The notes below the pieces were generated by a model that was not told the DNA's origin, searched no databases, and saw only the letters and a list, made by a program, of their open reading frames with translations. From Candidatus Sysuimicrobium calidum (GTDB lineage: Bacteria; Sysuimicrobiota; Sysuimicrobiia; Sysuimicrobiales; Sysuimicrobiaceae): a stretch of 64,000 nucleotides of DNA. Below, in pieces: positions 1 to 64,000 of this stretch (positions are counted from its first letter, which is position 1; each line of letters begins with the position of its first letter). Location of the stretch: contig JAVKHN010000004.1 in assembly GCA_031459935.1 (NCBI GenBank), positions 14,041 to 78,040 on the forward strand, read 5' to 3'. A program made the position numbers and the translations under genes.

Positions 1-24
1 AAATTGCTAAACCTCTGAGGTTGC

Positions 25-2664
25 GTGGGCATGCTCTGGAGGAAGCCCGGCCCGCAGCGGTCCAAAGAGGAGCTCCGCGATCCGCCGGACCTCCTGTGGG
101 ATCTCGTGCCTGTTCCCCTTCTGCACGTGGGGAGGGATGGGCGGATCCTGCGGGCGAACGAGGCGGCCGGCCGCTTGGTGGGCCTCCGAGCTTCCTCGCT
201 GGTGGGGTTCGCGCTCCGGGATCTCCTGGAGCGGTCCAGCGATCCGGTTGGGTTCCTCCGGAGCCTCCACCTGTACCCGCGCGGGGAGCGCCTCCGGCTT
301 CGGCGGACCAGCGGGGAGGTGGTGGAGGTGGAGGTGCGGGCGAGGAGGGCTCCGGACGGCTCCACGTACCTGGCACTCTCCGACCCTCGGGGGATTCCCG
401 GGCAGCCCCCAGTGGAGTGGATCCGGGGTGCCATCGCGGATCTGCCTGTGGCGGTGGGAATCTACGATCCCGCGGGCAACGCGGTGGTCACCAATCCCGC
501 GTGGCAACGGCTGTTCGGGATTCCCCGGGAGCAGGCGCCCGAGCATCTGCTCCAGGACAGCACGGTCTTCGGTCCCGTGGACCGATCTCTGCTGGAGGCG
601 GCGCTGCGGGGGCACGTGGTGCGCCTCCCCCCCCGGGAATGGGCCCCGCCCGACGGAAGCGCCCCCCGCGTGGTGGAGGTGGTCCTGGCCCCGCTCCGGG
701 ATCCTCGGGGAGCCCCGCACCACATCGCCGCCTTCGTCTACGATGTCACCGGCCGCTGGCGGATAGAGGAGAGCTTACGGGAGTCCGAGGCCCGGTACCG
801 GGTCCTCATCGAGGGGTCTCCGGACGCCATGTTCCTGCTGGAGGACGGGCTCTTCCGGTTCGTGAACCGACCCTTTGTTCACCTATTCGGCGTCCCCTCC
901 GTGGAGGCGGTGCACCGGATGGGCCTGCTGGCCCTGTGCGTGGAGGAGGATCGACCCTGCTTGGCCGAGTACCTCGCGAATCGCCTGGCGCAGGGAGGGC
1001 ACGAGGAGGCGGTGGTGTTCCGGGGCAGGCGGTCGAACGGGGACGTGATCACGTGCGAGCTACGGGCGAACCGGGTGTTGCTGGAGGGAAAGCCCGTCCT
1101 CATGGGAATCCTCCGGGACATCACCCATGAACGCCGCATGGAGCAGGCCCTCCGGTTCCAGGCGGAACTGTTGGAGTGCGTGCACGACGCCATCATCGCC
1201 ACGGACTGGGAGGGGCGCGTCCTGTACTGCAACCGGGCCTGTGAGGCGCTCTACGGGTGGCGGGCAAAGCAGGTGGTGGGCCGCCGGCTCCAGGACCTGC
1301 TGAGACCGGAGGGCCGCCCCTTCGATCTGGACCGAATCCGGGCCATCCTCCAGCGGGCGGGGCGGTGGCGGGGGGAGCTGCAGCACCGCCGGGAGGACGG
1401 ACAGCTACTCTGGCTTTCGGCTACCCTCTCCGTGAATCGAAACGAGGCGGGGGAGGCGGTGGGGATCGTGGGTGTGTACCGGGACGTGACGGAGCAGAAG
1501 CGCCTGGAGGAGCAGCTGATCCAGGCCCAGAAGATGGAGAGCCTGGGAACCCTGGCGGGCGGGATCGCCCACGATTTCAACAACATCCTGGGGTCCATCG
1601 TGGGCTATCTCGGCCTCATCAAGGAGGACCTTCCTCCGGAATCCACCCTTCGCCAGTACTTCGAGTTGGTAGAGCGCAGCGCCCTGCGGGCCAGCGAGCT
1701 CACCCGGCAGCTGTTGGGGTTCGCCCGCAGGGGGAAGTTCACGGTTCAGCGGGTGCAGCTCAAGACGCTCTGCGAAGAGGTGCTGAGCCTGTTCCGGAGT
1801 ACCCTCCACGAGCGGATCCAGATCCAGACCCGCTTCCCGGAGGATCTGCCTGAGGTGGAGGGAGATCCCGGGCAGCTGCAGCAGGTGATCCTAAACCTGT
1901 GCATGAACGCCAAGGACGCCATGCCGCAAGGCGGGATCCTGGCGCTGGAGCTTGGGGAGGCCCTCGCGGACGATCCCGCCTCCCAGGAACCTCCGAACCT
2001 CCGGCGCTACGTGGTGCTGACCGTCCGGGACACCGGGGTGGGTATGGACGACTACGTGAAGAGCCGGGTCTTCGAGCCCTTCTTCACCACCAAGGAGCCC
2101 GGGAAGGGCACGGGGCTCGGCATGGCCATGGTGTACGGGATCGTGCGCAACCACGGCGGGTTCGTGGACCTCCACAGCGAGGTGGGCAAGGGAACCACCG
2201 TCCAGGTGTACCTGCCCGTACCGGTGGAATTGCAACCTCAGCCCAAGGAGGAGGGAGCAACGGGCGTGGCGGAAGGATCCGGAGAACTCATCCTCGTGGT
2301 GGACGACGAAGAGCCCCTGTGCAACCTGCTGCGGGAGATCCTCACCCGCCGGGGCTACCGGGTGCTGGTGGCCCGCAGCGGCGAGGAGGCCATCGAGCTC
2401 TACCAGCAGTGGCAGGACGAGGTGGACCTCGTGATCCTGGACATGATCATGCCCGGGATGAGCGGGCAGGAGACCTTCGAGGCCCTCCTGAGCCTCCACC
2501 CTCAGGCCCGCGTGCTCCTCAGCAGCGGCTACACCCAGGAAGGGGCCGCAGGAGAGCTCCTGCGAAAGGGGGCCAAGGGATTCCTGCAGAAGCCTTACCT
2601 CATTACGGAGCTCACCGCCAAGGTGCGGGAGGTCCTGGAGCAGAAGGACAGCACTTCGATCTGA
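25..2664 (+). CDS. Multi-PAS hybrid sensor histidine kinase with C-terminal receiver domain
   Basis: Several PAS/PAC repeats, H-box LAGGIAHDFNN, N-box QVILNLCMNA, FFTTKEPGKGTGLG, C-terminal REC (VVDDE...LDMIMP...KP). Confidence 0.95.
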   Translation: MGMLWRKPGPQRSKEELRDPPDLLWDLVPVPLLHVGRDGRILRANEAAGRLVGLRASSLVGFALRDLLERSSDPVGFLRSLHLYPRGERLRLRRTSGEVVEVEVRARRAPDGSTYLALSDPRGIPGQPPVEWIRGAIADLPVAVGIYDPAGNAVVTNPAWQRLFGIPREQAPEHLLQDSTVFGPVDRSLLEAALRGHVVRLPPREWAPPDGSAPRVVEVVLAPLRDPRGAPHHIAAFVYDVTGRWRIEESLRESEARYRVLIEGSPDAMFLLEDGLFRFVNRPFVHLFGVPSVEAVHRMGLLALCVEEDRPCLAEYLANRLAQGGHEEAVVFRGRRSNGDVITCELRANRVLLEGKPVLMGILRDITHERRMEQALRFQAELLECVHDAIIATDWEGRVLYCNRACEALYGWRAKQVVGRRLQDLLRPEGRPFDLDRIRAILQRAGRWRGELQHRREDGQLLWLSATLSVNRNEAGEAVGIVGVYRDVTEQKRLEEQLIQAQKMESLGTLAGGIAHDFNNILGSIVGYLGLIKEDLPPESTLRQYFELVERSALRASELTRQLLGFARRGKFTVQRVQLKTLCEEVLSLFRSTLHERIQIQTRFPEDLPEVEGDPGQLQQVILNLCMNAKDAMPQGGILALELGEALADDPASQEPPNLRRYVVLTVRDTGVGMDDYVKSRVFEPFFTTKEPGKGTGLGMAMVYGIVRNHGGFVDLHSEVGKGTTVQVYLPVPVELQPQPKEEGATGVAEGSGELILVVDDEEPLCNLLREILTRRGYRVLVARSGEEAIELYQQWQDEVDLVILDMIMPGMSGQETFEALLSLHPQARVLLSSGYTQEGAAGELLRKGAKGFLQKPYLITELTAKVREVLEQKDSTSI

Positions 2665-2708
2665 GCCTCCGGGGAAGTGATCCGGCGGGTCCGGCTGAAG
2701 CGGGGAGC

Positions 2709-3884
2709 TCAGGGAGAGAGATCCTGCCCTCCCTCCACCGGGGGAATCTCCGGGACCTCCCCGGACCTTTCGGGCTTCTCCGGAACCGGTGCGCTTCGAG
2801 GAGCGGAGGCCTCGGGCGGGAGGTGGGTCTCCGATCGCGCGTGCGGGAGGGCTGCCGGCACCAGCTCCCCTAGGATCACCTGGAGGGCCGCTGCCACGGG
2901 AATGGAGAGCAGCACGCCCATGATCCCCATGAGCGCCCCGCCCACGAGCACCGCGAAGATGGCGAGGATGGGGGACAACCCCACCGCCCGGCTCATCACC
3001 CGTGGCACGAGGAGATTCTGCTCGATCTGCTGGGCCAGGGTGTAGAGGGCCACCACCGCTACCAGCTTCCACGTGGGCTGGAACAGGGCCACCACCACCG
3101 CGGGGATCGCGCCCAGGAACGGGCCCACCACCGGGATGAGCTCCGTGAGCCCCGCCACCAGGCCCAGAAGGAACGGGTAGGGGATCCCGATGAGGATGAG
3201 CCCCACCGTGTCGATGGCGAAGATGGAGAGGGCCAGCACGAAGGTTCCACGCAGCCACCCGCTGAACTTCTGGGCGATGCGGTCCAGGACCAGATTCACG
3301 AGCGGCCGCCGCTCCACGGGCCACAGGCGCAGGAAGGCCCGCTTGAGCCGGGGCCCCTCGAGGAGCATGTAGATCACGATCACGAGGACCGTGGTGACGG
3401 TGAACAGCCCGCTTACGAACCGGCCGAAGACCTGGGCCGCGGTGCCGAAGTACTGGGCGAAGTTCTGCAGCTCCTGAGGAAGCCGGCTGAGCCACCGGCT
3501 CACGTCCGGCACCCACGGAAACCGCGCGCGCAGCTGTGCGAGCCACTGCTCCGCCTCCTGGACGTACTCCGGCAGATGGGCTAAGAAGGCGCTGGATTGC
3601 TGCACTACGGGCGTGAGGAGGATGGTGAGCATGAGCACCAGGGCTGCAAGGATGAGCACCACCACGAGGAAGAGGGCGAGCCCCTTGCCGAGGGGGCGGC
3701 CGCCCGGTAGCCGGGCCCGCTCCAGGGCACCCACTGTGGGCGCGAGGCCCGCGGCCAGGATGGCGGAGATGAGAAAGAGCACGAGGATGTCCGCAAGACG
3801 CACCACCAGCCACAGCACCCCGTAGGTGGTGGCCACCACCAGGGTGACGATGAGGGCGTGGACGGCGACCTCGGCCCGCTGCAT
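2709..3884 (-). CDS. AI-2E family transporter (PerM-like)
   Basis: Hydrophobic protein with ELIPVVGP and QQIEQNLLVPRVMSRAVGLSP motifs; start trimmed to ATG 3884 because the longer ORF runs into the tRNA. Confidence 0.9.
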   Translation of the reverse strand: MQRAEVAVHALIVTLVVATTYGVLWLVVRLADILVLFLISAILAAGLAPTVGALERARLPGGRPLGKGLALFLVVVLILAALVLMLTILLTPVVQQSSAFLAHLPEYVQEAEQWLAQLRARFPWVPDVSRWLSRLPQELQNFAQYFGTAAQVFGRFVSGLFTVTTVLVIVIYMLLEGPRLKRAFLRLWPVERRPLVNLVLDRIAQKFSGWLRGTFVLALSIFAIDTVGLILIGIPYPFLLGLVAGLTELIPVVGPFLGAIPAVVVALFQPTWKLVAVVALYTLAQQIEQNLLVPRVMSRAVGLSPILAIFAVLVGGALMGIMGVLLSIPVAAALQVILGELVPAALPHARSETHLPPEASAPRSAPVPEKPERSGEVPEIPPVEGGQDLSP

Positions 3885-3893
3885 GTGGCCCCT

Positions 3894-3923
3894 TTGACAG
3901 GATACGGGGTTCCGGCCTATGAT
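3894..3923 (+). promoter_or_regulatory. Sigma70-type promoter for tRNA-Asn
   Basis: TTGACA-18 nt-TATGAT just upstream of the tRNA. Confidence 0.7.
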
Positions 3924-3941
3924 CCTCGTGGCAGTTTGCGT

Positions 3942-4016
3942 TCCGCGGTAGCTCAACGGTAGAGCGCCCGGCTGTTAACCGGGGGGTTGCAGGTTCGAAT
4001 CCTGCCCGCGGAGCCA
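3942..4016 (+). tRNA. tRNA-Asn (GTT)
   Basis: TCCGCGG acceptor stem, TAGCTCA D-arm, CCCGG-CTGTTAA-CCGGG anticodon arm, GTTCGAATC T-loop, CCA end. Confidence 0.97.
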
Positions 4017-4081
4017 CCTTCCCCAGACCCCTCCAGGGTGGCACGGATCTTGCAAACCTCCGGTGGTGGAAGGGTTCCGGA

Positions 4082-5575
4082 ATGCGCCCCCGGCTCGGTG
4101 AGATCCTTCTGCAGGCCAACCTCATCACCCCGGAGCAGCTGGAGGAGGCCATCTGCCTCCAGCGGCAGACGGGGCTCCGGATCGGTGCGGCCCTCATCCA
4201 GCTGGGGTACGCCTCCGAGGACGATGTGGCGTGGGCGCTCGCCACCCAACTGCAGATCCCCTACGTCCACGCTTCCTCGGAGATGGTGGATCCTGCGGCC
4301 GCCCAGCTCCTGCCTCCCCACCTGATGGAGCGGTTCGAGGTCTTCCCCCTCCTCGTCTCCGGGGACGAGCTGACCCTGGTGATGGGGGACCCCACGGATG
4401 GGGAGGCCATCGGGGAGGTGGAGCGGGCCACTGGACTGCGGGTGGTGCCCGCTGTGGACCTCCCGAGCAACATCCGCAGGCTCATCCGGTCGTTCACCCG
4501 GGGCCGCAGGTCCAGGGGAAGCCCGGAGCTGGCGGAGGTCCAGTTCCACCTGGGTGCGGCCGCTCAGGCCGGGGCCCACGAGGTCTACTTCGAGCCATCC
4601 GGTTCCGGGGTTCGGGTCCGCTACCGCACCGTGGTGGAGTTGGTGGAGAGCCGGGGTCCCCGGGTGGACCCTGGGATCCTTGCCCGGCTCGCGGAGGACC
4701 CTGCTCCCCTCCGCCTTCGGGTTCCCCTCGCGGACCGCACGGTGACCGCGGTCCTCCGATCCCTCCCGGCAACCGGCGGGCATGCGCTCCTCGGGGTCCT
4801 GGAATCGGAGGCCGTCCCGAGCCTGGCCGTGGCAGACCTCGACCCCGCGGTCCGCGAGGGCATGGAAGGGATCCTGCAGTCCGGCGGACTCCTGGTGGTG
4901 GGTTCCCCCGACCCCTTCTTCCGCCGCCGGCTCCTGCGGGCGTTGGCCCAGCGGGCCGCCCGCGATCCAGGCTCCCGGACCGTCGCCGCGGGCCTCCGGT
5001 CCCCTCAACCGCTGGAAGGGGTACTGGAACTGGAATCCTTGGAGGCGCTTTTGGAGACCCACGCGGAGTGCGTGGTCGTGGATGCGGGCTGGGATCTGGG
5101 AATCGCGGGGCAGCTGTGCCGGACCCTGAGGCCGGGCGGTACCCTCGTGTTGGGCCTCCCGTACCTGCGGGTGAGCTGGGCCCTGGAGGGGCTGCTTTCC
5201 ATAGGTCGCCTCCTGGTGGAGCGCTTCTTCGCGGGTGCGCTGTGCGGGCTCTCCGTTCCGGCTCTCTGCTCCTGTGTCGAGGTGCACGAGTCCCCGCCGC
5301 CGGATTGGCCCGTGACGCCCGCCCCGACCCGGTGGGGCTCCGCGATGGGCTGTGAGCGATGCCGGAGCACGGGGTACCTGGGGCAGGTCTCCATCTACGA
5401 GTGGTACCGGGCCGGCCCGGACCTTGCCGCGGTGCTCCGGGCCCCCATCCATGCTGTCCCGGGGCTGCTGGCTTCGGCGCTCTCTCCCTCCCTCGAAGCC
5501 TGCGCCGGGGCCACGGTGGAACGCCTGCGGGCGGATCCCCTGGCGGTGGCGCCCCTCCTTCAGGCCCGGGCGTGA
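4082..5575 (+). CDS. PilB/GspE-like protein with N-terminal MshEN domain and degenerate ATPase motifs
   Basis: RLGEILL...RIGAALIQLG tandem motif, T2SSE_N-like region, C-terminal LCSC...GCERCRSTGYLG; no GxxGxGKT. Confidence 0.8.
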   Translation: MRPRLGEILLQANLITPEQLEEAICLQRQTGLRIGAALIQLGYASEDDVAWALATQLQIPYVHASSEMVDPAAAQLLPPHLMERFEVFPLLVSGDELTLVMGDPTDGEAIGEVERATGLRVVPAVDLPSNIRRLIRSFTRGRRSRGSPELAEVQFHLGAAAQAGAHEVYFEPSGSGVRVRYRTVVELVESRGPRVDPGILARLAEDPAPLRLRVPLADRTVTAVLRSLPATGGHALLGVLESEAVPSLAVADLDPAVREGMEGILQSGGLLVVGSPDPFFRRRLLRALAQRAARDPGSRTVAAGLRSPQPLEGVLELESLEALLETHAECVVVDAGWDLGIAGQLCRTLRPGGTLVLGLPYLRVSWALEGLLSIGRLLVERFFAGALCGLSVPALCSCVEVHESPPPDWPVTPAPTRWGSAMGCERCRSTGYLGQVSIYEWYRAGPDLAAVLRAPIHAVPGLLASALSPSLEACAGATVERLRADPLAVAPLLQARA

Positions 5576-5585
5576 GGGGGAAACC

Positions 5586-6674
5586 GTGGACATTACGGAT
5601 CTTCTGATCCTGGCGCGGGAGCGGGACGCCTCCGACCTCCACCTCACGGTGGGAAGTCCCCCCCGTCTGCGGCTGCAGGGGGAGCTGGTGGACGTGGATG
5701 GATGGCCTCCCCTCACCCGGGAGGATCTCCACGCCATGCTCTACGATGTCCTCACGGACGCACAGAAGGCCAGGTTCGAGGAGCACCTGGATCTGGACTT
5801 CGCCCTGGAGCTGCAGAACCTGGGCCGGTTCCGGGTGAACGTCTTCCGCCAGCGCACGGGCGAGGGCGCGGCGTTCCGGGTGATCCCCTCCCGGATCCGG
5901 TCCCTGGAGGAGTTGGGGCTTCCCCCACAGCTGCGCGATCTCGCGCTGCGGGAGCACGGTCTCATTCTGGTCACCGGCCCCGCGGGCAGCGGCAAGAGCA
6001 CCACCCTGGCGGCCATGGTGGATCTCATCAACGCGACCCGTCGGGTCCACATCATCACCATCGAGGACCCCATCGAGTTCGTTCACTCGCACAAGAAGGC
6101 CCTCATCAACCAGCGGGAGGTGGGCGTGCACGCGAGGTCTTTCAGTACGGCCCTGCGTGCTGCCCTGCGGGAGGACCCGGATGTGATCCTGGTGGGCGAG
6201 ATGCGGGACCTGGAGACCATCGCCCTGGCCCTCACCGCGGCGGAGACCGGTCACCTGGTGCTGGCCACCCTGCACACCAGCAGCGCGGCTCAGACCGTCA
6301 ACCGGGTCATCGACGTCTTCCCCAGCCACCAGCAGGAGCAGATCCGGGTGCAGCTGGCGGAGACCCTGGTGGCGGTCATTGCCCAGGTCCTGCTGCCCAC
6401 CGCGGACGGTCTCGGTCGGGTCCCCGCGGTGGAGGTGATGGTGGCGACCCCTGCGGTCCGCAACCTCATCCGGGAGAACAAGGTGCACCAGCTCCCCTCC
6501 GTGATCCAGACAGGACTCAGAGATGGGATGCAGAGCATGGACCAGAGTCTGCGGCACCTGGTGAAGACCGGGAAGATCACCCCCGAGGTGGCCCTGCGAT
6601 GGACCACGGAAAAGCAGGCCTTCGCCCGGCCGGGCCTTGGCGGAGCTGGTCCTGTCCAGAGCGCCTGGAAGTAG
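5586..6674 (+). CDS. pilT: Type IV pilus retraction ATPase PilT
   Basis: ASDLHL, GPAGSGKSTT, TIEDPIE, LREDPDVILVGEMRD, AVRNLIRE; GTG start after GAGGGGG. Confidence 0.95.
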   Translation: MDITDLLILARERDASDLHLTVGSPPRLRLQGELVDVDGWPPLTREDLHAMLYDVLTDAQKARFEEHLDLDFALELQNLGRFRVNVFRQRTGEGAAFRVIPSRIRSLEELGLPPQLRDLALREHGLILVTGPAGSGKSTTLAAMVDLINATRRVHIITIEDPIEFVHSHKKALINQREVGVHARSFSTALRAALREDPDVILVGEMRDLETIALALTAAETGHLVLATLHTSSAAQTVNRVIDVFPSHQQEQIRVQLAETLVAVIAQVLLPTADGLGRVPAVEVMVATPAVRNLIRENKVHQLPSVIQTGLRDGMQSMDQSLRHLVKTGKITPEVALRWTTEKQAFARPGLGGAGPVQSAWK

Positions 6675-6686
6675 CGGGAGGCAGCC

Positions 6687-7748
6687 ATGCACGTGCACGA
6701 CCTCCTTCGGGAGATGGTGGAGCGGGACGCCAGCGACCTCTACGTGAAGGTAGGCTCCCCGCCCACCTTTCGGGTGCACGGGGAGCTCCAGCCGGGGCCC
6801 TGGGATCGGGTGACCCCCGAGGCGAGCCGGGCGCTTGCGGATCAACTCCTGGACGACGAGCAGCGTCATCAGCTGCGCACGGAACAGAACGTGGACCTAG
6901 CCTACAGCTTCCCCGGGGTGGGTCGGTTCCGGGTCAACATCTACCAGCAGCGGGGTTCTATCGCCTTCGTGGCGCGCCGGGTTCGTACGGACATCCCCTC
7001 CTTCCAGCAGCTGGGCCTTCCGGAGATCCTGGCGGAGCTCGTGATGCGGCCCCGGGGACTGGTGTTCGTCACCGGCCCCACGGGCTCCGGGAAGACCACC
7101 ACCCTCGCGGCCATGATCGATTACCGGAACACCCACGCCTCCGGCCACATCATCACCATCGAGGATCCCATCGAGTTCCTTCACCCCGACAAGCGCAGCC
7201 TGGTGAGCCAGCGGGAGGTGGCCACGGACACCCCCAGTTTCCCCCATGCCCTGCGGGGTGCCCTGCGCCAGGCCCCGGATGTCCTCCTCATCGGGGAGAT
7301 GCGGGACCGGGAGTCTGCGGATGCCGCTCTGTACTTCGCGGAGACCGGGCACCTGGTGCTCAGCACCCTGCACTCCATCAACGCGAGTCAAACCCTGGAG
7401 CGGCTTTTGGCCTTCTTCCCCATGGACCAGGCACAGGAGGTCCTGCACCGCGTCTCCCTCACCCTGGAGGGCATCATCAGCCAGCGCCTCGTTCCCCGAT
7501 CGGACGGGCAGGGTCGGGTGGTGGCCGTGGAGGTCCTGGTGGCCACGCCCCGCATCCGGGAGCTCATCCGGCGCGGGGACTTCGCCGGGATCAAGGTGGC
7601 CATCCAGGCGGGGGGCGGAGAGGGAATGCAGACCTTCGACCAGGCCCTGTATGACCTCTACCAGAAGGGGCTCATCTCCATGGAGGACGCCCTCCGGGCC
7701 GCGGATTCCCCCAACGACCTGCGCCTGCGGATCCGGGGCCTGGCGTAG
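6687..7748 (+). CDS. pilU: Second PilT/PilU family ATPase
   Basis: GPTGSGKTTT, LRQAPDVLLIGEMRD, GMQTFDQAL, ADSPNDLRL (PilU-like C-terminus). Confidence 0.85.
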   Translation: MHVHDLLREMVERDASDLYVKVGSPPTFRVHGELQPGPWDRVTPEASRALADQLLDDEQRHQLRTEQNVDLAYSFPGVGRFRVNIYQQRGSIAFVARRVRTDIPSFQQLGLPEILAELVMRPRGLVFVTGPTGSGKTTTLAAMIDYRNTHASGHIITIEDPIEFLHPDKRSLVSQREVATDTPSFPHALRGALRQAPDVLLIGEMRDRESADAALYFAETGHLVLSTLHSINASQTLERLLAFFPMDQAQEVLHRVSLTLEGIISQRLVPRSDGQGRVVAVEVLVATPRIRELIRRGDFAGIKVAIQAGGGEGMQTFDQALYDLYQKGLISMEDALRAADSPNDLRLRIRGLA

Positions 7749-7858
7749 GGTCCGTGCACCCCCCCAAAAAAAATTTTGCCTGACCCCGAGAAGGCGGTTG
7801 ACAGACACCACGGTCGCGTGATACACAGGGACTTGAAAGTTCATAAGGAATTCTGTCC

Positions 7859-7876
7859 GTGGGCCAGGACGCCCAC
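7859..7876 (+). promoter_or_regulatory. Putative ANTAR-target hexaloop hairpin 1 (amtB leader)
   Basis: GTGGGC-CAGGAC-GCCCAC overlaps the 5' arm of a terminator; the same 14-mer recurs at 10947. Confidence 0.65.
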
Positions 7877-7906
7877 ACCGGCCGGTGTGGGCGTCCTTCT
7901 TTTTAT
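7866..7906 (+). terminator. Leader intrinsic terminator upstream of amtB
   Basis: Perfect inverted repeat AGGACGCCCACACCG/CGGTGTGGGCGTCCT followed by TCTTTTTAT. Confidence 0.85.
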
Positions 7907-7933
7907 TATTCCGTCCGGAGCAGGAGGCGTTCG

Positions 7934-9307
7934 ATGCGACGGGTTGTGGGAGTCCTCATCCTGCTGACGCTGTGCGTGGCCCTGCCCGCGTGGGGTGCCG
8001 ACCCCAGCGGGGCGGAGACCATCAAGCAGAAGCCGGAATCCGCGGTGAACTTCGCCTGGACCCTCATCGCGGCGTTCCTGGTGTTCTTCATGCAGGCGGG
8101 CTTCGCCCTGCTGGGGGCCGGGCTCATCCGATCCAAGAACACGGTGAACTACCTCACGAAGAGCTTCATGGATTTCTGCATCGCCGCTCTCTCCTACTGG
8201 GCGTTCGGGTTCGCCCTCATGTTCGGAGGTAGCCAGCTCAGCAGCGGTCTGGCGCACGGGAATGCGTGGATCGGACTCTCCGGGTTCTTCCTGAGCGGGG
8301 CGGCCTACGATGTCACCACCGTCCTGTACTGGTTCTTCCAGATGGTCTTCGCGGCCACCGCGGCCACCATCGTGGCCGGAGCCATGGCGGAGCGGACGAA
8401 GATCACCGCCTATCTGGCCTACAGCTTCATCGTGTCCGCGGTGATCTACCCCATCTACGGGCACTGGGTGTGGGGCGGTGGGTGGCTGGCGAACCTGCCG
8501 TTCGGGGCGGGAGCCCGGGACTTCGCGGGCTCCGGGGTGGTACACGTGGTCGGGGGACTGCTGGGGCTTGTGGGCGCCGCCATGGTCGGTCCCCGCCTCG
8601 GCAAGTACAACCCGGACGGCACCCCGAATCCCATCCCGGGCCACAACATGACCTACGTGGTGATCGGGACCTTCATCCTGTTCTTCGGGTGGTTCGGCTT
8701 CAACCCCGGCAGCACCCTGGCCGCCACGGACCTGCGCATCTCCGTCATCGCGGTGAACACCTTCCTGGCGGGGGCCGCGGGCGCGGTGGTGGCCCTTTAC
8801 GCGAGCCTCGTGCGCACGGGGAAGGCGGACATCGCCATGGCATGCAACGGCGCGCTGGCGGGTCTGGTGGGGATTACCGCCCCGTGCGCCTACGTGCCCA
8901 CCTGGGCGGCGGTGGTGATCGGGGCCGTCGCGGCCCTCGTAATGATGTGGAGTCTCGGGTTCGTGGAGCGGACCCTGAGGGTGGACGACCCCGTGGGTGC
9001 GGTCTCCGTGCACGCGGCGGGAGGACTGTGGGGGCTGCTGGCCGTGGGGATCTTCGCGGACGGCACGTACGGGGGCGTACGGGGCCTCATCGTGGGGGAG
9101 GTGGGACAGCTCGTGGCCCAGCTCATCAGCATGGGCGTGGTCACCGCCTGGTCGCTGATCACGGGATACCTCATGTTCGCTCTGATCCGCAGCACCATGG
9201 GTCTCCGGGCCTCGCGGGAAGAGGAGCTCCAAGGGCTGGACCTGCCGGAGCACGGCATGCCCGCCTACGTCCTGGAGTCCACCCTGGTGCCTGCGGGGGG
9301 AGCGTGA
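7934..9307 (+). CDS. amtB: Ammonium transporter Amt
   Basis: FFMQAGFA, FQMVFA, GAMAER, DFAGSGVVH, GWFGFN, DDPVGAVSVH; AGGAGG RBS. Confidence 0.96.
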   Translation: MRRVVGVLILLTLCVALPAWGADPSGAETIKQKPESAVNFAWTLIAAFLVFFMQAGFALLGAGLIRSKNTVNYLTKSFMDFCIAALSYWAFGFALMFGGSQLSSGLAHGNAWIGLSGFFLSGAAYDVTTVLYWFFQMVFAATAATIVAGAMAERTKITAYLAYSFIVSAVIYPIYGHWVWGGGWLANLPFGAGARDFAGSGVVHVVGGLLGLVGAAMVGPRLGKYNPDGTPNPIPGHNMTYVVIGTFILFFGWFGFNPGSTLAATDLRISVIAVNTFLAGAAGAVVALYASLVRTGKADIAMACNGALAGLVGITAPCAYVPTWAAVVIGAVAALVMMWSLGFVERTLRVDDPVGAVSVHAAGGLWGLLAVGIFADGTYGGVRGLIVGEVGQLVAQLISMGVVTAWSLITGYLMFALIRSTMGLRASREEELQGLDLPEHGMPAYVLESTLVPAGGA

Positions 9308-9333
9308 AATCCACGGATCAGGAGGGAATGCCG

Positions 9334-9444
9334 ATGGAAGCATGGCTCGCTCTGGGAACCTTCATCGCCCTGTTCTGTGCCTGGGTGGTTCTCCCCAGTC
9401 GCATCCTCCGGGGCCGCCGACCCACGGAGGAGGACGGTGGATAG
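9334..9444 (+). CDS. Small single-TM protein (36-38 aa) between amtB and glnA
   Basis: GGAGGG RBS, MEAWLALGTFIALFCAWVVLPSRILRGRRPTEEDGG, GC-biased third positions, fills the intergenic gap. Confidence 0.6.
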   Translation: MEAWLALGTFIALFCAWVVLPSRILRGRRPTEEDGG

Positions 9445-9487
9445 CGCCCCGGGCCACCGCAGCAGACCACGGAGGGAGGGAAGGAAC

Positions 9488-10927
9488 ATGATGGGAAAGA
9501 CGGTACAGGACGTGCTGAGGCTAGTCAAAGAGAAGAACATCCAGATGGTGGATCTCCGGTTCACGGATGTGCCCGGGGTCTGGCAGCACGCCACGATTCC
9601 CGCCTCGACCCTGGACGAGTCCACCTTCAAGAAGGGGATCGGGTTCGATGGCAGCAGCATCCGCGGCTTCCAGGCCATCCAGGAGAGCGACATGCTGCTC
9701 CTGCCGGATCCCTCCACCGCCTTCGTGGACCCCTTCCTGGAGATTCCGACCCTGGTGATGATCTGCGACGTGGTGGATCCTGAGACCCGCGCTCCCTATA
9801 GCCGGGACCCCCGGTACGTAGCCCGGAAGGCGGAGGCCTACCTCAAGGAAACGGGGATCGCAGACCTCAGCTACTGGGGGCCGGAGATCGAGTTCTTCAT
9901 CTTCGATCATGTGACCTACGAGGTGCTGCCGCACCGCATGGGCTACTGCATCGACAGCCGGGAGGGCATCTGGAACACGGGGAACGACAACGGGAAGAAT
10001 CTCGGCTACAAGATCCGGCCGAAGGAGGGGTACTTCCCCACCCCGCCCAGCGACACCTTCCAGGACATCCGCAGCGAGGCGGCCATGATCCTGGAGCAGA
10101 TCGGCATCCCCGTGGAGATGCATCACCACGAGGTGGCCACCGCGGGCCAGGCGGAGGTGGACATGGAGCGGGACACCCTGGTCCGGATGGCGGACAAGGT
10201 GATGGTCTACAAGTACGTGATGCGCAACGTGGCCCGCCGGCACGGCTGCACCGTCACTTTCATGCCGAAGCCCCTGTTTGGGGACAACGGAAGCGGGATG
10301 CACACCCACCAGAGCTTGTGGAAGGACGGCCGCAACCTCTTCTACGCGGAGGGGAAGTACGGGGAGCTGAGCGATCTGGCCCTCCACTACATTGCGGGTC
10401 TGTTGACCCACGTGGATGCGGTGCTGGCCTTCACGAGCCCCACCACGAACTCCTACAAGCGCCTGGTGCCCCACTACGAGGCTCCTGTGAACGTGGCCTT
10501 CAGCAAGCGAAACCGCAGCGCCTGCGTGCGCATCCCCATGTACTACACGGGACCTGAGGCCGCGGCCAGCAAGCGCATCGAGTTCCGACCCCCCGACCCC
10601 AGCTGCAATCCCTACCTGGCGTTCGCGGCCATGCTCATGGCCGGGCTCGATGGGATCCGGCGCAAGCTGGACGCCTCCCCCTTCGGCCCCCTGGACGTGA
10701 ACACCTACGAGCTCCCGCCGGAGGAGGCGGCCCGGGTGAAGAGCGTGCCCGGCTCGCTGGGGGAGGTCCTCAGTGCCCTGGAGGCGGACCACGAGTTCCT
10801 CCTGGAAGGGGACGTGTTCACGCGGGACCTCATCGAGACCTGGATCGGTTACAAGCGGGAGAAGGAGCTACATGAGGTGAGCATCCGGCCGCATCCCTAC
10901 GAGTTCTACCTGTACTTCGACGTGTAA
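9488..10927 (+). CDS. glnA: Type I glutamine synthetase
   Basis: FDGSSI, HHEVA, TFMPKPLFGDNGSGMHTH, NSYKRLVP, RIEFR; adenylylation-type Tyr in NTYELP. Confidence 0.97.
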   Translation: MMGKTVQDVLRLVKEKNIQMVDLRFTDVPGVWQHATIPASTLDESTFKKGIGFDGSSIRGFQAIQESDMLLLPDPSTAFVDPFLEIPTLVMICDVVDPETRAPYSRDPRYVARKAEAYLKETGIADLSYWGPEIEFFIFDHVTYEVLPHRMGYCIDSREGIWNTGNDNGKNLGYKIRPKEGYFPTPPSDTFQDIRSEAAMILEQIGIPVEMHHHEVATAGQAEVDMERDTLVRMADKVMVYKYVMRNVARRHGCTVTFMPKPLFGDNGSGMHTHQSLWKDGRNLFYAEGKYGELSDLALHYIAGLLTHVDAVLAFTSPTTNSYKRLVPHYEAPVNVAFSKRNRSACVRIPMYYTGPEAAASKRIEFRPPDPSCNPYLAFAAMLMAGLDGIRRKLDASPFGPLDVNTYELPPEEAARVKSVPGSLGEVLSALEADHEFLLEGDVFTRDLIETWIGYKREKELHEVSIRPHPYEFYLYFDV

Positions 10928-10946
10928 CCGCGACGTCCGCGCACAC

Positions 10947-10990
10947 GGGCCAGGACGCCCCCGGTAGGCAACCGGGGGCGTTTTCCTTTC
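10947..10990 (+). terminator. Terminator after glnA overlapped by putative ANTAR hairpin 2
   Basis: GGGC-CAGGAC-GCCC overlapping GACGCCCCCGGT/ACCGGGGGCGTT stem followed by TTCCTTTC. Confidence 0.75.
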
Positions 10991-11001
10991 AGGAGGTGCG
11001 T

Positions 11002-11565
11002 ATGCGGATCCTCATTGCGGACGATGAGCCCCTCATCCGGATGGGCGTGCGCCGGATCCTGGAGGAAGCCGGGCACGAGGTGGTGGGGGAGGTGGCCTCG
11101 GGACGGGAGGCCCTGGAGTTGGTGGACCGGCTGCAGCCCGATCTCCTCGTGCTGGACATCCGCATGGAGCCCACGGACGGGATCGAGGTGGCCCGGCGGG
11201 TGACGGGGAGGGTGCCCGTGGTCTTCCTCACCGCCTACGGCGATCGGGAGCTCCTGGAGGCGGCCCGGGAGGTGGGCGCGTACGCGTACATCACCAAGCC
11301 TTTGGTACCTTCGGAGCTGCTGGCGGCGGTGACGCTCAGCCATCAACGGTTCCGGGAGGTTCAGAGGGCCCGGGAGGCCCTGGAGGCCCGGAAGGTCATC
11401 GAGCGGGCGAAGGGGATTCTGATGAAGCGGCTGGGCCTGGACGAGGAGGAGGCGTACCGCCTCCTTCAGCGGCGGGCCCGCAACCAGCGGAAGACCATGC
11501 GGGAGGTGGCCCAGGCCATCCTGGATTCCGATGCCCTGATCTCCCACCGACGTCCGCCCCGGTGA
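11002..11565 (+). CDS. REC-ANTAR response regulator (PdtaR/EutV/AmiR-like)
   Basis: IADDE, LDIRM, TKP receiver motifs; RKVIERAKGILM...EEEAYRLLQRRA ANTAR domain. Confidence 0.95.
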   Translation: MRILIADDEPLIRMGVRRILEEAGHEVVGEVASGREALELVDRLQPDLLVLDIRMEPTDGIEVARRVTGRVPVVFLTAYGDRELLEAAREVGAYAYITKPLVPSELLAAVTLSHQRFREVQRAREALEARKVIERAKGILMKRLGLDEEEAYRLLQRRARNQRKTMREVAQAILDSDALISHRRPPR

Positions 11566-11638
11566 CCGTATCCGGCTTCCACGGACCCCCGGGGTCGCGG
11601 CAGGGAGGGACCCGGGAGGGGGAGAAACTAACCCCCGG

Positions 11639-12925
11639 ATGGCGTGGCTGGAGGAAGCCCTCGTCGTCCTCCTGCTGCTTTTGGCCAATGCGGCCTTCGC
11701 CGCGGTGGAGACGGCGGTGATCACGGCCCGGGCCGCCCGGTTGGAACGCCTGCGGAGGGCGGGGGAGCGGAAGGCGGAAGCGGCTCTGTACCTGGTTCGT
11801 CACCGGGATCGGTTCCTGGCCGCGGTCCAGATCGGGATCACCCTGGTGGGGACTCTGGCCTCCGCGTATTCGGGCGCCCGCATCGCCCAGCCCCTCGCGG
11901 CAGGACTCCGGAGCTGGCCCTTCCTCGCCCCCTACGCGGATCCCCTGGCCCTGGGCCTCGTGGTGGTGTTCCTGACGTTTCTCTTCCTCGTGGTGGGGGA
12001 GCTCGCGCCCAAGCGCGTGAGCCTGGCGCGGGCGGAGGAGGTGGCGGTAGCCCTCGCCCCCGCCATGCGGGGCTTCACGCGCCTCGTGGCGCCCGCGGTG
12101 GGGCTGCTGACCGCGGCCACGAACGCGGTGCTGTGGCTGGTGGGGCAGGGCCGGGAGCCGGCCCAGCGCATGACCCTGGAGGACTTCAGTACGCTCGTGG
12201 AGGAGAGCGCTCGGACGGGGCTGCTGCGGGAGACCACGGCCAAAGTGCTGTCGGACGTGGTGCGCGTGGCGAACCGGCGCGTAGAGGAGATCATGACCCC
12301 GCGCACGGAGCTGGTGGGCCTCCCCGTGCGCGCCACCTGGCAGGAGGTACTCCACACCGTCCGCGGCTCCACCTACTCCCGCTTTCCCATCTACGAGGGG
12401 GATCTCGATCACATCGTGGGAGTGCTGTACGCCCGGGACCTCGTGGGGTGCTCGGAGGCGGAGGACTGGCAGAGGCTGGTCCGGAGCGTGCCGAGCCTCC
12501 CGGGGACCGTGCGGGTCCTGGAAGCCCTCCGGGTGCTCCAGGAGCACCGGGCCCACGCGGCCGTGGTGCTCGACGAGTACGGGGGGACCGCGGGCTGGGT
12601 CACCCTGGAGGACATCCTGGAGGAGATCGTGGGAGAGATCCCCTCCGAGTACGGCGCGGAGGAGCCGGAGATCGTGGTGCGGGAGGACGGATCCCTGCTG
12701 GTGGACGGCCTCACCCCCCTTTACCAGCTCCTGTCCCGTCTGGGCCTGGAGGAGGAAGCCGTGGACACCGGGGAGGCCACCACCGTGGCCGGGCTCGTGC
12801 TCCACCTCACCGGCCGCATCCCCTCCGTAGGGGAGAAGGTGAGGTTCGGGGGATACGAGATCGAGGTGGTGGACCTGGACGGCCGGCGCATCGACAAGCT
12901 GCTGGTGCGTCCGAGAACCTCCTAA
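11639..12925 (+). CDS. Hemolysin/CNNM (DUF21-CBS-CorC) family protein
   Basis: NAAFAAVETA, QIGIT, GELAPK, YSRFPIY, DEYGG...TLEDILEEIVGEI. Confidence 0.93.
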   Translation: MAWLEEALVVLLLLLANAAFAAVETAVITARAARLERLRRAGERKAEAALYLVRHRDRFLAAVQIGITLVGTLASAYSGARIAQPLAAGLRSWPFLAPYADPLALGLVVVFLTFLFLVVGELAPKRVSLARAEEVAVALAPAMRGFTRLVAPAVGLLTAATNAVLWLVGQGREPAQRMTLEDFSTLVEESARTGLLRETTAKVLSDVVRVANRRVEEIMTPRTELVGLPVRATWQEVLHTVRGSTYSRFPIYEGDLDHIVGVLYARDLVGCSEAEDWQRLVRSVPSLPGTVRVLEALRVLQEHRAHAAVVLDEYGGTAGWVTLEDILEEIVGEIPSEYGAEEPEIVVREDGSLLVDGLTPLYQLLSRLGLEEEAVDTGEATTVAGLVLHLTGRIPSVGEKVRFGGYEIEVVDLDGRRIDKLLVRPRTS

Positions 12926-15663
12926 CGCCGCAGCCGGCGGCTGAGCTCCCGCAGGAGACGGCCCACGGCATTCATCTCCCGTTGGTATCCCCCGAGATCC
13001 CCCGACCGCAGCAGCCGCTGCGCCCGCTCGTAGTGCTCCAGCGCCTGTCCGACCAGCTCCGCGGAGCGGGCGTCCAGATCCTCGGTGGATCCTACCGGAG
13101 CGCCCTCCGCGGCAGAGGGGACGCCAAAGACCCGGCTCAGGGCCGCCTCCAGGGTCTCCTCCATGGCGATGCGGGACCCGTGGGCCACGATCACCCGCTT
13201 GAGCTCGGGAAGTTGGCTCGTCTCCGCCCGCAGGAAGATGGGCTCCACGTACAGGAGGGAGTTCTCGAGGGGAACCACCAGCAGGTTCCCGCGGATCACC
13301 CGGGAGCCCTGCTGGTTCCACAGGGTGAGCTGAGCGCTGATCTGGGGGTCCTGGTTGATCCGGGATTCTATCTGCATGGGCCCGAACACCACCCGCTCCT
13401 TGGGGAAGAGAAACACCCGTACCTCCCCCAGGTAGGGAGGGTCATTGCGGGCCGCAAGCCAGGCGACCATGTTCTCCCGGCGCTGGGCGGTCATGGGGAG
13501 GATGAGGACGAACTCCGGCCGGGGCTCTTCTGGCAATCGCAGGGTCACATAGTACGGCTCCATGCGCTGCTGCTGTCCCGCGAAGATCTCCGTGGGCCAG
13601 GACCACGCATCTTCCCGGTTGTAGAACACCCGGGGGTCCCGCATGTGGTAGGTGGCGTACACCTGAGCCTGCAGCTCGAAGAGGTCCACGGGATACCGGA
13701 GGTGCCCCCGCAACTCCGGAGGGATGCGGTCTGCGGGCTGAAACAGCCCCGGAAAGATGCGGGCCCAGGTACGGATGAGGGGATCTGAGGGATCCACCAC
13801 GTAGAAGTCCGTGGTGCCATGGTAGGCGTCCACCACCACCTTCACCGCGTTGCGGATGTAGTTGATGCCTTCCAGGGGCTGCGCGTACGGGTATCGGTTG
13901 CTTGTGGTGTAGGCATCCAGGATCCAGAACAGGCGGCCCCGGGCGATCACGATGTAGGGATCCGCGTCGTACCGCAGAAACGGCGCGAGCCGCCGCGCCC
14001 GTTCCCCCACCGTGCGGGCAAAGAGCACCCGGCTCTCTTGGGTGATGTCCGTGGAGAGGAGGATGCGCAGATTTCTGAACCGGGTGGCGAAGGCCAGCCG
14101 CCGGAGGGGGGAGGAGAGGGGAATCCCGCCCCGGCCCTCGTACCGGGTGGTGACGTTCTCCTCCCCGCGGGGGTAGTCGAACTCCGGGACCCGGGTACGC
14201 ACGATCACGTAGTGTTGGGTGAGCTCCCCGAAGTAGATCTCGGGCCGGGTGATCCGGAGCTCCGCAAACCGCGTCTGCGGCGGCAGGTCCCGGATCCACA
14301 GCTCCGGCAGCCCCTCCGCGGAGGCTTGGTTCACTGGACTTGCCACCACCCCGTATCCGTGGGTGTAGACCAGGTGCTCGTTCACCCAGGTGCGGGCCTG
14401 TGGCGGAAGCCGGGATAGGTCCAGCTCCCGGGCCGCCAGCATGAGCTGGCGCGACCGGTCCCCGATGCGGTAGCGGTCGATGTCCACGTCGTGGAAGGTG
14501 TAGTAGGCCCGTAGGGCCTGCAGCTGCCGGTAGGTTTCCAACAGCGGCCGGTAATCCCAAAGCCGCACGTTCTCCAGAGTATCCCGGTTCCGCCGGAGGG
14601 CTTCCGGGGGGAGCTGTTCTCTGGCGACGAACTCCCGCTCCCGCACCCTCTCTAGCCCGAAGGCAGCCCGGGTGGCCCGGATGTGGTGGTCGAGGTAAGG
14701 GGTCTCCCGACTGAGCTCGCTGGGGGCCACCACCAGCTGCTGCACGAGCCCGGGCAGCAGCCCCACGCCCACAGACCACGCCAGGAGCTGGGCCGCCACC
14801 ACGCCCGTGGCGAACCGCACCGTGCGCAACCACAGGTTCGCAAACAGAAGTCCCGCGGCCACCAGGGAGAGGAAGAAGAGGGTGTTGAGGGCGGGAAGGC
14901 GGGCGTGCAGGTCCGCATACGTCATCCCGAAGAACAGCCCCCGCTGGGAGGTCAATAGCTCCAGGGCGTCGAGTCGGAAGCCCGCGGCCCGTACCAGGAA
15001 CAGCGACGCCAGGAGCACGGAGAGGTGGGCCCGGGCCCCGGGCGGGAGAGCCCGGACACCGCGGACCGCCAGGGTCGCGGTGTCCAGCAGATAGCCGACG
15101 GTCACCCCCACGAAGGCGAACAGCAACCACCCCCACGCTAGGTCCACCAGGAACCGCCAGAAGGGCAGCCGCAGCAGGTAGGTGGAGAGGTCGAGCCCGA
15201 AGACGGGATCTCGGGTGCCCGCGGGCTGGGCGTGCAGGAACTGCTGAAAGCTCGCCCACTGCTCCGTACTCGCCAGGGCCGCGAGGAGCGCGATCCCCGC
15301 ACAGGCGGCGAGAGCGATGCGGCGGGGCCACGGGGAGGGTGCCCGGGGGCGAAAGGATCCGCCGTCCCGGTACAGCTCGATGACCTCCGTGCGGGTCCAC
15401 CGGCGCAAGAAGGGTCGCGCGTTGAGAGAGAGGAGTACGAAGACGAAGGCGAAGACGAACCCTCCCACCAGGAGTCTGGACAGGAAGGGGGTCCAGAACA
15501 CCCAGGGATATCCGAGCTCCACGAACCACAGCCACTCCGTATACCAGTAGGCCAGGGCCGGCCAGAGTGCGAGCGAGAGCACGAGCAGGAGCGCGAACAG
15601 CAACCGCAGGGGAATTCTCACCGCGCCTTCTCCCACTCCTGGAGGGGACGTCTGCGGATCCAC
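12922..15663 (-). CDS. UPF0182 family membrane protein
   Basis: DPVFGLD, NVRLWD, HLVYTHGYG, PEIYFGE, DAYTTS, NYIRN, RGNLL. Confidence 0.93.
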   Translation of the reverse strand: MDPQTSPPGVGEGAVRIPLRLLFALLLVLSLALWPALAYWYTEWLWFVELGYPWVFWTPFLSRLLVGGFVFAFVFVLLSLNARPFLRRWTRTEVIELYRDGGSFRPRAPSPWPRRIALAACAGIALLAALASTEQWASFQQFLHAQPAGTRDPVFGLDLSTYLLRLPFWRFLVDLAWGWLLFAFVGVTVGYLLDTATLAVRGVRALPPGARAHLSVLLASLFLVRAAGFRLDALELLTSQRGLFFGMTYADLHARLPALNTLFFLSLVAAGLLFANLWLRTVRFATGVVAAQLLAWSVGVGLLPGLVQQLVVAPSELSRETPYLDHHIRATRAAFGLERVREREFVAREQLPPEALRRNRDTLENVRLWDYRPLLETYRQLQALRAYYTFHDVDIDRYRIGDRSRQLMLAARELDLSRLPPQARTWVNEHLVYTHGYGVVASPVNQASAEGLPELWIRDLPPQTRFAELRITRPEIYFGELTQHYVIVRTRVPEFDYPRGEENVTTRYEGRGGIPLSSPLRRLAFATRFRNLRILLSTDITQESRVLFARTVGERARRLAPFLRYDADPYIVIARGRLFWILDAYTTSNRYPYAQPLEGINYIRNAVKVVVDAYHGTTDFYVVDPSDPLIRTWARIFPGLFQPADRIPPELRGHLRYPVDLFELQAQVYATYHMRDPRVFYNREDAWSWPTEIFAGQQQRMEPYYVTLRLPEEPRPEFVLILPMTAQRRENMVAWLAARNDPPYLGEVRVFLFPKERVVFGPMQIESRINQDPQISAQLTLWNQQGSRVIRGNLLVVPLENSLLYVEPIFLRAETSQLPELKRVIVAHGSRIAMEETLEAALSRVFGVPSAAEGAPVGSTEDLDARSAELVGQALEHYERAQRLLRSGDLGGYQREMNAVGRLLRELSRRLRR

Positions 15664-15935
15664 AGCCAGCTCAGGGCGAGGAGGAGGCCTGCGAGGGCGG
15701 CCATGCGGGGCAGGCGGAGCGGGAGGCGGGGAACCGGGTAGACGGTGATCCGCACCTCCGTCCCGCAGTGAGGGCAGGTGGGGAAGTAGTCGAGTCCGCC
15801 GGGCCGGTCGGAGGGCACCCCTTCCCGGATCCCGATCACGAACCGCACCGGGCCCCGACAGGCAGGACAGGTGAACTCCACATCGTGCGGGAGCGAAAGG
15901 GCCTGGGGCATGAACTTCTCCCTCACCGCCTCCAT
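15618..15935 (-). CDS. Hypothetical zinc-ribbon protein with C-terminal TM helix
   Basis: CPAC...CPHC pair and hydrophobic tail; overlaps the UPF0182 start; start codon uncertain. Confidence 0.55.
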   Translation of the reverse strand: MEAVREKFMPQALSLPHDVEFTCPACRGPVRFVIGIREGVPSDRPGGLDYFPTCPHCGTEVRITVYPVPRLPLRLPRMAALAGLLLALSWLWIRRRPLQEWEKAR

Positions 15936-16024
15936 CCTAACATCCCCGCCCAGAGGCCTGGTGGGTTCGTGTATGATGGGCGGGGGTAACTTACGCCCCG
16001 AGTCCCTGGGATGGGGAGCGTGCC

Positions 16025-16336
16025 ATGCCCACACGGGAGGAGATCATCGAGGTCCTCAGGACCTGCTATGACCCGGAGATCCCGGTGAACATCTGGGACC
16101 TGGGGCTCATCTACGACATCCAGCAGGAGAACGGCCGGATCGCCATCCGGATGACCCTCACAGCCCTGGGCTGCCCCATCGGGCCCATCCTGGCGGAGGA
16201 GATCCGCACGAAGCTGCTGGAGCTCCCCGGGGTGGAGGAGGTGGAGGTGGAGATCGTCTTCTCGCCGCCGTGGACGCCTGAACGCCTCACGGAGGAGGGG
16301 CGGCTCGTGCTGCAGAGCATGGGCTTTCCGGTGTAG
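16025..16336 (+). CDS. SufT/DUF59 (PaaD-like) metal-sulfur cluster assembly factor
   Basis: DPEIPVNIWDLGLIY, MTLTALGCP, PPWT. Confidence 0.92.
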   Translation: MPTREEIIEVLRTCYDPEIPVNIWDLGLIYDIQQENGRIAIRMTLTALGCPIGPILAEEIRTKLLELPGVEEVEVEIVFSPPWTPERLTEEGRLVLQSMGFPV

Positions 16337-16342
16337 GGTTGT

Positions 16343-16861
16343 ATGCCGGCGCGCGGCGGAAAACAGGTGGTTCGGAAGGCGGCTCCTCCTGCAGCGCGGA
16401 GGACCTTCGATCGGCTTTGGCCCTGGGTGTTCGGAGGGGTGGTGGTCCTGGGGGTGGCGGTGGTAGCTTACGGGCTCCGGTCCCGACCCAACTACCCTCG
16501 TGCCGGAGCCCACTGGCACGCGCCCTACACGGTGGAGGTCTGCGGGAACCGGCTTCCCCCCTTTCCTCCCAGCCCCGGCAACACCCACACCCACGGGGAC
16601 GGCGTGATCCACGTGCACCCGGAGACCAACGAGGAGGGCAGGCAGGCCACCTTACGTACCTTCCTCCTCTCCGTGGGAGTTCTCGTGGGACAGAACGCGT
16701 TCACCCTCCCGGGCGGCCGGACCTACCGGGACGGCGACCGGTGCCCGGACGGGAGACCGGGGCGGTGGTCCGTGTTCGTGAACGGCAGGCGGCTGGAGGG
16801 CTGGCAGGAGTACTATCCCCAGGACGGGGACCGGATCCGGTTCGTGTTCGGGTCGGAGTGA
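16343..16861 (+). CDS. Membrane-anchored hypothetical protein with His-rich motifs
   Basis: N-terminal TM, HWHA and HTHGDGVIHVH motifs; 6 nt after the sufT-like gene. Confidence 0.75.
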   Translation: MPARGGKQVVRKAAPPAARRTFDRLWPWVFGGVVVLGVAVVAYGLRSRPNYPRAGAHWHAPYTVEVCGNRLPPFPPSPGNTHTHGDGVIHVHPETNEEGRQATLRTFLLSVGVLVGQNAFTLPGGRTYRDGDRCPDGRPGRWSVFVNGRRLEGWQEYYPQDGDRIRFVFGSE

Positions 16862-18220
16862 CTAGAGAGCGGCCCCCGCCATCGCCTGGAGCACGGTCTC
16901 CAGCTGCGGGCTGAGGCGGACGGGGTAGCTCCCTCCGTCCAACCGGCGGAGCCCGTCGGGGAGCGTCTGGAAACGCTCGCGACACCGACGGCGGGCGTCC
17001 TCCAGGGTCTCGTGGTAGACCCGGCACCCCCTCCGCATCACCTCCACCAGGAGGGGCTCCCCACCTGCCGGTGGGGGCTCGTCCGAGAGAGCGATGACGT
17101 CCTCCCGCATCTGCCCCTCCCGGTACACCCGCCACACCTGCTTGCGGCCCGGGAGCGTCACCTTGCCCGTACTGCGCTTGATGCGGTATCCGGCGGTGTC
17201 CTCCACGAGCTTGTAAACCCCCCCCAGGGCCGGCGCGTCGTAGGAGACCCCCATCTCCGTCCCCACCCCGAAGGCGTCGATGGGAGCCCCCGCCTCCAGC
17301 AGGGCCGAGATTTTGTCCTCGTTGAGGTCGCCGCTCGCGAGGATCTGTACCTCCGGGAATCCGGCTTCATCCAGGATGGCCCGCACCTGCCGGCTGAGGC
17401 TCAGGAGGTCCCCGCTGTCGATCCGCACCCCCCGCAGCTGGTATCCCTGCTCCCGCAACTCCCGGGCCACCACCACCGCGTTGCGGGCCCCCTGGAGGGT
17501 ATCGTAGGTGTCGATGAGCAGGATGCACCGGTCCGGGAACTGGCGGGCGTAGGCGCGAAAGGCTTCCAGCTCGTCCTCGAAGGACATGACGTAGCTGTGG
17601 GCCATGGTCCCGTAGACGGGGATGCCGTAGAGCATGCCGGCCAGCACGTTGCTGGTACCCGCGCACCCCGCGAGGTAGCTGCTGCGGGCTACCTTCAGGG
17701 CCGCATCCGTGCCGTGGTCCCGGCGGGGCGAGAAGTCGATGACGGGGCGACCCCCGGCTGCCAGCACCACCCGGGCGGCCTTGGTGGCGATCAGGGACTG
17801 CAGGTTGATCTGGTTGAGGAGGAAGGTTTCCACGATCTGCCCCTCGATGCGGGGCGCGGTGATCTGCAGCACGGGCTCCGGTGGAAAGAAGATCTCGCCT
17901 TCAGGGATGGCCCGCACGTCCCCCGTGAACCGGAACTCCCGGAGGTACCGAAGAAAGTCCTCGTCGAACAGCCCAAGACCGCGCAGGTAGGCGATCCCCT
18001 CCTCCGGAAAGCGCAGCCGCTCCAGGTAGTCCAGTACGGTATCCAGTCCCGCGCTCACCAGAAACCCGCGGCGGGGCGGGAGGTTGCGCACGAAGAGATC
18101 GAAGGTGGCGGGCTCGTTGCGGCCCTCCCGGAAGTAGCTCTGCGCCATGGTGAGTTCATAGAGGTCCACCAGCAGCGCCATGTTCCGCTCGGTGACAAAC
18201 GCCATCGCCCTTTTCTCCAT
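16862..18220 (-). CDS. pncB: Nicotinate phosphoribosyltransferase
   Basis: DLYELTM, GTMAHS, LIDTYD, GVRIDSGDL, FGVGT, VYKLV. Confidence 0.95.
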   Translation of the reverse strand: MEKRAMAFVTERNMALLVDLYELTMAQSYFREGRNEPATFDLFVRNLPPRRGFLVSAGLDTVLDYLERLRFPEEGIAYLRGLGLFDEDFLRYLREFRFTGDVRAIPEGEIFFPPEPVLQITAPRIEGQIVETFLLNQINLQSLIATKAARVVLAAGGRPVIDFSPRRDHGTDAALKVARSSYLAGCAGTSNVLAGMLYGIPVYGTMAHSYVMSFEDELEAFRAYARQFPDRCILLIDTYDTLQGARNAVVVARELREQGYQLRGVRIDSGDLLSLSRQVRAILDEAGFPEVQILASGDLNEDKISALLEAGAPIDAFGVGTEMGVSYDAPALGGVYKLVEDTAGYRIKRSTGKVTLPGRKQVWRVYREGQMREDVIALSDEPPPAGGEPLLVEVMRRGCRVYHETLEDARRRCRERFQTLPDGLRRLDGGSYPVRLSPQLETVLQAMAGAAL

Positions 18221-18345
18221 TCCCCCTCTCCTTCCGCGGGCTTCCCTCCCACTAGAATACGTGCTCCCGCGGGAAAGCGGAGCCTCCCCGGCCGTACAGG
18301 ACAGGGGTACCCTAGAGGGGCATACAGCTCCTCGGAGGGGAAGCG

Positions 18346-20598
18346 ATGTGGATCGGACGCCGGATCCCGCTCCGGGATGGGCGGGAAAAGGTCTCGGGAC
18401 GCCTCCGGTTTGCAGCGGACCTTGTGGTCCCGGATCTCCTGCATGCCCGGCTCGTCCTGAGTCCGGTGGCCCACGGCCGCATCCGACGCATCGAGCTGGG
18501 CCGGGCCCTGGCGGTTCCGGGAGTGGTGGCGGTGCTCACCACCCGGGATCTTCCCTGGTTCCAGAAAGCTCCCCACAGCCACGCCGCGGGCCTGCTAGCC
18601 TGGGAACGGGTGGTGTACGCGGGGCAGCCCGTGGCCGTGGTCCTCGCGGAGCGCGAGAGTGCGGCCGAGGATGCCGCGGCCCTGGTGGAGGTGGAGATGG
18701 AGCCTCTCCCCGCGGTGGTGGATCCGCTGGAGGCCCTGGCAGAGGGATCCCCTCCGGTCTGGCCGGAGGGGATCCCGGGACTTCGGGCGGATGCAGAAGC
18801 CCACGCGGGGGTAGGGGAGGCCTCCGTGCGGGCCGCGGGGATCTCTGCGAACGTGGCTGCCCGGGTCCGGTTCGAGCGCGGCGATGTGGCGAGAGGGTTT
18901 GCGGAGGCGGATCTGGTTCTGGAGTTCACATATCGCACTTCCTCGGTGCACCAGGGATACCTGGAGCCCCACGCCACGGTGGCGGCTCCGGATCCGTCCG
19001 GGGAAGCGCTGACCCTCTGGACCGGGACCCAGAGCCCCTTCGGGGTCCGGCAGGAGGTGGCGCGGTTTCTGGGTTGGCCCGAGCACCGGGTACGGGTGGT
19101 GCCCGCTCCGGTGGGGGGCGGGTTCGGGGGAAAGTTCCTTCTGCTGGAGCCCCTCGCGGCGGCCCTGGCGGTCCACACCCGCAGGCCTGTGCGGATCGTG
19201 CTCACCCGCCAGGAGGAGTTCCTCCTGAGCAATCCGGTGCACGGTGCAATCCTCACCCTCCGGACCGGCGCACGCCGGGACGGAGCCCTGACGGCCTTGC
19301 AGGCCCGCCTCGTGTTCGACGCGGGCGCCTTCCCCGGTTCTCCCGCGCGGATCGCGGCCTTTCTGCTGGGCGCCATCTACCGGTTTCCGCACCTCGAGAT
19401 CGAGGCGGTTGAAGTCCTCACCCACAAGCCCGGGACCGGCGCGTATCGGGCACCCGGATCCCCTCAAGCGGCCTTCGCCCTGGAGTCCCAGATGGACGAA
19501 ATGAGCCGGCAGCTCGGACTGGACCCTCTGGAGTTCCGTTTGCACAACCTCCTCCAGGAAGGAGATCCGCTTCCCGATAGTCGGAGGTATCCCCGCATCG
19601 GACTTCGCGCGTGCTTGGAGGCGATCCGAGAGCATCCCCTGTGGCGGGACAGGCGAAGAGCGCCGGGAGAGGGAGTGGGACTTGCGGTGGGTGGATGGCC
19701 CGGGGGGCTGGAACCCGCGTCCGCCGCGTGCTCCGTGGACCGGGATGGGATCGTGCGGGTGCACGTGGGCGCGGTGGACCTGCAGGGGACCCACACGGCC
19801 CTCGGTCAACTGGTGGCCGAGATCCTCGGGGTTCCGCTGGAGCGGGTCCGGATCGTACAGGGGGATACGGACCACGCGCCGTACGCGGGTGCCAGTGCGG
19901 GCAGCAAGGTGGTTTACACGGTGGGACGGGCAGTGCAGCACGCCGCGCAGGAGGCCCGGGCGCGGATCCTGCGCATGGCCGCCCAGGTCCTGGAGGCCGC
20001 GGTGGAGGACCTGGAACTGCGGGACGGGTACGCCTTCGTGCGGGGCTCGCCCGAACCTCGGGTGAGCCTTGCGGAGCTCGCGGGGCTCGCCCAGCGGTTC
20101 GGCGGGAGGTTCGAGCCCGTCTGGGTGGTGGGGAACTCCGCCCAGACGGAGCAGGCGCCCGCTTTCGCCGCGCAGCTGGTGCGCGTGCGGGTGGATCCGG
20201 AGACCGGTCAGGTCCGGGTCCTGGACGCGGTGCTCGCGCAGGACGTGGGGCGCGCCATCAACCCGCTGCTCATCGAGGGGCAGATGTACGGCGGGATGGT
20301 GCAGGGCCTGGGATGGGGGTTGTGGGAAGCTCTCTCCTACGACCGCAGCGGGATCCCGCGCACGACCTCCTTTCTGGAATACGCGCTCCCCCGGGCGGCC
20401 TCAGTCCCCTGGATGCAAGGCGTGCTGGTGGAGGTCCCCAGCCCGAACGGCCCGTTTGGGGCGCGGGGCGTGGGTGAACCGCCCGTGGTGCCCGGGGCGG
20501 GAGCTGTGGCGAACGCAGTGCGGGACGCGGTGGGGGCGCGCGTGACGGAGCTCCCCATCACCCCGGAGCGGGTGCTGCGGGCCCTGCAGGGCCTTTGA
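18346..20598 (+). CDS. Xanthine dehydrogenase family molybdopterin-binding subunit
   Basis: QGYLEPH, GGGFGGK, AYRAPG, GQMYGG, GVGEPP, LPITPE. Confidence 0.93.
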   Translation: MWIGRRIPLRDGREKVSGRLRFAADLVVPDLLHARLVLSPVAHGRIRRIELGRALAVPGVVAVLTTRDLPWFQKAPHSHAAGLLAWERVVYAGQPVAVVLAERESAAEDAAALVEVEMEPLPAVVDPLEALAEGSPPVWPEGIPGLRADAEAHAGVGEASVRAAGISANVAARVRFERGDVARGFAEADLVLEFTYRTSSVHQGYLEPHATVAAPDPSGEALTLWTGTQSPFGVRQEVARFLGWPEHRVRVVPAPVGGGFGGKFLLLEPLAAALAVHTRRPVRIVLTRQEEFLLSNPVHGAILTLRTGARRDGALTALQARLVFDAGAFPGSPARIAAFLLGAIYRFPHLEIEAVEVLTHKPGTGAYRAPGSPQAAFALESQMDEMSRQLGLDPLEFRLHNLLQEGDPLPDSRRYPRIGLRACLEAIREHPLWRDRRRAPGEGVGLAVGGWPGGLEPASAACSVDRDGIVRVHVGAVDLQGTHTALGQLVAEILGVPLERVRIVQGDTDHAPYAGASAGSKVVYTVGRAVQHAAQEARARILRMAAQVLEAAVEDLELRDGYAFVRGSPEPRVSLAELAGLAQRFGGRFEPVWVVGNSAQTEQAPAFAAQLVRVRVDPETGQVRVLDAVLAQDVGRAINPLLIEGQMYGGMVQGLGWGLWEALSYDRSGIPRTTSFLEYALPRAASVPWMQGVLVEVPSPNGPFGARGVGEPPVVPGAGAVANAVRDAVGARVTELPITPERVLRALQGL

Positions 20599-20623
20599 CT
20601 TCTCCGGGTGGACTCCGTAGACT
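20595..20623 (+). promoter_or_regulatory. Sigma70-type promoter for tRNA-Asp/Phe
   Basis: TTGACT-17 nt-TAGACT. Confidence 0.7.
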
Positions 20624-20633
20624 ACGGGGTGGC

Positions 20634-20711
20634 GGGGGCGTGGTGTAGCCTGGTCAACACACCGGCCTGTCACGCCGGAGATCGCGGGTTCAAATCCCGT
20701 CGTCCCCGCCA
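20634..20711 (+). tRNA. tRNA-Asp (GTC)
   Basis: GGGGGCG/CGTCCCC acceptor, CCGGC-CTGTCAC-GCCGG anticodon arm, GTTCAAATC, CCA. Confidence 0.97.
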
Positions 20712-20714
20712 TGG

Positions 20715-20790
20715 GCCTGGGTAGCTCAGGTGGTAGAGCAGGGGACTGAAAATCCCCGTGTCGGGGGTTCGACTCCCTCCCCAGGCACCA
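20715..20790 (+). tRNA. tRNA-Phe (GAA)
   Basis: GCCTGGG acceptor, GGGGA-CTGAAAA-TCCCC anticodon arm, GTTCGACTC, CCA. Confidence 0.97.
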
Positions 20791-20884
20791 GTTCGTACCA
20801 GGATCCCACGATCGGCGGCTGCTGTGTGACATCCTGGCGGTGGCGTGCTCGTCTCCCCCGGACGCGGATCCTGTGCGGATTCGC

Positions 20885-20962
20885 TGGTGCCCCGGACGGG
20901 ATTCGAACCCGTGTTGCCGGCTTGAAAGACCGGAGTCCTAGGCCTGGCTAGACGACCGGGGC
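20885..20962 (-). tRNA. tRNA-Glu (TTC)
   Basis: Reverse strand GCCCCGG...CCGGT-CTTTCAA-GCCGG...GTTCGAATC...CCGGGGCACCA. Confidence 0.97.
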
Positions 20963-21123
20963 GTGCCGCGAGCCAGTATACCACGTCTGCGCCTGACTCC
21001 CTACCCCGGTCGGCCTGGGAGTGAGCATCCGGACGACCCCGTATGGTAGGGTTTACGGGAGGAACCGGAGAAGGTTCCGAAAACCGGTGACTCCGCGAAC
21101 CACGCATCTTGGAGGGAGGATCG

Positions 21124-21561
21124 ATGAAGGTGGAGGGGACACAGGTCCTGCGCGCACCCCGGGAGCAGGTGTGGAAGCTGCTGGACGATCCACAGGCTCT
21201 GGCGTCCTGCACGCCGGGGCTCCAGGAGCTGCGGCCGCTGGGGCCGGACGAGTTCGAGGCCACCCTGTCCATCGGCATCGCGGCGGTGCGGGGGACGTAC
21301 AAAGGGAAGCTGCGCATCACGGAGCGCACCCCGCCGGATCGGTACGTGGTCCAGGTGGAGGGAAGCGGAGCGCCCGGGTTCGTGCGTGCCACGGGGCAAC
21401 TGGAGCTGGTGGACCGGGGGCCGGAGACGGAGGTGCGCTGGTCGGGAGACGTGCAGGTGGGAGGAGCCCTCACCATCGGGAGCCGCATGATCCCCGGCAT
21501 CGCCCGCATGCTGGCGGCCCAGTTCTTCGAGTGCCTGGATCGGAAGCTCGCTTCCGGGTGA
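21124..21561 (+). CDS. coxG: CoxG/SRPBCC family protein
   Basis: APREQVWKLLDDP..LASCTPG, IGSRMI...QFF. Confidence 0.88.
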   Translation: MKVEGTQVLRAPREQVWKLLDDPQALASCTPGLQELRPLGPDEFEATLSIGIAAVRGTYKGKLRITERTPPDRYVVQVEGSGAPGFVRATGQLELVDRGPETEVRWSGDVQVGGALTIGSRMIPGIARMLAAQFFECLDRKLASG

Positions 21562-21610
21562 GGGCCCGGCGGTGACACGTCACGGAGGCGGGACGTAGAA
21601 TGGGGGCGGC

Positions 21611-22558
21611 TTGAACGAACCGCTCCTGCTGGTGGTCAACCCCTACGCGGGCCGCGCTTCGGATCTACTGCCCGCGGTGGTCCGCGCATTGCGGACCCGG
21701 GGCGTGACGCACGAGGTGCGGTACGCCACGGGCTTTGAGGGATTCGCGTCCCTGGCTGCGGATGCGGCGGACGCGGGCTTCCGCGCGGTGGTGGCGGTGG
21801 GCGGGGATGGTACGGTGAACGGGGTTGCGAATGGCATCATGCGGGCCGGCTCCCGCATCCCCATGGGGATCGTCCCCGCGGGAACGGCGAACGAGTTCGC
21901 GCGCGCCCTGCCCATCCCACGGAGCGTGGGCAAAGCGGTCGCGGTGCTGGCGGAGGGGGTGGCAGGCGAGGTGGACATCGCGCGGGTGAACGACCGGTAC
22001 TTCCTGAACCTCTTCGGATTCGGGTTTGATGCCCGGGTTGCCGCGGGTGCGCACCGCCTGCGGGACCGGGTGCTGCTGCGGGGACGTGCGGTGTACTACC
22101 TGGCCACCCTGCTGGAGATCGCGGCGAGCCGGGAACCCCTGGAGGTGGAGGTGCGCACGGAACGGGATGCCTTCCAGGGCCGGGTCCTGTTCGTGGCGGG
22201 CGTGAACGGCCGGATGTACGGGGAGCGGGTACCGTCCCTGCCCGCCCCCAGCCTCCGGGACGGTCTGCTGGATCTCTACGTGGTGCGGGATATGCGGCGG
22301 ATCCGATCCATCAACGTGGCGGTGAAGATGATCCGCCGCACCCCTATCCCCGAGATCCTCATCCAGCGGGCCCGGGAGGTCACGCTCCTGGCGGAGCGAC
22401 CCGTGGAGGCCCACGTGGACGGGAACCTCCTGGGCACCTTCACCCAGGTGCACGCCCGGGTGGTGCCGAGGGGCATCCGGGTCCTGTTCCCCCCGGATGC
22501 CCTGCCCTGGCAGGGCACCGGTTCAGGAGCGGAGGAAGTCCTGACCCGCCAGGGATGA
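21611..22558 (+). CDS. Diacylglycerol kinase family lipid kinase (YegS/DgkB-like)
   Basis: VNPYAG, GGDGTVN, PAGTANEFA, GFDA. Confidence 0.92.
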   Translation: MNEPLLLVVNPYAGRASDLLPAVVRALRTRGVTHEVRYATGFEGFASLAADAADAGFRAVVAVGGDGTVNGVANGIMRAGSRIPMGIVPAGTANEFARALPIPRSVGKAVAVLAEGVAGEVDIARVNDRYFLNLFGFGFDARVAAGAHRLRDRVLLRGRAVYYLATLLEIAASREPLEVEVRTERDAFQGRVLFVAGVNGRMYGERVPSLPAPSLRDGLLDLYVVRDMRRIRSINVAVKMIRRTPIPEILIQRAREVTLLAERPVEAHVDGNLLGTFTQVHARVVPRGIRVLFPPDALPWQGTGSGAEEVLTRQG

Positions 22559-23706
22559 GCTCGGAAGGCCACGCCTGCCCCCGGATCCTCGTCCTCTCCG
22601 CCACGTACGGCGGAGGACATCAACGGGTGGCGGAAGCCCTCCGGTCCGCGTGGGCCGAGCTCCTGCCCGCCATCCAGGTGGAGATCGTGGACTTCTTCGA
22701 GGCGTTCGTGAATCCCGCCCTCAACCGCATGGTGCGTTCCCTGTACGTCACCAGCGTGCGGCATGCGCCGGCGGTATGGGGTGCCTTCTACTACGCCACG
22801 GGCAACATCCGGCCGGACTCCCCCACCCAGCGGCTCATCAATCGGCTCGGGAGGCAGCGGCTGGTCGCCTACCTCCGGAACGTCCGCCCTGCGCTCCTGG
22901 TGCACGTGCACCCCACACCCGCTGGGGTGGTCTCCGACCTCAAGGCTGAGGGAGAGGTCCATCAGCCCTCCGCGGTGGTGCTCACGGACTATGCCATCCA
23001 CTCCCAGTGGATCCACCCGCATGTGGACCGCTACTGCGTTCCCTCGGAGGCGGTCCGGGCGGGCCTGGTGGATCGTGGGGTTCCCGCGGACCGGATCTTC
23101 ATTACGGGCATCCCCATCGCCCGGGAGTTCACCCTCCCCCTGGACCGGCGGGAAGTGGCTCCGCGCCTGGGCCTGGACCCAGACCGGACCACGGTCCTCG
23201 TGATGGCGGGGGCATATGCCATGCTGGGCGGGATCCTGGAGATCCACCGGGTGATCCTGAGCCTTCCGCACCGGGTGCAGGCGGTCTTCATCTGCGGCCG
23301 GGACGCGGGACTCGTGGAGCGGCTGCGGCGTCGGAGCCGTCGGCGGCCGGAGGTGCGGGTGGAGGGCTACGTGGCGAACGTGGCGGAGTGGATGACGTGT
23401 GCGGATCTCCTCGTCACCAAAGCAGGTGGAGCGACGGTGTCCGAGGCCCTCGCGAAGGCGCTTCCCATGGTGATCTACCGGCCGATTCCGGGGCAGGAGG
23501 AGTGGAACACCCGGATGCTGGTGGAGGCCGGCGCCGCCCGGATCGCCCGCAACCCGGAGGAGCTCGCGCGGCTGCTCCACGGCCTCCTCCGGGATCCCGG
23601 GGAGCTGGATCGGATGCAGCAGGCCGCCCGGAAAGCGGCCCGACCGAACGCGGCCCGGGAGGCGGCCCAGCGGATCCTGGAGCTTCTGCCTGGAGGGATC
23701 CCGTGA
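22555..23706 (+). CDS. MGDG synthase/UgtP-like glycosyltransferase (GT28)
   Basis: YGGGH, VLTDY..HSQW, TGIPI, TKAGGATVSEA, PGQEEWN. Confidence 0.92.
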   Translation: MSSEGHACPRILVLSATYGGGHQRVAEALRSAWAELLPAIQVEIVDFFEAFVNPALNRMVRSLYVTSVRHAPAVWGAFYYATGNIRPDSPTQRLINRLGRQRLVAYLRNVRPALLVHVHPTPAGVVSDLKAEGEVHQPSAVVLTDYAIHSQWIHPHVDRYCVPSEAVRAGLVDRGVPADRIFITGIPIAREFTLPLDRREVAPRLGLDPDRTTVLVMAGAYAMLGGILEIHRVILSLPHRVQAVFICGRDAGLVERLRRRSRRRPEVRVEGYVANVAEWMTCADLLVTKAGGATVSEALAKALPMVIYRPIPGQEEWNTRMLVEAGAARIARNPEELARLLHGLLRDPGELDRMQQAARKAARPNAAREAAQRILELLPGGIP

Positions 23707-24911
23707 GGTCTGCTCAGCGGGTCGGCCCGCACGCGCTCCTCATCGGCCTTTTTGAGTGCGCCCGGGGTGCTCTCCTGTTTACCTTGCTCCCCAACCACCT
23801 GCGGTTCGGCGTGGGGCACCAGATGGCCGTGGTAGGGCTCGCCCTGTCCGCGTACTCCTTCACGGAGCTCGTGGCGAAGATCCCTTCGGGGTGGGTCATC
23901 GACCGGGGGGGGCGACGCCTGCCCCTCCTGGTGGGGCTGATCCTGTCCAGCCTCGCGGTGGCCCTGCTGGGAAGGGTACAGGAGACGTGGGCCGTCCTCC
24001 TCGCCGCGGCTCTGGGAGGGCTGGGCGCTTCCCCCGTCTGGCCTTCCGTGGTCTCGGGCGTTGCGGAGGCGGCCCGGGACGGGGAACGGGGAAGTGCGAT
24101 GGGGGCGGTGCTCACGGGCTGGATGGTGGGGACCGGGGTGGGCGTTGTGGGCGCGAGCTTCCTCCTGGAGCTGGGGACACCCGTGGCCTTCGGGTTCGTG
24201 CTGAGTTGCCTAGCCCTGACGTTCCCGTTTGTGCCCGCCGCCACGGAGGACGGAGCACCCGCGGAAGGCCGACGGACGCCGAGGCCCGCGCAGGGCCAGG
24301 AGGTTTCGTTGCTCCGGCTGTGGCCGCTCGTGGGGGGGATGTTCCTGCAGACCGCCGCGGTGGGCATGCTGCTGCCGGTGCTCTCCCCCTATGCCCGGGA
24401 GGTGCTGCGCCTCTCGCCCTTCTGGATCGGGGTCCTATTGGTGGCAGGACCGGGCCTTACCGTGCTCCTGCTCGTCCCCCTCGGGCGGTTGATGGATCGT
24501 CTGGGCCGGATGGAAGTCCTCCCCCTCAGCCTGGGGGTTGGAGCGGTGGTCCTCTTTACGCTCCCCTCCCTCCGCGCGCCGTGGACGGTGGCGGTCGCGG
24601 TGGCCTTTCTCGGACTCGCCTACGCGACCCTGCTGCCAGCCTGGAACGCGCTCCTGATGGACCTGCTCCCCCGACACCGTCGGGCCACGGGGCTCGGGCT
24701 CGCCATGGCTCTGGAAGGTCTGGGGGTTGCCGTGGGAACGGGGACGGGTGGGGTGATCTGGGACGCGTGGGGTCCCGCGCAGCCCTTCCACGTGGCCGCG
24801 GTGGTGCTGGCCTGCGTGGCCGTGGGCTATCTCACCCTGCTGCCACGGGTGGTGGAGGGGACCAACTCCCAGACGTCCTCCCTCCGACCCCGGCGGACGC
24901 CCGGGCTGTGA
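23703..24911 (+). CDS. MFS transporter (possible glycolipid flippase)
   Basis: 12-TM pattern, GWVIDRGGRR and GRLMDRLGR motif A; GTG start overlaps the upstream stop. Confidence 0.88.
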   Translation: MRSAQRVGPHALLIGLFECARGALLFTLLPNHLRFGVGHQMAVVGLALSAYSFTELVAKIPSGWVIDRGGRRLPLLVGLILSSLAVALLGRVQETWAVLLAAALGGLGASPVWPSVVSGVAEAARDGERGSAMGAVLTGWMVGTGVGVVGASFLLELGTPVAFGFVLSCLALTFPFVPAATEDGAPAEGRRTPRPAQGQEVSLLRLWPLVGGMFLQTAAVGMLLPVLSPYAREVLRLSPFWIGVLLVAGPGLTVLLLVPLGRLMDRLGRMEVLPLSLGVGAVVLFTLPSLRAPWTVAVAVAFLGLAYATLLPAWNALLMDLLPRHRRATGLGLAMALEGLGVAVGTGTGGVIWDAWGPAQPFHVAAVVLACVAVGYLTLLPRVVEGTNSQTSSLRPRRTPGL

Positions 24912-25591
24912 ACCCCTGGATCCCGGCGATCCTCGGTTTCGGCCTAGTCTATACGGCCGGCGCCCAGGCTTTCTCGCGGCTTTGGGGAGGGATCCGGAAG
25001 GGCCCACCCGTCCCCCAGGTGGCCCTCACCTTTGACGACGGCCCCCACCCGGTCTACACCCCCCGGATCCTGGAGGTGCTGGCGGACCACGGAGCCGGGG
25101 CCACCTTCTTCCTTATCGGACGCCATGCGGAGGAGAACCCCGACCTCGTGCGCCGGATCGTCGCGGAGGGACACACGCTGGGAAGCCACACCTACACGCA
25201 CCGCCACCTGTGGCACCTGGGCCCGCGGGCGACCCGGGAGGAGATCCTGCGGGGACATCGGGTGGTGGAGGCGATCTCGGGGCGGCCCGTGCGCTTCTTC
25301 CGGCCACCGTGGGGGACGATGAACCTCGCAGCGCTCGCGACCTGCCGGGCGGAGGGCTTGGTGCCCGTGCTGTGGAGCGTGCGGGGGGAGGGCTACCGGT
25401 GGCGTCCCTCGTGGGCGGAGATGGCACAGGTGGTGGTCCGCAACGTCCATCCGGGCGCCATCGTGAACCTGCACGATCGCGGTGGGTTCCCGGACACCCC
25501 CGAACGGGTGCTGCGGGCGCTCCCCAGGATCCTCGCGGGCCTGCGGGCGCAGGGTCTACGACCCGTGACGCTCGCGGCCCTCCTCGGATGA
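24908..25591 (+). CDS. Polysaccharide deacetylase (NodB/CE4)
   Basis: LTFDDGP, ATFF, HTYTH, FRPPWG, LHD. Confidence 0.93.
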   Translation: MNPWIPAILGFGLVYTAGAQAFSRLWGGIRKGPPVPQVALTFDDGPHPVYTPRILEVLADHGAGATFFLIGRHAEENPDLVRRIVAEGHTLGSHTYTHRHLWHLGPRATREEILRGHRVVEAISGRPVRFFRPPWGTMNLAALATCRAEGLVPVLWSVRGEGYRWRPSWAEMAQVVVRNVHPGAIVNLHDRGGFPDTPERVLRALPRILAGLRAQGLRPVTLAALLG

Positions 25592-26149
25592 CGTGCCGTA
25601 GCGGGCAAAGAGGGCCCGGATGGACATCCACGCCTCCCGCGGCTCCCGGAACCGCTCGCGACCCGAGGTGCGCCGGGGCCCCTGGGGGTGGGAGTACCAC
25701 AGGAGGAACTTCAGCCAGACGCTCACGCCGAAGCGGGTGAGGGGGTTGCGGATGCGGTGGACCTCGAAGCCCAGCCGCTCGCTCCCCTTCCAGTACAGGG
25801 TCACCGCCCGCACCGCCACCACGGGGAACTCCGGGCGGTCCCGCAGGTACTGGGCTACCAGGCGAAGGCCTTCGGCCATCCCCCGGCCGAACAGCAACCC
25901 CATCCGCGAGGGATCCGGGTTGATCTCGTGGTAGGCGATCAGCTTCAGGCTGTCCACGTGGATCTCCCCCACCAGGTCTCCCGGCCGGACCACGGTTCCG
26001 TCCTGCAGCCGGACCGCCCTCCCCCGGTGGGGGTGCAGCTCCAGGCGCACGAAGCTGTGGGGCGCGAGCTCCACGAGGCCGTGACGCCGGGCCCACCACC
26101 GTTCGTACCGGGAGAAAAGGGAGACCGGGAGGATCCGGCGCAGGAGCAC
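25556..26149 (-). CDS. YkoP-like hypothetical protein
   Basis: L.DGT.V.PGD.VGEIH motif and ERLGFE; convergent with the deacetylase. Confidence 0.7.
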   Translation of the reverse strand: MLLRRILPVSLFSRYERWWARRHGLVELAPHSFVRLELHPHRGRAVRLQDGTVVRPGDLVGEIHVDSLKLIAYHEINPDPSRMGLLFGRGMAEGLRLVAQYLRDRPEFPVVAVRAVTLYWKGSERLGFEVHRIRNPLTRFGVSVWLKFLLWYSHPQGPRRTSGRERFREPREAWMSIRALFARYGTSSEEGRERHGS

Positions 26150-27331
26150 CTAGATGGCGCCCTCCGCCCGGAGACGCGCGATCTCCTCCGGCGAGTATCC
26201 CACCTCCCGGAGCACCGCCTCCATGTGCTGGCCCAATAGCGGCGGGGGCGTGCGCACCTCCCCGGGGGTCTCCGAGAGCTTCACCGGGACACCGGTCACG
26301 GTCACCTCTCCCGCCGTGGGGTGCGGCAGGCTCACCTTCATCCGCCGGTGGAGGGTCTGGGGATCCCGGAACACCTCGGAGATGGCGTAAATGGGGCCGT
26401 TGGGAACCCCGGCCTGGTCCAGAAGCTCCCGCCACTGGGCGGTGGTCCGTTCCCGGAACTGGGCCTCCAGCAGCGGGAGAAGCTCAGAGCGATGACGTAC
26501 CCGATCCGCGTTCGTTCGGAACCGGGGATCCTCCCGGAGAGCCGGGGCCACCACCGCGCAGAACCGTTCCCAGATGCCTTCGCTCCCGACCGCCACGTTC
26601 AGGTATCCGTCCCGGGTGCGGAAGGCCTGGTAGGGAACCAGGTTGGGGTGGGCGGAACCCATGCGCCGGGGGTCCTGGCCCGTGGCGAAGTAGTTGGCCG
26701 CGGCATAGGTGAGCCAGGCCACCTGCCCGTCGAGCAGGGCCGCGTCCACGTGTTGTCCTCTCCCTGTGCGCTCCCGTGCCCAGAGGGCCGCGAGGATGCC
26801 GTAGGCGGCGAACATCCCCGCCGCGATGTCCGCCACCGCCACACCCACCTTAACGGGCGGACCCTCCTCCTCCCCCGTGATCCCCATGATCCCTCCCATG
26901 CCCTGGAGGATGAGGTCATAGGCGGGCTTTTCGCGGTACGGACCGTCCTGCCCGAAACCCGAGATGGAGCAGTACACCAGGCGCGGATACCGCTCGTGCA
27001 GCATGCGGTGGCCGAGGCCCAGCCGGTCCATCACCCCGGGCCGGAAGTTCTCCACCAGCACGTCCGCCCGGGCGAGCAACCGGTGCAGGACCTGTAGCCC
27101 CCTGGGGTGCTTGAGGTTGAGGGTCACGGACTCCTTGTTGCGGTTCACGCTGAGGAAGTAAGCGCTCTCCCCGCCCAGGAACGGCGGCCCCCACCCACGG
27201 GTGTCGTCCCCGCCTTGTGGGGATTCGATCTTCACCACCCGGGCACCGAAGTCGGCCAGCATCATGGTGCAGTAGGGGCCCGCGAGCGCCCGGGTAAGGT
27301 CCACCACGAGGATTCCCTCCAGCGGCCGCAC
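26150..27331 (-). CDS. CaiB/BaiF family III CoA-transferase
   Basis: PLEGILVVDL, LAGPYC, NRNKES, ENFRPG, SISGFG; start uncertain. Confidence 0.93.
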   Translation of the reverse strand: MRPLEGILVVDLTRALAGPYCTMMLADFGARVVKIESPQGGDDTRGWGPPFLGGESAYFLSVNRNKESVTLNLKHPRGLQVLHRLLARADVLVENFRPGVMDRLGLGHRMLHERYPRLVYCSISGFGQDGPYREKPAYDLILQGMGGIMGITGEEEGPPVKVGVAVADIAAGMFAAYGILAALWARERTGRGQHVDAALLDGQVAWLTYAAANYFATGQDPRRMGSAHPNLVPYQAFRTRDGYLNVAVGSEGIWERFCAVVAPALREDPRFRTNADRVRHRSELLPLLEAQFRERTTAQWRELLDQAGVPNGPIYAISEVFRDPQTLHRRMKVSLPHPTAGEVTVTGVPVKLSETPGEVRTPPPLLGQHMEAVLREVGYSPEEIARLRAEGAI

Positions 27332-27392
27332 ACCAGCAGGATACACGATCCGGGCCGCATCCTCCTGCGGCACAATGGGATCCTGGAGGTGC

Positions 27393-27902
27393 ATGGTGGA
27401 GGCGGGAGTGCAACCGGGACGGTTACGCATCGGGGTCGTGGGGGAGCGGGAGACCACGCCGCAGCTCTGGCAGGCGGCCCAGGCCGTGGGGCGGGAGATC
27501 GCGCGGCGGGGCGGGATCCTGATCTGCGGGGGCATGGGCGGGGTGATGGAGGCCGCCTCGAAAGGCGCCCGGGAAGCGGGAGGCGTGGTGGTGGGGATCC
27601 TACCCACGAATACGGAGCACGCGGGGAACCCCTACCTTACCATCCCCATCCCCACCGGTATGGGGGAGGGGCGCAACGTGCTCGTGGTACGGGCCTCCCA
27701 TGCCCTCATCGCCATCGGCGGGTGGTACGGGACCCTGGTGGAGATCGCGTACGCCCTGGCCCTGAAGGTCCCCGTGGTGGGGCTCCAGACGTGGCGGATC
27801 GAGCGGCCCGGGCTGGAGCACGATCCCATCCTGCGGGCCGGCGATCCCGTGGAGGCGGTGGAACTGGCATGGCGCGCGGCGATCGGAGGACGTTCCGAGT
27901 AG
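27393..27902 (+). CDS. TIGR00725/LOG-family Rossmann protein
   Basis: CGGMGGVMEAASKGA, TGMGEGRN, GGWYGTLVE. Confidence 0.88.
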   Translation: MVEAGVQPGRLRIGVVGERETTPQLWQAAQAVGREIARRGGILICGGMGGVMEAASKGAREAGGVVVGILPTNTEHAGNPYLTIPIPTGMGEGRNVLVVRASHALIAIGGWYGTLVEIAYALALKVPVVGLQTWRIERPGLEHDPILRAGDPVEAVELAWRAAIGGRSE

Positions 27903-27953
27903 CTCTCAGCTCCCGTCCGGTTGACGGGCTGTGCTATGCTAACGGTAAACCCG

Positions 27954-28229
27954 AGGACCGGGACGAGTAGGCCGGGCAAGGCACCTCAAGAGAGCCGCGG
28001 AAGGTGGGAGGCGGTGGTGGCCTGCCGGCGGAATGGACCCGCGAGGGGCGGCCCGAACGACTGAGTTGGTCCAGTAGGCGCCGACGGGAGTCCTGCCCCG
28101 TGAACGTGGCAGGCGGGATCAGCTGAATCGGCCTGTCCCGAGAGGGCCGCCGGGGAAACCCGGCGGAAGGCGGGTGGCACCGCGGGAGAACCCCTCCCGT
28201 CCCAGCGGACGGGAGGGGTTTCTGTTTTG
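27954..28229 (+). ncRNA. T-box riboswitch, Trp specifier
   Basis: AGTAG and AGAGAGC/GGTGGGA stem I motifs, GAA-TGG specifier (28034-28036), T-box AAGGCGGGTGGCACCGCG, terminator AACCCCTCCCGTCC/GGACGGGAGGGGTT+TCTGTTTT. Confidence 0.92.
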
Positions 28230-28243
28230 GGATTCGGATCGAG

Positions 28244-29098
28244 ATGCGGGAAGCCGTGCGGTTCCAGGTGGCAGCCATCGTAGGCACCGGCCTCATCGGC
28301 GGGGCCCTGGGGATGGCCCTGCGCCAGCAGGGGTGCGCGCAGACCGTACTCGGCATCGACCGGGATGCGCGGGCCGCTCAGCGGGCCGTGGAGCGGGGAG
28401 CCGTGGACGTGGCGAGCACGGATCTGGGCCGCCTCACGGAGGCGGAGATCGTCTTCCTGGCGATCCCCCCGGAGCAGGTGGTGGGGGTGGCCCGTGCGGC
28501 CCTCAGCTACTTGCGTCCCCACACCATCCTCACGGATACCGCGAGCGTGAAGGCCCCCATCGTCTCCGCCTTGGAGCGCATCGCGCCGCCGGTGCGGTTC
28601 GTGGGGGGACACCCCATGGCGGGGAGCGAAGGACAGGGGATCGAGGCCGCGGATCCCGGATTCCTCCGGAACCGACCGTACATCGTGACCCCTACGGGGT
28701 TCACGGACCGGGAGGCGGTGCACCGCCTGGTGGCTCTTGCCCAGGCGATCGGAATGCGACCTGTGGTGATGCAGCCGGAGGTCCACGACCGGCTGGTGGC
28801 CCTCATCAGCCACCTCCCGTATCTGGTAGCGTGTGCGGTGGTCCTGACCGCCGCGGAGGAGCCCGAGTCCCTCGGGGTGGGCGGCCCCGTGTTCGGGGAA
28901 CTGGCCCGGGTGGCCAGCAGCCCCCCGGGCCTGTGGGCCCAGATCCTCCGCCTGAACCGGGAGGAGGTCCGGCGGGCCCTGCGCGATCTGCGCGGGATCC
29001 TGGACCGGGTGGAACGCCGCCTGGAGGAGGACCAGCTCGAGGAGCTGCTGGAGCAGGCCCAGAACGCGGGCATGCGCGCACGGGAGCCCAGGCCATGA
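28244..29098 (+). CDS. tyrA: Prephenate/arogenate dehydrogenase
   Basis: GTGLIGG, DTASVK, GGHPMAGSE, HD...ISHLP. Confidence 0.92.
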   Translation: MREAVRFQVAAIVGTGLIGGALGMALRQQGCAQTVLGIDRDARAAQRAVERGAVDVASTDLGRLTEAEIVFLAIPPEQVVGVARAALSYLRPHTILTDTASVKAPIVSALERIAPPVRFVGGHPMAGSEGQGIEAADPGFLRNRPYIVTPTGFTDREAVHRLVALAQAIGMRPVVMQPEVHDRLVALISHLPYLVACAVVLTAAEEPESLGVGGPVFGELARVASSPPGLWAQILRLNREEVRRALRDLRGILDRVERRLEEDQLEELLEQAQNAGMRAREPRP

Positions 29099-30567
29099 GG
29101 ACCCTGGAGATCACCCCCGGACCCGTGGGATTCGAGGCGATGCTGCGCGAGGGGAATCTCGTGCCGGTCTCGTGTGAGCTCCTGGCGGACCTCGAGACGC
29201 CCATCTCCGCCTTCCTTAAGTTGCGGGACCTGCCGGACGCCTTCCTACTGGAGAGCGTGGAGGGCGGGGAGCGGCTGGGCCGCTACTCCTTTTTGGGAGC
29301 CCGTCCGAAGCTGGTGCTCACCTACGATGGCCGGGTGGTGCACTGCTCGGACGGCCGCACCCTCCCAGGCCCCTTCCTCCCCGCGGCCCGGGAGGTCCTC
29401 CGGCCGTACCGTCAGGTCCCCGTCCCCGGGCTTCCCAGGTTCACGGGAGGGCTCGTGGGCTACCTGGGCTACGACCTCGTGCGGGACTGGGAACGGCTTC
29501 CCCACCGTCCCCCTGACGACCTCGGTCTTCCCGTCTGCCGCATGGGGCTGTTCGACACCGTGGTGGTCTTCGACCACGTGCGACGACGCATCCGGATCCT
29601 CGCGAACGCCTTCGCGGAGGAGGGGGCGAAAGCCGCTTACCGATCCGCCCGGGAGCGCATGGAGGAGATCCTGGAGCGGCTGCACCGGCCGGTTCCGAGG
29701 TCCTCGTCGGAGCCCCGGCCGACACCGGAGGTCCGGTCCAACATGACCCGGGAAGCGTTTCTGGAGAAAGTGGCGCGCGGTCTCGCGTACGTCCGGGCAG
29801 GCGACATCTTCCAGGTCATCCTCTCCCAGCGGTTCACGCTCCCCGTGGCAGGTCTGGATCCCTTCCTCCTGTACCGGGCGGCCCGGGCCATCAATCCCTC
29901 GCCCTTCCTGTTCTACCTGGATTTCCCGACCGGGCAGCTGGCGGGCTCCTCTCCGGAGCTCCTGGTGCGGCTGGAGGGGGATCGGGTGATGATGCGGCCC
30001 ATCGCGGGGACCCGGCCCCGGGGCCGCACGCAGGAGGAGGACGAGGCGCTGGAGGCGGATCTGCGGGGAAGCGAGAAGGAACGCGCGGAGCACGTGATGC
30101 TGGTGGACCTCACCCGAAACGACCTGGGTCGCATCAGCCGCTATGGCACCGTGCGCACCACAGAGCTCATGGTGGTGGAGCGGTACTCCCACGTGATGCA
30201 CCTGGTGAGCACCGTCCAGGGTACCCTGCAACCGGGCCGCGACGCCCTGGACGTGCTGCAGGCGGTCTTCCCGCACGGCACGGTGTCCGGGGCCCCCAAG
30301 GTGCGGGCCATGGAGATCATCGACGAGCTAGAACCCGTGGCCCGGGGGCCGTACGCGGGCGCGGTGGGCTACGTGGCCTTCTCAGGCGCCCTGGACACCT
30401 GCATCACCATCCGCACCCTGGTGGTGCGGGACGGGGTGGCCTACGTGCAGGCGGGAGCGGGCATCGTGGCGGACTCGGATCCGGAGACGGAGTACCGGGA
30501 GTGCGTGAGCAAGGCGGAGGCCCTGGTGCGGGCGGTGGAGCTGGCGTGCACGGGAGGGGTGGGATGA
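29095..30567 (+). CDS. trpE: Anthranilate synthase component I
   Basis: LLESVEGG, NPSPFLFY, PIAGTR, EHVMLVDL, SGAPKVRAMEII. Confidence 0.95.
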   Translation: MRTLEITPGPVGFEAMLREGNLVPVSCELLADLETPISAFLKLRDLPDAFLLESVEGGERLGRYSFLGARPKLVLTYDGRVVHCSDGRTLPGPFLPAAREVLRPYRQVPVPGLPRFTGGLVGYLGYDLVRDWERLPHRPPDDLGLPVCRMGLFDTVVVFDHVRRRIRILANAFAEEGAKAAYRSARERMEEILERLHRPVPRSSSEPRPTPEVRSNMTREAFLEKVARGLAYVRAGDIFQVILSQRFTLPVAGLDPFLLYRAARAINPSPFLFYLDFPTGQLAGSSPELLVRLEGDRVMMRPIAGTRPRGRTQEEDEALEADLRGSEKERAEHVMLVDLTRNDLGRISRYGTVRTTELMVVERYSHVMHLVSTVQGTLQPGRDALDVLQAVFPHGTVSGAPKVRAMEIIDELEPVARGPYAGAVGYVAFSGALDTCITIRTLVVRDGVAYVQAGAGIVADSDPETEYRECVSKAEALVRAVELACTGGVG

Positions 30568-31178
30568 TCCTGGTTGTGGACAACTACGACTCCTTCGCCT
30601 ACAACCTCGTGCAGTACCTGGGCGAACTCGGGGCAGAGGTGGCGGTCTACCGGAACGACGCCATCTCTGTGGAGGAGATGGCGCAGCTGCAACCCGAGGC
30701 CATCGTGATCTCTCCCGGACCCTGCACCCCCAACGAGGCAGGCGTCAGCAACGACGTGCTGGTTTGTCTGTCTGACCGGATCCCGGTCCTGGGGGTGTGT
30801 CTCGGACACCAGTGCATCGGGCAGTGCTTCGGAGGACGGGTGGGGCTTGCCCCGCGGCCCGTGCACGGCAAGACCTCCCGGATCTCCCACGACGGCCGCA
30901 CCATCTTCCGGGGACTGCCTTCCCCCTTCGTGGCCACCCGCTACCACTCCCTGGTGGTGTACGAGGAGGATCTGCCGGGTGTGCTGGAGATCTCCGCCCG
31001 CAACGAGGAGGGCCTCATCATGGGGCTGCGGCATCGCCATCGGCCGGTGGAGGGCGTGCAGTTCCATCCGGAGTCCATCCTCACGGAGCACGGCAAGGCG
31101 CTGCTGCGCAACTTCCTGAGTCTCGTGCGCGACTGGCACCGCACGGGCAGATGGGGCGTGCAGGAGGGAGGATCATGA
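30564..31178 (+). CDS. trpG: Anthranilate synthase component II (glutamine amidotransferase)
   Basis: DNYDSF, ISPGP, GVCLGHQ, RYHSL, QFHPES. Confidence 0.95.
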
Positions 31179-32200
31179 TCCGGGAGGCGATTCGGAAGAC
31201 GGTGGAAGGGGCTTCCCTCTCCGCGGAGGAGGCGGAGCGGGTCATGGGCGAGATCATGGATGGGGAGGCCACCCCGGCCCAGATCGCGGCCCTGGTGGTG
31301 GCCCTGCGCATGAAGGGCGAGACGGTGGAGGAGATGAGCGGGTTCGCCCGGGCCATGCGGATGAGGGCACAGCGCATCACACCACGCGTCCCCGTCCTGG
31401 TGGACACCTGCGGCACGGGTGGAGACGGAGCCCGCACCTTCAACATCTCCACCACCGCGGCCTTCGTGGTGGCCGGTGCGGGCGTGGCGGTGGCCAAGCA
31501 CGGAAACCGCGCGGTCAGCAGCGCCTGCGGGAGCGCGGACGTCCTGGAGGCCCTGGGGCTTCCCGCGGATGCGGAGCCCGTGCGGGTGCAGGAGGCCATC
31601 GAGCGGATCGGTCTCGGGTTTCTCTTCGCGCCCCGGTTCCACCCCGCCATGCGGCACGCGGTGGGGCCGCGGCGGGAGATCGGGATCCGCACCGTCTTCA
31701 ACGTCCTGGGACCCCTCACCAACCCCGCAGGTGCCCGACGGCAGGTGATCGGGGTGTACGACCCGCGGCTCGTGGAGCCGCTCGCCCTGGTGGCCCGGGA
31801 GCTCGGGGCCGAACACGCCTTCGTGGTGCACGGGGACGGTCTGGATGAGCTCACCACCACGGGCCCCACGTGGGTGGCGGAGGTGCGGGACGGCCGGGTG
31901 CACACCTTCGAGCTGATGCCCGAGCAGGTGGACCTTCCGCGGGCGCCTCAAGAGGCGCTCCGGGGCGGCGACGCCCAGCACAACGCGCGGCTGGTGGAGC
32001 GCGTCCTGCAGGGGGAGCGGGGACCCCGCCGGGACGTGGTGCTGCTGAACGCGGCCGCCGCGCTGGTGGCCGCGGGAGCTGCAGAGGACCTCCGGGAGGG
32101 GATCGCCCGGGCCGTGGAGGCGATTGACTCCGGGGCGGCTGAGGCGAAGCTCGCGGCCCTGCGGGCTTACTTCGGAGCTCAGGCGGGAGCTGTGGGATGA
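31175..32200 (+). CDS. trpD: Anthranilate phosphoribosyltransferase
   Basis: [25 protein letters not shown]. Confidence 0.96.
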
Positions 32201-32985
32201 ACCTCCTCCAGGAGATCGTGCGGCACAAGCGACAGGAGCTCGCGCAGGCGCAGGCCACCTGCCCCGAAGCGGAGGTGAGGGCCCGGGCGCTCTCCGCACC
32301 CTCTACCCGGGACTTCGCCTTGGCCCTGCGCGGACGGGGGATCGCGGTGATCGCGGAGCTGAAGGCCGCCTCACCCTCTGTAGGCGTGATCCGGCGGGAG
32401 CTGGACCCCGTGGCCCTTGCCCGGGCGTATGCGGCGGGCGGCGCGGATGCCCTCTCCGTCCTCACGGACCGCCACTTCTTCCGGGGCGATCCGGAGCACC
32501 TGCGGGCCGCCCGGGAGGCTACCCGGCTTCCGGTCCTCCGTAAGGACTTCACCCTGGAGCCCTACCACGTGTACGAGGCGCGGGCCCTGGGCGCGGACGC
32601 GGTGCTCCTCATTGCCGCCGTCCTGGACGATGGGCGGCTCCGGGAGCTCCGGGAGCTCGCGGAGGAGTTGGGGATGGCGGCGGTGGTGGAGGTCCATACG
32701 GAGGAGGAGGTGGAGCGCGCCCTGCACAGCAAAGCCCGCATCATCGGGATCAACAACCGCGACCTCCGCACCTTCCGGGTGGATCTCGAGACCACCTTCC
32801 GGCTCCGGCCCCGCATCCCCGACGGGATCCTGGTGGTGAGCGAGAGCGGCATCGAGCACCCGGAGCAGGTCCGTGCCCTGCAGGCCGCGGGGGTGGACGC
32901 GGTACTGGTGGGCACGGCACTGCTGGCCGCTCCGGACCCTGAGGCGAAGCTGCGGGCGCTGCGTCCGAGTTACGTCAGGGGATGA
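32197..32985 (+). CDS. trpC: Indole-3-glycerol phosphate synthase
   Basis: [33 protein letters not shown]. Confidence 0.96.
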
Positions 32986-32991
32986 GGAGGG

Positions 32992-34041
32992 ATGGAGATG
33001 GCCCAGAACGTGCAGACGGTGGAGCGCGGGCGGCCCGATGCGGTGCCACGCCAGACGGTGCGGGTGTTCTCCGGGATCCAGCCCACGGGACTGGTGCACA
33101 TCGGAAACTACGTGGGGGCCATCCGACAGTGGGTGGAGCTGCAGGCCCAGTACGAGTCGTACTTCTGCATCGTGGACCTCCACGCCATCACCGTGCCGTA
33201 CAAGCCGGAGGAGATGCAGCGCCGGATCCTGGAGGCGGCCGCGGCCAACATCGCGGCGGGGATTGACCCGGAGCGGTCCGTGCTGTTCGTGCAGTCCCAC
33301 GTGCACCAGCACTGCGAGCTCATGTGGCTCCTCACCACCCTCACCCCCGTGGGACAGCTGGAGCGGATGACCCAGTACAAGGAAAAGGCCCGCCAGGCCC
33401 GGGGTGGGGTGATGGCGGGGCTGTTGAACTATCCTGTCCTCCAGGCGGCGGACGTGCTCCTGTACAAGGCAAACCTCGTCCCCGTGGGCGAGGACCAGCT
33501 GCAGCACATCGAGCTCATGAGGGACCTCGCGGAGCGGTTCAACAAGCAGTTCGGGGAGACGTTCCCGCTTCCGGAGGCCCGGCTCACCAGGGGTGCCCGG
33601 ATCATGGCCCTCAACGACCCCACGAAGAAGATGAGCAAGAGCATCCCCGGAAGTTACATCGCGCTTGCGGACGATCCGGAGGAGATCCGGCGCAAGGTAC
33701 GGGCCGCGGTGACGGATCCCGGCCCACCCGCGCGCGGGGCCCGGCTGGAGGACGCAAGCCCCGGGGTCCAGAACCTCTTCACCCTGCTGGAGGTCTTCGG
33801 CCCCGAGCACTACCTCCGCTTCCGGGAGGCGTACGAGTCCGGCACCATCCGCTACAGCGAGCTCAAGCAGGTCCTGGCGGAGGCCATCGTCGAGCGGCTG
33901 GATCCCATCCGCCGGCGCTATCACGAGCTCCTGCGTCGCCCCGGGCTGCTCTACGAGGTCCTGGTGGAGGGCGCCAAGCGGGCCCGGCCAGTGGCGGAGG
34001 CCACCATGGCGGAAGTCTACCGGAAGATGGGACTGCGATGA
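32992..34041 (+). CDS. trpS: Tryptophanyl-tRNA synthetase
   Basis: SGIQPTG, HIGN, VPVGEDQ, KMSKS. Confidence 0.96.
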
Positions 34042-34670
34042 CGCGGGTGAAGATCTGCGGGATCCGAACGGTGGAGGAGGCCCGCGCCGCCGCGGAGGCG
34101 GGTGCGGACGCGGTGGGGTTCGTGTTCTGGCCCCGCAGCCGCCGCTATGTGGAGCCCGAGATGGCGGCCCGCATCGCCCAGGCCCTTCCGCCCTTCCTGG
34201 TGCGGGTGGGGGTGTTCGTCAACGAGCCACCGGAGCGGGTGGAGGAGATCGCCGCATGCGTAGGTCTGGACGCGGTGCAGCTCCACGGAGACGAGCCGCC
34301 GGAGGTGTGTGCCCGCCTCCGGCGGAGGGTCATCAAGGCCATCCGGATCCGCGATGGGAGAAGCCTGGAGGCCGCGGCGGACTATCCGGTGAGTGCGCTC
34401 CTCCTGGACACGTACGTCCCCGAGACCTACGGAGGCACGGGCAGGACCTTCGACTGGTCCCTGGTGGAGGCGGTCCGGCATCTGGACCGTCCCCTCCTCC
34501 TCTCCGGCGGTCTCAATCCCGAGAATGTGGCCGAGGCCATTCGGCGGGTGCGGCCGTACGGGGTGGATGCCAGCAGCGGCGTGGAAACCGATGGGCGCAA
34601 GGATCCCGAGAAGATCTGTGCGTTCGTGGCTGCGGTGCGGCGCGCGGATGCGGAGAGGGGGAAGCCATGA
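34038..34670 (+). CDS. trpF: Phosphoribosylanthranilate isomerase
   Basis: [36 protein letters not shown]. Confidence 0.96.
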
Positions 34671-35869
34671 GAACCGAGCTCCTTCCGGACGTCCGCGGGC
34701 GGTTCGGGCCCTTCGGCGGCCGGTATGTGCCGGAGACCCTGATCCCGGCCCTTCTGGAGCTGGAAGCCGCCTACGAGGCGCTGCGACAGGATCCGGAGTT
34801 CCGGCGGGAGCTGGAGGGGCTTCTGCGGGAGTACTGTGGCCGGCCCACACCTCTGTATTTCGCCTGCAGGCTCTCGGAGCACCTGGGCGGCGCCCGCATC
34901 TACCTTAAGCGGGAGGATCTGCTGCACACAGGGGCCCACAAGATCAACAACGCCCTGGGGCAGGCCCTGCTCGCGAAGCGCATGGGCAAACATCGGGTGA
35001 TCGCGGAGACGGGCGCGGGCCAGCACGGGGTGGCCGTGGCCACCGCCGCGGCCATGCTGGGCCTCCGGTGCGAGGTGTACATGGGGCGGGAGGACGTGGA
35101 GCGCCAGGCCCTCAACGTGTACCGGATGGAGCTACTGGGAGCCCGGGTGATCCCCGTGGACAGCGGCACCCGCACCCTCAAGGACGCCATCAACGAGGCG
35201 TTGCGGGACTGGGTCACGAACGTGCGCACCACCTTTTACGTGATCGGGTCCGTGGTGGGGCCGCATCCGTACCCCCGCATGGTGCGGGACTTCCAGTCCG
35301 TGATCGGCACCGAAGCCCGGCAGCAGATCCTGGAGCGGGAGGGAAGGTTGCCGGACGCGGTGGTGGCCTGCGTGGGCGGCGGGAGCAACGCCATGGGCCT
35401 GTTCTGGGCCTTCCTCGCGGACGAATCCGTGCGGCTCGTCGGCGTGGAGGCCGGAGGGCAGGGGATCCAAAGCGGACGGCACGCGGCAAGCCTCGTGGCG
35501 GGAAGCCCCGGGGTGCTGCACGGGGCCTACACCTACGTGCTGCAGGATGAGGCCGGACAGGTGCTCGGCACGCATTCCGTCTCCGCGGGCCTGGACTATC
35601 CCGGGGTGGGCCCCGAGCACGCGTACCTCAAGGAGACGGGGCGGGCCACCTACGTGGCGGTCACGGACGAGGAGGCGCTTGAGGCCTTCCATCTCCTGGC
35701 CCGCACGGAGGGGATCCTGCCGGCCCTGGAGCCCGCCCACGCCCTCGCGTACCTGAGGCACCTCGCCCCGCAGCTGGGCAGAGACGGCGTGGTCGTGGTG
35801 GGCCTCTCAGGCCGGGGGGACAAGGACGTGGAAGTGGTGCGGCGGTACGCGCGCCATGAGCCGGTTTAG
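34667..35869 (+). CDS. trpB: Tryptophan synthase beta chain
   Basis: [34 protein letters not shown]. Confidence 0.97.
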
Positions 35870-36650
35870 AGCGCTCTTCGAGCAGCTGCGGACGGAGGGC
35901 CGGGCCGCCCTCATGCCCTTCCTCGAGGTCGGGGATCCGGACCTGCAGACCCTGGAACACCTGATTCCGGCCGTGGTGGAGATCGGGGCGGATGCCCTGG
36001 AACTCGGGGTGCCGTTTTCTGATCCCATCGCGGACGGTCCCACCATGCAGCGGGCCGCCTACCGGGCCCTGCAGCGGGGTGTGCGGCTCCAGGAGGCCCT
36101 GGAGCTCGTGCGCCGGGTGCGTCGGGTGGTGGACGTGCCCATCGCCGTGATGTCTTACGCGAACCCCCTCTACCGGTACGGGATCGAGCGGTTCGGCGCG
36201 GAGGCCCGGGAGGCGGGTGTAGACGGCATCATCGCCGCGGACATCCCCGCGGACGAGGGGGATCCCCTCGTACGGGCCGCGCGTCCGGTGGGCCTCGATA
36301 CCATCTTCCTCGTGGCGCCCACCAGCACCGAGGCGCGGCTGCGCACCGTGGCCGCGGCCACCACGGGGTTTCTGTACTGCGTCTCGGTCACCGGGGTGAC
36401 GGGGGCCCGGGAACGGCTCAGCGAGGAGGCGGAGGACCTCGTGCGCCGGGTGCGGAGGGTGACGGACCTGCCCGCGGTGGTGGGGTTCGGGATCGCCACA
36501 CCGGAGCACGCGCGCGCCGCAGCCCGGTTCAGCGACGGGGTGATCGTGGCGAGTGCCCTGTATCAGGTACTGGAGGCAGCCCGGGATCCCGTGGCGGCCG
36601 CGGTGGACTTCCTGCGCCCCTTCGCCCGGGCCCTCCGCTCAGGCCCCTGA
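35856..36650 (+). CDS. trpA: Tryptophan synthase alpha chain
   Basis: [28 protein letters not shown]. Confidence 0.96.
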
Positions 36651-37091
36651 TCCCTGCAGCCGCCAGCGCACCGAAACATCCGGGGTCGCGACCGCGACCG
36701 TGCCGTAGAGGGGTCAGCGGCGTTTGAAGGCCTCCACCAGGGCCTCCGCCTGTGCTGCGGAGACCCCGGAGAGCACGAGATCCAACTGCACCGCGTTGAA
36801 CACCGTGAGGTCCGGCCGCACGGGCGCGGAGCGGTCCACGGTCCCCGTGATGTGCGCCTCCACCCGGGGGATGGGAAAGCCGGACTCCCGGGCCAGGACC
36901 TCTACCAGCTCCACCGCGCAGGTGGCCACCCCGGCCAGGAACAGCTCCCCGGGTGTGATCTCCTCGCCGGGGCACCCGTTCTGCACAGGCCCGTCCACCA
37001 CGAGGTGGTGGTTGCGGGCGGAACAGACCACCCGACCGAAGATCCCGCTGGATCGGGCCGCGGCCTCGTAAACCCGTACCTCCTGTGCCAT
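36639..37091 (-). CDS. OsmC/Ohr family protein, probable selenoprotein (in-frame UGA at 36714-36716)
   Basis: TPGELFLAGVATC peroxidatic-Cys motif; read-through gives KRR-U-PLYGTV...* (150 aa), matching the second CP motif; SECIS-like hairpin downstream. Confidence 0.8.
36684..36699 (-). promoter_or_regulatory. Putative bacterial SECIS hairpin
   Basis: GGUCGC-GGUC-GCGACC; G-initiated apical loop begins 21 nt after the UGA. Confidence 0.7.
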
Positions 37092-37238
37092 CGCTCCCTC
37101 CTCACCGGCCGAGATGGTGGTAGTCGGGGTTGGAGTCCAGCCTAGGGCGTTCGCCCGGACGCTCCGTCGCCCTGCCCTCCAGGGTGTTCCGTTCGGCGAT
37201 CTGGGGGAGAAATCCTGGGGTGCGCGGAGCGCTTAAAG

Positions 37239-37273
37239 ACCGCGGGGGAGGCTCCTGGAGCCTCCCCCGCGGT
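37239..37273 (-). terminator. Strong hairpin, probable terminator after Mn-catalase
   Basis: Perfect 17-bp inverted repeat ACCGCGGGGGAGGCTCC/GGAGCCTCCCCCGCGGT followed by CTTTAA on the minus strand. Confidence 0.7.
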
Positions 37274-37291
37274 ACGAGGGCAAACCCCGCC

Positions 37292-38179
37292 TCAGCTGGT
37301 CGCGAGCTTCTTCGCCAGCTCCGTGATCTCCGCAGGCTCTAGACCCGGCGCGAACTCCTCCGGGAGCGGTGGCAGCACCGGCACAGGACCGCCCGGAGGC
37401 GGCCCGTCCACCACCACGAGATCTCCATCCCCCGTGGGTGCGGGGCCGCGCCAGATGCGGGCGATGTCCCGGTAGTCCTCGGGGCTGAAGCGGTACAGGG
37501 TGCGGTGCACGCCCGCCTGCTCGTACTTCCGGGCCTCCGGGAACTTCGCGTTGGGGATGTTGGGGATGGGCAGAAGCCTGGTGAGGTCCACGCCCGTGAG
37601 GGTCTCCACCGCTTTGCCGTAGGCGGTGGCGTGCACTCCGCCCCGCACCAGGAGGTATCCGATCATCTCCCGGGCCACGGGGTTGCGGGTCATCTCGTAG
37701 ACCCGGATTTTGTGCAGCCGCGCCCCGCACTCCAGGAAGAAGTTGTGCAGCAGATCCAGCACGAGGTTGCCGCTGTTGAATACGTAGTCCCCGTGCCAGA
37801 ACGCACCCATGGAACCGCCCACGAAGGCGGTCTGGGCCGTGCTGACGAAGTGGTAGGTGGAGCGCACATCCTTGCCGGGCTCGAGCGGTGCCTCCACGGG
37901 GTCCTTGGCCTGGGTGGTGCCCGTGAGCAGGAGGTTGATGGTGGCGGAGACGAGCTCGATGTGGCCCAGCTCCTCCGTGGCGATGTTCGCGATGAGGTCC
38001 CGGTAGGGCTTGAGCTGATCGTGCCCGCGGAAGTTGAAGGATTGATAGGTGTAGTTCATGAGGGTGGACATCTCCCCGAACCGGCCGCCCAGCAGGTCCT
38101 GGACCGCGGCCGCGGCGTTGGGATCCGGCTCCTTGGGAGCCGGCAGCTCGATCTGCAACCGATCGATCCGCAGATACAC
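37292..38179 (-). CDS. Manganese catalase family protein
   Basis: LGGRFGEMST, IATEELGHIE, FLECGAR, LLVRGGVH. Confidence 0.92.
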   Translation of the reverse strand: MYLRIDRLQIELPAPKEPDPNAAAAVQDLLGGRFGEMSTLMNYTYQSFNFRGHDQLKPYRDLIANIATEELGHIELVSATINLLLTGTTQAKDPVEAPLEPGKDVRSTYHFVSTAQTAFVGGSMGAFWHGDYVFNSGNLVLDLLHNFFLECGARLHKIRVYEMTRNPVAREMIGYLLVRGGVHATAYGKAVETLTGVDLTRLLPIPNIPNAKFPEARKYEQAGVHRTLYRFSPEDYRDIARIWRGPAPTGDGDLVVVDGPPPGGPVPVLPPLPEEFAPGLEPAEITELAKKLATS

Positions 38180-38304
38180 CCTAATCCCTCCTTTCCGGAT
38201 GGGGTCCGGTCTTCAGTGTGCGGAAGGGGTCTGCGGGGGCGAAGGCCGCGGTCGATCCAAAGAGTGCCCGAACCGACCACCCCCCCTCGTCCGGGAGGGC
38301 CCGC

Positions 38305-39198
38305 ATGCGGCATCCTAGGGGTGTGCAGGTGGCGCTGCTGGACCGGACCCCCATCTCCCCGCCCTACCCGCCTCCGGGAGCCCTCGAGGCGTGGGGATGG
38401 GTGTGGGACCAGGTGCAGATCGGTTTTCTGGAGGGGCGAGCGTATGCCGGGGAACCCGGGTGGGGCCTGGAGCGCCGTACGGTTCCCAACGCGCTTGCGG
38501 TGCTGGTCCTGGAGGGCAGGAGCGTGTGGCGGATCGGGGATCGATCCGTGGCTGCAGGCCCCGGAGACCTCCTGCTCATCCCGGAAGGCGTTCCGCACGC
38601 GGCGGAGCCTTCCCCCGCGCCCGTCCACCTGCTCTCCGTTCACTTCACCGCCCGCGTGCTCGGGACGCAGTGTCTGCTCCTGGTGCTGGGGTTTCCGGTG
38701 GTACTCAAGGACAGGGCGTCCGCGGACGTGATTCAGGAGCTCGTGCGGTTGACCACGCACGAGCCGCCCGGGTGGCGGCAGCGGGGCCGGGCGCTCATCA
38801 CGGAGCTCCTGCTGCGGACGGTACACGAGCGGCCCGCGGACTTCCGGCCCATGCAGGTGCAGGAGGTACGCGCGCTCCGGCTGCTGTGCCACGTGTTCCA
38901 GCTCCTCGAGGGCACGGACGGCGGGATGCGCGTGGCGGAGCTGGCCCGGGCCGCGGCCTGCTCGCCCACCCACCTGCGTCGGCTCTTCCGGACGGCCCTG
39001 GGGATGTCCCCGAGCCGGTATCTCCTGGAACGCCGGTTGCAGCGGGCCGCGGAGCTCCTGCGCGGTACGGACCACACGGTGCAGCAGGTGGCGGAGCGGT
39101 GCGGGTTCGAAAGCCTCTCCCACTTCCATCGGCACTTCAAGGCCCGGTACGGGTGCACGCCGCTGGCATTCCGGACTCGGCTTACGCAGCCGCCGTGA
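38305..39198 (+). CDS. AraC family transcriptional regulator (cupin + HTH)
   Basis: PGDLLLIPEGVPH, ELARAAACSPTHLRRLF, VAERCGFESLSHFHRHFK; start uncertain. Confidence 0.9.
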   Translation: MRHPRGVQVALLDRTPISPPYPPPGALEAWGWVWDQVQIGFLEGRAYAGEPGWGLERRTVPNALAVLVLEGRSVWRIGDRSVAAGPGDLLLIPEGVPHAAEPSPAPVHLLSVHFTARVLGTQCLLLVLGFPVVLKDRASADVIQELVRLTTHEPPGWRQRGRALITELLLRTVHERPADFRPMQVQEVRALRLLCHVFQLLEGTDGGMRVAELARAAACSPTHLRRLFRTALGMSPSRYLLERRLQRAAELLRGTDHTVQQVAERCGFESLSHFHRHFKARYGCTPLAFRTRLTQPP

Positions 39199-39203
39199 GG
39201 TGG

Positions 39204-40349
39204 CTACTCCTGTATGCGGGCGACGGTCCGGCTTTTCCGGAACCGGTCGAGGGTAAAGGGCCGGGCGATCTCCAGTAGCTCCCCGTGGAGGATGTAATGG
39301 GAGATCACCTCCGCGGTGATGGGTGCCAGCAGAATCCCGTTGCGGTAGTGACCCGTGGCCAGCACCAGCCCCTCCACCTCCGTGGGGCCCAGGATGGGTG
39401 CGTCGTCCCGGCTGCCGGGTCGGAACCCCACCCACGTGTCCACCAGCGGCAGCTCCTCGATCCCCGGGAGGATCTCCCAGGCTCCCCGCAGCAGCTGCAG
39501 GATCCCGCCCGCGGTGAGGCTCCCGTCAAACCCTTTTTCCTCCACCGTGGCCCCCACCAGCAGCCGGCCATCCCGCCGCGGCACGAGGTACGCATCCGGT
39601 CCCCACACCACGTGCCGGAGAAGGGGTGCGTCGCGCGGCATCTGCACGGCCAGCATCTGCCCCTTGACGGGCCGGACGGGAGGCCGCACGGAATCCGGAA
39701 GGCCCGGGAGGGTGGCGGACCAGGCCCCCGCGGCCAGAACCACCCAGGAGGCCTCGAGAAACGTGTGCGGCAGGCGCACGCCCAGCACCCGTCCCTGGTC
39801 CACCACGATGCGGGTCACCTCCGTGTTCTCCCGAAGCCGACCTCCGGCCCGGCGGAAGGCTTCCGCCAGGGCCCGGGCCACCTTCACGTTGTCCACCTGG
39901 TGGTCGAGGGGGCTGCGGATGGCGGCCGCGACCCGGTGGGAGAGGTAGGGCTCCATGCGCCGGGCTTCCTCCCCGGACAGCCACTCCGTGGGAAGCCCGT
40001 GCCGCTTCTGGAACCCGTACAGGAACCGCAGCCGTTCCACGTCATCCCGGTCCAGGGCCACCACGAGCGTCCCCTCGTCCCGGTAGTCCACCACCAGGCC
40101 GCTTGCCGCCTCCAGCTCCTGGGCGAACGCCACCCACCGGTCCCGGCTTGCCCGCAGCAGCGGCAGCATCCACTCCTCACCCGGCTCCGCCTCCGCGTAC
40201 GGGGCCAGCATGCCCGCCGCGGCCGCGGTGGCGCCTAGGCCCGCCTGGCCCTTCTCCAGGATGGTCACGGAGCGGCCCGCGCGGGCCAGGTACCAGCCGA
40301 TGCTGAGCCCGCAGATCCCGCCGCCGACGATCGCCACCTCTTCCGGCAT
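39204..40349 (-). CDS. thiO: Glycine oxidase ThiO-like FAD oxidoreductase
   Basis: GGGICG, AAAGML, PVKGQ, GFRP, GHYRNGILLAP. Confidence 0.9.
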   Translation of the reverse strand: MPEEVAIVGGGICGLSIGWYLARAGRSVTILEKGQAGLGATAAAAGMLAPYAEAEPGEEWMLPLLRASRDRWVAFAQELEAASGLVVDYRDEGTLVVALDRDDVERLRFLYGFQKRHGLPTEWLSGEEARRMEPYLSHRVAAAIRSPLDHQVDNVKVARALAEAFRRAGGRLRENTEVTRIVVDQGRVLGVRLPHTFLEASWVVLAAGAWSATLPGLPDSVRPPVRPVKGQMLAVQMPRDAPLLRHVVWGPDAYLVPRRDGRLLVGATVEEKGFDGSLTAGGILQLLRGAWEILPGIEELPLVDTWVGFRPGSRDDAPILGPTEVEGLVLATGHYRNGILLAPITAEVISHYILHGELLEIARPFTLDRFRKSRTVARIQE

Positions 40350-40352
40350 GGC

Positions 40353-40826
40353 CTATCGCTCGCCCTCCGGCAGCACCTTCAGCAGGTTCGCCATCTCCAG
40401 GGCGGCCAGGGCCGCGTCCCGTCCGCGGTTTCCGCCCTTCGTGCCCGCCCGCTCCAGGGCCTGCTCCAGGGTGTCCGCGGTGAGGATCCCGTAGATCACA
40501 GGGACACCGGTGCTGAGCGCCGCCTGGGCCACGCCCGCCGCACTCTGGCCCGCCACGTACTCGAAGTGCGGGGTTGCTCCCCGGATCACGGTCCCCAGAC
40601 AGATCACCGCGTGGTACCGGCCGCTTCGAGCAAGGCGCAGGGCCACAAGCGGGATCTCGAAGGCACCCGGAACCCAGGCCACGTCCACCTCCTCCGCCCC
40701 GTGCCGGCGCAGGGTGTCCAGCGCCCCTTCCAGGAGCAGGCGGGTGATGGCCTCGTTGAACCGGCTCACCACCACGCCCACACGCAGCCCCCGTCCGTCC
40801 AGATGTCCCTCAAACGCCTGTCCCAA
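40353..40826 (-). CDS. ribH: 6,7-dimethyl-8-ribityllumazine synthase
   Basis: [29 protein letters not shown]. Confidence 0.96.
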
Positions 40827-42042
40827 GGAGCTCCTCCACGCCGTCCAGCAGATGGCCCAGGCGCATCCGCTTGGCCCGCAGGTAGGCCAGGTTCTCCGGT
40901 CGCACGCCCACCACCAGCGGCACGCGTTCGCTCACCTCGATCCCGCCCCGCTGCACCGCCTCCATCTTCGCGGGGTTGTTGGTGAGGAGCCTCACGCGCC
41001 GCACGCCCAGTAGTCGCAGGATTTGAGCGCCCACCATGTGGTCCCGGGCGTCCGGCGGGAAGCCCAGGGCGAGGTTGGCCTCCACGGTGTCGTGCCCCAG
41101 GTCCTGCAGGGCATAGGCCCGCACCTTGTTCGCCAGGCCGATCCCCCGGCCCTCCTGCCGCAGGTACACCACCACACCCTTTCCGGCCGCGGCGATGCGT
41201 TCCAGGGCGGTCACCAGCTGTGCCCCGCAGTCGCACCGCCACGAACCGAACACGTCCCCCGTGGTGCACTCCGAGTGCAGCCGCACGAGCACCGGTTCTG
41301 GGTCGGAGACCTCTCCCAGCACCAGGGCGAGGTGCGTCTGGTCCGTGTACCGGTGGGCGAAGGCCACTAGGCGCCAGGTCACGCCGTGGGCAGGGATCCG
41401 GGTTTCCGCCACGGGCTCCACCACGCACTCCCGCTCCAGCCGCCACCGCACGAGATCTGCCACCCGCAGCAACCGCAGCCCGTGGCGCGCGCAGAAGTTC
41501 AGGAGTTCCGGCAAGCGGGCCATGCGGCCGTCCGGTGCCAGGATCTCGCAGATGGCCGCCACGGGCTGTAGGCCCGCAAGCCGCACCAGCTCCACCGCGG
41601 CCTCCGTGTGCCCCTGCCGCTCCAGGACCCCACCGTCCCGCGCCACCAGCGGAAACACGTGGCCGGGCCGGTCCAAGTCCTCCGGTCGGGTGGCGGGATC
41701 CGCCAGGACCCGCAGTGTGGTGGCCCGGTCGTAGGCGGAGACCCCAGTGGTGACGCCTTTGCGGGCGCTCACGGAGATGGTGAACGCGGTGCCGAACCTG
41801 CTGGTGTTCTCGGCAGCCATGGGCGGAAGATGCAGGGCCTGGGCCCGCCCCCGGGTGAGGGGAGCGCACAGGAGCCCCCGTCCTTCCCGCAGCATGAAGT
41901 TCACGGCCTGCGGGGTGGCGTGGGCGGCGGCGAGCACCAGATCCCCCTCGTTCTCCCGGTCCTCATCGTCCACCACCACCACGAACTCGCCGCGTCCGAT
42001 GCGCGCCGCGGCCTCCTCCACGGAGATCCAGGGTTCGGTCAT
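40810..42042 (-). CDS. ribBA: Bifunctional DHBP synthase/GTP cyclohydrolase II
   Basis: [50 protein letters not shown]. Confidence 0.96.
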
Positions 42043-42629
42043 CGCCCCTCCCTCCACCCGCTCAGCAGCTGTTCCACGTACTTGGCCAGGATGTCCGCCT
42101 CCAGGTTCACGAGCTCCCCGGGACCGCGCCGGCCCAGGGTGGTATGCCGCAGGGTGTACGGGATGAGGCACACGGAGAACACCTCCCCCCGCACGCCCGC
42201 CACCGTGAGGCTCACCCCGTCCACCGCCACGGATCCCCGTGGCACGAGATACCGAGCCACCTCCGACGGGGCGCTGATCTCCATCCACACGCACTCCCCT
42301 TCCGGCTCCAGGGACATCACGCGGCCCGTGCCGTCCACGTGCCCCTGCACGAAGTGTCCCCCAAGCCGCCCCGTGGCGAGAAGCGGCCGCTCCAGGTTCA
42401 CCGCGTCTCCCGGTCCTCGCAGCCCCAATGTGGTGCGCTGCAGGGTGGCGGGGCTCAGGTCCACGGCGAACGCGAAGGGCCGGAGGGCCACCACGGTGAG
42501 GCACACTCCGTCCACCGCGATGCTGGAACCCTCCCGCAGATCCTCCAAAACCCGCTCTGCTCCAATCCACAGGCGGGCATCGGTGCGCTCCAAGACGCGG
42601 CCGACCTCCTCCACGATCCCGGCGAACAT
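42039..42629 (-). CDS. ribE: Riboflavin synthase alpha chain
   Basis: MFAGIV, SIAVDGVCLT, GGHFVQGHVD, VNLEAD. Confidence 0.96.
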   Translation of the reverse strand: MFAGIVEEVGRVLERTDARLWIGAERVLEDLREGSSIAVDGVCLTVVALRPFAFAVDLSPATLQRTTLGLRGPGDAVNLERPLLATGRLGGHFVQGHVDGTGRVMSLEPEGECVWMEISAPSEVARYLVPRGSVAVDGVSLTVAGVRGEVFSVCLIPYTLRHTTLGRRGPGELVNLEADILAKYVEQLLSGWREGR

Positions 42630-43765
42630 CACCGCACCCGCCCGGCCCCCGCGACCTCTCCTCGCACGGGTAAAGCCCCGCTCACCTCCGCCTCCACGCA
42701 CAGATCCGTCCCCACGGGCCGCACGGTAAGGTTGCGGAGCCGCAGGGCCTGTGTGATCTCCGCGATGCCCGCACCGCCCACAGGACCTGGAGCCTCGCGT
42801 CCTCCCATCAGCACCGGCGCGATGAAGGCCACGATGCGATCCGCAAGCCCGGCTTCCAGCACCGCGGCATGGAGGGTACTCCCGCCTTCCACCAGCACGC
42901 TCAGCACCCCGCGTTCTCCAAGCCGCCTGAGGAGGTCCCGGAGAGAGACCCGGCCGTCCTCCGCCGCGCACACCCATACCTCCGCCCCACAGCGCCGAAG
43001 CCGCTCCGCCTCCTCGGGTCGTGCCCGGGGGGTCGCGGCCACCACCACCGGAGAACTCCCTTCCCGCAGCATCCGGGCATCCGAGGGGGTGCGCAGATGG
43101 CTGTCGGCCACCACCCGCAGGGGATCCCGACCTCCGGGGATCCGGCAGGTGAGGGCGGGGTCGTCGCGCAGCACGGTTCCGATTCCCACCAGCACCGCGT
43201 CGTGAACATCGCGCAGCCGGTGGGCCTCTTCCCGGGCCTGGGGGCCGGTGATCCAGCGGGAGGAGCCCGTGCGGGTGGCGATGCGGCCATCGAGGGACAT
43301 GGCCCACTTCACGGTCACGAGCGGAAGTCCGGTAGTGCGGTGCTTGAGGTACGGGGCGTTGAGCCGCCGCGCCTCCTCCTCCAGCACGCCCACCTCCACC
43401 TCCAAGCCGGCCGCCCGCAGCCGTGCGATGCCCCTTCCGCGTACCCGGGGATCCGGATCCTCGTGAGCCACCACCACCCGGCTGATCCCTGCGGCCAGGA
43501 TGGCCTGTGTGCAGGGAGGCGTCCGACCGTGGTGGTCGCAGGGCTCCAGGTTCACGTACAGGGTGGCGCCTCGGGCGAGGGGTCCTGCGGCCCTCAGGGC
43601 CACCACCTCCGCGTGAGGAGCTCCCGCGGCCGCGTGGTACCCGCAGCCCACCTCCTGCCCCTGCCGCACCACCACCGCGCCCACAAGGGGGTTGGGGCTC
43701 GTACGGCCCTGGCCGGACCGGGCCATCTCCAGGACCCGGCGCATCCAGTAGGCGTCGTCAACCAT
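42629..43765 (-). CDS. ribD: Riboflavin deaminase/reductase
   Basis: PNPLVG, HAE, LEPCDHHGRTPPC, SLDG, VEGG. Confidence 0.96.
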   Translation of the reverse strand: MVDDAYWMRRVLEMARSGQGRTSPNPLVGAVVVRQGQEVGCGYHAAAGAPHAEVVALRAAGPLARGATLYVNLEPCDHHGRTPPCTQAILAAGISRVVVAHEDPDPRVRGRGIARLRAAGLEVEVGVLEEEARRLNAPYLKHRTTGLPLVTVKWAMSLDGRIATRTGSSRWITGPQAREEAHRLRDVHDAVLVGIGTVLRDDPALTCRIPGGRDPLRVVADSHLRTPSDARMLREGSSPVVVAATPRARPEEAERLRRCGAEVWVCAAEDGRVSLRDLLRRLGERGVLSVLVEGGSTLHAAVLEAGLADRIVAFIAPVLMGGREAPGPVGGAGIAEITQALRLRNLTVRPVGTDLCVEAEVSGALPVRGEVAGAGRVR

Positions 43766-43836
43766 AAGCGCCCGAAGGAATGGACCTTCGGGCGCAGGGA
43801 AACCAGCTGGGAAGGGCGCAGCGCTCCCGTTTTGCC

Positions 43837-44006
43837 CGACCTTCTCCCATCCGGACTGTACCGTCGGCCCCGGACTCGCCACAAAGGCGGCTCACCGGCG
43901 TCCACCGCGCCTCAGACCGTGCGCGGGTCGCGGGCTCGCGTCTTCACGCTTACCGCCGGTCGGGAATCACCAGCACTGCGGCCGGCTCACCCTGCCCCGA
44001 AGGTCG
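43837..44006 (-). ncRNA. FMN riboswitch (RFN element)
   Basis: CTTCGGGGCAGGGTGA...TTCCCGACCGGCGGT...AGCCCGCGA...CCGACGGTACAGTCCGGATGGGAGAAG; downstream hairpin at 43768-43795 abuts the ribD ATG and can alternatively pair with the aptamer 5' strand. Confidence 0.95.
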
Positions 44007-44022
44007 CATTCGGTTTACTGCT

Positions 44023-44051
44023 ACTGTACTTCTCTCCGGCTCCTTCTGCAA
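44023..44051 (-). promoter_or_regulatory. Sigma70-type promoter for the rib operon
   Basis: TTGCAG-17 nt-TACAGT on the minus strand ahead of the FMN aptamer. Confidence 0.6.
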
Positions 44052-44270
44052 GGGGATCCCGACGGCATCCTCGGGAGAGGTCAGATCCGGCAGGGCGCCT
44101 GGACCCTCCGCGGCTTGATGGTGCGGGCGGGAGCGGGCTGTCGATCGCTCCCACCCGCACCGCCGCCCTTCCGGCTGCCCGTGCTCTGGCTGTTGCTTGG
44201 CTCTTGACTTTTGTACGCACCCAGATCTCCATAATCTCAGGGCAATTCTCCTCGCGTTCAGAGGGGGCGT

Positions 44271-45209
44271 ATGATCCTGCGGCTCGCCCATGTGGAACTG
44301 CGGGTGACCGACCTCGAACCTGCCAGGCGTTTTTACGCGGAGATCCTGGGATTTACAGAAGTGCTGCAGGTTGAGAGCAGTCTCTATCTGAGAGCGTCAG
44401 AGGAATTCGACCTGTGGTCGCTTCGACTGACTCAGTCGTCCGCTCCGGGACTCGGCCACTGCGCGTTTCGGGTTTCCTCCTCTGCATACCTGGACGAGCT
44501 CGAAACGCTTCACAGACGGCTGGGGTTGCCGACCCGCCGGTTGCCTGCGGCACAGGAGCCCGGACAGGGAGAGGCCCTTCGGGCCCTCACGCCGGAGGGA
44601 TATCCGGTGGAGTTCTTCCACGGGATGGAGGAAATTCCCATCTATGGTGCACGCCGCAGGCCCCACCTTCCGACCCGACACGGTGACCGCCCTCCGGGCT
44701 CCCGGCCCCTACGTATTGATCACATCCACTTACGGACCACGGATCCGGGTACACATCTGTCGTATTGGGAGCAGACCCTCGGGTTCCGGGCCTTCGCCTA
44801 CGTGGTCTCAGGGGATCGGATCCGGAGCGCCTTCCTGCGCCGGCGGCCGGCGACCCACGATGTGGCCCTGGCTACGGGAAACGGTACCGGCCTTCATCAT
44901 GTGGCCTACTATGTTGCGGACTGGAACGACCTGGCGTATTTCGCCAATCGCCTTAGCCGGTTCGGCATGTCGGAACGGATTGAACTGGGCCCCACCCGGC
45001 ACAATTTAAGCAATGCCTTCTGCATGTACGTCCGGGATCCCAGCGGGAACCGGCTGGAGCTGTTTAGCGGGGATTACCAGCGTGATCTCGACCGCGACCC
45101 CATCCTGTGGGAAGAAGAGGATTATCGCTCGCGGGGATGGAACGCGTGGAACACGCATATGCCGGTATCTCTGGCGGAATGTACGGACATACATGGTCCG
45201 TGGCCTTAA
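44271..45209 (+). CDS. VOC extradiol dioxygenase, HpaD (3,4-dihydroxyphenylacetate 2,3-dioxygenase)-like
   Basis: RLAHVELRVTDL, IDHIH, HDVAL, LHHVAY, GPTRH..SNAF..YVRDPSGNRLELF..DY. Confidence 0.85.
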   Translation: MILRLAHVELRVTDLEPARRFYAEILGFTEVLQVESSLYLRASEEFDLWSLRLTQSSAPGLGHCAFRVSSSAYLDELETLHRRLGLPTRRLPAAQEPGQGEALRALTPEGYPVEFFHGMEEIPIYGARRRPHLPTRHGDRPPGSRPLRIDHIHLRTTDPGTHLSYWEQTLGFRAFAYVVSGDRIRSAFLRRRPATHDVALATGNGTGLHHVAYYVADWNDLAYFANRLSRFGMSERIELGPTRHNLSNAFCMYVRDPSGNRLELFSGDYQRDLDRDPILWEEEDYRSRGWNAWNTHMPVSLAECTDIHGPWP

Positions 45210-45233
45210 CGGGAGGCATCAGGAGGGAGATGG

Positions 45234-46658
45234 ATGCAGCAGGGAAGGCGGAAGAGCCTGGAGGATCTCCTGCGGGAGAACCGCTACGATGTTGTGTCCT
45301 TTTTGCGGAGCAACAATCCCGCGGCGAGGATGGGATCCACCTTTGGCGAGTTCTCCCGGGTTCCCGTGCAGGTCTCCGACTGGTTCGAGGAGACCAGAGC
45401 CTGGCGCAGAACGGTTGCACTTTTTGACCAGTCGCATCACATGACGAATCTTTTTCTCAAAGGGCCGGATGCGCTGCGCCTGCTCAGTCTGCTGGGGGTG
45501 AACACCTTTCGCAACTTCGTACAGGGCCGGGCAAAGCAGTTCCTCGTGTGCAACGACGAAGGTTACGTGATCCGGGACGCAGTGTTGTTTTACCTGGAGA
45601 AAGACTCCTTCCAGCTCGTGGCAAGGCCTCCGGCCCTGAACTGGGTGCAGTACCATGCGGAGACGGGAGGCTACCGTGTGACGGTGGAGCGGGACGAGCG
45701 GAGCGCGTTCAACCCCTCCGGCCGAAGAAGGGTATACCGCTATCAGCTGCAGGGACCCAATGCTCCGAAGCTTCTGGAGAAGTTAAACGGAGGTCCTCTA
45801 CCGGAAATCCCCTTCTTTCATTTTGCGAAGATCCAGGTTGGGAAACGGAGTGCGTGGGCCCTGCACCACGGCATGGCGGGAGTCGCGGGAATGGAGATCT
45901 TCGGCCCCTGGGAGGAGGCGGAGGAAGTCAGGGAGGCCATACGGGAGGCGGGGAAAGAGTTCGGACTGCAGGAAGCGGGACACCGGGCATATCTGGTGAG
46001 CATCGTGGAAACCGGATGGGTGCCCCTCCCCGTTCCCGCCATCTACACGGAGGCCCGGCTGCGTCCTTACCGGGAGTGGCTTCCCGCGGATAGCCTGGAG
46101 GCCACGGGGAGTATCGGGGGAAGTTTTGACTCCTCGAGAATAGAGGAGTATTACCTCACCCCTTGGGATCTGGGCTACGGGCACCTGGTAAAGTTCGACC
46201 ACGATTTTATCGGCAAAGAGGCTCTGGCGGAGAAGGCAAAGGATCCGCGGCGGAAGAAGGTCACCCTGGTCTGGCGCGGGGAGGACGTTCTGCAGAGGAT
46301 CTTCAGACCGCTCTTTGAAGGAGGGCCCCGGGGGAGGTTCATCGAGCTGCCGCTGGTGGGATACGCCACGTGGCATTACGACAAGGTGCTGAGCAGGGAC
46401 GGAAGGTGGATCGGATTCTCCTCCTTCGGAGCGTACAGCGCCAACGAACACGCGATCCTGACCGTGGGTGTGGTGGACCGGGAGTTCGCGGAGCCGGGGA
46501 CAGAGGTCGTGGTGGTGTGGGGGGAGAGGAGAGGGACCCCGGAGGGCGATGAGAATGGGGTGGTTCCTGTGGAGATCCGGGCAACGGTAGGCCCTGTACC
46601 GTTCTCGGAGGCGGCGAGAAGGTACCGGGCCTCGGTGGGAGCTCGGCCGGTATTGTAG
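45234..46658 (+). CDS. THF-dependent aryl O-demethylase (LigM/DesA-like, GcvT family)
   Basis: LFDQSHHM, NWVQYHAE, YRYQLQGP, LHHGMAG, G.RAY, GWVP.P.PAIY, KFDHDFIG. Confidence 0.88.
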   Translation: MQQGRRKSLEDLLRENRYDVVSFLRSNNPAARMGSTFGEFSRVPVQVSDWFEETRAWRRTVALFDQSHHMTNLFLKGPDALRLLSLLGVNTFRNFVQGRAKQFLVCNDEGYVIRDAVLFYLEKDSFQLVARPPALNWVQYHAETGGYRVTVERDERSAFNPSGRRRVYRYQLQGPNAPKLLEKLNGGPLPEIPFFHFAKIQVGKRSAWALHHGMAGVAGMEIFGPWEEAEEVREAIREAGKEFGLQEAGHRAYLVSIVETGWVPLPVPAIYTEARLRPYREWLPADSLEATGSIGGSFDSSRIEEYYLTPWDLGYGHLVKFDHDFIGKEALAEKAKDPRRKKVTLVWRGEDVLQRIFRPLFEGGPRGRFIELPLVGYATWHYDKVLSRDGRWIGFSSFGAYSANEHAILTVGVVDREFAEPGTEVVVVWGERRGTPEGDENGVVPVEIRATVGPVPFSEAARRYRASVGARPVL

Positions 46659-46689
46659 AGGAATCCGCGGGGAAAGGGGGCGCGAGGAG

Positions 46690-48231
46690 ATGCTGAGAAG
46701 AGTCATGGCGGTGGGGATCGGCTTGGTGCTGGCGGTGTGCGTGGTGGGATTCGGTGTGCCGAGGGGGACAGCGGCGGGACCTGCGGCGGAGATCCCACGC
46801 GGGGGTACGCTGCGCCTCGGGGATGAGCTCCCGGAGGGGCTGTTCGGAATTCCGTGGAGAAGGGCGCCAAGAAGTACGGTACCTGCGGTGCCGGTTTTCG
46901 AGACCCCGATCTGGGTGGACGTGCGGGGGAGGGCGGCTCCTCACCTGGTGGAGCGTTGGGAAATCGGTCCGGATCGGAGGTCTGTTTCCCTGCGGCTTCG
47001 CAGGAACGTCCGGTTTCACGACGGCACCCTGCTGAACGCAGAGGGGTTACGGTGGAACCTGCAAAAACAAATAGAGGCCCGCAGAGCACCGGACATCGTG
47101 AGGTCCGTGGAGGTACGCGGCCCCTATGAGGTGGTGGTTCAGCTGGAGCGATGGACGAACGGCTTTCTGCTCTGGCTGGGGGGACTCGGCGCTACGGATG
47201 TGGTCTCGCCGGGCCACGTGCTGAGGGTGGGGGAGGAACAGGCGGACGCCAGACCGGTGGGGACCGGTCCGTTCCGGGTGACCCGATACGACCCAAAGGC
47301 CTTTGCGGAGTATGTGCGGTTTGACGGGTACTGGGATCGGGAGAAACCCTACCTGGATCGGCTGGAGCTTCGGTTCTTCGCGGACATGCAGACGATGAAA
47401 GCGGCCTTGCTCGCGCGACAGTTGGACGTGGCGGGATTCAATGACCCCGCGGTGATCCGGGAACTGCGGGAAAGCAGGGAGCTTCGAGAGATCTCCGGTT
47501 TGCACACGCTCAACTGGGCGCTGTGGCCGGATAGCGCCAACGCGGACTCGCCCCTCGCGGACCGGAGGGTACGGGAAGCGATCTCGCTGGCCATCGATCG
47601 GAATGCGCTTGCGGTGGGAGTAGGGTACGGGATTTTCCGACCCTGGGCGCAGATCGCGCACCCCGGACACACGGCGGCCTTGGAGGGGGGTGTGCCGATG
47701 CGGTTTGACCCGGAGCGGGCACGGCGGCTGCTGGCGGAGGCGGGATACGGGAACGGGTTCAGAACGAGAATCATCTCAGAAGCGGTCTCCCGGGACCTTG
47801 CGGTGGCCGTGCAGGGATACCTAAGCGGCGTGGGGATCGAAGCGGAGGTCGAGATCGTGGACAGGCCGCGGATGGCGGACTACCAGCGCAGGGGATGGCG
47901 GGGATTCATCCTGCATCCCATGCCCTATGTTCCGAACTTCAACAGCTGGCTGGAATTTTTCTTCATACGGCACCCGCTGGGGCAGGTCAGCCTGAAGCGG
48001 CCGGAACGGCTCACGGAAATGTGGGAGGCTTCGAGAGCCACCATCAACGAGGACCGGAACGCCACGCGGCGGCTGCACCGCTACCTGCTGGAGGAGCTCA
48101 TGGTGATCCCCCTCCTTACCGGACCGCAGAAGGTCTATTTCGCCTGGCCGCGTGTGCGAAACACGTACCTTCTGCAGGGAGCCACCTGGCCGAGGTGGAA
48201 GCCGGCGGAGGCCTGGTTGGCCCGGCAGTGA
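46690..48231 (+). CDS. ABC transporter substrate-binding protein, family 5
   Basis: Signal peptide, LRRNVRFHDGT, PVGTGPF, VREAISLAIDR, ARRLLAEAGY. Confidence 0.92.
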   Translation: MLRRVMAVGIGLVLAVCVVGFGVPRGTAAGPAAEIPRGGTLRLGDELPEGLFGIPWRRAPRSTVPAVPVFETPIWVDVRGRAAPHLVERWEIGPDRRSVSLRLRRNVRFHDGTLLNAEGLRWNLQKQIEARRAPDIVRSVEVRGPYEVVVQLERWTNGFLLWLGGLGATDVVSPGHVLRVGEEQADARPVGTGPFRVTRYDPKAFAEYVRFDGYWDREKPYLDRLELRFFADMQTMKAALLARQLDVAGFNDPAVIRELRESRELREISGLHTLNWALWPDSANADSPLADRRVREAISLAIDRNALAVGVGYGIFRPWAQIAHPGHTAALEGGVPMRFDPERARRLLAEAGYGNGFRTRIISEAVSRDLAVAVQGYLSGVGIEAEVEIVDRPRMADYQRRGWRGFILHPMPYVPNFNSWLEFFFIRHPLGQVSLKRPERLTEMWEASRATINEDRNATRRLHRYLLEELMVIPLLTGPQKVYFAWPRVRNTYLLQGATWPRWKPAEAWLARQ

Positions 48232-48314
48232 AAAGCCGGTTGCGGCCTGAGGTCCGGGGAGCCGCGGTTGACGGGGGGAGGGCTCCCGGATAGGCTGGAG
48301 GCCGGAAGGAAGCC

Positions 48315-49295
48315 ATGTCGGCGGCTGCGGGGATGGTCCGGGAGCTGGAGAGCGAGGCCCGGTGGCTGGTAGAGGAGATCCACCGGCTGCGACGGAATCG
48401 AAACGCTGTCATCCTGGCGCACAACTACCAGCTGCCGGAGATCCAGGACCTCGCGGACTTCGTGGGCGACTCCCTGGGGCTCGCGCAGGCCGCGGCCCGA
48501 ACGAGCGCGGATGTGATCGTCTTCTGCGGGGTCCACTTCATGGCGGAGACGGCCGCCATCCTCTGCCCGGACAGGACCGTGCTGCTGCCGGATCTGGAGG
48601 CCGGCTGCTCGCTCGCGGCCACCATCACCGCGGAGCAGGTGCGGGCCTGGAAGCGGGAGCACCCGGGAGCGGCGGTGGTGGCATACGTGAACACCAGCGC
48701 GGAGGTGAAGGCAGAAAGCGACTACTGCTGTACGTCCACCAACGCGGTCCAGGTGGTCTCCTCCATCCCGGAGGACAGAGAGATCCTGTTCCTTCCGGAT
48801 TTCTTCCTCGGGAGTTACGTGGCCCGGGTCACCGGTCGGCGCATGCACCTGTGGATGGGGGAGTGCCACGTGCACGCGGGGTTCCGGCCGGAGGACGTCG
48901 CGGAACTGCAGCGGGTCCATCCGGATGCGGAGCTCCTGATCCACCCCGAGTGCGGATGCGTGAGCTCCTGCATGTACTTCCTGGCCTCCGGCCATCTCCC
49001 CCCGGATCGTACGCACATCCTCTCCACGGAGGGCATGGTCCGCCGAGCGCGGACCAGTCCCGCCCGGACCTTCCTGGTGGCCACGGAGACGGGGATCCTG
49101 CACCGCATGCGCAAGGAGGCGCCCGGGAAGACCTTCCTCCCCGTGCGGGAGGATGCCATCTGCCAGTACATGAAGCGGATCACCCTCGACAAGCTCTACC
49201 GGTCCCTCCGGGACGGCGTGTACGAGGTGCGGGTGGATCCGGAGATCGCTGCCCGGGCGCGGGGAGCCATTGAGCGGATGCTGGCCCTGAGCTGA
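48315..49295 (+). CDS. nadA: Quinolinate synthase
   Basis: LAHNYQ, GDSL, FCGVHFMAE, AGCS, YVNTSA, HPEC, ST, CQYMK. Confidence 0.96.
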   Translation: MSAAAGMVRELESEARWLVEEIHRLRRNRNAVILAHNYQLPEIQDLADFVGDSLGLAQAAARTSADVIVFCGVHFMAETAAILCPDRTVLLPDLEAGCSLAATITAEQVRAWKREHPGAAVVAYVNTSAEVKAESDYCCTSTNAVQVVSSIPEDREILFLPDFFLGSYVARVTGRRMHLWMGECHVHAGFRPEDVAELQRVHPDAELLIHPECGCVSSCMYFLASGHLPPDRTHILSTEGMVRRARTSPARTFLVATETGILHRMRKEAPGKTFLPVREDAICQYMKRITLDKLYRSLRDGVYEVRVDPEIAARARGAIERMLALS

Positions 49296-49297
49296 GG

Positions 49298-50152
49298 GTG
49301 CAGGGGATGGATTTCCCCCTGGCGCTCGAGCGCATCGTGGCCACGGCCCTGGAGGAGGATCTCCCCTGGGGGGACCTCACCACGGAATCCCTCTTTTCCA
49401 CACCCCTGAGGATCCAGGGGGAGGTGGTGGCAAAAAAGCCGGGGGTGATCGCGGGGCTTCCGGTCCTGGAGGCGGTCTTCCGACGGCTGGATCCGGAGGT
49501 GCGGATTGCCGTGCGGTGCGCGGAGGGTTCGGAGGTGGCGCCCGGACAGGCGGTGGCGGTGGTGGAGGGGGATGCCCGGGCGATCCTGGCGGGAGAGCGG
49601 GTGGCCCTCAACTTCCTCGGCCGTCTGAGCGGGATCGCCACCCTCACCCGCCGGTACGTGCAGGCCATCGCGGGCCTTCCCTGCCGGATCGTGGATACCC
49701 GCAAGACCACGCCGGGCCTCCGGATCCTGGAGAAGTACGCGGTGCGGGTGGGAGGAGGCGCAAACCACCGGTTCGGATTGAGCGACGGAGTGCTCGTGAA
49801 GGACAACCACCTAAGCCTCCTGCGGCGCGGGGGCATCTCCCTCCAGGAGGCCCTGGCGCGGATCCGATCCCGGGCGCCGCACGGGGTGCGGATCCAGGTG
49901 GAGGTGACGGACCTCGGACAGGTGGAGGAGGCATTGCAGGCCGGGGCGGACGCGCTGCTGCTCGACAACATGGACCTGGTGACCCTTCGGAGGGCGGTGG
50001 CCCTCTGCCAGGGCCGCGTCCTCACGGAGGCCTCCGGCGGCATCACCCTGGAGAACGTGCGGGCGGTGGCGGAGACCGGGGTGGACCTGATCTCCATAGG
50101 CGCCCTCACGCACTCCGCGCCCGCCCTGGACCTCAGCCTGGAGATCCCGTAG
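49298..50152 (+). CDS. nadC: Quinolinate phosphoribosyltransferase
   Basis: ERVALN, DTRKTTPG, HRFGL, KDNH, LLDNM, EASGG. Confidence 0.96.
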   Translation: MQGMDFPLALERIVATALEEDLPWGDLTTESLFSTPLRIQGEVVAKKPGVIAGLPVLEAVFRRLDPEVRIAVRCAEGSEVAPGQAVAVVEGDARAILAGERVALNFLGRLSGIATLTRRYVQAIAGLPCRIVDTRKTTPGLRILEKYAVRVGGGANHRFGLSDGVLVKDNHLSLLRRGGISLQEALARIRSRAPHGVRIQVEVTDLGQVEEALQAGADALLLDNMDLVTLRRAVALCQGRVLTEASGGITLENVRAVAETGVDLISIGALTHSAPALDLSLEIP

Positions 50153-50157
50153 CGTTT

Positions 50158-51144
50158 CTAGCGGTTGCGGTCCGCGGCCACTTCATAGTGGATGTTCTTG
50201 GCCTCGAAGAAGTTCGTGATCTCCGGCACGTCCACCTCCGTGGCCATCCAGGGGGCGGGGTTCGGGGTGTGGAAGTGGGCGCCCAATCCGAGTTCCTCCA
50301 GCCGCCGATCCGTGACGTACTCCACGTAGGCATTCAGCACCTCCGCATTCACCCCGATGAGAGGCTGAGGGAGCAGCGTGCGGTGGTAGTCCCGCTCCAG
50401 TTCCACCGCCCGGAGGATCAGACTCTTGAGTTCCCGGCCGAGCTCCGGGGTCAGCAGCGCCGGGTCCTGGACGAGGAGCTCGGTGATGAGGTGGATGCCG
50501 AAGCTCAGGTGCAGGCTCTCGTCCTTCAGGGTCCAGTCCACGATGGTCGCCAGCCCCCGCAGCAGGTTGCGGCGACGGAAGGTGTAGGCGAACAGGAACC
50601 CCCCGTAGAAGAACACCCCCTCCAGGATCACGTAGTAGCCCACCAGGTTGCGCAGAAACCGCCGGCGGTCCTCCACCCGGTCCATGTCCAGAGGCTCCAG
50701 CATGGGCCGGGCGAGCTCGGTGAGGAACACCTCCTTGGCCCGGACCGCGGGCTCGTCCCGGTGCAGCCGGAACACCTGCTCCCGGTCCACGGGGAGGGTC
50801 TTCAGCACGTACTCGAAGGCCATGGTGTGGTTCGCCTCCTCCCAGATCTGGCGGGCGAGGTACAACCGCACCTCCGGCGCGGTCACGTACCGGTAGATGG
50901 AGAGCACCAGGTTGTGGGTCACCAGCGACTCCATGGGGTTGAAGAACCCCAGCAGCACTTCCACGGCCCGCTTTTCCTCTCCGCTCAGGCGCAGCTCCCA
51001 GTCCCGGACGTCGTCCGCAAGCGCCACCTCTTCCGGAAACCAGGTGTTGCGCTTTCCCTGCTGGGCGTGGGCGTAGGCCCAGGGGTAGCGGAGGGGGAAG
51101 AGCTGGATGGGTTCGAGGGCGTCGCCTCCAATTAAAGGCCGCAT
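50158..51144 (-). CDS. nrdB: Ribonucleotide reductase beta subunit, class Ic (R2c)-type
   Basis: W.PEE, FFNPME, EEANHTMAF, EG.FFY.GF, DESLH, NFFE. Confidence 0.92.
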   Translation of the reverse strand: MRPLIGGDALEPIQLFPLRYPWAYAHAQQGKRNTWFPEEVALADDVRDWELRLSGEEKRAVEVLLGFFNPMESLVTHNLVLSIYRYVTAPEVRLYLARQIWEEANHTMAFEYVLKTLPVDREQVFRLHRDEPAVRAKEVFLTELARPMLEPLDMDRVEDRRRFLRNLVGYYVILEGVFFYGGFLFAYTFRRRNLLRGLATIVDWTLKDESLHLSFGIHLITELLVQDPALLTPELGRELKSLILRAVELERDYHRTLLPQPLIGVNAEVLNAYVEYVTDRRLEELGLGAHFHTPNPAPWMATEVDVPEITNFFEAKNIHYEVAADRNR

Positions 51145-51154
51145 ATGCCTCCTC

Positions 51155-53491
51155 CTACGAAGTGCAGGATTCGCAGCTGAGCTCGCACCGGTCCTCGGGG
51201 ACTTCCAGGTTCCACCGGAGCCTGCGACGGGCCTTGTTCACAGGAACGGTGCTGGGCTCCGCGTACATGCGGGGGGCCATGAACAGGTAGTAGGTGCTCT
51301 TGAGCCCCGCCCGCCAGGCCTCCAGGTACACCCGCTCCATGGCCTCCAGGGAGCGATCCTGGAGGTACAGGTTGCGGGAGATTCCCTGATCCACCCACTT
51401 CTGGGCCACCGCCGCCACCCGGATGTAGGCCTCGGGGGGGATCCGATAGGCGGTGCGGTGCACTTCCCGAAGCGCCTGCGGGATCTCCGCGATCCCCTCG
51501 AGGTCGCCCCGTTCCTCCAGGATGCGCGCCCGTACCCGCTCCCAAAGCCCCAATGCCTGCAATTGCTCCACCAGCACCCGGTTCAGCTCCAGGAACTTGC
51601 CCGAGAGGGTGGAGCGGGCGAAGACGTTGGCGTAGTAGGGGTCGATGCCGGGCGTGGTGCCCGCGAGCAGGCTGATGGTGGCGGTGGGAGCCAGGGCCAT
51701 CACGGTGCCGTTGCGCATCCCGCGTCGGCATCGGCTCCGCAGCGCATCCCACGGCAGCCGGGCGGACCGGTCCACCCGCACCTCTCCCCGCAGCCGCACG
51801 AGCTCCTCGAGGGTGTCCAGGGGCACCTGGCCCCGGGCCCACCGGCTCTCCGCAAAGGACGGAAAGGGGCCGCGCTCGGTGGCGAGCTCGCAGCTGCTCA
51901 TGATGGCCAAGTAGCTGATGAGCTCCACCACCCGGTCCGTGAAGGCACACGCGGCCTCGTCCCCGTAGCGCATTCCCAGACGCGCGAAGGCCTCCGCAAG
52001 CCCCATCACCCCTAGCCCCACGGGCCGCGCTCGGAGGTTGCCCGTGCGGGCCCGTTCGGTGGGGTAGAAGTTCAGGTCGATGACGTTGTCGAGGCCCCGC
52101 ATGGCAAGCCGCACCGTGCGCGCGAGCTTGCGTTCGTCCACCCCGTTCCGGGTGAGGTGGCGGGCGAGGTTGATGCTGGCGAGGTTACAGACCGCCATCT
52201 CCTCGGGGCTGGTGGGGAGGTGGATCTCGGTGCAGAGGTTGCTGGAATGGATCACCCCGGGGAGCATGCTGCGGACGTTGCTGGCGTCCTTGAAGGCGAT
52301 CCAGGGGTGGGAGGTCTCCTGAAGAGCGGCGAGGATCTCCCGGAAGAGCCCTCGGGCGCTCTCCACCCGCCAGGCCCGTTCGGGAAGTCGGCCGCCCTGG
52401 GCGTCCGCGATCCGGCGGCGGTAGGCCTCCCGGAAGGCCTCCCCCCACAGCTCCGGGAGCTCCGGGGTGTAGAGGGGGTCAAAGAGGTACCAGGGCTCGT
52501 CCCGCTCCACCCGCTCCAGGAACTCGTCCGGAATCCACAGGGCGGTGTTGAGGCTGGGAGCCCGCAGGTACGGGTCTCCGGAGTTGCGTTTGAGATCCAG
52601 GAACGAGCGGATCTCCAGGTGCCAGGGCTCCAGGTAGATGGCGAGGGTCCCGCGGCGGCGGCCGCCCTGACTGATGGCCTTGATGAGGGCGTCGAACAGG
52701 TGCACGAAGGGCACGATCCCGGAACTGGTGCCGTTGATGCCCCGCACGGGGGAACCCACGGCCCGCAGTTTCGTCACGGACGCACCGATGCCGCCCGCGT
52801 ACTTGGCGATCTGCCCGAACTCCACGCAGGACTGCAGGATATGGTCCATCTGATCGAGGACGTCCGAGACGTAGCAGCTGCTCAGCTGGTGGTGCGGGGT
52901 GCCTGCGTTGAAGAGGGTGGGGGTGCTGGGAAGGTAGTCGAACCGGCTCATGGCGTCGTAGAACGCGATGGCCCAGCGGTGCGGTTCTTCCTCCAAGAGG
53001 GAGAGCCCCATGGCGACCCGGAGGAACAGGTACTGCGGGAGCTCGAGGATCGCCCGGGTGTCCGGATCCCGTACCAGGTACCGGTCCGCAAGGGTATAAA
53101 GGCCGACAAGCGGCAATCGCTCGTCCCGCTCGGGGCGAAGGGCAGAGGCGAGGCGTTCGAGATCGAACCGCAAGAGCCTCTGATCGAGAGCCCCGGCCGC
53201 GCAGCCCCGCCGCACATACGAGACGAACCCGGCCCGGTAGGTCCGCGGATCCGGCTCCGGGGTTTTGAGCACCTCCCGGTACAGGAGCCGCAAGTAGAGG
53301 CGGCAGCTGAGCCGCTCGTAAGCGGGATCCTCGTGGATCCGAGCCTGCGCGGCCACCAGGGCCGCCTGCTCCCACTCCGCGGCACCGGCGTCCCGAAGGG
53401 CGGGGTCCTGCAGGAGACCTTCGAGGAGGCGTTGGGCTCGGGGAAGCCCGTAGGCGGTTCGTTCGAGCTGGGAGAGGGTTGCCGCGCGCAT
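51155..53491 (-). CDS. nrdA: Ribonucleotide reductase alpha subunit
   Basis: PSTPTLFNAG, QLSSC, SSNLCTE, APTAT, KSTYYL, C-terminal CESC; GGAGGTG RBS. Confidence 0.96.
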   Translation of the reverse strand: MRAATLSQLERTAYGLPRAQRLLEGLLQDPALRDAGAAEWEQAALVAAQARIHEDPAYERLSCRLYLRLLYREVLKTPEPDPRTYRAGFVSYVRRGCAAGALDQRLLRFDLERLASALRPERDERLPLVGLYTLADRYLVRDPDTRAILELPQYLFLRVAMGLSLLEEEPHRWAIAFYDAMSRFDYLPSTPTLFNAGTPHHQLSSCYVSDVLDQMDHILQSCVEFGQIAKYAGGIGASVTKLRAVGSPVRGINGTSSGIVPFVHLFDALIKAISQGGRRRGTLAIYLEPWHLEIRSFLDLKRNSGDPYLRAPSLNTALWIPDEFLERVERDEPWYLFDPLYTPELPELWGEAFREAYRRRIADAQGGRLPERAWRVESARGLFREILAALQETSHPWIAFKDASNVRSMLPGVIHSSNLCTEIHLPTSPEEMAVCNLASINLARHLTRNGVDERKLARTVRLAMRGLDNVIDLNFYPTERARTGNLRARPVGLGVMGLAEAFARLGMRYGDEAACAFTDRVVELISYLAIMSSCELATERGPFPSFAESRWARGQVPLDTLEELVRLRGEVRVDRSARLPWDALRSRCRRGMRNGTVMALAPTATISLLAGTTPGIDPYYANVFARSTLSGKFLELNRVLVEQLQALGLWERVRARILEERGDLEGIAEIPQALREVHRTAYRIPPEAYIRVAAVAQKWVDQGISRNLYLQDRSLEAMERVYLEAWRAGLKSTYYLFMAPRMYAEPSTVPVNKARRRLRWNLEVPEDRCELSCESCTS

Positions 53492-53609
53492 CGGACACCT
53501 CCGTCCGGATTTAGGTGGCTGGACCCCGGTGCCACGGAAGGGGACGGAGACGCCCCACGCCTGCGCAGCTTCCGCTTCGCCCCACTCCGCGAGGGCACCG
53601 CGGATCCGG

Positions 53610-53786
53610 CCTGCCGGCAGGTCTTCGGACTCGGGTTCCTCCGGGCAGAACGCCTTCCCAGGCTTGTGGCCCAGTGGCTGTACCGTTCTACCCGTCCCCC
53701 TCACCGCGGCGGGCCCGTCCCGGACTCACGCCCCTGGCAGGCGCTACACCGGCGTTCCCTTTTCACCCCAGAGGGGACCGGCAGGT
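53610..53786 (-). ncRNA. Cobalamin riboswitch
   Basis: GGT...AAAAGGGAA..CCGGTG...AGTCCGG...GCCACTGG...TGGGAAGG...GAGTCCGAAGACCTGCC B12 box on the minus strand, upstream of nrdA. Confidence 0.93.
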
Positions 53787-53832
53787 ACTAGATTTTGTGT
53801 TTGACTTGAGTCATAACACCTACATGTTGAGT
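53785..53832. promoter_or_regulatory. Tandem NrdR boxes
   Basis: gtaCtAgATtTtGtgt (53785-53800) and cacCtAcATgTtGagt (53817-53832), 32 bp apart, matching the CwAyATrTwG core. Confidence 0.8.
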
Positions 53833-53838
53833 TGTCAA
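53810..53838 (-). promoter_or_regulatory. Sigma70 promoter for nrdAB
   Basis: TTGACA-17 nt-TATGAC with an extended TG; one NrdR box lies in the spacer. Confidence 0.75.
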
Positions 53839-53910
53839 GCGGTGGATGCAGGCTGTTCGGAATCTCCTGACCGGGATGTAGGGAAGCGGATTTCCGGGGA
53901 TAATGGAGGC

Positions 53911-55524
53911 GTGACAAGGGTACAGCGACTCAGCGCGAGCGCCCTGGGCGTGGCGGTTCTGGTGGCGATTCTGGGCGCGATCCTGCTGGAGGCTCCCAGG
54001 GCCTGCACGGGCTGGCCTCTCTGCGGAGGGCGGTGGCTGCCGCCTCCGGGAGGGTTGGAGCTGGTGGAGTGGATCCACCGGCTTTTGGCCGCTCAGCTCG
54101 CCCTGCTCGTGCTGCTCCTCTGGCGGGCCGGCCTTAGAGAGGGGAGAGCGCTCCGCCTGGTCTCCCTGCTGAGCTTCCTCGTGGTTCTCGTGGAGGTGGG
54201 GGGGGGGGCCCGGATTGCGCTGGGGGGAGGTTCGTGGGTGTGGTCCAAGCTGCATCGCCTCCTGGGTGTCGGCTCCGTGTACCTGCTCGGGCTTGCGTGC
54301 GTGGCCGCGTTTGAGGCGTCCAAGGCCGCGTGGGACTGCAGGAAGGGGGTGCTCGTGGGGGCTCTGGGCCTCCTGGCGGTGGGGGTTGTGACCGTGGCGG
54401 GGGGGTGGGTGGCTGGACCTGCCGTGATCCTCATCGGGCTCGTGCTGGGCTGGAGGTTCACCGGTTCCGCCGTGGGATTTCTGGGAGCCGGGGTGGCCAT
54501 GATGGGAGCGGTGCTGCTGGGAGGCGACGTGCTGGGAACCGGGGGGTTGCGGGCGACGGTGGTGGACGCGGTGGCCGGAGTCGGCGTGGTGGGGGCCATG
54601 GGCGTAGCCGCGGGGCTGAGCGGGTTCGGGGGAGAGCGGGTTGCACGCCGGGAGGGGGAGGGAGGATTCCGGGCGTATCTGGAGCTCGGCAAACCCCGGA
54701 TCGTGCTGCTGCTGCTCGTGACCACGGCCTGCGCCATGTTTGCGGCCGCGGGCAGGGCGCTGCCGTGGGAGGTGGTGGCGGCCACGCTGGTGGGAGGAGC
54801 CCTGAGTGCCGCGGGCGCGAATGCCCTCAACCAGGTCCTGGATCGGGATGTGGACGCGGTGATGGACCGGACGAAGCACCGTCCCCTCGTGACCGGCCGG
54901 GTGCAACCTCCGCACGCGCTGGCATTCGGCGTGTTGCTGGGGCTTGCGTCCTTCGGGCTGCTGGCGGTCTTTGCGAACCTCCTAGCGGCCACGCTGGCCG
55001 CTCTCGGCTATCTCTTCTACGTACTGGTGTACTCCGTGTGGCTGAAGCGCAGTACGGATCTGAACATCGTGATCGGCGGCGCGGCAGGGGCCATCCCGCC
55101 GCTCGTGGGGTGGGCCGCGGTGACGGATCGGGTGGACCTCCTGGCCGTGGGGATGTTCCTGGTAGTGTTCCTGTGGACCCCGCCGCACTTCTGGGCCCTG
55201 GCCCTGGTGCGGCGGGAGGACTACGCCCGCGCGGGGATCCCCATGCTGCCCGTGGTGCGGGGAGAGGCACAGACCCGGCGGGAGATCCTGGTGTATGCCG
55301 CGGCCCTGGTGACCGCTACCCTGGGGATGGCGGGCCTGGGAGGTACGGGGCTTCTGTACGGGGCGTCCGCATCGCTGCTGGGTGCACTCCTGCTGCGGGG
55401 GGCGTGGCGGTTGTACCGGGAGAAGACCCTCCAGGCCGCCTGGTCCCTGTTCAAATTCAGCAACGCCTACCTGGCCCTGCTGTTTGCGGCCCTGGTGGCG
55501 GACCGGATCCTGCGCTTCGGTTAA
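53911..55524 (+). CDS. ctaB: Heme O synthase (protoheme IX farnesyltransferase) fused to an N-terminal CtaA/COX15-like segment
   Basis: C-terminal KPRI, DRDVDAVMDRT..RPL, NIVIGGAAG, WTPPHFWAL; N-terminal ACTGWPLC and EWIHR. Confidence 0.9.
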   Translation: MTRVQRLSASALGVAVLVAILGAILLEAPRACTGWPLCGGRWLPPPGGLELVEWIHRLLAAQLALLVLLLWRAGLREGRALRLVSLLSFLVVLVEVGGGARIALGGGSWVWSKLHRLLGVGSVYLLGLACVAAFEASKAAWDCRKGVLVGALGLLAVGVVTVAGGWVAGPAVILIGLVLGWRFTGSAVGFLGAGVAMMGAVLLGGDVLGTGGLRATVVDAVAGVGVVGAMGVAAGLSGFGGERVARREGEGGFRAYLELGKPRIVLLLLVTTACAMFAAAGRALPWEVVAATLVGGALSAAGANALNQVLDRDVDAVMDRTKHRPLVTGRVQPPHALAFGVLLGLASFGLLAVFANLLAATLAALGYLFYVLVYSVWLKRSTDLNIVIGGAAGAIPPLVGWAAVTDRVDLLAVGMFLVVFLWTPPHFWALALVRREDYARAGIPMLPVVRGEAQTRREILVYAAALVTATLGMAGLGGTGLLYGASASLLGALLLRGAWRLYREKTLQAAWSLFKFSNAYLALLFAALVADRILRFG

Positions 55525-55624
55525 CCCGCACGACCCCGCCGGAGGGCATTCCACAGCCAAGACGCGGTCTGTGCGTCCGTGGCCACGTGTTCAGGGCAGA
55601 GGGACCTTCGTTCGTCCTGCCCCG

Positions 55625-56911
55625 TTAAACGGGGCGCTGCTTCACAGAAGCCTCCTGCAGGACGGCCACCATCCACGAGACGCCCATGAGAAAGGTGTAC
55701 ACCACCGCTCCCGCGAAGAAGGCCCACCCGCCTGCAGCTGCAAGTCCCGGTGCCCCGAGCAGGATCCCCAAAGCCGCCAGGCTACTGCCGCCCACGCTCA
55801 GGACGAACGCCACAACCCCCTCCCGGGGAAAATATGGGGCCGCGAGCCGGGGAACCTCGTACGCGCTTAAGCCCTTCGCGTACCGGTAGTACCAGATGAG
55901 GAAGGGGGTCACCTTGTATAGCTGCCCCATGATGGCCCAGCTCACCCACCCGGCCAGCACCGCGAATCCGGCAGCAGACGCCACCCGCATCCCCTCAAGC
56001 CTTCCCACGAGCCACCCCAGGGCCAGTGTCACAAGGCCCAGGGTCTGGACCGCGATGGCCCACCAGTACCAAGTGGTGAGGTCCGGAGTCCGCTGGCGGG
56101 CTCCCCGGAAGAATCGCAGAAGGTCCCGGACGTACACCACACCCGCGAGGGCCACAAGCAGAACTCCTCCTCGCGCCAAGCCCGCCTCCGCCCGCATGGC
56201 CGCGATGACCAGGAGTGCCACGGAGACGTTCAGGAGCATAAGCAGCCACCGCAGGGCACCGTCTCCCTCTAGCCGCACCCCCGTGAACCGGGGCAGCAGG
56301 TAGTACGAGACGCTCACCACCAGCTGCCCAAACCACCCCACCATCCCCGCCGCCGCGTGCACGCCCACCCCAGCCCAGAGCAGGAGCCCCGGCGCGAAGG
56401 GGAACCGCCAGTTGAGGGCCATGAGCACGCCCCAACCCGCGGTGACGAACAGGAAAAGCACAGAGAGGAGCACGCCCGCCACAGGCAGACCCCATCGCCG
56501 GCGGTGGGGCACCATCCGCACCAGGAGGAACACGAACAGCCCCACGCCCGCCCAGAGGATCACCCCTCCAGCGGCTACCCAGCCAGCATCCTGCCGCAGA
56601 AACCCGGCAAGCACCAGGAACAATCCGAGGACGGCGAGGGCGAACTGCAGGAGGGCTGGCCGTCCCGGCCTCCGGGAGATTCCCAGCATGGCGGGGAACA
56701 GCTGGTGGAGCGCTCCCATGGCGGTGAAGGTTCCCCATCCCAGGGTCCCGAGGTGGTTGGCAGCAAGTATGGGCCAGCTGCGCGGGGAACCTGTGGCCAG
56801 GTCCCGGGCCACCCATGCCACCGCGGCCCCGAAGGCCGGGAGCACCAGCACGGCGGTGGCCAGGAAGGGCACGGCGAGGGAGAATCCGGGAAGTGCCACG
56901 AGCCGGCGCAC
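55625..56911 (-). CDS. Polytopic membrane protein with threefold GW...P repeat (heme-copper oxidase subunit I/NnrS-like)
   Basis: About 12 TM helices; repeats HLGTLGW...QLFP, HAAAGMVGW...LLP, LAGW...KVTP. Confidence 0.65.
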   Translation of the reverse strand: MRRLVALPGFSLAVPFLATAVLVLPAFGAAVAWVARDLATGSPRSWPILAANHLGTLGWGTFTAMGALHQLFPAMLGISRRPGRPALLQFALAVLGLFLVLAGFLRQDAGWVAAGGVILWAGVGLFVFLLVRMVPHRRRWGLPVAGVLLSVLFLFVTAGWGVLMALNWRFPFAPGLLLWAGVGVHAAAGMVGWFGQLVVSVSYYLLPRFTGVRLEGDGALRWLLMLLNVSVALLVIAAMRAEAGLARGGVLLVALAGVVYVRDLLRFFRGARQRTPDLTTWYWWAIAVQTLGLVTLALGWLVGRLEGMRVASAAGFAVLAGWVSWAIMGQLYKVTPFLIWYYRYAKGLSAYEVPRLAAPYFPREGVVAFVLSVGGSSLAALGILLGAPGLAAAGGWAFFAGAVVYTFLMGVSWMVAVLQEASVKQRPV

Positions 56912-56917
56912 GGAACG

Positions 56918-57862
56918 CTACGCCCGCGCAGAACTCCCGCGGATCCAGGGCAGGGCCGCGGCTCCTACTCCCACCAGCACAAGGACCCCCACCACGAGCC
57001 CCGGGAGGATCCGGGAAGGTGCTGCAAGACCGGAGACCTCCAGCACCACCGCGCGCCCGGTGGGCAGGTTCTCCCCCCAGATCCGGAGTATGCGCTTTCC
57101 CTGGACCGTGCGCCCCTCCCGCCGGGGAAGGGCCTCGCTGCGGGCCTCCAGGGGCTCGGGGGCGAACACGTCCAGGGTTGCCACCGGCAGGGTAACGGGG
57201 AGGGTCAAGTAGATCCGGCTCGTCCAGTAGGGGATTCGGTAGAAGAACACCATCTCCCGGAGGCCAGGGGTGACGGGTAGGGAGTCCACGAGGGCACCAT
57301 CGGCGTCCAGGCCCAGAGGCACCATGCCCTGCTGCACGGACACCTCCCGGGCGCCGGAGGGGAGCGCGATCCGCACGGTTCCGCCTTCGGAGCCCACGTA
57401 GGTCCGCGGCGCACGGTTCGCGAGCACCACCACCTCCCGCACCTCCAGGACACCCTCCTGCACCGGCTCCAGCAGGAGGGCGCGCCGCGCGAGCAGTAGA
57501 CCCCGCGGATCCCGGGTGGTCTCATACACCCGCACGGTGACTTCCAGTTGTCCGTCCGTGGGCTTTAGAGGCCCTACGGTGTAGGCCACACCCCGGTAGA
57601 AGGCTTGCACCGCGTATGCTCGAAACGAGGGATCCATCCGCACCGCGAACCGCCCCGCGGCGTCCGTGCGGGCCACTTGCTCCTGCGGCTCTCGTCCCGC
57701 GGACATCCCCAGCACCCGTATCTCTGTTCCCCCCACGGGCCGGCCCGTCTCCCCGTGCACTACCCGGCCGGAGACGAGCAGGGGCTTGGAGGCAGAAACC
57801 CTGCCGGGGATCAGCGCAAGCCCCAGGATCAGAAGCAGGGCCTTAAGAAAACGCGTCCTCAT
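56918..57862 (-). CDS. Exported beta-sandwich (carboxypeptidase regulatory-like) protein with C-terminal TM, ccm-associated
   Basis: Signal peptide, SGRVV...TDAAGRF, C-terminal anchor; overlaps ccmH. Confidence 0.7.
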   Translation of the reverse strand: MRTRFLKALLLILGLALIPGRVSASKPLLVSGRVVHGETGRPVGGTEIRVLGMSAGREPQEQVARTDAAGRFAVRMDPSFRAYAVQAFYRGVAYTVGPLKPTDGQLEVTVRVYETTRDPRGLLLARRALLLEPVQEGVLEVREVVVLANRAPRTYVGSEGGTVRIALPSGAREVSVQQGMVPLGLDADGALVDSLPVTPGLREMVFFYRIPYWTSRIYLTLPVTLPVATLDVFAPEPLEARSEALPRREGRTVQGKRILRIWGENLPTGRAVVLEVSGLAAPSRILPGLVVGVLVLVGVGAAALPWIRGSSARA

Positions 57863-58256
57863 CGGAATCAGGCCAGTCCTCTTCCGGGCGCAATCCGGCA
57901 CCCGTCCTCCCGAACCGCGCCACCACGTACGCGAGCCCGCCCAGGATGGCCAGGGCGGGCGCCAGCCACACGAGAGCCCCCAACCCGCGTCGAGGCGGTT
58001 CCGCGAGGATCCCTTCCCCGTACCGCTCCACGAAGTACGCCACGATGGCCTCCGGCGACTCCCCGCGCTGCAGCCGCTCGCGGATGAGGGCCCGCATCTG
58101 GGCCGCGAGCTCCGAGGTGGACTCCGCCACCGTGCGGCCCGCGCACACCGGACACATGAGCCGGCTCGCCACCTCCCGCACCCGGTCCTCGAGGCTCGAT
58201 GCGGAGGCGATCACGGCGAGGGCGAGCACCAACCCCACGGATACGAGTCCGCGCAT
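57843..58256 (-). CDS. ccmH: Cytochrome c biogenesis protein CcmH
   Basis: LMCPVC, YFVERYGEGIL..PP, LVWLAP. Confidence 0.93.
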   Translation of the reverse strand: MRGLVSVGLVLALAVIASASSLEDRVREVASRLMCPVCAGRTVAESTSELAAQMRALIRERLQRGESPEAIVAYFVERYGEGILAEPPRRGLGALVWLAPALAILGGLAYVVARFGRTGAGLRPEEDWPDSDEDAFS

Positions 58257-58260
58257 CCGC

Positions 58261-60321
58261 TCATCCCCTTCGAGGTCCGTCCCGGACGGTTCGGTGCGGC
58301 CAGGCCGTGATCACCGTACCGAGGAGGAAGAGAAATCCCCCCATCCAGATCCACCGCACCATGGGGTTCACCCAAGCTCGGAAGGTGGCGCGCCCGGAGG
58401 GATCGAAGGCCTCCAGCACCACGTACAGGTCCTCCCGGAAGGTGGAGTGGATCGCTGGACGGCTGGTGGGCTGGTCCCACCTCGGGTAGTACAGCCGCAG
58501 GGGCTGCAGGATCCGGGTCCCCGTGCCGCTTTGCACCTCCAGATTCGCCCAGCTGAGCTGGACACCCGGTGCTTCTCCGCCCCGCAGCCCCCGGTAGGTG
58601 ATCTCGTACCGGCCTACCCGAAACCGCTCGCCCGGCCGCACCGTGGCCTCCCGCTCCTGGACGTAGGCGTGGCTGGCCACGAGCCCCACCGTCACCACGA
58701 GCACCGCGAGGTGCACGAGATACCCGCCGTACCGCCGCCGCTGGTCCCGGAAGAGCTGCCAGAGGGCCACCGGGTACGATGCGCCGCGGGCCGTCCGGAC
58801 CGAAGCTCCCCGATGGTACGCCTGCAGCGTGGCCGCGGCCGCAAACGCCACGGCCGCAAGGCCCGCCACCACCCCGGGCCGTCGCAGCAATACCCCGGCC
58901 GCGATCCCCGTCCCGAGCAGGGCCGCGAGCGGGAACCGGAACCGCACGAGGACGCTCCCGGTGGCGTGCCGCCAGGGGAGGAGGGTACCGGTTCCCATGA
59001 GGAGCAGCAGCGCCACTCCGATGGGTGCGCTGACCTTCCGGAAGTAGGGCGGCCCCACGAACACCTGCACTCCCTCCACTGCCTCCGTGAGGGCGGGAAA
59101 GAGGGTGCCGAGCAGCACCGCGAAGGCAAACCCCAAAAACAGCACGTTGTTGAAGAGGAACGCACCCTCCCGGGAGGCGAGGGAGAACGTCACGGTTCGA
59201 TCCCGCAGCCGGTCCCACCGCCACGCGGCGAGGCCAAAGGAGAATCCGAGCAGAGCCCCGAGGTAGGCGAGGAAGGGGGCAGCGATCTCGGACTGCGCGA
59301 AGGTGTGCACCGAGGCCACGAGCCCCGTGCGGGTAAGGAAGGTGCCGAGCTGGCCCATCGCAAAGGTGAGGATCACCAGTCCCGTGTTCCAGGCGGCGAA
59401 GATTCCCCGGCGCTCCTGGATGAGGGCGGAGTGGAGGTAGGCGGTTCCCACCAGCCACGGCACCAGGGACGAGTTCTCCACGGGATCCCATCCCCAATAC
59501 CCACCCCATCCCAGCACCCGGTACGCCCACCACCCACCGGCCAGAATCCCCGCGCTCAGGGCCGCCCAGGCGAAGAAATTCCAGGCGCGGGTGGCTACGA
59601 TCCACCGGGCATCCAGCTGCCCCGTGAGGAGGGCGGCCATGGAGAAGGCATAGGGGACCGAGAACCCCACGAACCCCAGGTACAGAAGCGGCGGGTGCAC
59701 CACCATCCCGGGATCCAGGAGAAGCGGATTCAGGCCGCGGCCGTCTGGAGGCGGAACCTCGAAGGCTCTGAAGGGGTTCTCGAAGGCAGCGACCAGCACC
59801 AGGAAGAACGCGAGCACCCCTGCCAGCACGGCCACCGCGTAGGGCAAAAGGGTCGGGTCCGTACGACGATGGCGCAGCTGCGCGAGAGCCGCAAACGCGC
59901 TCAGCATCCAGGTCCAGAACAGCAACGACCCCGCCTGCCCGCCCCACAGCCCACTCAGCCGGTACAGAAGCGGGGTGTCGAGGCTGCTGTTGCGGGCCAC
60001 GTACACCAGGGTGAAGTCATGCGTGACCAGGGCCACAAGAAGGGCAAGGAGCGCCACGGAGAGGAAGACCGCAGGGGTGAGGGCCGCATTCAGGCCGCTT
60101 GCGATCCAGGCAGGTGAGGCGCGTCTCAGGCCGTGAGCCAGGGCCCCGATGGTGTAGAGACTCGAGGCGAGGGCCATCCACACGGAGGCGGAACCTACCA
60201 GGGCGAGGCCGTCGCCCCGCAGGCTCCAGAGGACTGCAACGAGCCATGCTCCTACCACAACGACCGCTCCCGCCCCGAGCCACCGCCGGCCCGCGGGCGG
60301 TGCGGCCGCCGCCACGTTCAT
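58261..60321 (-). CDS. ccmF: Heme lyase CcmF
   Basis: GLNPLL, HPP, WGGYWGWDPVEN, SVHTF, GGYLVH. Confidence 0.96.
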   Translation of the reverse strand: MNVAAAAPPAGRRWLGAGAVVVVGAWLVAVLWSLRGDGLALVGSASVWMALASSLYTIGALAHGLRRASPAWIASGLNAALTPAVFLSVALLALLVALVTHDFTLVYVARNSSLDTPLLYRLSGLWGGQAGSLLFWTWMLSAFAALAQLRHRRTDPTLLPYAVAVLAGVLAFFLVLVAAFENPFRAFEVPPPDGRGLNPLLLDPGMVVHPPLLYLGFVGFSVPYAFSMAALLTGQLDARWIVATRAWNFFAWAALSAGILAGGWWAYRVLGWGGYWGWDPVENSSLVPWLVGTAYLHSALIQERRGIFAAWNTGLVILTFAMGQLGTFLTRTGLVASVHTFAQSEIAAPFLAYLGALLGFSFGLAAWRWDRLRDRTVTFSLASREGAFLFNNVLFLGFAFAVLLGTLFPALTEAVEGVQVFVGPPYFRKVSAPIGVALLLLMGTGTLLPWRHATGSVLVRFRFPLAALLGTGIAAGVLLRRPGVVAGLAAVAFAAAATLQAYHRGASVRTARGASYPVALWQLFRDQRRRYGGYLVHLAVLVVTVGLVASHAYVQEREATVRPGERFRVGRYEITYRGLRGGEAPGVQLSWANLEVQSGTGTRILQPLRLYYPRWDQPTSRPAIHSTFREDLYVVLEAFDPSGRATFRAWVNPMVRWIWMGGFLFLLGTVITAWPHRTVRDGPRRG

Positions 60322-60383
60322 CTTCCCTCCCGCGCGGTTTTGAACTCAGCCCTATTATCGCATGGCCGCGCGGGAGATCACGG

Positions 60384-60818
60384 TTACCTGGCCTCCGCGA
60401 TAAGGCGCAGCAGCTCCGACACGCCCCTTGCGGCGTTCTTCCGCTGGGCGAGGTCCCGGCTCTGGATGCCCTTCACCGCGAGCTCACCCGCGGCCTCCGC
60501 CACCAGCATCCAGCTCCTGCCCACCCGGTCGTTTCGCAGGTCCGGGAGGATGCCCTGTCCCTGTCCCTCGCACACGTGGCCCCAGGCCCGGTTGAAGTTG
60601 CGCCCCCGGGGGCCCTCGATGCAGTTCAGGGCATGTCCCAGGTGCTGCTCTACGTAACTCATGGACTCCCCTCCCGCGGCAAACCCCGCGTGGGTGGCCG
60701 CGGTCCGGGCCTGGACCCTCCAGGCCGGCTCCCCGCCTCCTGCGGGCTGCTGCTCGTGGTAGGAAGCATACCCCGCGGTCACAAGACCCACCAGGACAAC
60801 GGCCGCGATCCAGCGCAT
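60384..60818 (-). CDS. Secreted helical hypothetical protein with His/Cys motifs
   Basis: GGAGG RBS, signal peptide, ATHA, QHLGHALNC, HVC. Confidence 0.7.
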   Translation of the reverse strand: MRWIAAVVLVGLVTAGYASYHEQQPAGGGEPAWRVQARTAATHAGFAAGGESMSYVEQHLGHALNCIEGPRGRNFNRAWGHVCEGQGQGILPDLRNDRVGRSWMLVAEAAGELAVKGIQSRDLAQRKNAARGVSELLRLIAEAR

Positions 60819-60879
60819 CTCCGCACCTCCCGGTCAGGGTTTCGCCCGTTCATCCTGAGCCGGGAGGTTCACGGTTCTG

Positions 60880-62030
60880 TCACAAGCTCTGGACCACTGC
60901 CCCTGCCACCGCCCCCGCCCCCAGCAGCACCACGGGGTTGAGGTTCGTGCGGAATGCAACGAGGCCGGTGGCGAGGGCGATGAGGACGGTGGGGAGGTCG
61001 TGGATGGAGGCTCGGGCTAGGTGCCAGGTCACTTCGGCCATGAGGGCCCAGGAGATCGCGTTCACCCCGTCCAGGAAGGCCGCAGCCCACACGGAGCGCC
61101 GGAGCCGCGGCACGAAGGGGCGGGTGATGGCCACGAACACGAAGGCGGGCAGGAAGATCCCTGCGGTGGCCACCGCGGCCCCCGCAGGCCCGCCGAGGAG
61201 GTACCCGATGAAGGTGGCGGTCGTGAACACCGGCCCGGGCGTGATCTGGCCCACGGCCACCGCATCCAGCAGTTGCGCGAGATCCATCCACCGGAGCCGC
61301 TCCACGAGGTCCGTCCGCAAAAACGCCAGGAGCACGTACCCGCTCCCGAAGAGCACGGATCCGATCTTGAGGAAGACCCCGAACAGCGTCCCCAGGCTAG
61401 AGGGAACCGGAGGCGCAGCGGCCGGGAGGCCCACGGCGACGGGGAGGAGGGCGAGTACCGCTCCGGCGGCGACGGCGCGCCGCAGGAGCATCACCGCTCC
61501 TCCGCCTGCGAAGAGCAGGGCGAGCTCGTGCACCCCCACGAAGCGGAGGCCGAGGCTTGTGAGGGCCGCGCTGAGGGTAAGCCCGTCCTTGAGGGCAGTC
61601 CGGCCGAGGCCCCAGAGGGCGTGGGCCACGATGACCACCACCACGGGCTTGACGCCGTAGAAGGCCCTCTCCACCTCCGGCAGGGACCCCCACCGCACGT
61701 ACGCCCAGGCCAGGGCGAGCACGATAAGGGCCGCGGGCAGGATGAAGCTCGCGCCCGCGGCCACAAGCCCCCACCCCCCGTCCGGGCGTGCCCGATGTGG
61801 ATGGCCGTCTCCGTGGAGTTCGGGCCGGGGATGAGGTGGGTGACGCCGAGGAGATCCAGGAACTCCTGGTCCGTCATCCACCGCCGGCGGCGTACCACCT
61901 CCTCCCGCATCAGGGCGATGTGCACCGCAGGACCCCCGAAGGCCGTGGCCCCCAAGCGCAGAAAAAGGGCCACCAGCGTCTCGAGATCCCCGCGCGCGCG
62001 GCGGCCTCCCACGGCTTCATCTTGGGACAC
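60880..62030 (-). pseudogene. chrA: Chromate efflux transporter ChrA, frameshifted at about 61768-61779
   Basis: N-part (FLRLGATAFGGP...IPGPNSTE) and C-part (FILP...FGSG...ITPGP) are in different frames, joined at a G6-T-G5 run. Confidence 0.85.
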
Positions 62031-62076
62031 GCCGGGATCCCGCACAACCGGGACGTCCCTCGCGGGGCCCACGCTT

Positions 62077-63279
62077 TCAGTCCACCCGGAGCACGAGGGC
62101 GGCGGCGCTATCCCCGGCCGCGCAGCCGGAAAACAGGCCGTAGCCGCCTCCCGCGAGCACCAGCTCCTCGATGAGCTCCATGGCGAGCCGCATGCCCGTG
62201 GGCGCCTGGGGATGTCCGTACACCAGGGAGCTGCCGTAGTGGTTGAAGGCCTCGGGGGGGATCTTCAGGGCCTTCGCGAAGTAGAGGTCGTTGACCGCAA
62301 AGGGGTTGTGGGTCTTGATGGCCCGCAGGTCCGGGATTCTCAGATCGGCCACCGCGAGGGCCCGCTTCGCCGCCTCCGCGGTGGCCTCGGGCATGTATCC
62401 CTTTCGCACCCGGGCCTGCGCGAAGGCCAGGAGCTGGATCCGGATGCCGGCTTTCCGGCCGAGCTCCTCGGCCCGCTCCCGCGTCGCCACGATCATGCCG
62501 CAGTTCCCGTCCGCGGGGTGAGTCTGGGTCCCGTAGGTCACCGTCCCCTCCGGGAGCACGGGCGCAAGGCGGGCGAGACCTTCCGCGGTGGTGGGGTGAA
62601 TGCCCTCGTCCCCTGTCACCGTGGCAAGCGGCTTCCGTCCCGAGGGATCCTTCATCTCGATGGGGACTACCATGTAGCGTCGCTGGAAGGCGGCATCGTC
62701 CGCAAGGGCGGCCTGATACTGCGCATACCGGAGCAGGGTGACCTCCTCCTGGGCCTTGCGGGTGAACCCGTTTTCCCGGGCTACCCGCTCCGCGGTCTCG
62801 ATCTGGGCGTTGCGGGCGTAGGGATCCAGGAAGAAGTTGTCCCAGACCCAGTTCTCGCTCTCCCCCGTTCCTCCAGGGCCCAGGGGGTTCGGGTAGTAGA
62901 TGTGAGGCCCGTTGCTGGTGCGGTCGCAGGTGATGGTCAGGATGGCCCGGGCTCCGCCCGCCTCGATCTCCGCGGCCGCGTCCGCCACGACCCGCGCGGC
63001 GGTGGCGCAGGCCTGGCTGATGGTAGGCCCCGTCAGGAACTCAGCCCCCAGAAGCCCGGCGAACCACGGAGCCCCGAAGAAGGCGTGCCTGGCCGGTACG
63101 GTCATCCCGAGCCGCAGCCCATCGAAGACCGTGGGCGGGATCCCCCGTTCGTCCAGGGCCCGCCGGGCGATCTCCGCAGCGAACAGGATCGGATGGAGAT
63201 GGGCGAAGCTCCCTTGCCACCGGACGAAGGGGGTAGACCAGTAGCCACCGTACGGGATGAACACCCGGTCGAACCGCAC
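62077..63279 (-). CDS. Thiolase family protein
   Basis: SQACATA, HNPFA, GSSLVYGHP, SGCAAG. Confidence 0.9.
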   Translation of the reverse strand: MRFDRVFIPYGGYWSTPFVRWQGSFAHLHPILFAAEIARRALDERGIPPTVFDGLRLGMTVPARHAFFGAPWFAGLLGAEFLTGPTISQACATAARVVADAAAEIEAGGARAILTITCDRTSNGPHIYYPNPLGPGGTGESENWVWDNFFLDPYARNAQIETAERVARENGFTRKAQEEVTLLRYAQYQAALADDAAFQRRYMVVPIEMKDPSGRKPLATVTGDEGIHPTTAEGLARLAPVLPEGTVTYGTQTHPADGNCGMIVATRERAEELGRKAGIRIQLLAFAQARVRKGYMPEATAEAAKRALAVADLRIPDLRAIKTHNPFAVNDLYFAKALKIPPEAFNHYGSSLVYGHPQAPTGMRLAMELIEELVLAGGGYGLFSGCAAGDSAAALVLRVD

Positions 63280-63288
63280 GCTCCTCCC

Positions 63289-64000
63289 TCAGCGTACCCT
63301 CATGGCCTGCTCCCACTTCCGGCGCTCCTCCTCCCGGAGCTCCCGGCGGAGCAGCTTGCCCACTTTGGACTTCGGCAGCATGTCGCGGAACTCGATGTAG
63401 TCCGGCACCTCGTAGGGTGCCAGCCGCTCCCGGCACCACCGCAGGAGTTCGTACGCGGAGATCCCCCGCAGGTCCTCCTTGAGGACCACGAAGGCCTTGA
63501 TGCGCTCCCCGACCTCTGCGTCCGGGACGCCCACCGCGCACGCGGCGATCACCGCGGGGTGCTCCTGCAGTACGGACTCCACCCGGGCGGGTGCCACCCG
63601 GTAGCCCCGCTTCTTGATGAGGTCTGCGGACCGGTCCACGAAGTAGAGCCATCCGTCCGTATCCATGCGCAGGATGTCCCCGGTTCGGTACCACACGCGT
63701 CCCTCGTACGTAGGGAAGGCCCGCCGGGTCTCCTCAGCTCTGTTCCAGTAGGCGGTGGGGAGGTGCGGGCCGGATACGAGAAGCTCCCCGGGCTCGCCGG
63801 GGGAGCACGGCCGCAGGGTTTCGGGATCCACGATCCGCACTTCCCTCCCCCGCACCACCCGTCCCACGGTCCCTTCCGGGAACGGCTGCCCTGCGGGGGT
63901 CATGGAGATGGCTCCGCACGCCTCCGTGGCTCCGTAGCCCTGATGGATCTCCAGGCCGAACCGCGCCTTCCACCGCCGGCTCATGTCCGGAGGGAGGGCG
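63289..64000 (-). CDS. AMP-dependent acyl-CoA synthetase (5' part outside the window)
   Basis: QGYGATE, YRTGD, VDR..DLIK, LPKSKVGK. Confidence 0.92.
   Translation of the reverse strand, partial: ALPPDMSRRWKARFGLEIHQGYGATEACGAISMTPAGQPFPEGTVGRVVRGREVRIVDPETLRPCSPGEPGELLVSGPHLPTAYWNRAEETRRAFPTYEGRVWYRTGDILRMDTDGWLYFVDRSADLIKKRGYRVAPARVESVLQEHPAVIAACAVGVPDAEVGERIKAFVVLKEDLRGISAYELLRWCRERLAPYEVPDYIEFRDMLPKSKVGKLLRRELREEERRKWEQAMRVR

Follow-up and report, generated by a model that had tools for sequence, protein, structure and literature searches.

The window, i.e. the whole stretch of 64,000 nucleotides that was analysed, contains genes for ammonium uptake and assimilation followed by a putative RNA-binding regulator; all features given below lie on the plus strand. 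The ammonium transporter gene amtB (7934..9307) encodes 457 aa (Pfam Ammonium_transp, E 2e-126; NCBIfam TIGR00836, 443.7 bits, above the cut-off). Between amtB and glnA lies a hydrophobic 36-aa ORF with its own RBS and ATG (orf36, 9334..9444), which has no family match in Pfam or NCBIfam; a similar ORF comes after amtB in 7/7 loci of relatives examined (L040-L046). The gene glnA (9488..10927) encodes a type I glutamine synthetase of 479 aa (Pfam Gln-synt_C and Gln-synt_N; NCBIfam TIGR00653, 632.9 bits, above the cut-off). The last gene (11002..11565) encodes a REC-ANTAR response regulator of 187 aa (Pfam Response_reg, E 5e-28; ANTAR, E 1.2e-22), whose ANTAR domain scores 79.8 bits against a Pfam cut-off of 27.3. 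Its receiver residues D8, E9, D52 (the acceptor), K99 and P100 are invariant across 13 orthologues, and its nearest solved structures are 1s8n (E 1.2e-41) and EutV 6wsh (E 9.8e-37). The initial annotation saw no cognate kinase nearby, and the flanking genes indeed encode a PilT-like ATPase, a CNNM/CorC protein and a UPF0182 protein.

Hairpins and terminators of the locus

The 14-mer GGGCCAGGACGCCC, reported earlier as an identical pair, was found at 7861-7874 in the leader of amtB-orf36-glnA and at 10947-10960 between glnA and the regulator gene, exactly as had been claimed; these are the sole two exact copies in the genome of 2,141,302 bases. With one mismatch allowed, the genome gives 14 more matches and the reversed control pattern gives 27; with up to two mismatches the 64-kb window gives 10 against 5.8 expected. 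Since one-mismatch copies are not enriched, the signal comes from the exact pair in its context rather than from the word itself.

In the amtB leader, a promoter-like region (7798..7826) comprises a -35 element TTGACA (7798-7803) and a -10-like element GATACA (7820-7825) with a spacer of 16 nt. It probably acts as the promoter of the amtB operon; TTGACA precedes the leaders of relatives at a similar distance. A strict consensus scan reported 0 promoter-like sites, this region included. Downstream follows P1 (7829..7858, -5.4 kcal/mol), an irregular 5'-proximal hairpin with the stem-loop AGUUC-AUAAG-GAAUU (7838-7852) and the pentaloop AUAAG (7843-7847). The antiterminator hairpin P2 (7859..7876, -10.0 kcal/mol) has the core 7861-7874, in which GGGC and GCCC enclose the hexaloop CAGGAC (7865-7870), and its stem is extendable to 6 bp. 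The 5' arm of terminator T1 (7866..7907, -29.7 kcal/mol) overlaps P2 at 7866-7876. T1 consists of a 14-bp stem (7866-7897) with 10 GC pairs and the tail TCTTTTTATT (7898-7907), and was also detected by the consensus terminator scan.

A similar order of elements occupies the spacer after glnA. A small hairpin, CGCG-ACGUC-CGCG (10929..10941, -4.7 kcal/mol), lies directly 3' of the glnA stop codon, followed by the second copy of P2 (10947..10960, hexaloop 10951-10956, -6.8 kcal/mol) and by terminator T2 (10953..10990, -25.4 kcal/mol), which would gate the regulator gene. T2 has a stem of 12-13 bp (10953-10983) and the tail UUCCUUUC. Its U tract (UUUUCCUUUC) is interrupted and weaker than that of T1, a feature that counts against an antitermination reading, and the consensus terminator scan did not list it. 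The P2-T2 arrangement after glnA is also present in the same-genus genomes G001 and G002.

The hexaloop hairpin and the terminator had been described as mutually exclusive, and the folds and energies of P2, T1 and T2 agree. When the RNA ends before the 3' arm of the terminator, both copies of P2 form a stem of 4-6 bp capped by the hexaloop CAGGAC, which has G at position 4; in the full-length RNA both are absorbed into the terminators, which are 19-20 kcal/mol more stable. The same design of a short stem and hexaloop overlapping the 5' arm of a terminator recurs in 77 distinct related units.

Small hairpins had been noted 5-6 nt upstream of each copy of P2. They do exist; the gap is 5 nt in the spacer, and before amtB it is 8 nt, or 6 nt when the longer P2 stem starting at 7859 is counted. 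As conserved ANTAR hexaloops they do not hold, because loop size and sequence vary within the genus. P1 has neither a hexaloop nor G4, and the hairpins kept at its position in G001 and G002 differ in loop sequence and size; the CGCG stems of the spacer hairpin are kept in these genomes around the loops GCGUC and GCGCC. A weak competing fold at 10927-10936, AC-CGCGAC-GU, would give a C1/G4 hexaloop, and this reading holds in G001 only (GAC-CGCGGC-GUC). Both window sites are thus single-hexaloop units, and folds and same-genus comparison found no second hexaloop hairpin 2-25 nt upstream of either. This speaks against an ANTAR reading; EutV needs two hairpins at a fixed spacing according to the available text of two studies (PMC3369931, PMC8934654).

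Conservation of the unit and its link to ANTAR genes

A covariance model (R1) found three sites in the genome of the window organism (E 8e-11 to 3e-9), followed by a gap to the next plus-strand candidates, which have E values of at least 0.018; the motif is hence no generic repeat. The P2 copy in the amtB leader is the top match (E 8.1e-11) and that in the spacer has E 1.9e-9, both sites being part of the training set. The third unit lies on contig C52 and would belong to the same regulon as the amtB and glnA units. A search of Rfam release 15 with positions 7000-12500 gave no match with E < 0.4 and no related family.

Across the phylum, the unit GGC-CNNGAY-GCC plus terminator has matches in 72 of 94 genomes and almost none with the reversed control, while 35/41 relatives together have 160 raw matches to the pattern GGCCNNGAYGCC...GGCRT...TTT, against 9 for its reversed control; the genomes counted are relatives, and such counts overstate independence. 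The motif occurs in 70/81 genomes with an ANTAR domain versus 2/13 without. Two genera (eight and four genomes) have no ANTAR domain, and the motif, too, is missing from 10 of their 12 genomes. The expectation that nitrogen genes would be the targets was borne out, since the unit stands mostly before glnA, amtB, gltB, permease and ANTAR genes; the first downstream gene at 38 further sites is glnA (8), amtB (7), an APC permease gene (5), a REC-ANTAR gene (3) or gltB (2). Orthologous regulators stay linked to amtB and glnA despite permuted gene order, with the unit retained in the orthologous leaders. For the suggested autoregulation, the unit before the orthologous regulator gene in 11/14 loci (L009-L022) is consistent with control of the regulator by its own circuit.

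In the regulator itself, residues R130, K131, R135 and Y152 align with R142, K143, K147 and Y164 of EutV, which are RNA contacts in that protein, where Met172 is essential for binding (PMC8934654, available text). At the position of this loop-facing Met172 "plug" the regulator has R160, and Arg occupies this position in 30/30 loci of the phylum versus Met in 77/80 outside; RNA contact may therefore differ here, a point against the ANTAR reading. Rv1626 (PdtaR) of Mycobacterium tuberculosis (PDB 1s8n), the nearest structure by sequence, is likewise an orphan REC-ANTAR protein, but has Met at the plug position. The partner of PdtaR, PdtaS, is a GAF/PAS HisKA_2-type kinase encoded elsewhere.

The genome of the window organism encodes three REC-ANTAR paralogues, and no canonical PII protein was detected in it. 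It is a serious possibility, though on balance an unlikely one, that the RNA switch is real and that its main operator is the paralogue encoded next to a kinase on contig C1, the local orphan being only an amplifier or having another target. On C1, a GAF-GAF-HisKA_2 kinase gene is followed by the REC-ANTAR gene and then by gltB, and the encoded regulator is the orthologue (65-66% identity) of a kinase-paired ANTAR protein whose gene lies directly before motif-bearing glnA leaders of family f5 (L028, L037). Genomes of f5 with this kinase-paired ANTAR gene as their only one still carry the motif, so the neighbouring orphan need not be the binder. Just two HisKA_2 kinases were found in the window organism's genome, each paired with one of the two non-orphan paralogues. 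Moreover, the orphan gene stands behind two terminators and without its own promoter in the 74-nt spacer, and something else must therefore start the loop. Against this, it is the orphan orthogroup that accompanies amtB and glnA in families f1 and f7 and in part of f4 and f2, and the gltB leader beside the C1 pair gives no motif match. The RNA-contact residues are common to all paralogues, Arg at the Met172 position among them, and so both may bind.

Covariation and the loop signature

The terminator helix is 93.7% paired in 58 related units, with compensatory changes in 7 of 12 pairs, i.e. strong covariation. The fourth antiterminator pair, left unfixed by the search pattern, is GC in 29 of these units, AU in 7, GU in 5, CG in 3, UA in 1 and unpaired in 13; among the 77 units it is paired in 63 versus 48.2 in shuffles, a modest covariation.

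These data bear on a reading in which the two 14-mers are merely parts of similar terminators with a duplicated or convergent GC-rich stem base, and amtB and glnA are controlled by promoters. The three inner antiterminator pairs never vary and hence contribute no covariation, GACGCC belongs to the terminator arm, and the lack of an Rfam match would suit this reading. This reading is nevertheless very improbable: the terminator does not include the conserved GGCC half, which is invariant all the same while the remaining terminator stem changes freely, the bases preceding GGCC and following GCC covary, and the unit is lost along with ANTAR genes. Where a 5' leader carries a terminator between its promoter and RBS, a mechanism of relief is also required, and bases other than C at loop position 1 return almost only coding-like noise. 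Still more improbable, close to negligible, is that a transcription factor binds the motif as a DNA operator, or that it is a riboswitch for a small molecule, in place of a protein-bound RNA hairpin. GGC...GCC is also a DNA palindrome and a nitrogen regulon would suit a repressor, but the motif lies downstream of promoter-like elements and without exception on the coding strand and in fusion with a terminator, one copy follows glnA where a promoter is absent, and a hairpin of 14 nt has no room for a ligand pocket and no Rfam riboswitch match.

The altered loop signature proposed initially (C1, G4) appears to hold phylum-wide, although the search pattern fixed C1, G4, A5 and Y6 and so biases P2 loop statistics. 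When position 1 was set to A, G or T, the phylum scan gave mostly coding-like matches and, by eye, about 4-5 terminator-like sites. A second, upstream hexaloop hairpin is present in the glnA and permease leaders of relatives. G4, which the pattern did not fix in these hairpins, occurs in 13 of the 14 strong ones listed, and position 1 is U or C, twice G and never A. In the window organism, a nirA-like leader on contig C12 has two hexaloop hairpins with G4 in both loops. Both window copies of P2 have C instead of A at loop position 1, an observation that weighs against an ANTAR reading; mutations of A1 weaken the action of EutV and NasR (PMC3369931, available text).

A bolder and rather doubtful proposal combines these features: the phylum may have re-coded ANTAR recognition, with loop A1 replaced by C or U together with the change of the plug from Met to Arg. 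Single hexaloops would then suffice for this distinct code between protein and RNA. In the window organism, where no canonical PII protein was detected, it would drive a nitrogen circuit of two tiers, with one GAF-GAF-HisKA_2 kinase feeding its own ANTAR partner as well as the orphan, which would amplify itself via the terminator behind glnA.

The proposed circuit among known ANTAR systems

All in silico tests agree with an ANTAR antitermination circuit, which is thereby supported. With a probability of about 0.8, an ANTAR-type protein-dependent attenuator controls amtB-glnA and the regulator gene, whose ANTAR product is encoded right beside the unit. For RNA-level antitermination of ammonium uptake and assimilation, the core of the initial annotation, the structure, conservation, specificity, targets and loop signature argue in favour, while we infer the binding, the signal, the kinase and the acting paralogue among the three. 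Two raw metatranscriptome runs gave 0 reads.

In the attenuator model, transcription would start at about 7830, and the nascent leader would first offer the GGGC-CAGGAC-GCCC hairpin. If this hairpin were left unheld, its 3' half would be drawn into the far more stable T1 and RNA polymerase would stop before amtB. An activated REC-ANTAR dimer, presumably phosphorylated at Asp52 under nitrogen limitation, would clamp the hexaloop hairpin, probably with loop G4 as the key base, and by keeping the 5' arm of the terminator occupied would permit read-through into amtB, orf36 and glnA. The identical hairpin would gate T2 after glnA, where read-through would supply more regulator as positive feedback.

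Such control has precedents. In Geobacter sulfurreducens, the REC-ANTAR protein GnfR relieves leader terminators of nifH, glnK and amtB, and its RNA binding needs the kinase GnfK, whose gene, as here, is not beside that of the regulator (Ueki and Lovley, 2010, PMC2995071, available text). The GnfR site CAGGCAANGGCGCC has the same GGC/GCC stem around a hexaloop overlapping the terminator; its loop is AANGGC (A1, G4, G5) versus CNNGAY (C1, G4, A5) here. As far as that text goes, our locus, in a different phylum, also differs in gating glnA and the regulator's own gene, and no sigma-54 cascade is evident. EutV/EutW of Enterococcus faecalis shares the hexaloop hairpin overlapping the terminator 5' arm, G4 and the REC-ANTAR dimer; its loops have A1 and come as two hairpins at fixed spacing, versus C1 and a single hexaloop at the window sites, and the adjacent kinase gene and the ethanolamine pathway of eut have no counterpart here (PMC3369931, PMC8934654, available text). 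Later, Walshe (2022) gave a new definition of the minimal EutV site, with one hexaloop, and the single-hexaloop units described here are in line with it (PMC8934654, available text). Actinobacterial ANTAR RNAs are reported to act on translation and to keep A1/G4 (PMC8164766, available text).

The same wiring has been predicted in Firmicutes, where RNA matches were listed before genes for glutamine synthetase, ammonium transporter-PII and ANTAR regulators, e.g. glnA-ANTAR in Alkaliphilus, Desulfotomaculum species and MerR-glnA-ANTAR in Thermaerobacter marianensis (Ramesh, 2012, Table S2, PMC3369931). Compared by listed genes, these regulons include the same autoregulation; the matches came from an A1/G4 dual-hairpin model, and the present lineage lies outside that search. 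ANTAR control of amtB, glnA and the regulator gene has thus been published as a prediction (PMC3369931), and that of nif, glnK and amtB leaders by experiment (PMC2995071, available text). The class of mechanism is therefore not new, and the novelty is the loop variant of this lineage, which is real.

Dual hairpins with A1/G4 are the premise of ANTAR target searches and of the accepted consensus. The C1/G4 units of this uncultivated and partly thermophilic phylum, often with one hexaloop per terminator, would escape standard models. Arg at the position of an essential Met, together with C1, provides a natural experiment on the roles of A1 and the Met plug, on which the structural paper, in its available text, only speculates. 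In the window genome, such gating would operate without a detectable canonical PII protein. For the lineage as a whole, the units offer an initial, testable view of how nitrogen metabolism is controlled, in which glnA, amtB, gltB, permease and regulator genes share one RNA signature.

Architecture and folding of the amtB-glnA-ANTAR locus

The 14-mer GGGCCAGGACGCCC occurs at 7861-7874 and 10947-10960 on one strand; the 2,141,302-base, 94%-complete genome has no further exact copy. One-mismatch near-copies are not enriched genome-wide (14 further matches vs 27 for a reversed control), and matches with up to two mismatches number 10 in the window vs 5.8 expected. It is the exact pair that exceeds chance: two copies separated by 3.1 kb on the same strand, each in the same register with a terminator.

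The first copy follows a PilT-like ATPase gene ending at 7748. A putative promoter, TTGACA (7798-7803, forward strand) and then a -10-like GATACA, could be read by eye; a consensus promoter scan returned 0 sites, so that the assignment of the amtB-operon promoter rests on this reading. Then come an irregular leader hairpin (7829-7858), the hexaloop antiterminator hairpin P2 (7859-7876, loop CAGGAC), the intrinsic terminator T1 (7866-7897, plus TCTTTTTATT) with a ribosome-binding site after it, amtB (7934-9307), a hydrophobic 36-aa ORF (9334-9444, forward strand) and glnA (9488-10927). The 74-nt spacer between glnA and the regulator gene accommodates a small hairpin (10929-10941), the second P2 copy (10947-10960), the terminator T2 (10953-10983) and a ribosome-binding site; the REC-ANTAR gene (11002-11565), an orphan with no kinase gene alongside, and a CNNM/CorC gene complete the arrangement. 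The 36-aa ORF (consensus approximately EAWLxxxxFxxLFxxWxxLPSRxL) has no Pfam or NCBIfam family and follows amtB in the window and in 7/7 relatives' loci examined (L040-L046); a protein of about 400 aa and no known family, encoded behind a second amtB leader on contig C52 (L039), begins with this segment.

RNA cut before the terminator 3' arm folds into the hexaloop hairpin, and the full sequence folds into the terminator. The two P2 hairpins were calculated at -10.0 and -6.8 kcal/mol, vs -29.7 for T1 and -25.4 for T2, and by this folding model the antiterminator hairpin would be unable to beat the terminator unaided. A permissive Rfam scan of 7000-12500 yielded chance-level matches only, and no ANTAR RNA family was matched in the Rfam copy searched. 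Readings of the repeated element as a DNA operator or as a riboswitch were both rejected. Elsewhere in the window, Rfam gathering scores are reached by a cobalamin riboswitch (53599-53797, reverse strand), an FMN riboswitch (43835-44008, reverse strand) and four tRNA genes (3942-4013, 20634-20962); a T-box-leader-like element (27945-28202, forward strand; RF00230, E 2e-11) reaches 55.5 bits against a gathering score of 93, and its near-identical core is also present on contig C25.

The initial annotation had placed a small hairpin with a 5-nt loop upstream of each P2 copy. Both of these hairpins fold and persist in two relatives (G001 and G002), with differing loops: AUAAG in the amtB leader of the window and, by eye, approximately CAUAA in G001 and ACAG in G002; ACGUC, GCGUC and GCGCC in the glnA-ANTAR spacer, where the loop ACUGC was not seen. 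Since they lack G4, they do not qualify as ANTAR hairpins. The spacer could also be folded weakly as AC-CGCGAC-GU, with a C1/G4 hexaloop, a reading that is borne out in G001 only. Both window sites are thus single-hexaloop units, as are many in genus g2, which agrees with the minimal site described by Walshe (2022; PMC8934654) and disagrees with the requirement of EutV for two hairpins (PMC3369931).

Seven DNA runs from three studies, labelled hot-spring metagenome, contain 69-95% of the sampled words of the window. In two raw metatranscriptome runs, of which about 3/100 reads were examined, 0 reads fell on the window, a result that does not bear on expression. Contigs from two other RNA libraries of one study carry error-free pieces of amtB, the 36-aa ORF, glnA and the regulator gene, one piece spanning 9186-9484, such contigs being unable to reveal transcription, ends or strand.

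Conservation of the unit in the genome and the phylum

A covariance model, R1, was built from 58 related units. On the own genome it gave three matches (E 8.1e-11, 1.9e-9 and 3.0e-9). All three sites belonged to the training set, so that these scores follow from the construction; what counts is that no others appeared, the remainder being reverse-strand echoes of these palindromic stems and candidates of E >= 0.018. With three R1 sites and two exact copies genome-wide, the reading of the motif as a generic repeat, which the initial annotation had named among the outcomes that would refute its proposal, was rejected. The third R1 site (contig C52, 8319-9718, L039) has a TTGACA promoter upstream of GGC-CGCGAC-GCC and a terminator; behind it come a 92-aa remnant similar to the N-terminus of amtB and the protein of about 400 aa. 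In relatives (L046, L193, L194), genus g2 included, this same leader stands before an intact second amtB. A crude structure-only scan was limited to perfect stems; it overlooked the C52 site, and most of its output consisted of chance hairpins. It singled out only the two window sites and a fourth leader on contig C12 (126200-127530, L198), located before a nitrite/sulfite reductase gene. This nirA-like leader contains a dual hexaloop, GGC-CACGUA-GCC and GGC-CCUGAG-GCC separated by a 9-nt linker, the second overlapping a 14-bp terminator; with its looser loop, the leader probably represents another ANTAR target. The gltB leader of the same genome, beside a kinase-ANTAR pair on contig C1, has a terminator-like hairpin and no motif.

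Orthologues of the orphan regulator share 88-91% identity within the genus and 55-64% in other families. Throughout, the regulator is linked to amtB and glnA with permuted gene order: amtB-orf-glnA-ANTAR in the own genus and G017, ANTAR-amtB-orf-glnA in genus g2, and ANTAR-glnA or ANTAR-amtB elsewhere. These loci were retrieved through the protein, independently of the motif, and in their leaders GGC-CNNGAY-GCC is fused to a terminator; two tandem units with their own terminators are frequent. The expected conservation in orthologous leaders is thereby borne out. A unit lies directly 5' of the orthologous regulator gene in 11/14 loci (L009-L022; exceptions L019, L021 and L022), which speaks for the autoregulation originally proposed; in the window the second 14-mer together with T2 would gate the regulator gene.

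The search pattern GGCCNNGAYGCC N6-36 GGCRT N0-14 TTT gave 160 raw matches in 35/41 relatives vs 9 for the reversed control, a single site with a long T run being counted several times among the 160. CSP1-3/Sysuimicrobiota has been described as a single class and order with five families, known from hot springs and soils (PMC11604079). All 94 species-level genomes of the phylum used here belong to one order; this, the membership of an NCBI "Armatimonadota" MAG (L052) and the occurrence of the window in hot-spring metagenomes fit that description. The pattern was matched in 72/94 and an ANTAR domain in 81/94; the motif was present in 70/81 ANTAR-bearing genomes vs 2/13 without ANTAR, counts that overstate independence because the genomes are relatives. 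The two latter cases are G063, with a terminator-like match, and G070, whose two matches resemble coding sequence. ANTAR is absent from genera g7 (8 genomes) and g29 (4 genomes), and 10/12 of these genomes also lack the motif, representing two separate co-absences. The unpublished G023 and G060 each contribute one motif-positive, ANTAR-positive genome to these tallies, and the conclusions are independent of both. Among the distant regulator relatives listed (Actinomycetota and NCBI-labelled Armatimonadota), ten scanned loci contained no convincing hexaloop-terminator unit. Among the matches listed, five genomes were reached via NCBI-labelled Armatimonadota loci: four (G094-G097) have no strict-pattern match, and the fifth, that of L052, is G046 of this phylum.

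The R1 alignment also provided evidence of covariation. Over its 58 rows the terminator helix is 93.7% paired vs 78.1% in shuffles and 42-56% when slid, with compensatory change in 7/12 pairs. No variation occurs in the three inner antiterminator pairs, which are thus uninformative. The fourth, outside the terminator on its 5' side, shows GC 29, AU 7, GU 5, CG 3, UA 1 and 13 unpaired, and is paired in 63/77 distinct units vs 48.2 +/- 2.4 in shuffles, a modest but specific support for the antiterminator hairpin.

Loop signature and regulator proteins

For ANTAR RNA hairpins, A1/G4 loops are stated by Mehta and Ramesh (2021; PMC8164766) and by a 2025 review (PMC12591593). In P2, positions C1, G4, A5 and Y6 are fixed by the search pattern and were tested separately. 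When position 1 was set to A, G or T without other change to the pattern, mostly long coding-like strings were returned, about 4-5 being terminator-like by eye. In some relatives, a strong second hexaloop hairpin, which the pattern leaves unconstrained, lies 2-7 nt 5' of P2: CGGUAC-[UGAGAU, UAAGAG, UAAGAC, CAAGAG, UCUGAA, UGAGCC, UCAGAG]-GUACCG in glnA leaders of family f4, GCAC-[CGAGAU, CUCGAU, CCGGAC, CAGGAC]-GUGC in permease leaders, CGAC-CACGAC-GUCG in L020 and GUGGCC-GAAGAG-GGCCAC in L044, that of L165 being less clear. G4 is found in 13/14 of them; A is never seen at position 1, which holds U or C and, in two cases, G. Together with the C12 leader, these results give a lineage code of Y1-N-N-G4, A5 and Y6 being typical of P2 only, and the altered loop signature (C1, G4) first read from the two window copies is upheld. 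The phylum has one A1 site, GGC-AACGGC-GCC before the second amtB of G017, which equals the GnfR site of Geobacter (PMC2995071).

The orphan regulator combines a complete receiver domain (D8, E9, D52, K99) with an ANTAR domain, its nearest solved structures being 1s8n and EutV 6wsh. R130, K131, R135 and Y152 align with R142, K143, K147 and Y164 of EutV, of which Y164 stacks on loop G4, and R160 aligns with the loop-facing Met172 "plug", essential according to Walshe et al. (PMC8934654). Arg occupies this position in 30/30 loci of the phylum. In outside loci from Actinomycetota and NCBI-labelled Armatimonadota (<=52% identity, used for residue comparison only), Met is found in 77/80 among the matches listed, and one of the three exceptions, L052, is a member of this phylum. 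Walshe et al. suggested that A1, which makes no contact, and the Met plug hold the loop open (PMC8934654). Both are changed here, but as one lineage event, which makes the coincidence a lead and not a test.

The own genome has three REC-ANTAR genes, and the two HisKA_2 kinases found in it lie directly upstream of the two non-orphan paralogues (GAF-GAF-HisKA_2 kinase, ANTAR and gltB on contig C1; kinase and ANTAR on contig C7). The possibility that loop differences separate paralogues within a genome is unsupported, as the nirA-like leader is also C1/G4 and all paralogues share Arg160. The contig C1 regulator belongs to a kinase-paired orthogroup that in family f5 supplies the sole ANTAR, before motif-bearing glnA leaders, and the motif is therefore not private to the orphan; judged from these gene contexts, the C1-type paralogue, the orphan or both may act on it here. 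GnfK/GnfR of Geobacter provides a precedent for a kinase encoded elsewhere (PMC2995071). In family f2 (L023-L027, L036), the kinase-paired ANTAR gene is followed, at a distance of about 100-300 nt, by a long conserved non-coding stretch, which comes after a TTGACC-like promoter (...cgccagcgg.agcggttgttcgag.tgggagtgaggtaccg...ggcaacccggcctaactca...), and has no Rfam family at gathering score.

Predicted regulon and significance

From the pattern listing for 41 relatives, 38 sites with the look of true terminators were chosen by eye from those still uncharacterised, leaving out G023, coding-looking matches and sites too near contig ends, and the first plausible downstream ORF was scored for each. 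These were glnA (8 sites), amtB (7), gltB (2), REC-ANTAR followed by a PP2C gene (3), APC-type permeases (5; 3 by Pfam and 2 by the same N-terminal sequence), SBP_bac_5 (1), LysE (1), FeS_assembly_P about 350 nt downstream (2) and ORFs of no family (9, of which L171 is probably a coding false positive). The REC-ANTAR genes followed by a PP2C phosphatase gene, in family f4 (L179, L184, L188), encode a third type with a weaker ANTAR match and have the motif before them. A canonical PII (GlnB/GlnK) gene was not found in the 94%-complete own genome, the nearest candidate being a 25.3-bit match within a 784-aa open frame (contig C3, 34777-35010); clear PII genes (>=70 bits) are present in 9/41 relatives, several directly after a motif-controlled classical amtB.

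ANTAR RNA matches before glnA, amtB-PII and ANTAR regulator genes have been reported in Firmicutes (Ramesh, 2012; PMC3369931), and those in Table S2 of that work may include C1 sites. The mechanism has been demonstrated experimentally for nitrogen genes (Ueki and Lovley, 2010; PMC2995071). Among the papers listed by a literature search, none describes ANTAR regulation in this phylum, and the term "ANTAR" has 0 occurrences in the Sysuimicrobiota paper (PMC11604079). On comparative sequence grounds, the window system is considered a real and well-conserved ANTAR-type attenuator circuit with predicted autoregulation, of a kind already known. Its apparently new features are a loop that begins with C or U across the lineage, the frequency of units with a single hexaloop, and Arg at the plug position.

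Follow-up and report, generated by a model that had tools for sequence, protein, structure and literature searches.

The window (the whole stretch of DNA analysed here, 64,000 nucleotides of Candidatus Sysuimicrobium calidum) carries on its reverse strand an open reading frame that under translation table 11 occupies positions 36714 to 37091, codes for 125 amino acids and ends in ...EAFKRR followed by TGA. The question raised by this locus is whether the protein ends at that codon or whether the TGA is read as selenocysteine (Sec) and the gene continues beyond it. Judging from sequence comparison we consider it very probable (roughly 90%) that positions 36639 to 37091 of the reverse strand form an intact selenoprotein gene, in which the UGA at codon 126 specifies selenocysteine. 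We are less confident about the role that this residue would play in the protein.

Reading frame and gene neighbourhood

When TGA was translated as U, the reading frame ran on for 25 more residues past AFKRR up to a second TGA (36639 to 36641), the true stop, which gives 150 codons counted from the ATG at 37089 to 37091. The original prediction had described just this arrangement, with a frame stopping at AFKRR, an in-frame UGA at 36714 to 36716 and a product of 150 residues on read-through, and the sequence bears it out. A GGAGG ribosome-binding site (37097 to 37101, reverse strand) can be read directly 5 nt 5' of the ATG. The intact cysteine of the ATC motif and the extra cysteine of the NGCPG motif, to which attention had been drawn before, are both present, as Cys58 (codon at 36918 to 36920, reverse strand) and as Cys40 (codon at 36972 to 36974, reverse strand, within an NGCPGE loop), respectively.

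The upstream neighbour on the same strand encodes a Mn-catalase (37292 to 38179; Pfam PF05067, E 2.5e-78), and a GC-rich inverted repeat can be read directly in the sequence after that gene (around 37238 to 37274). A divergent gene on the forward strand (38218 to 39198) encodes an AraC-family regulator (Pfam HTH_18, HTH_AraC and AraC_binding). The last 12 nt of the convergent trpA gene (35856 to 36650, forward strand; Pfam Trp_syntA, E 1.4e-85) overlap the selenoprotein gene, when this is read at full length, at its 3' end. A consensus scan of positions 36400 to 37400 for promoters and terminators yielded no site of either kind.

Pfam thus confirmed the Mn-catalase and AraC genes that had been reported to adjoin the locus. 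The peroxide-defence module that had been proposed on account of them fared less well: when 140 stop-to-stop ORFs from 20 other loci were compared with Pfam, a Mn-catalase gene was found beside the selenoprotein gene at only one of the 20, that of a congener, and we regard the link between the two genes, and with it the module, as weak. In the congener (locus L023, genome G001) a gene for an AhpD-like CxxC protein of the CMD family lies between the Mn-catalase gene and the selenoprotein gene. The genome of the window has no real counterpart of this AhpD-like gene (the sole match, at E 2.4e-4, contains two internal stops), and no reductant partner for the selenoprotein was found. A gene for a PLP enzyme of Cys/Met metabolism was present at three of the five loci of a sister family (f4), which we take as synteny within that lineage. 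A conserved operon around the selenoprotein gene was rejected, as the neighbours were not kept across the 20 other loci.

Conservation of the UGA codon

A six-frame search of 61 genomes (that of the window and 60 relatives) yielded 23 matches in 21 genomes. Exactly one internal TGA was found in 21 of these matches, the other two being weak (E 3e-5 and 8e-4) and belonging to other paralogues. Among the 94 genomes available for the phylum there were 24 with a match at E <= 1e-10, and in 23 of them the match held exactly one TGA; the remaining one spans only residues 4-93 and ends before the Sec site. We also scanned a collection of species-representative genomes with a Cys-form homologue (P0012), which added 80 loci from other phyla; as these were seeded by the peptides of a single query they are not an unbiased sample. 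The groups named by these loci included Acidobacteriota (Angelobacter, Terriglobales, Blastocatellaceae and Thermoanaerobaculia), Gemmatimonadota, Burkholderiales, Chloroflexia, Opitutales, Binatia, Gaiellaceae and Chlamydiota. The codon at the site was TGA at 79 of the 80 loci and TGT at one (L125). Taken together with the 23 loci of the phylum, TGA was found at 102 of 103 loci and TGT at one, where it has to be noted that each of two pairs among the 103 (L026/L052 and L044/L062) appears to be one record included twice.

Conservation past the UGA had been named in the original prediction as a check on its claim, and it is clearly there: the frame continues without a stop for 18-27 residues beyond the codon at all 103 loci, and P127 and L128, which directly follow it, are invariant. 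The other invariant residues are G19, R26, H28, D33, E49 and C58, while R20 is kept at 101 loci and C40 at 86.

Sec forms and Cys forms among the homologues

A search of a collection of 5.8 billion proteins returned 1333 homologues, the best 120 of which were examined. Twenty of these 120 are entries of 125-143 residues that break off immediately in front of the site (...FK[RG]R). The closest entries among the best 120 (89-92% identity) belong to this short class, and each carries the name 'hypothetical protein' or else 'uncharacterized OsmC-like protein'. The expectation that annotation pipelines would truncate the gene was therefore correct, the closest public entries being 125 residues long. 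The other 100 entries are full-length, and 99 of them carry Cys at the site (R-C-P-L-Y-G) and one carries Arg (P0113). The Cys/UGA pairing that had been anticipated for the homologues is thus seen from both sides, as Cys in 99 of 100 full-length entries and as TGA at all but one of the genome loci.

We then related the two forms to descent, using a FastTree tree of 223 rows built on the residues upstream of the Sec site only (122 Sec, with the 20 short entries counted as Sec, 100 Cys and one Arg). The Sec forms fall into clades on this tree, which needs at least 16 state changes, whereas 200 shuffles of the labels needed 74 on average and never fewer than 63. A Cys form with 84% identity (P0002) is nested among the Sec forms nearest to the window protein.

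Fold, redox residues and a proposed catalytic cycle

The read-through protein matches the Pfam OsmC family (PF02566) with 44 bits against a cut-off of 27.5, and since the match spans residues 42-136 it crosses the TGA. An AlphaFold2 model, built on an alignment of 52 sequences, has a mean pLDDT of 86 and a pTM of 0.77 and displays a complete OsmC/Ohr fold, in which two helices (residues 112-125 and 127-135) are separated by a break at 126 and followed by a strand (138-145); over the last 40 residues the pLDDT is 95-98. Compared with the PDB by Foldseek, the top matches of the model were OsmC/Ohr structures (2egt, 2onf, 1ukk, 1lql, 4mh4 and 9jxc; E 6e-9 to 4e-8, TM 0.63-0.81, 140-152 aligned columns). 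As the model places half of the C-terminal helix and the last strand behind residue 126, and the OsmC/Ohr matches are full-length, the 25 residues missing from the annotation belong to the fold.

Among proteins of solved structure, those closest in sequence are Ohr proteins (9jxc, E 1.3e-5; 1usp, 8e-5; 1n2f, 1e-4). The first Cys of Ohr is peroxidatic and the Cys of its VCPY motif is resolving. In the alignment to 9jxc and 1usp, Cys58 of the window protein coincides with the first Ohr Cys, and U126-P127 coincides with the C-P of VCPY, which fits the earlier assignment of the UGA to the position of the resolving Cys. R20 and E49 sit 1-3 columns from the Arg and Glu of Ohr in the phmmer alignment. 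There are thus two conserved redox sites, the first occupied by C58 at 103 of 103 loci and the second by U at 102 and by C at one. Cys40, a third Cys specific to this subfamily, is invariant in the 52-row alignment. The scores on the more specific models are low, namely 30.9 bits on the Ohr model TIGR03561 (cut-off 88.85) and 13.2 bits on the OsmC model TIGR03562 (cut-off 85.8). They indicate that the window protein is a separate subfamily of OsmC/Ohr, and because they lie below both cut-offs a peroxidase activity is predicted from fold and residues only.

For Ohr it has been described that two Cys, one of them in VCPY, are conserved and form an intramolecular disulfide after peroxide reduction, that catalytic Arg and Glu residues stand beside the peroxidatic Cys, and that the enzyme is recycled by lipoylated proteins or by AhpD (PMC8945050). 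By analogy, the product of the window gene would probably be a homodimeric hydroperoxide reductase of 150 residues with the OsmC/Ohr fold. In the cycle that we propose, Cys58, at the peroxidatic position, would attack the peroxide, and Sec126, which occupies the kink in the second helix that holds the resolving Cys in Ohr, would condense with the resulting sulfenic acid to a selenenylsulfide, which a dithiol donor of the lipoyl or AhpD-like type would then reduce. We extend this proposal tentatively, at not quite even odds, to the family as a whole, which is widespread (its carriers include at least eight named groups of bacteria) and would have Sec at the resolving and not at the peroxidatic position and cycle via a Cys-Sec selenenylsulfide.

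The strongest competitor is a cycle in which the roles are swapped, with Sec126 attacking the peroxide and forming a selenenic acid that is resolved by Cys58 or Cys40. The two redox residues lie close together in Ohr-type active sites, and the third Cys needed for one version of this cycle is conserved at most loci (86 of 103). Moreover, Sec is usually the catalytic nucleophile in the published catalogues, as far as their entries were available, e.g. in Prx (TxxU) and in OsmC-like proteins with U at the first Cys. What speaks against swapped roles is that Sec126 aligns with the VCPY Cys and Cys58 with the first Cys of Ohr, and that the residues around the peroxidatic site (Cys58, E49 and R20) are kept at 101-103 of the 103 loci. 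We therefore rate the swapped cycle as a credible but somewhat doubtful alternative to the cycle in which Sec126 resolves.

A covarying hairpin downstream of the UGA

The original prediction included a hairpin GGUCGC-GGUC-GCGACC (36684 to 36699, reverse strand), with a G-led loop 21 nt past the UGA, as a bacterial SECIS element. The sequence confirms it, the first loop G lying 21 nt after the A of the UGA. Counted from the U of the UGA, G18-G24 pair with C27-C33 and leave G25-U26 as the loop, which corresponds to a 7-bp stem (36693 to 36699 with 36684 to 36690) and a GU loop (36691 to 36692). The hairpin starts 14 nt past the UGA, its GU lies 22-23 nt past it, and it encodes the peptide TVAVAT. 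Folded on its own, the sequence of 45 nt after the UGA has an energy of -13.7 kcal/mol (z = 0.13), and of 200 shuffled sequences 98 fold equally well. This is unremarkable for a GC-rich sequence, so that energy alone does not single out the hairpin, and it was comparison that proved decisive.

In an alignment of 99 Sec-form sequences (97 distinct) pairing is intact in 679 of 679 cells of the seven stem pairs. No variation is seen in three of the pairs and one varies on one side (UA 95, UG 2), while the remaining three show changes on both sides, i.e. 30-45 (GC 86, CG 6, AU 5), 31-44 (GC 92, AU 3, GU 2) and the loop-closing pair 36-39 (GC 72, AU 24, CG 1). Neither the observed covariation score nor the observed count of double changes was reached in any of 500 column shuffles, and in controls in which the partners were slid by 1-3 columns only 21-67% of the cells paired. 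The GU of the loop is invariant in all 99 rows. SelB of other bacteria recognises an exposed GpU. In the genome of the window itself, the fold predicted after the UGA of selD has a GGA loop at a similar distance (a single MFE fold), so GU may not be universal in this genome. An Rfam scan of positions 36500 to 37300 with E up to 10 gave 13 weak matches, all far below the gathering scores and none of them a SECIS.

The hairpin also leaves its mark on the protein. Some of the compensating changes alter both encoded residues, for instance ATC...ATC, which turns V into I and T into I, while at the nearby codons for P, L, Y and G the wobble position is free to change. All 102 Sec forms have the hairpin-encoded hexapeptide [TS][VI]AVA[TIV], in contrast to 13 of the 100 full-length non-Sec database forms, and only 16 of those 100 have a hexapeptide able to encode the seven pairs and the GU. 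The hairpin thus tracks the UGA rather than the fold of the protein, and because it lies within the coding sequence the TVAVAT peptide is fixed in the Sec forms. The comparison shows that selection acts on the UGA as well as on the RNA structure.

These data bear directly on the simplest reading of the locus, namely that the TGA is a true stop, the product has 125 residues and the hairpin serves mRNA stability or acts as a signal for the convergent trpA. The public annotation does call the 125-residue form, and the folding energy of the hairpin is, as described, not exceptional. Such a reading leaves unexplained, however, why 18-27 codons past the TGA are open and conserved at every one of the 103 loci, why the residues they encode make up half a helix and the last strand with a pLDDT of 95-98, and why the Cys forms are full-length. 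In addition, trpA is not a neighbour at most loci and the hairpin is kept regardless. We consider a true stop at codon 126 very improbable.

Selenocysteine machinery

The genome of the window (2.14 Mb in 73 contigs, 94% complete) contains the complete set of Sec genes, selA, selB, selC and selD, the presence of which had been proposed as a check. We found selA (560 bits, cut-off 268), selB (353 bits, cut-off 242) and selC, encoding tRNA-Sec (80.7 bits; anticodon TCA according to ARAGORN), side by side on contig 19, and selD (374 bits), which has one in-frame TGA of its own. Within the phylum, selA scored above the cut-off in 76 of 94 genomes and was present in 22 of the 23 genomes that have the TGA form of the gene. 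The one exception (G028) is 91% complete and consists of about 320 contigs. Two genomes (G023 and G076) have selA and gave no match for the OsmC/Ohr-like gene. Insertion would follow the known bacterial mechanism, in which SelB together with Sec-tRNA(Sec) would bind the mRNA hairpin past the UGA and codon 126 would then be read as selenocysteine instead of as a stop.

UGA is read through in some lineages, and codon 126 might accordingly be read as Trp, Gly or Cys, either by a variant code or by near-cognate read-through. We give this little credence, as TGA also ends this very gene, the genome has the full Sec machinery, the homologues carry Cys at the site and the covarying hairpin accompanies the TGA forms. 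A nonsense mutation in a pseudogene, or a sequencing error, has nothing in its favour beyond the stop codon itself and is refuted by the comparative data, i.e. by the same TGA at 102 of 103 loci in many phyla and by the grouping of the Sec forms into clades on a tree of pre-site residues.

Implications

The public records of 125 residues, together with the failure of the NCBIfam model NF041052 to detect the protein, mean that the family is systematically cut short in annotation. The carriers include many soil, freshwater and hot-spring lineages, and the selenoproteome counts of those lineages are therefore too low. The hairpin is furthermore a clear case of an RNA signal that constrains the very protein sequence in which it is embedded. 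If the proposal for the family as a whole holds, the TVAVAT peptide dictated by the SECIS would relax whenever Cys replaces Sec.

The position of the Sec is unusual, since the catalogues, in the entries available, put it at the first Cys (OsmC-like proteins) or at the peroxidatic Cys (Prx). If Sec126 indeed resolves, selenium would speed resolution or recycling, or guard against over-oxidation, rather than speed the attack on peroxide. The natural switches between Sec and Cys provide matched pairs with which to ask what selenium adds at that position, and, if the reading holds, the at least 16 switches amount to a natural experiment on why cells use selenium.

Comparison with known selenoproteins and Ohr

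An OsmC-like selenoprotein was reported from the Sargasso Sea, on the basis of three sequences with the motif UxxT assigned to COG1765 (Zhang, Fomenko and Gladyshev 2005, PMC1088965), and the family is still listed as UxxT in the reviews PMC9312934 and PMC13188914. In supplement 1 of PMC1088965, U is residue 40 of 137 (..GIGFuLLTQ..), at the first conserved Cys, and the second site is Cys (..KQGCFAE..). The window protein resembles this published family (NF041052, 'OsmC-related (seleno)protein') in its fold (PF02566), in the SECIS that closely follows its only in-frame UGA and in the Sec/Cys pair at one of the conserved redox cysteines, and both are computational predictions. The order of the two residues is the reverse, however, with Cys58 first and U126 second in the window protein and, in the published sequences seen, U first and Cys second. 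Moreover, the published family is COG1765/YhfA, whereas the window protein is nearest to Ohr. The scores on NF041052 are in line with this, the window protein reaching 29 bits (cut-off 95) and a different paralogue from a relative, with U at the first Cys (L041), 62 bits. The original prediction had assigned the gene to a known class of OsmC-like selenoproteins; that class does exist, but its Sec is at the first Cys, and the window gene is a distinct variant. We found no published description of Sec at the second Cys of an OsmC/Ohr protein in the literature searched; the supplements of PMC13188914 and PMC2398784 may list the family. In the passage available of PMC13188914 the term 'resolving' is used only for MsrA.

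Compared with the selenoprotein PrxU (motif TxxU), the window protein is alike in being of the thiol-peroxidase type with a natural Sec/Cys pair, but the folds are unrelated and the Sec of PrxU is described as the peroxidatic residue (PMC13188914, in the part available), whereas here it is at the resolving position. With Ohr, the lipoyl-dependent two-cysteine peroxidase (e.g. 1n2f, 1usp, 1zb8 and 9jxc), it shares the fold. A Glu before the first Cys and an N-terminal G-R are conserved among the loci that carry the gene. The protein differs from Ohr in that Sec stands at the site of the second Cys, that the NGCPGE loop holds a further conserved cysteine (Cys40) and that the score lies below the Ohr cut-off.

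The hairpin can be compared with the SECIS of E. coli fdhF, for which a review, in the section available, gives U17, G23 and U24 as the conserved positions (PMC8659212). Both lie directly past the UGA within the coding sequence and both expose G and U at the tip. In the window hairpin the GU occupies positions 25-26, with the U of the UGA as position 1 (G23 and U24 in the review), the stem has no bulged U, and the loop consists of only GU, with a closing pair that covaries (G-C, A-U, C-G). As the stem also has to encode TVAVAT, its sequence hardly differs between phyla.

Surroundings of the selenocysteine-containing OsmC-like gene

The gene for the OsmC-like selenoprotein (Sec-OsmC; window 36639..37091, minus strand) is separated from the upstream Mn-catalase gene (37292-38179, minus strand) by nothing but a 200-nt spacer (37092-37291). 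A congener (genome G001) carries an AhpD-like gene of the CMD family with a CHYC motif (locus L023:1964-2428, minus strand) between the Mn-catalase and Sec-OsmC genes; no real counterpart of it was found in the genome of the window. Directly past the Mn-catalase stop lies a long, GC-rich and perfect inverted repeat (CCGCGGGGGAGGCTCC..GGAGCCTCCCCCGCGG, 37238-37274), which was not called by the terminator scan because it lacks a T-run. The repeat suggests that the Mn-catalase and Sec-OsmC genes form separate transcription units. In the sister family f4, a gene for a PLP-dependent enzyme of Cys/Met metabolism (PF01053) adjoins the Sec-OsmC gene in three of the five loci examined (L028, L031 and L036).

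Variation in the protein family

The third cysteine, Cys40 (codon 36972-36974), is located in the NGCPGE loop and never varies within the closer subfamily (86 of the 103 loci); the more distant Sec forms of f4 lack it and read ..SSGPSE.. there. The region around Cys40 is the least confident stretch of the structure model (pLDDT about 61). Among the database proteins, the Cys form P0002 (84% identity to the window protein) has lost the loop valine from the hexapeptide encoded by the SECIS hairpin (TVAAAT), and P0113 has an Arg in the Sec/Cys column and retains TVAVAT. This Arg could stem from a TGA-to-CGA change.

Other selenoprotein genes

The selD gene of the window's genome (G000:C45:18898-19821; locus L009, TGA at locus position 1531) is a selenoprotein gene too (..VDCAGUASK..), and the hairpin predicted by folding the sequence downstream of its UGA has a GGA loop, not GU.

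A second, distinct OsmC-like gene with one in-frame TGA was found in relatives of the same order (L041, at G029:C1:203543-203920; G035:C1:2956559-2956906; G053:C76:11603-11947). The L041 protein scores 62 bits with NF041052, the NCBIfam model for OsmC-related (seleno)proteins (cut-off 95). It has U at the first cysteine site (..LGTUTAVTL..), the Sec position of published OsmC-like selenoproteins, and Cys at the second (..EHCPVH..), and thus both Sec arrangements are present in this lineage.
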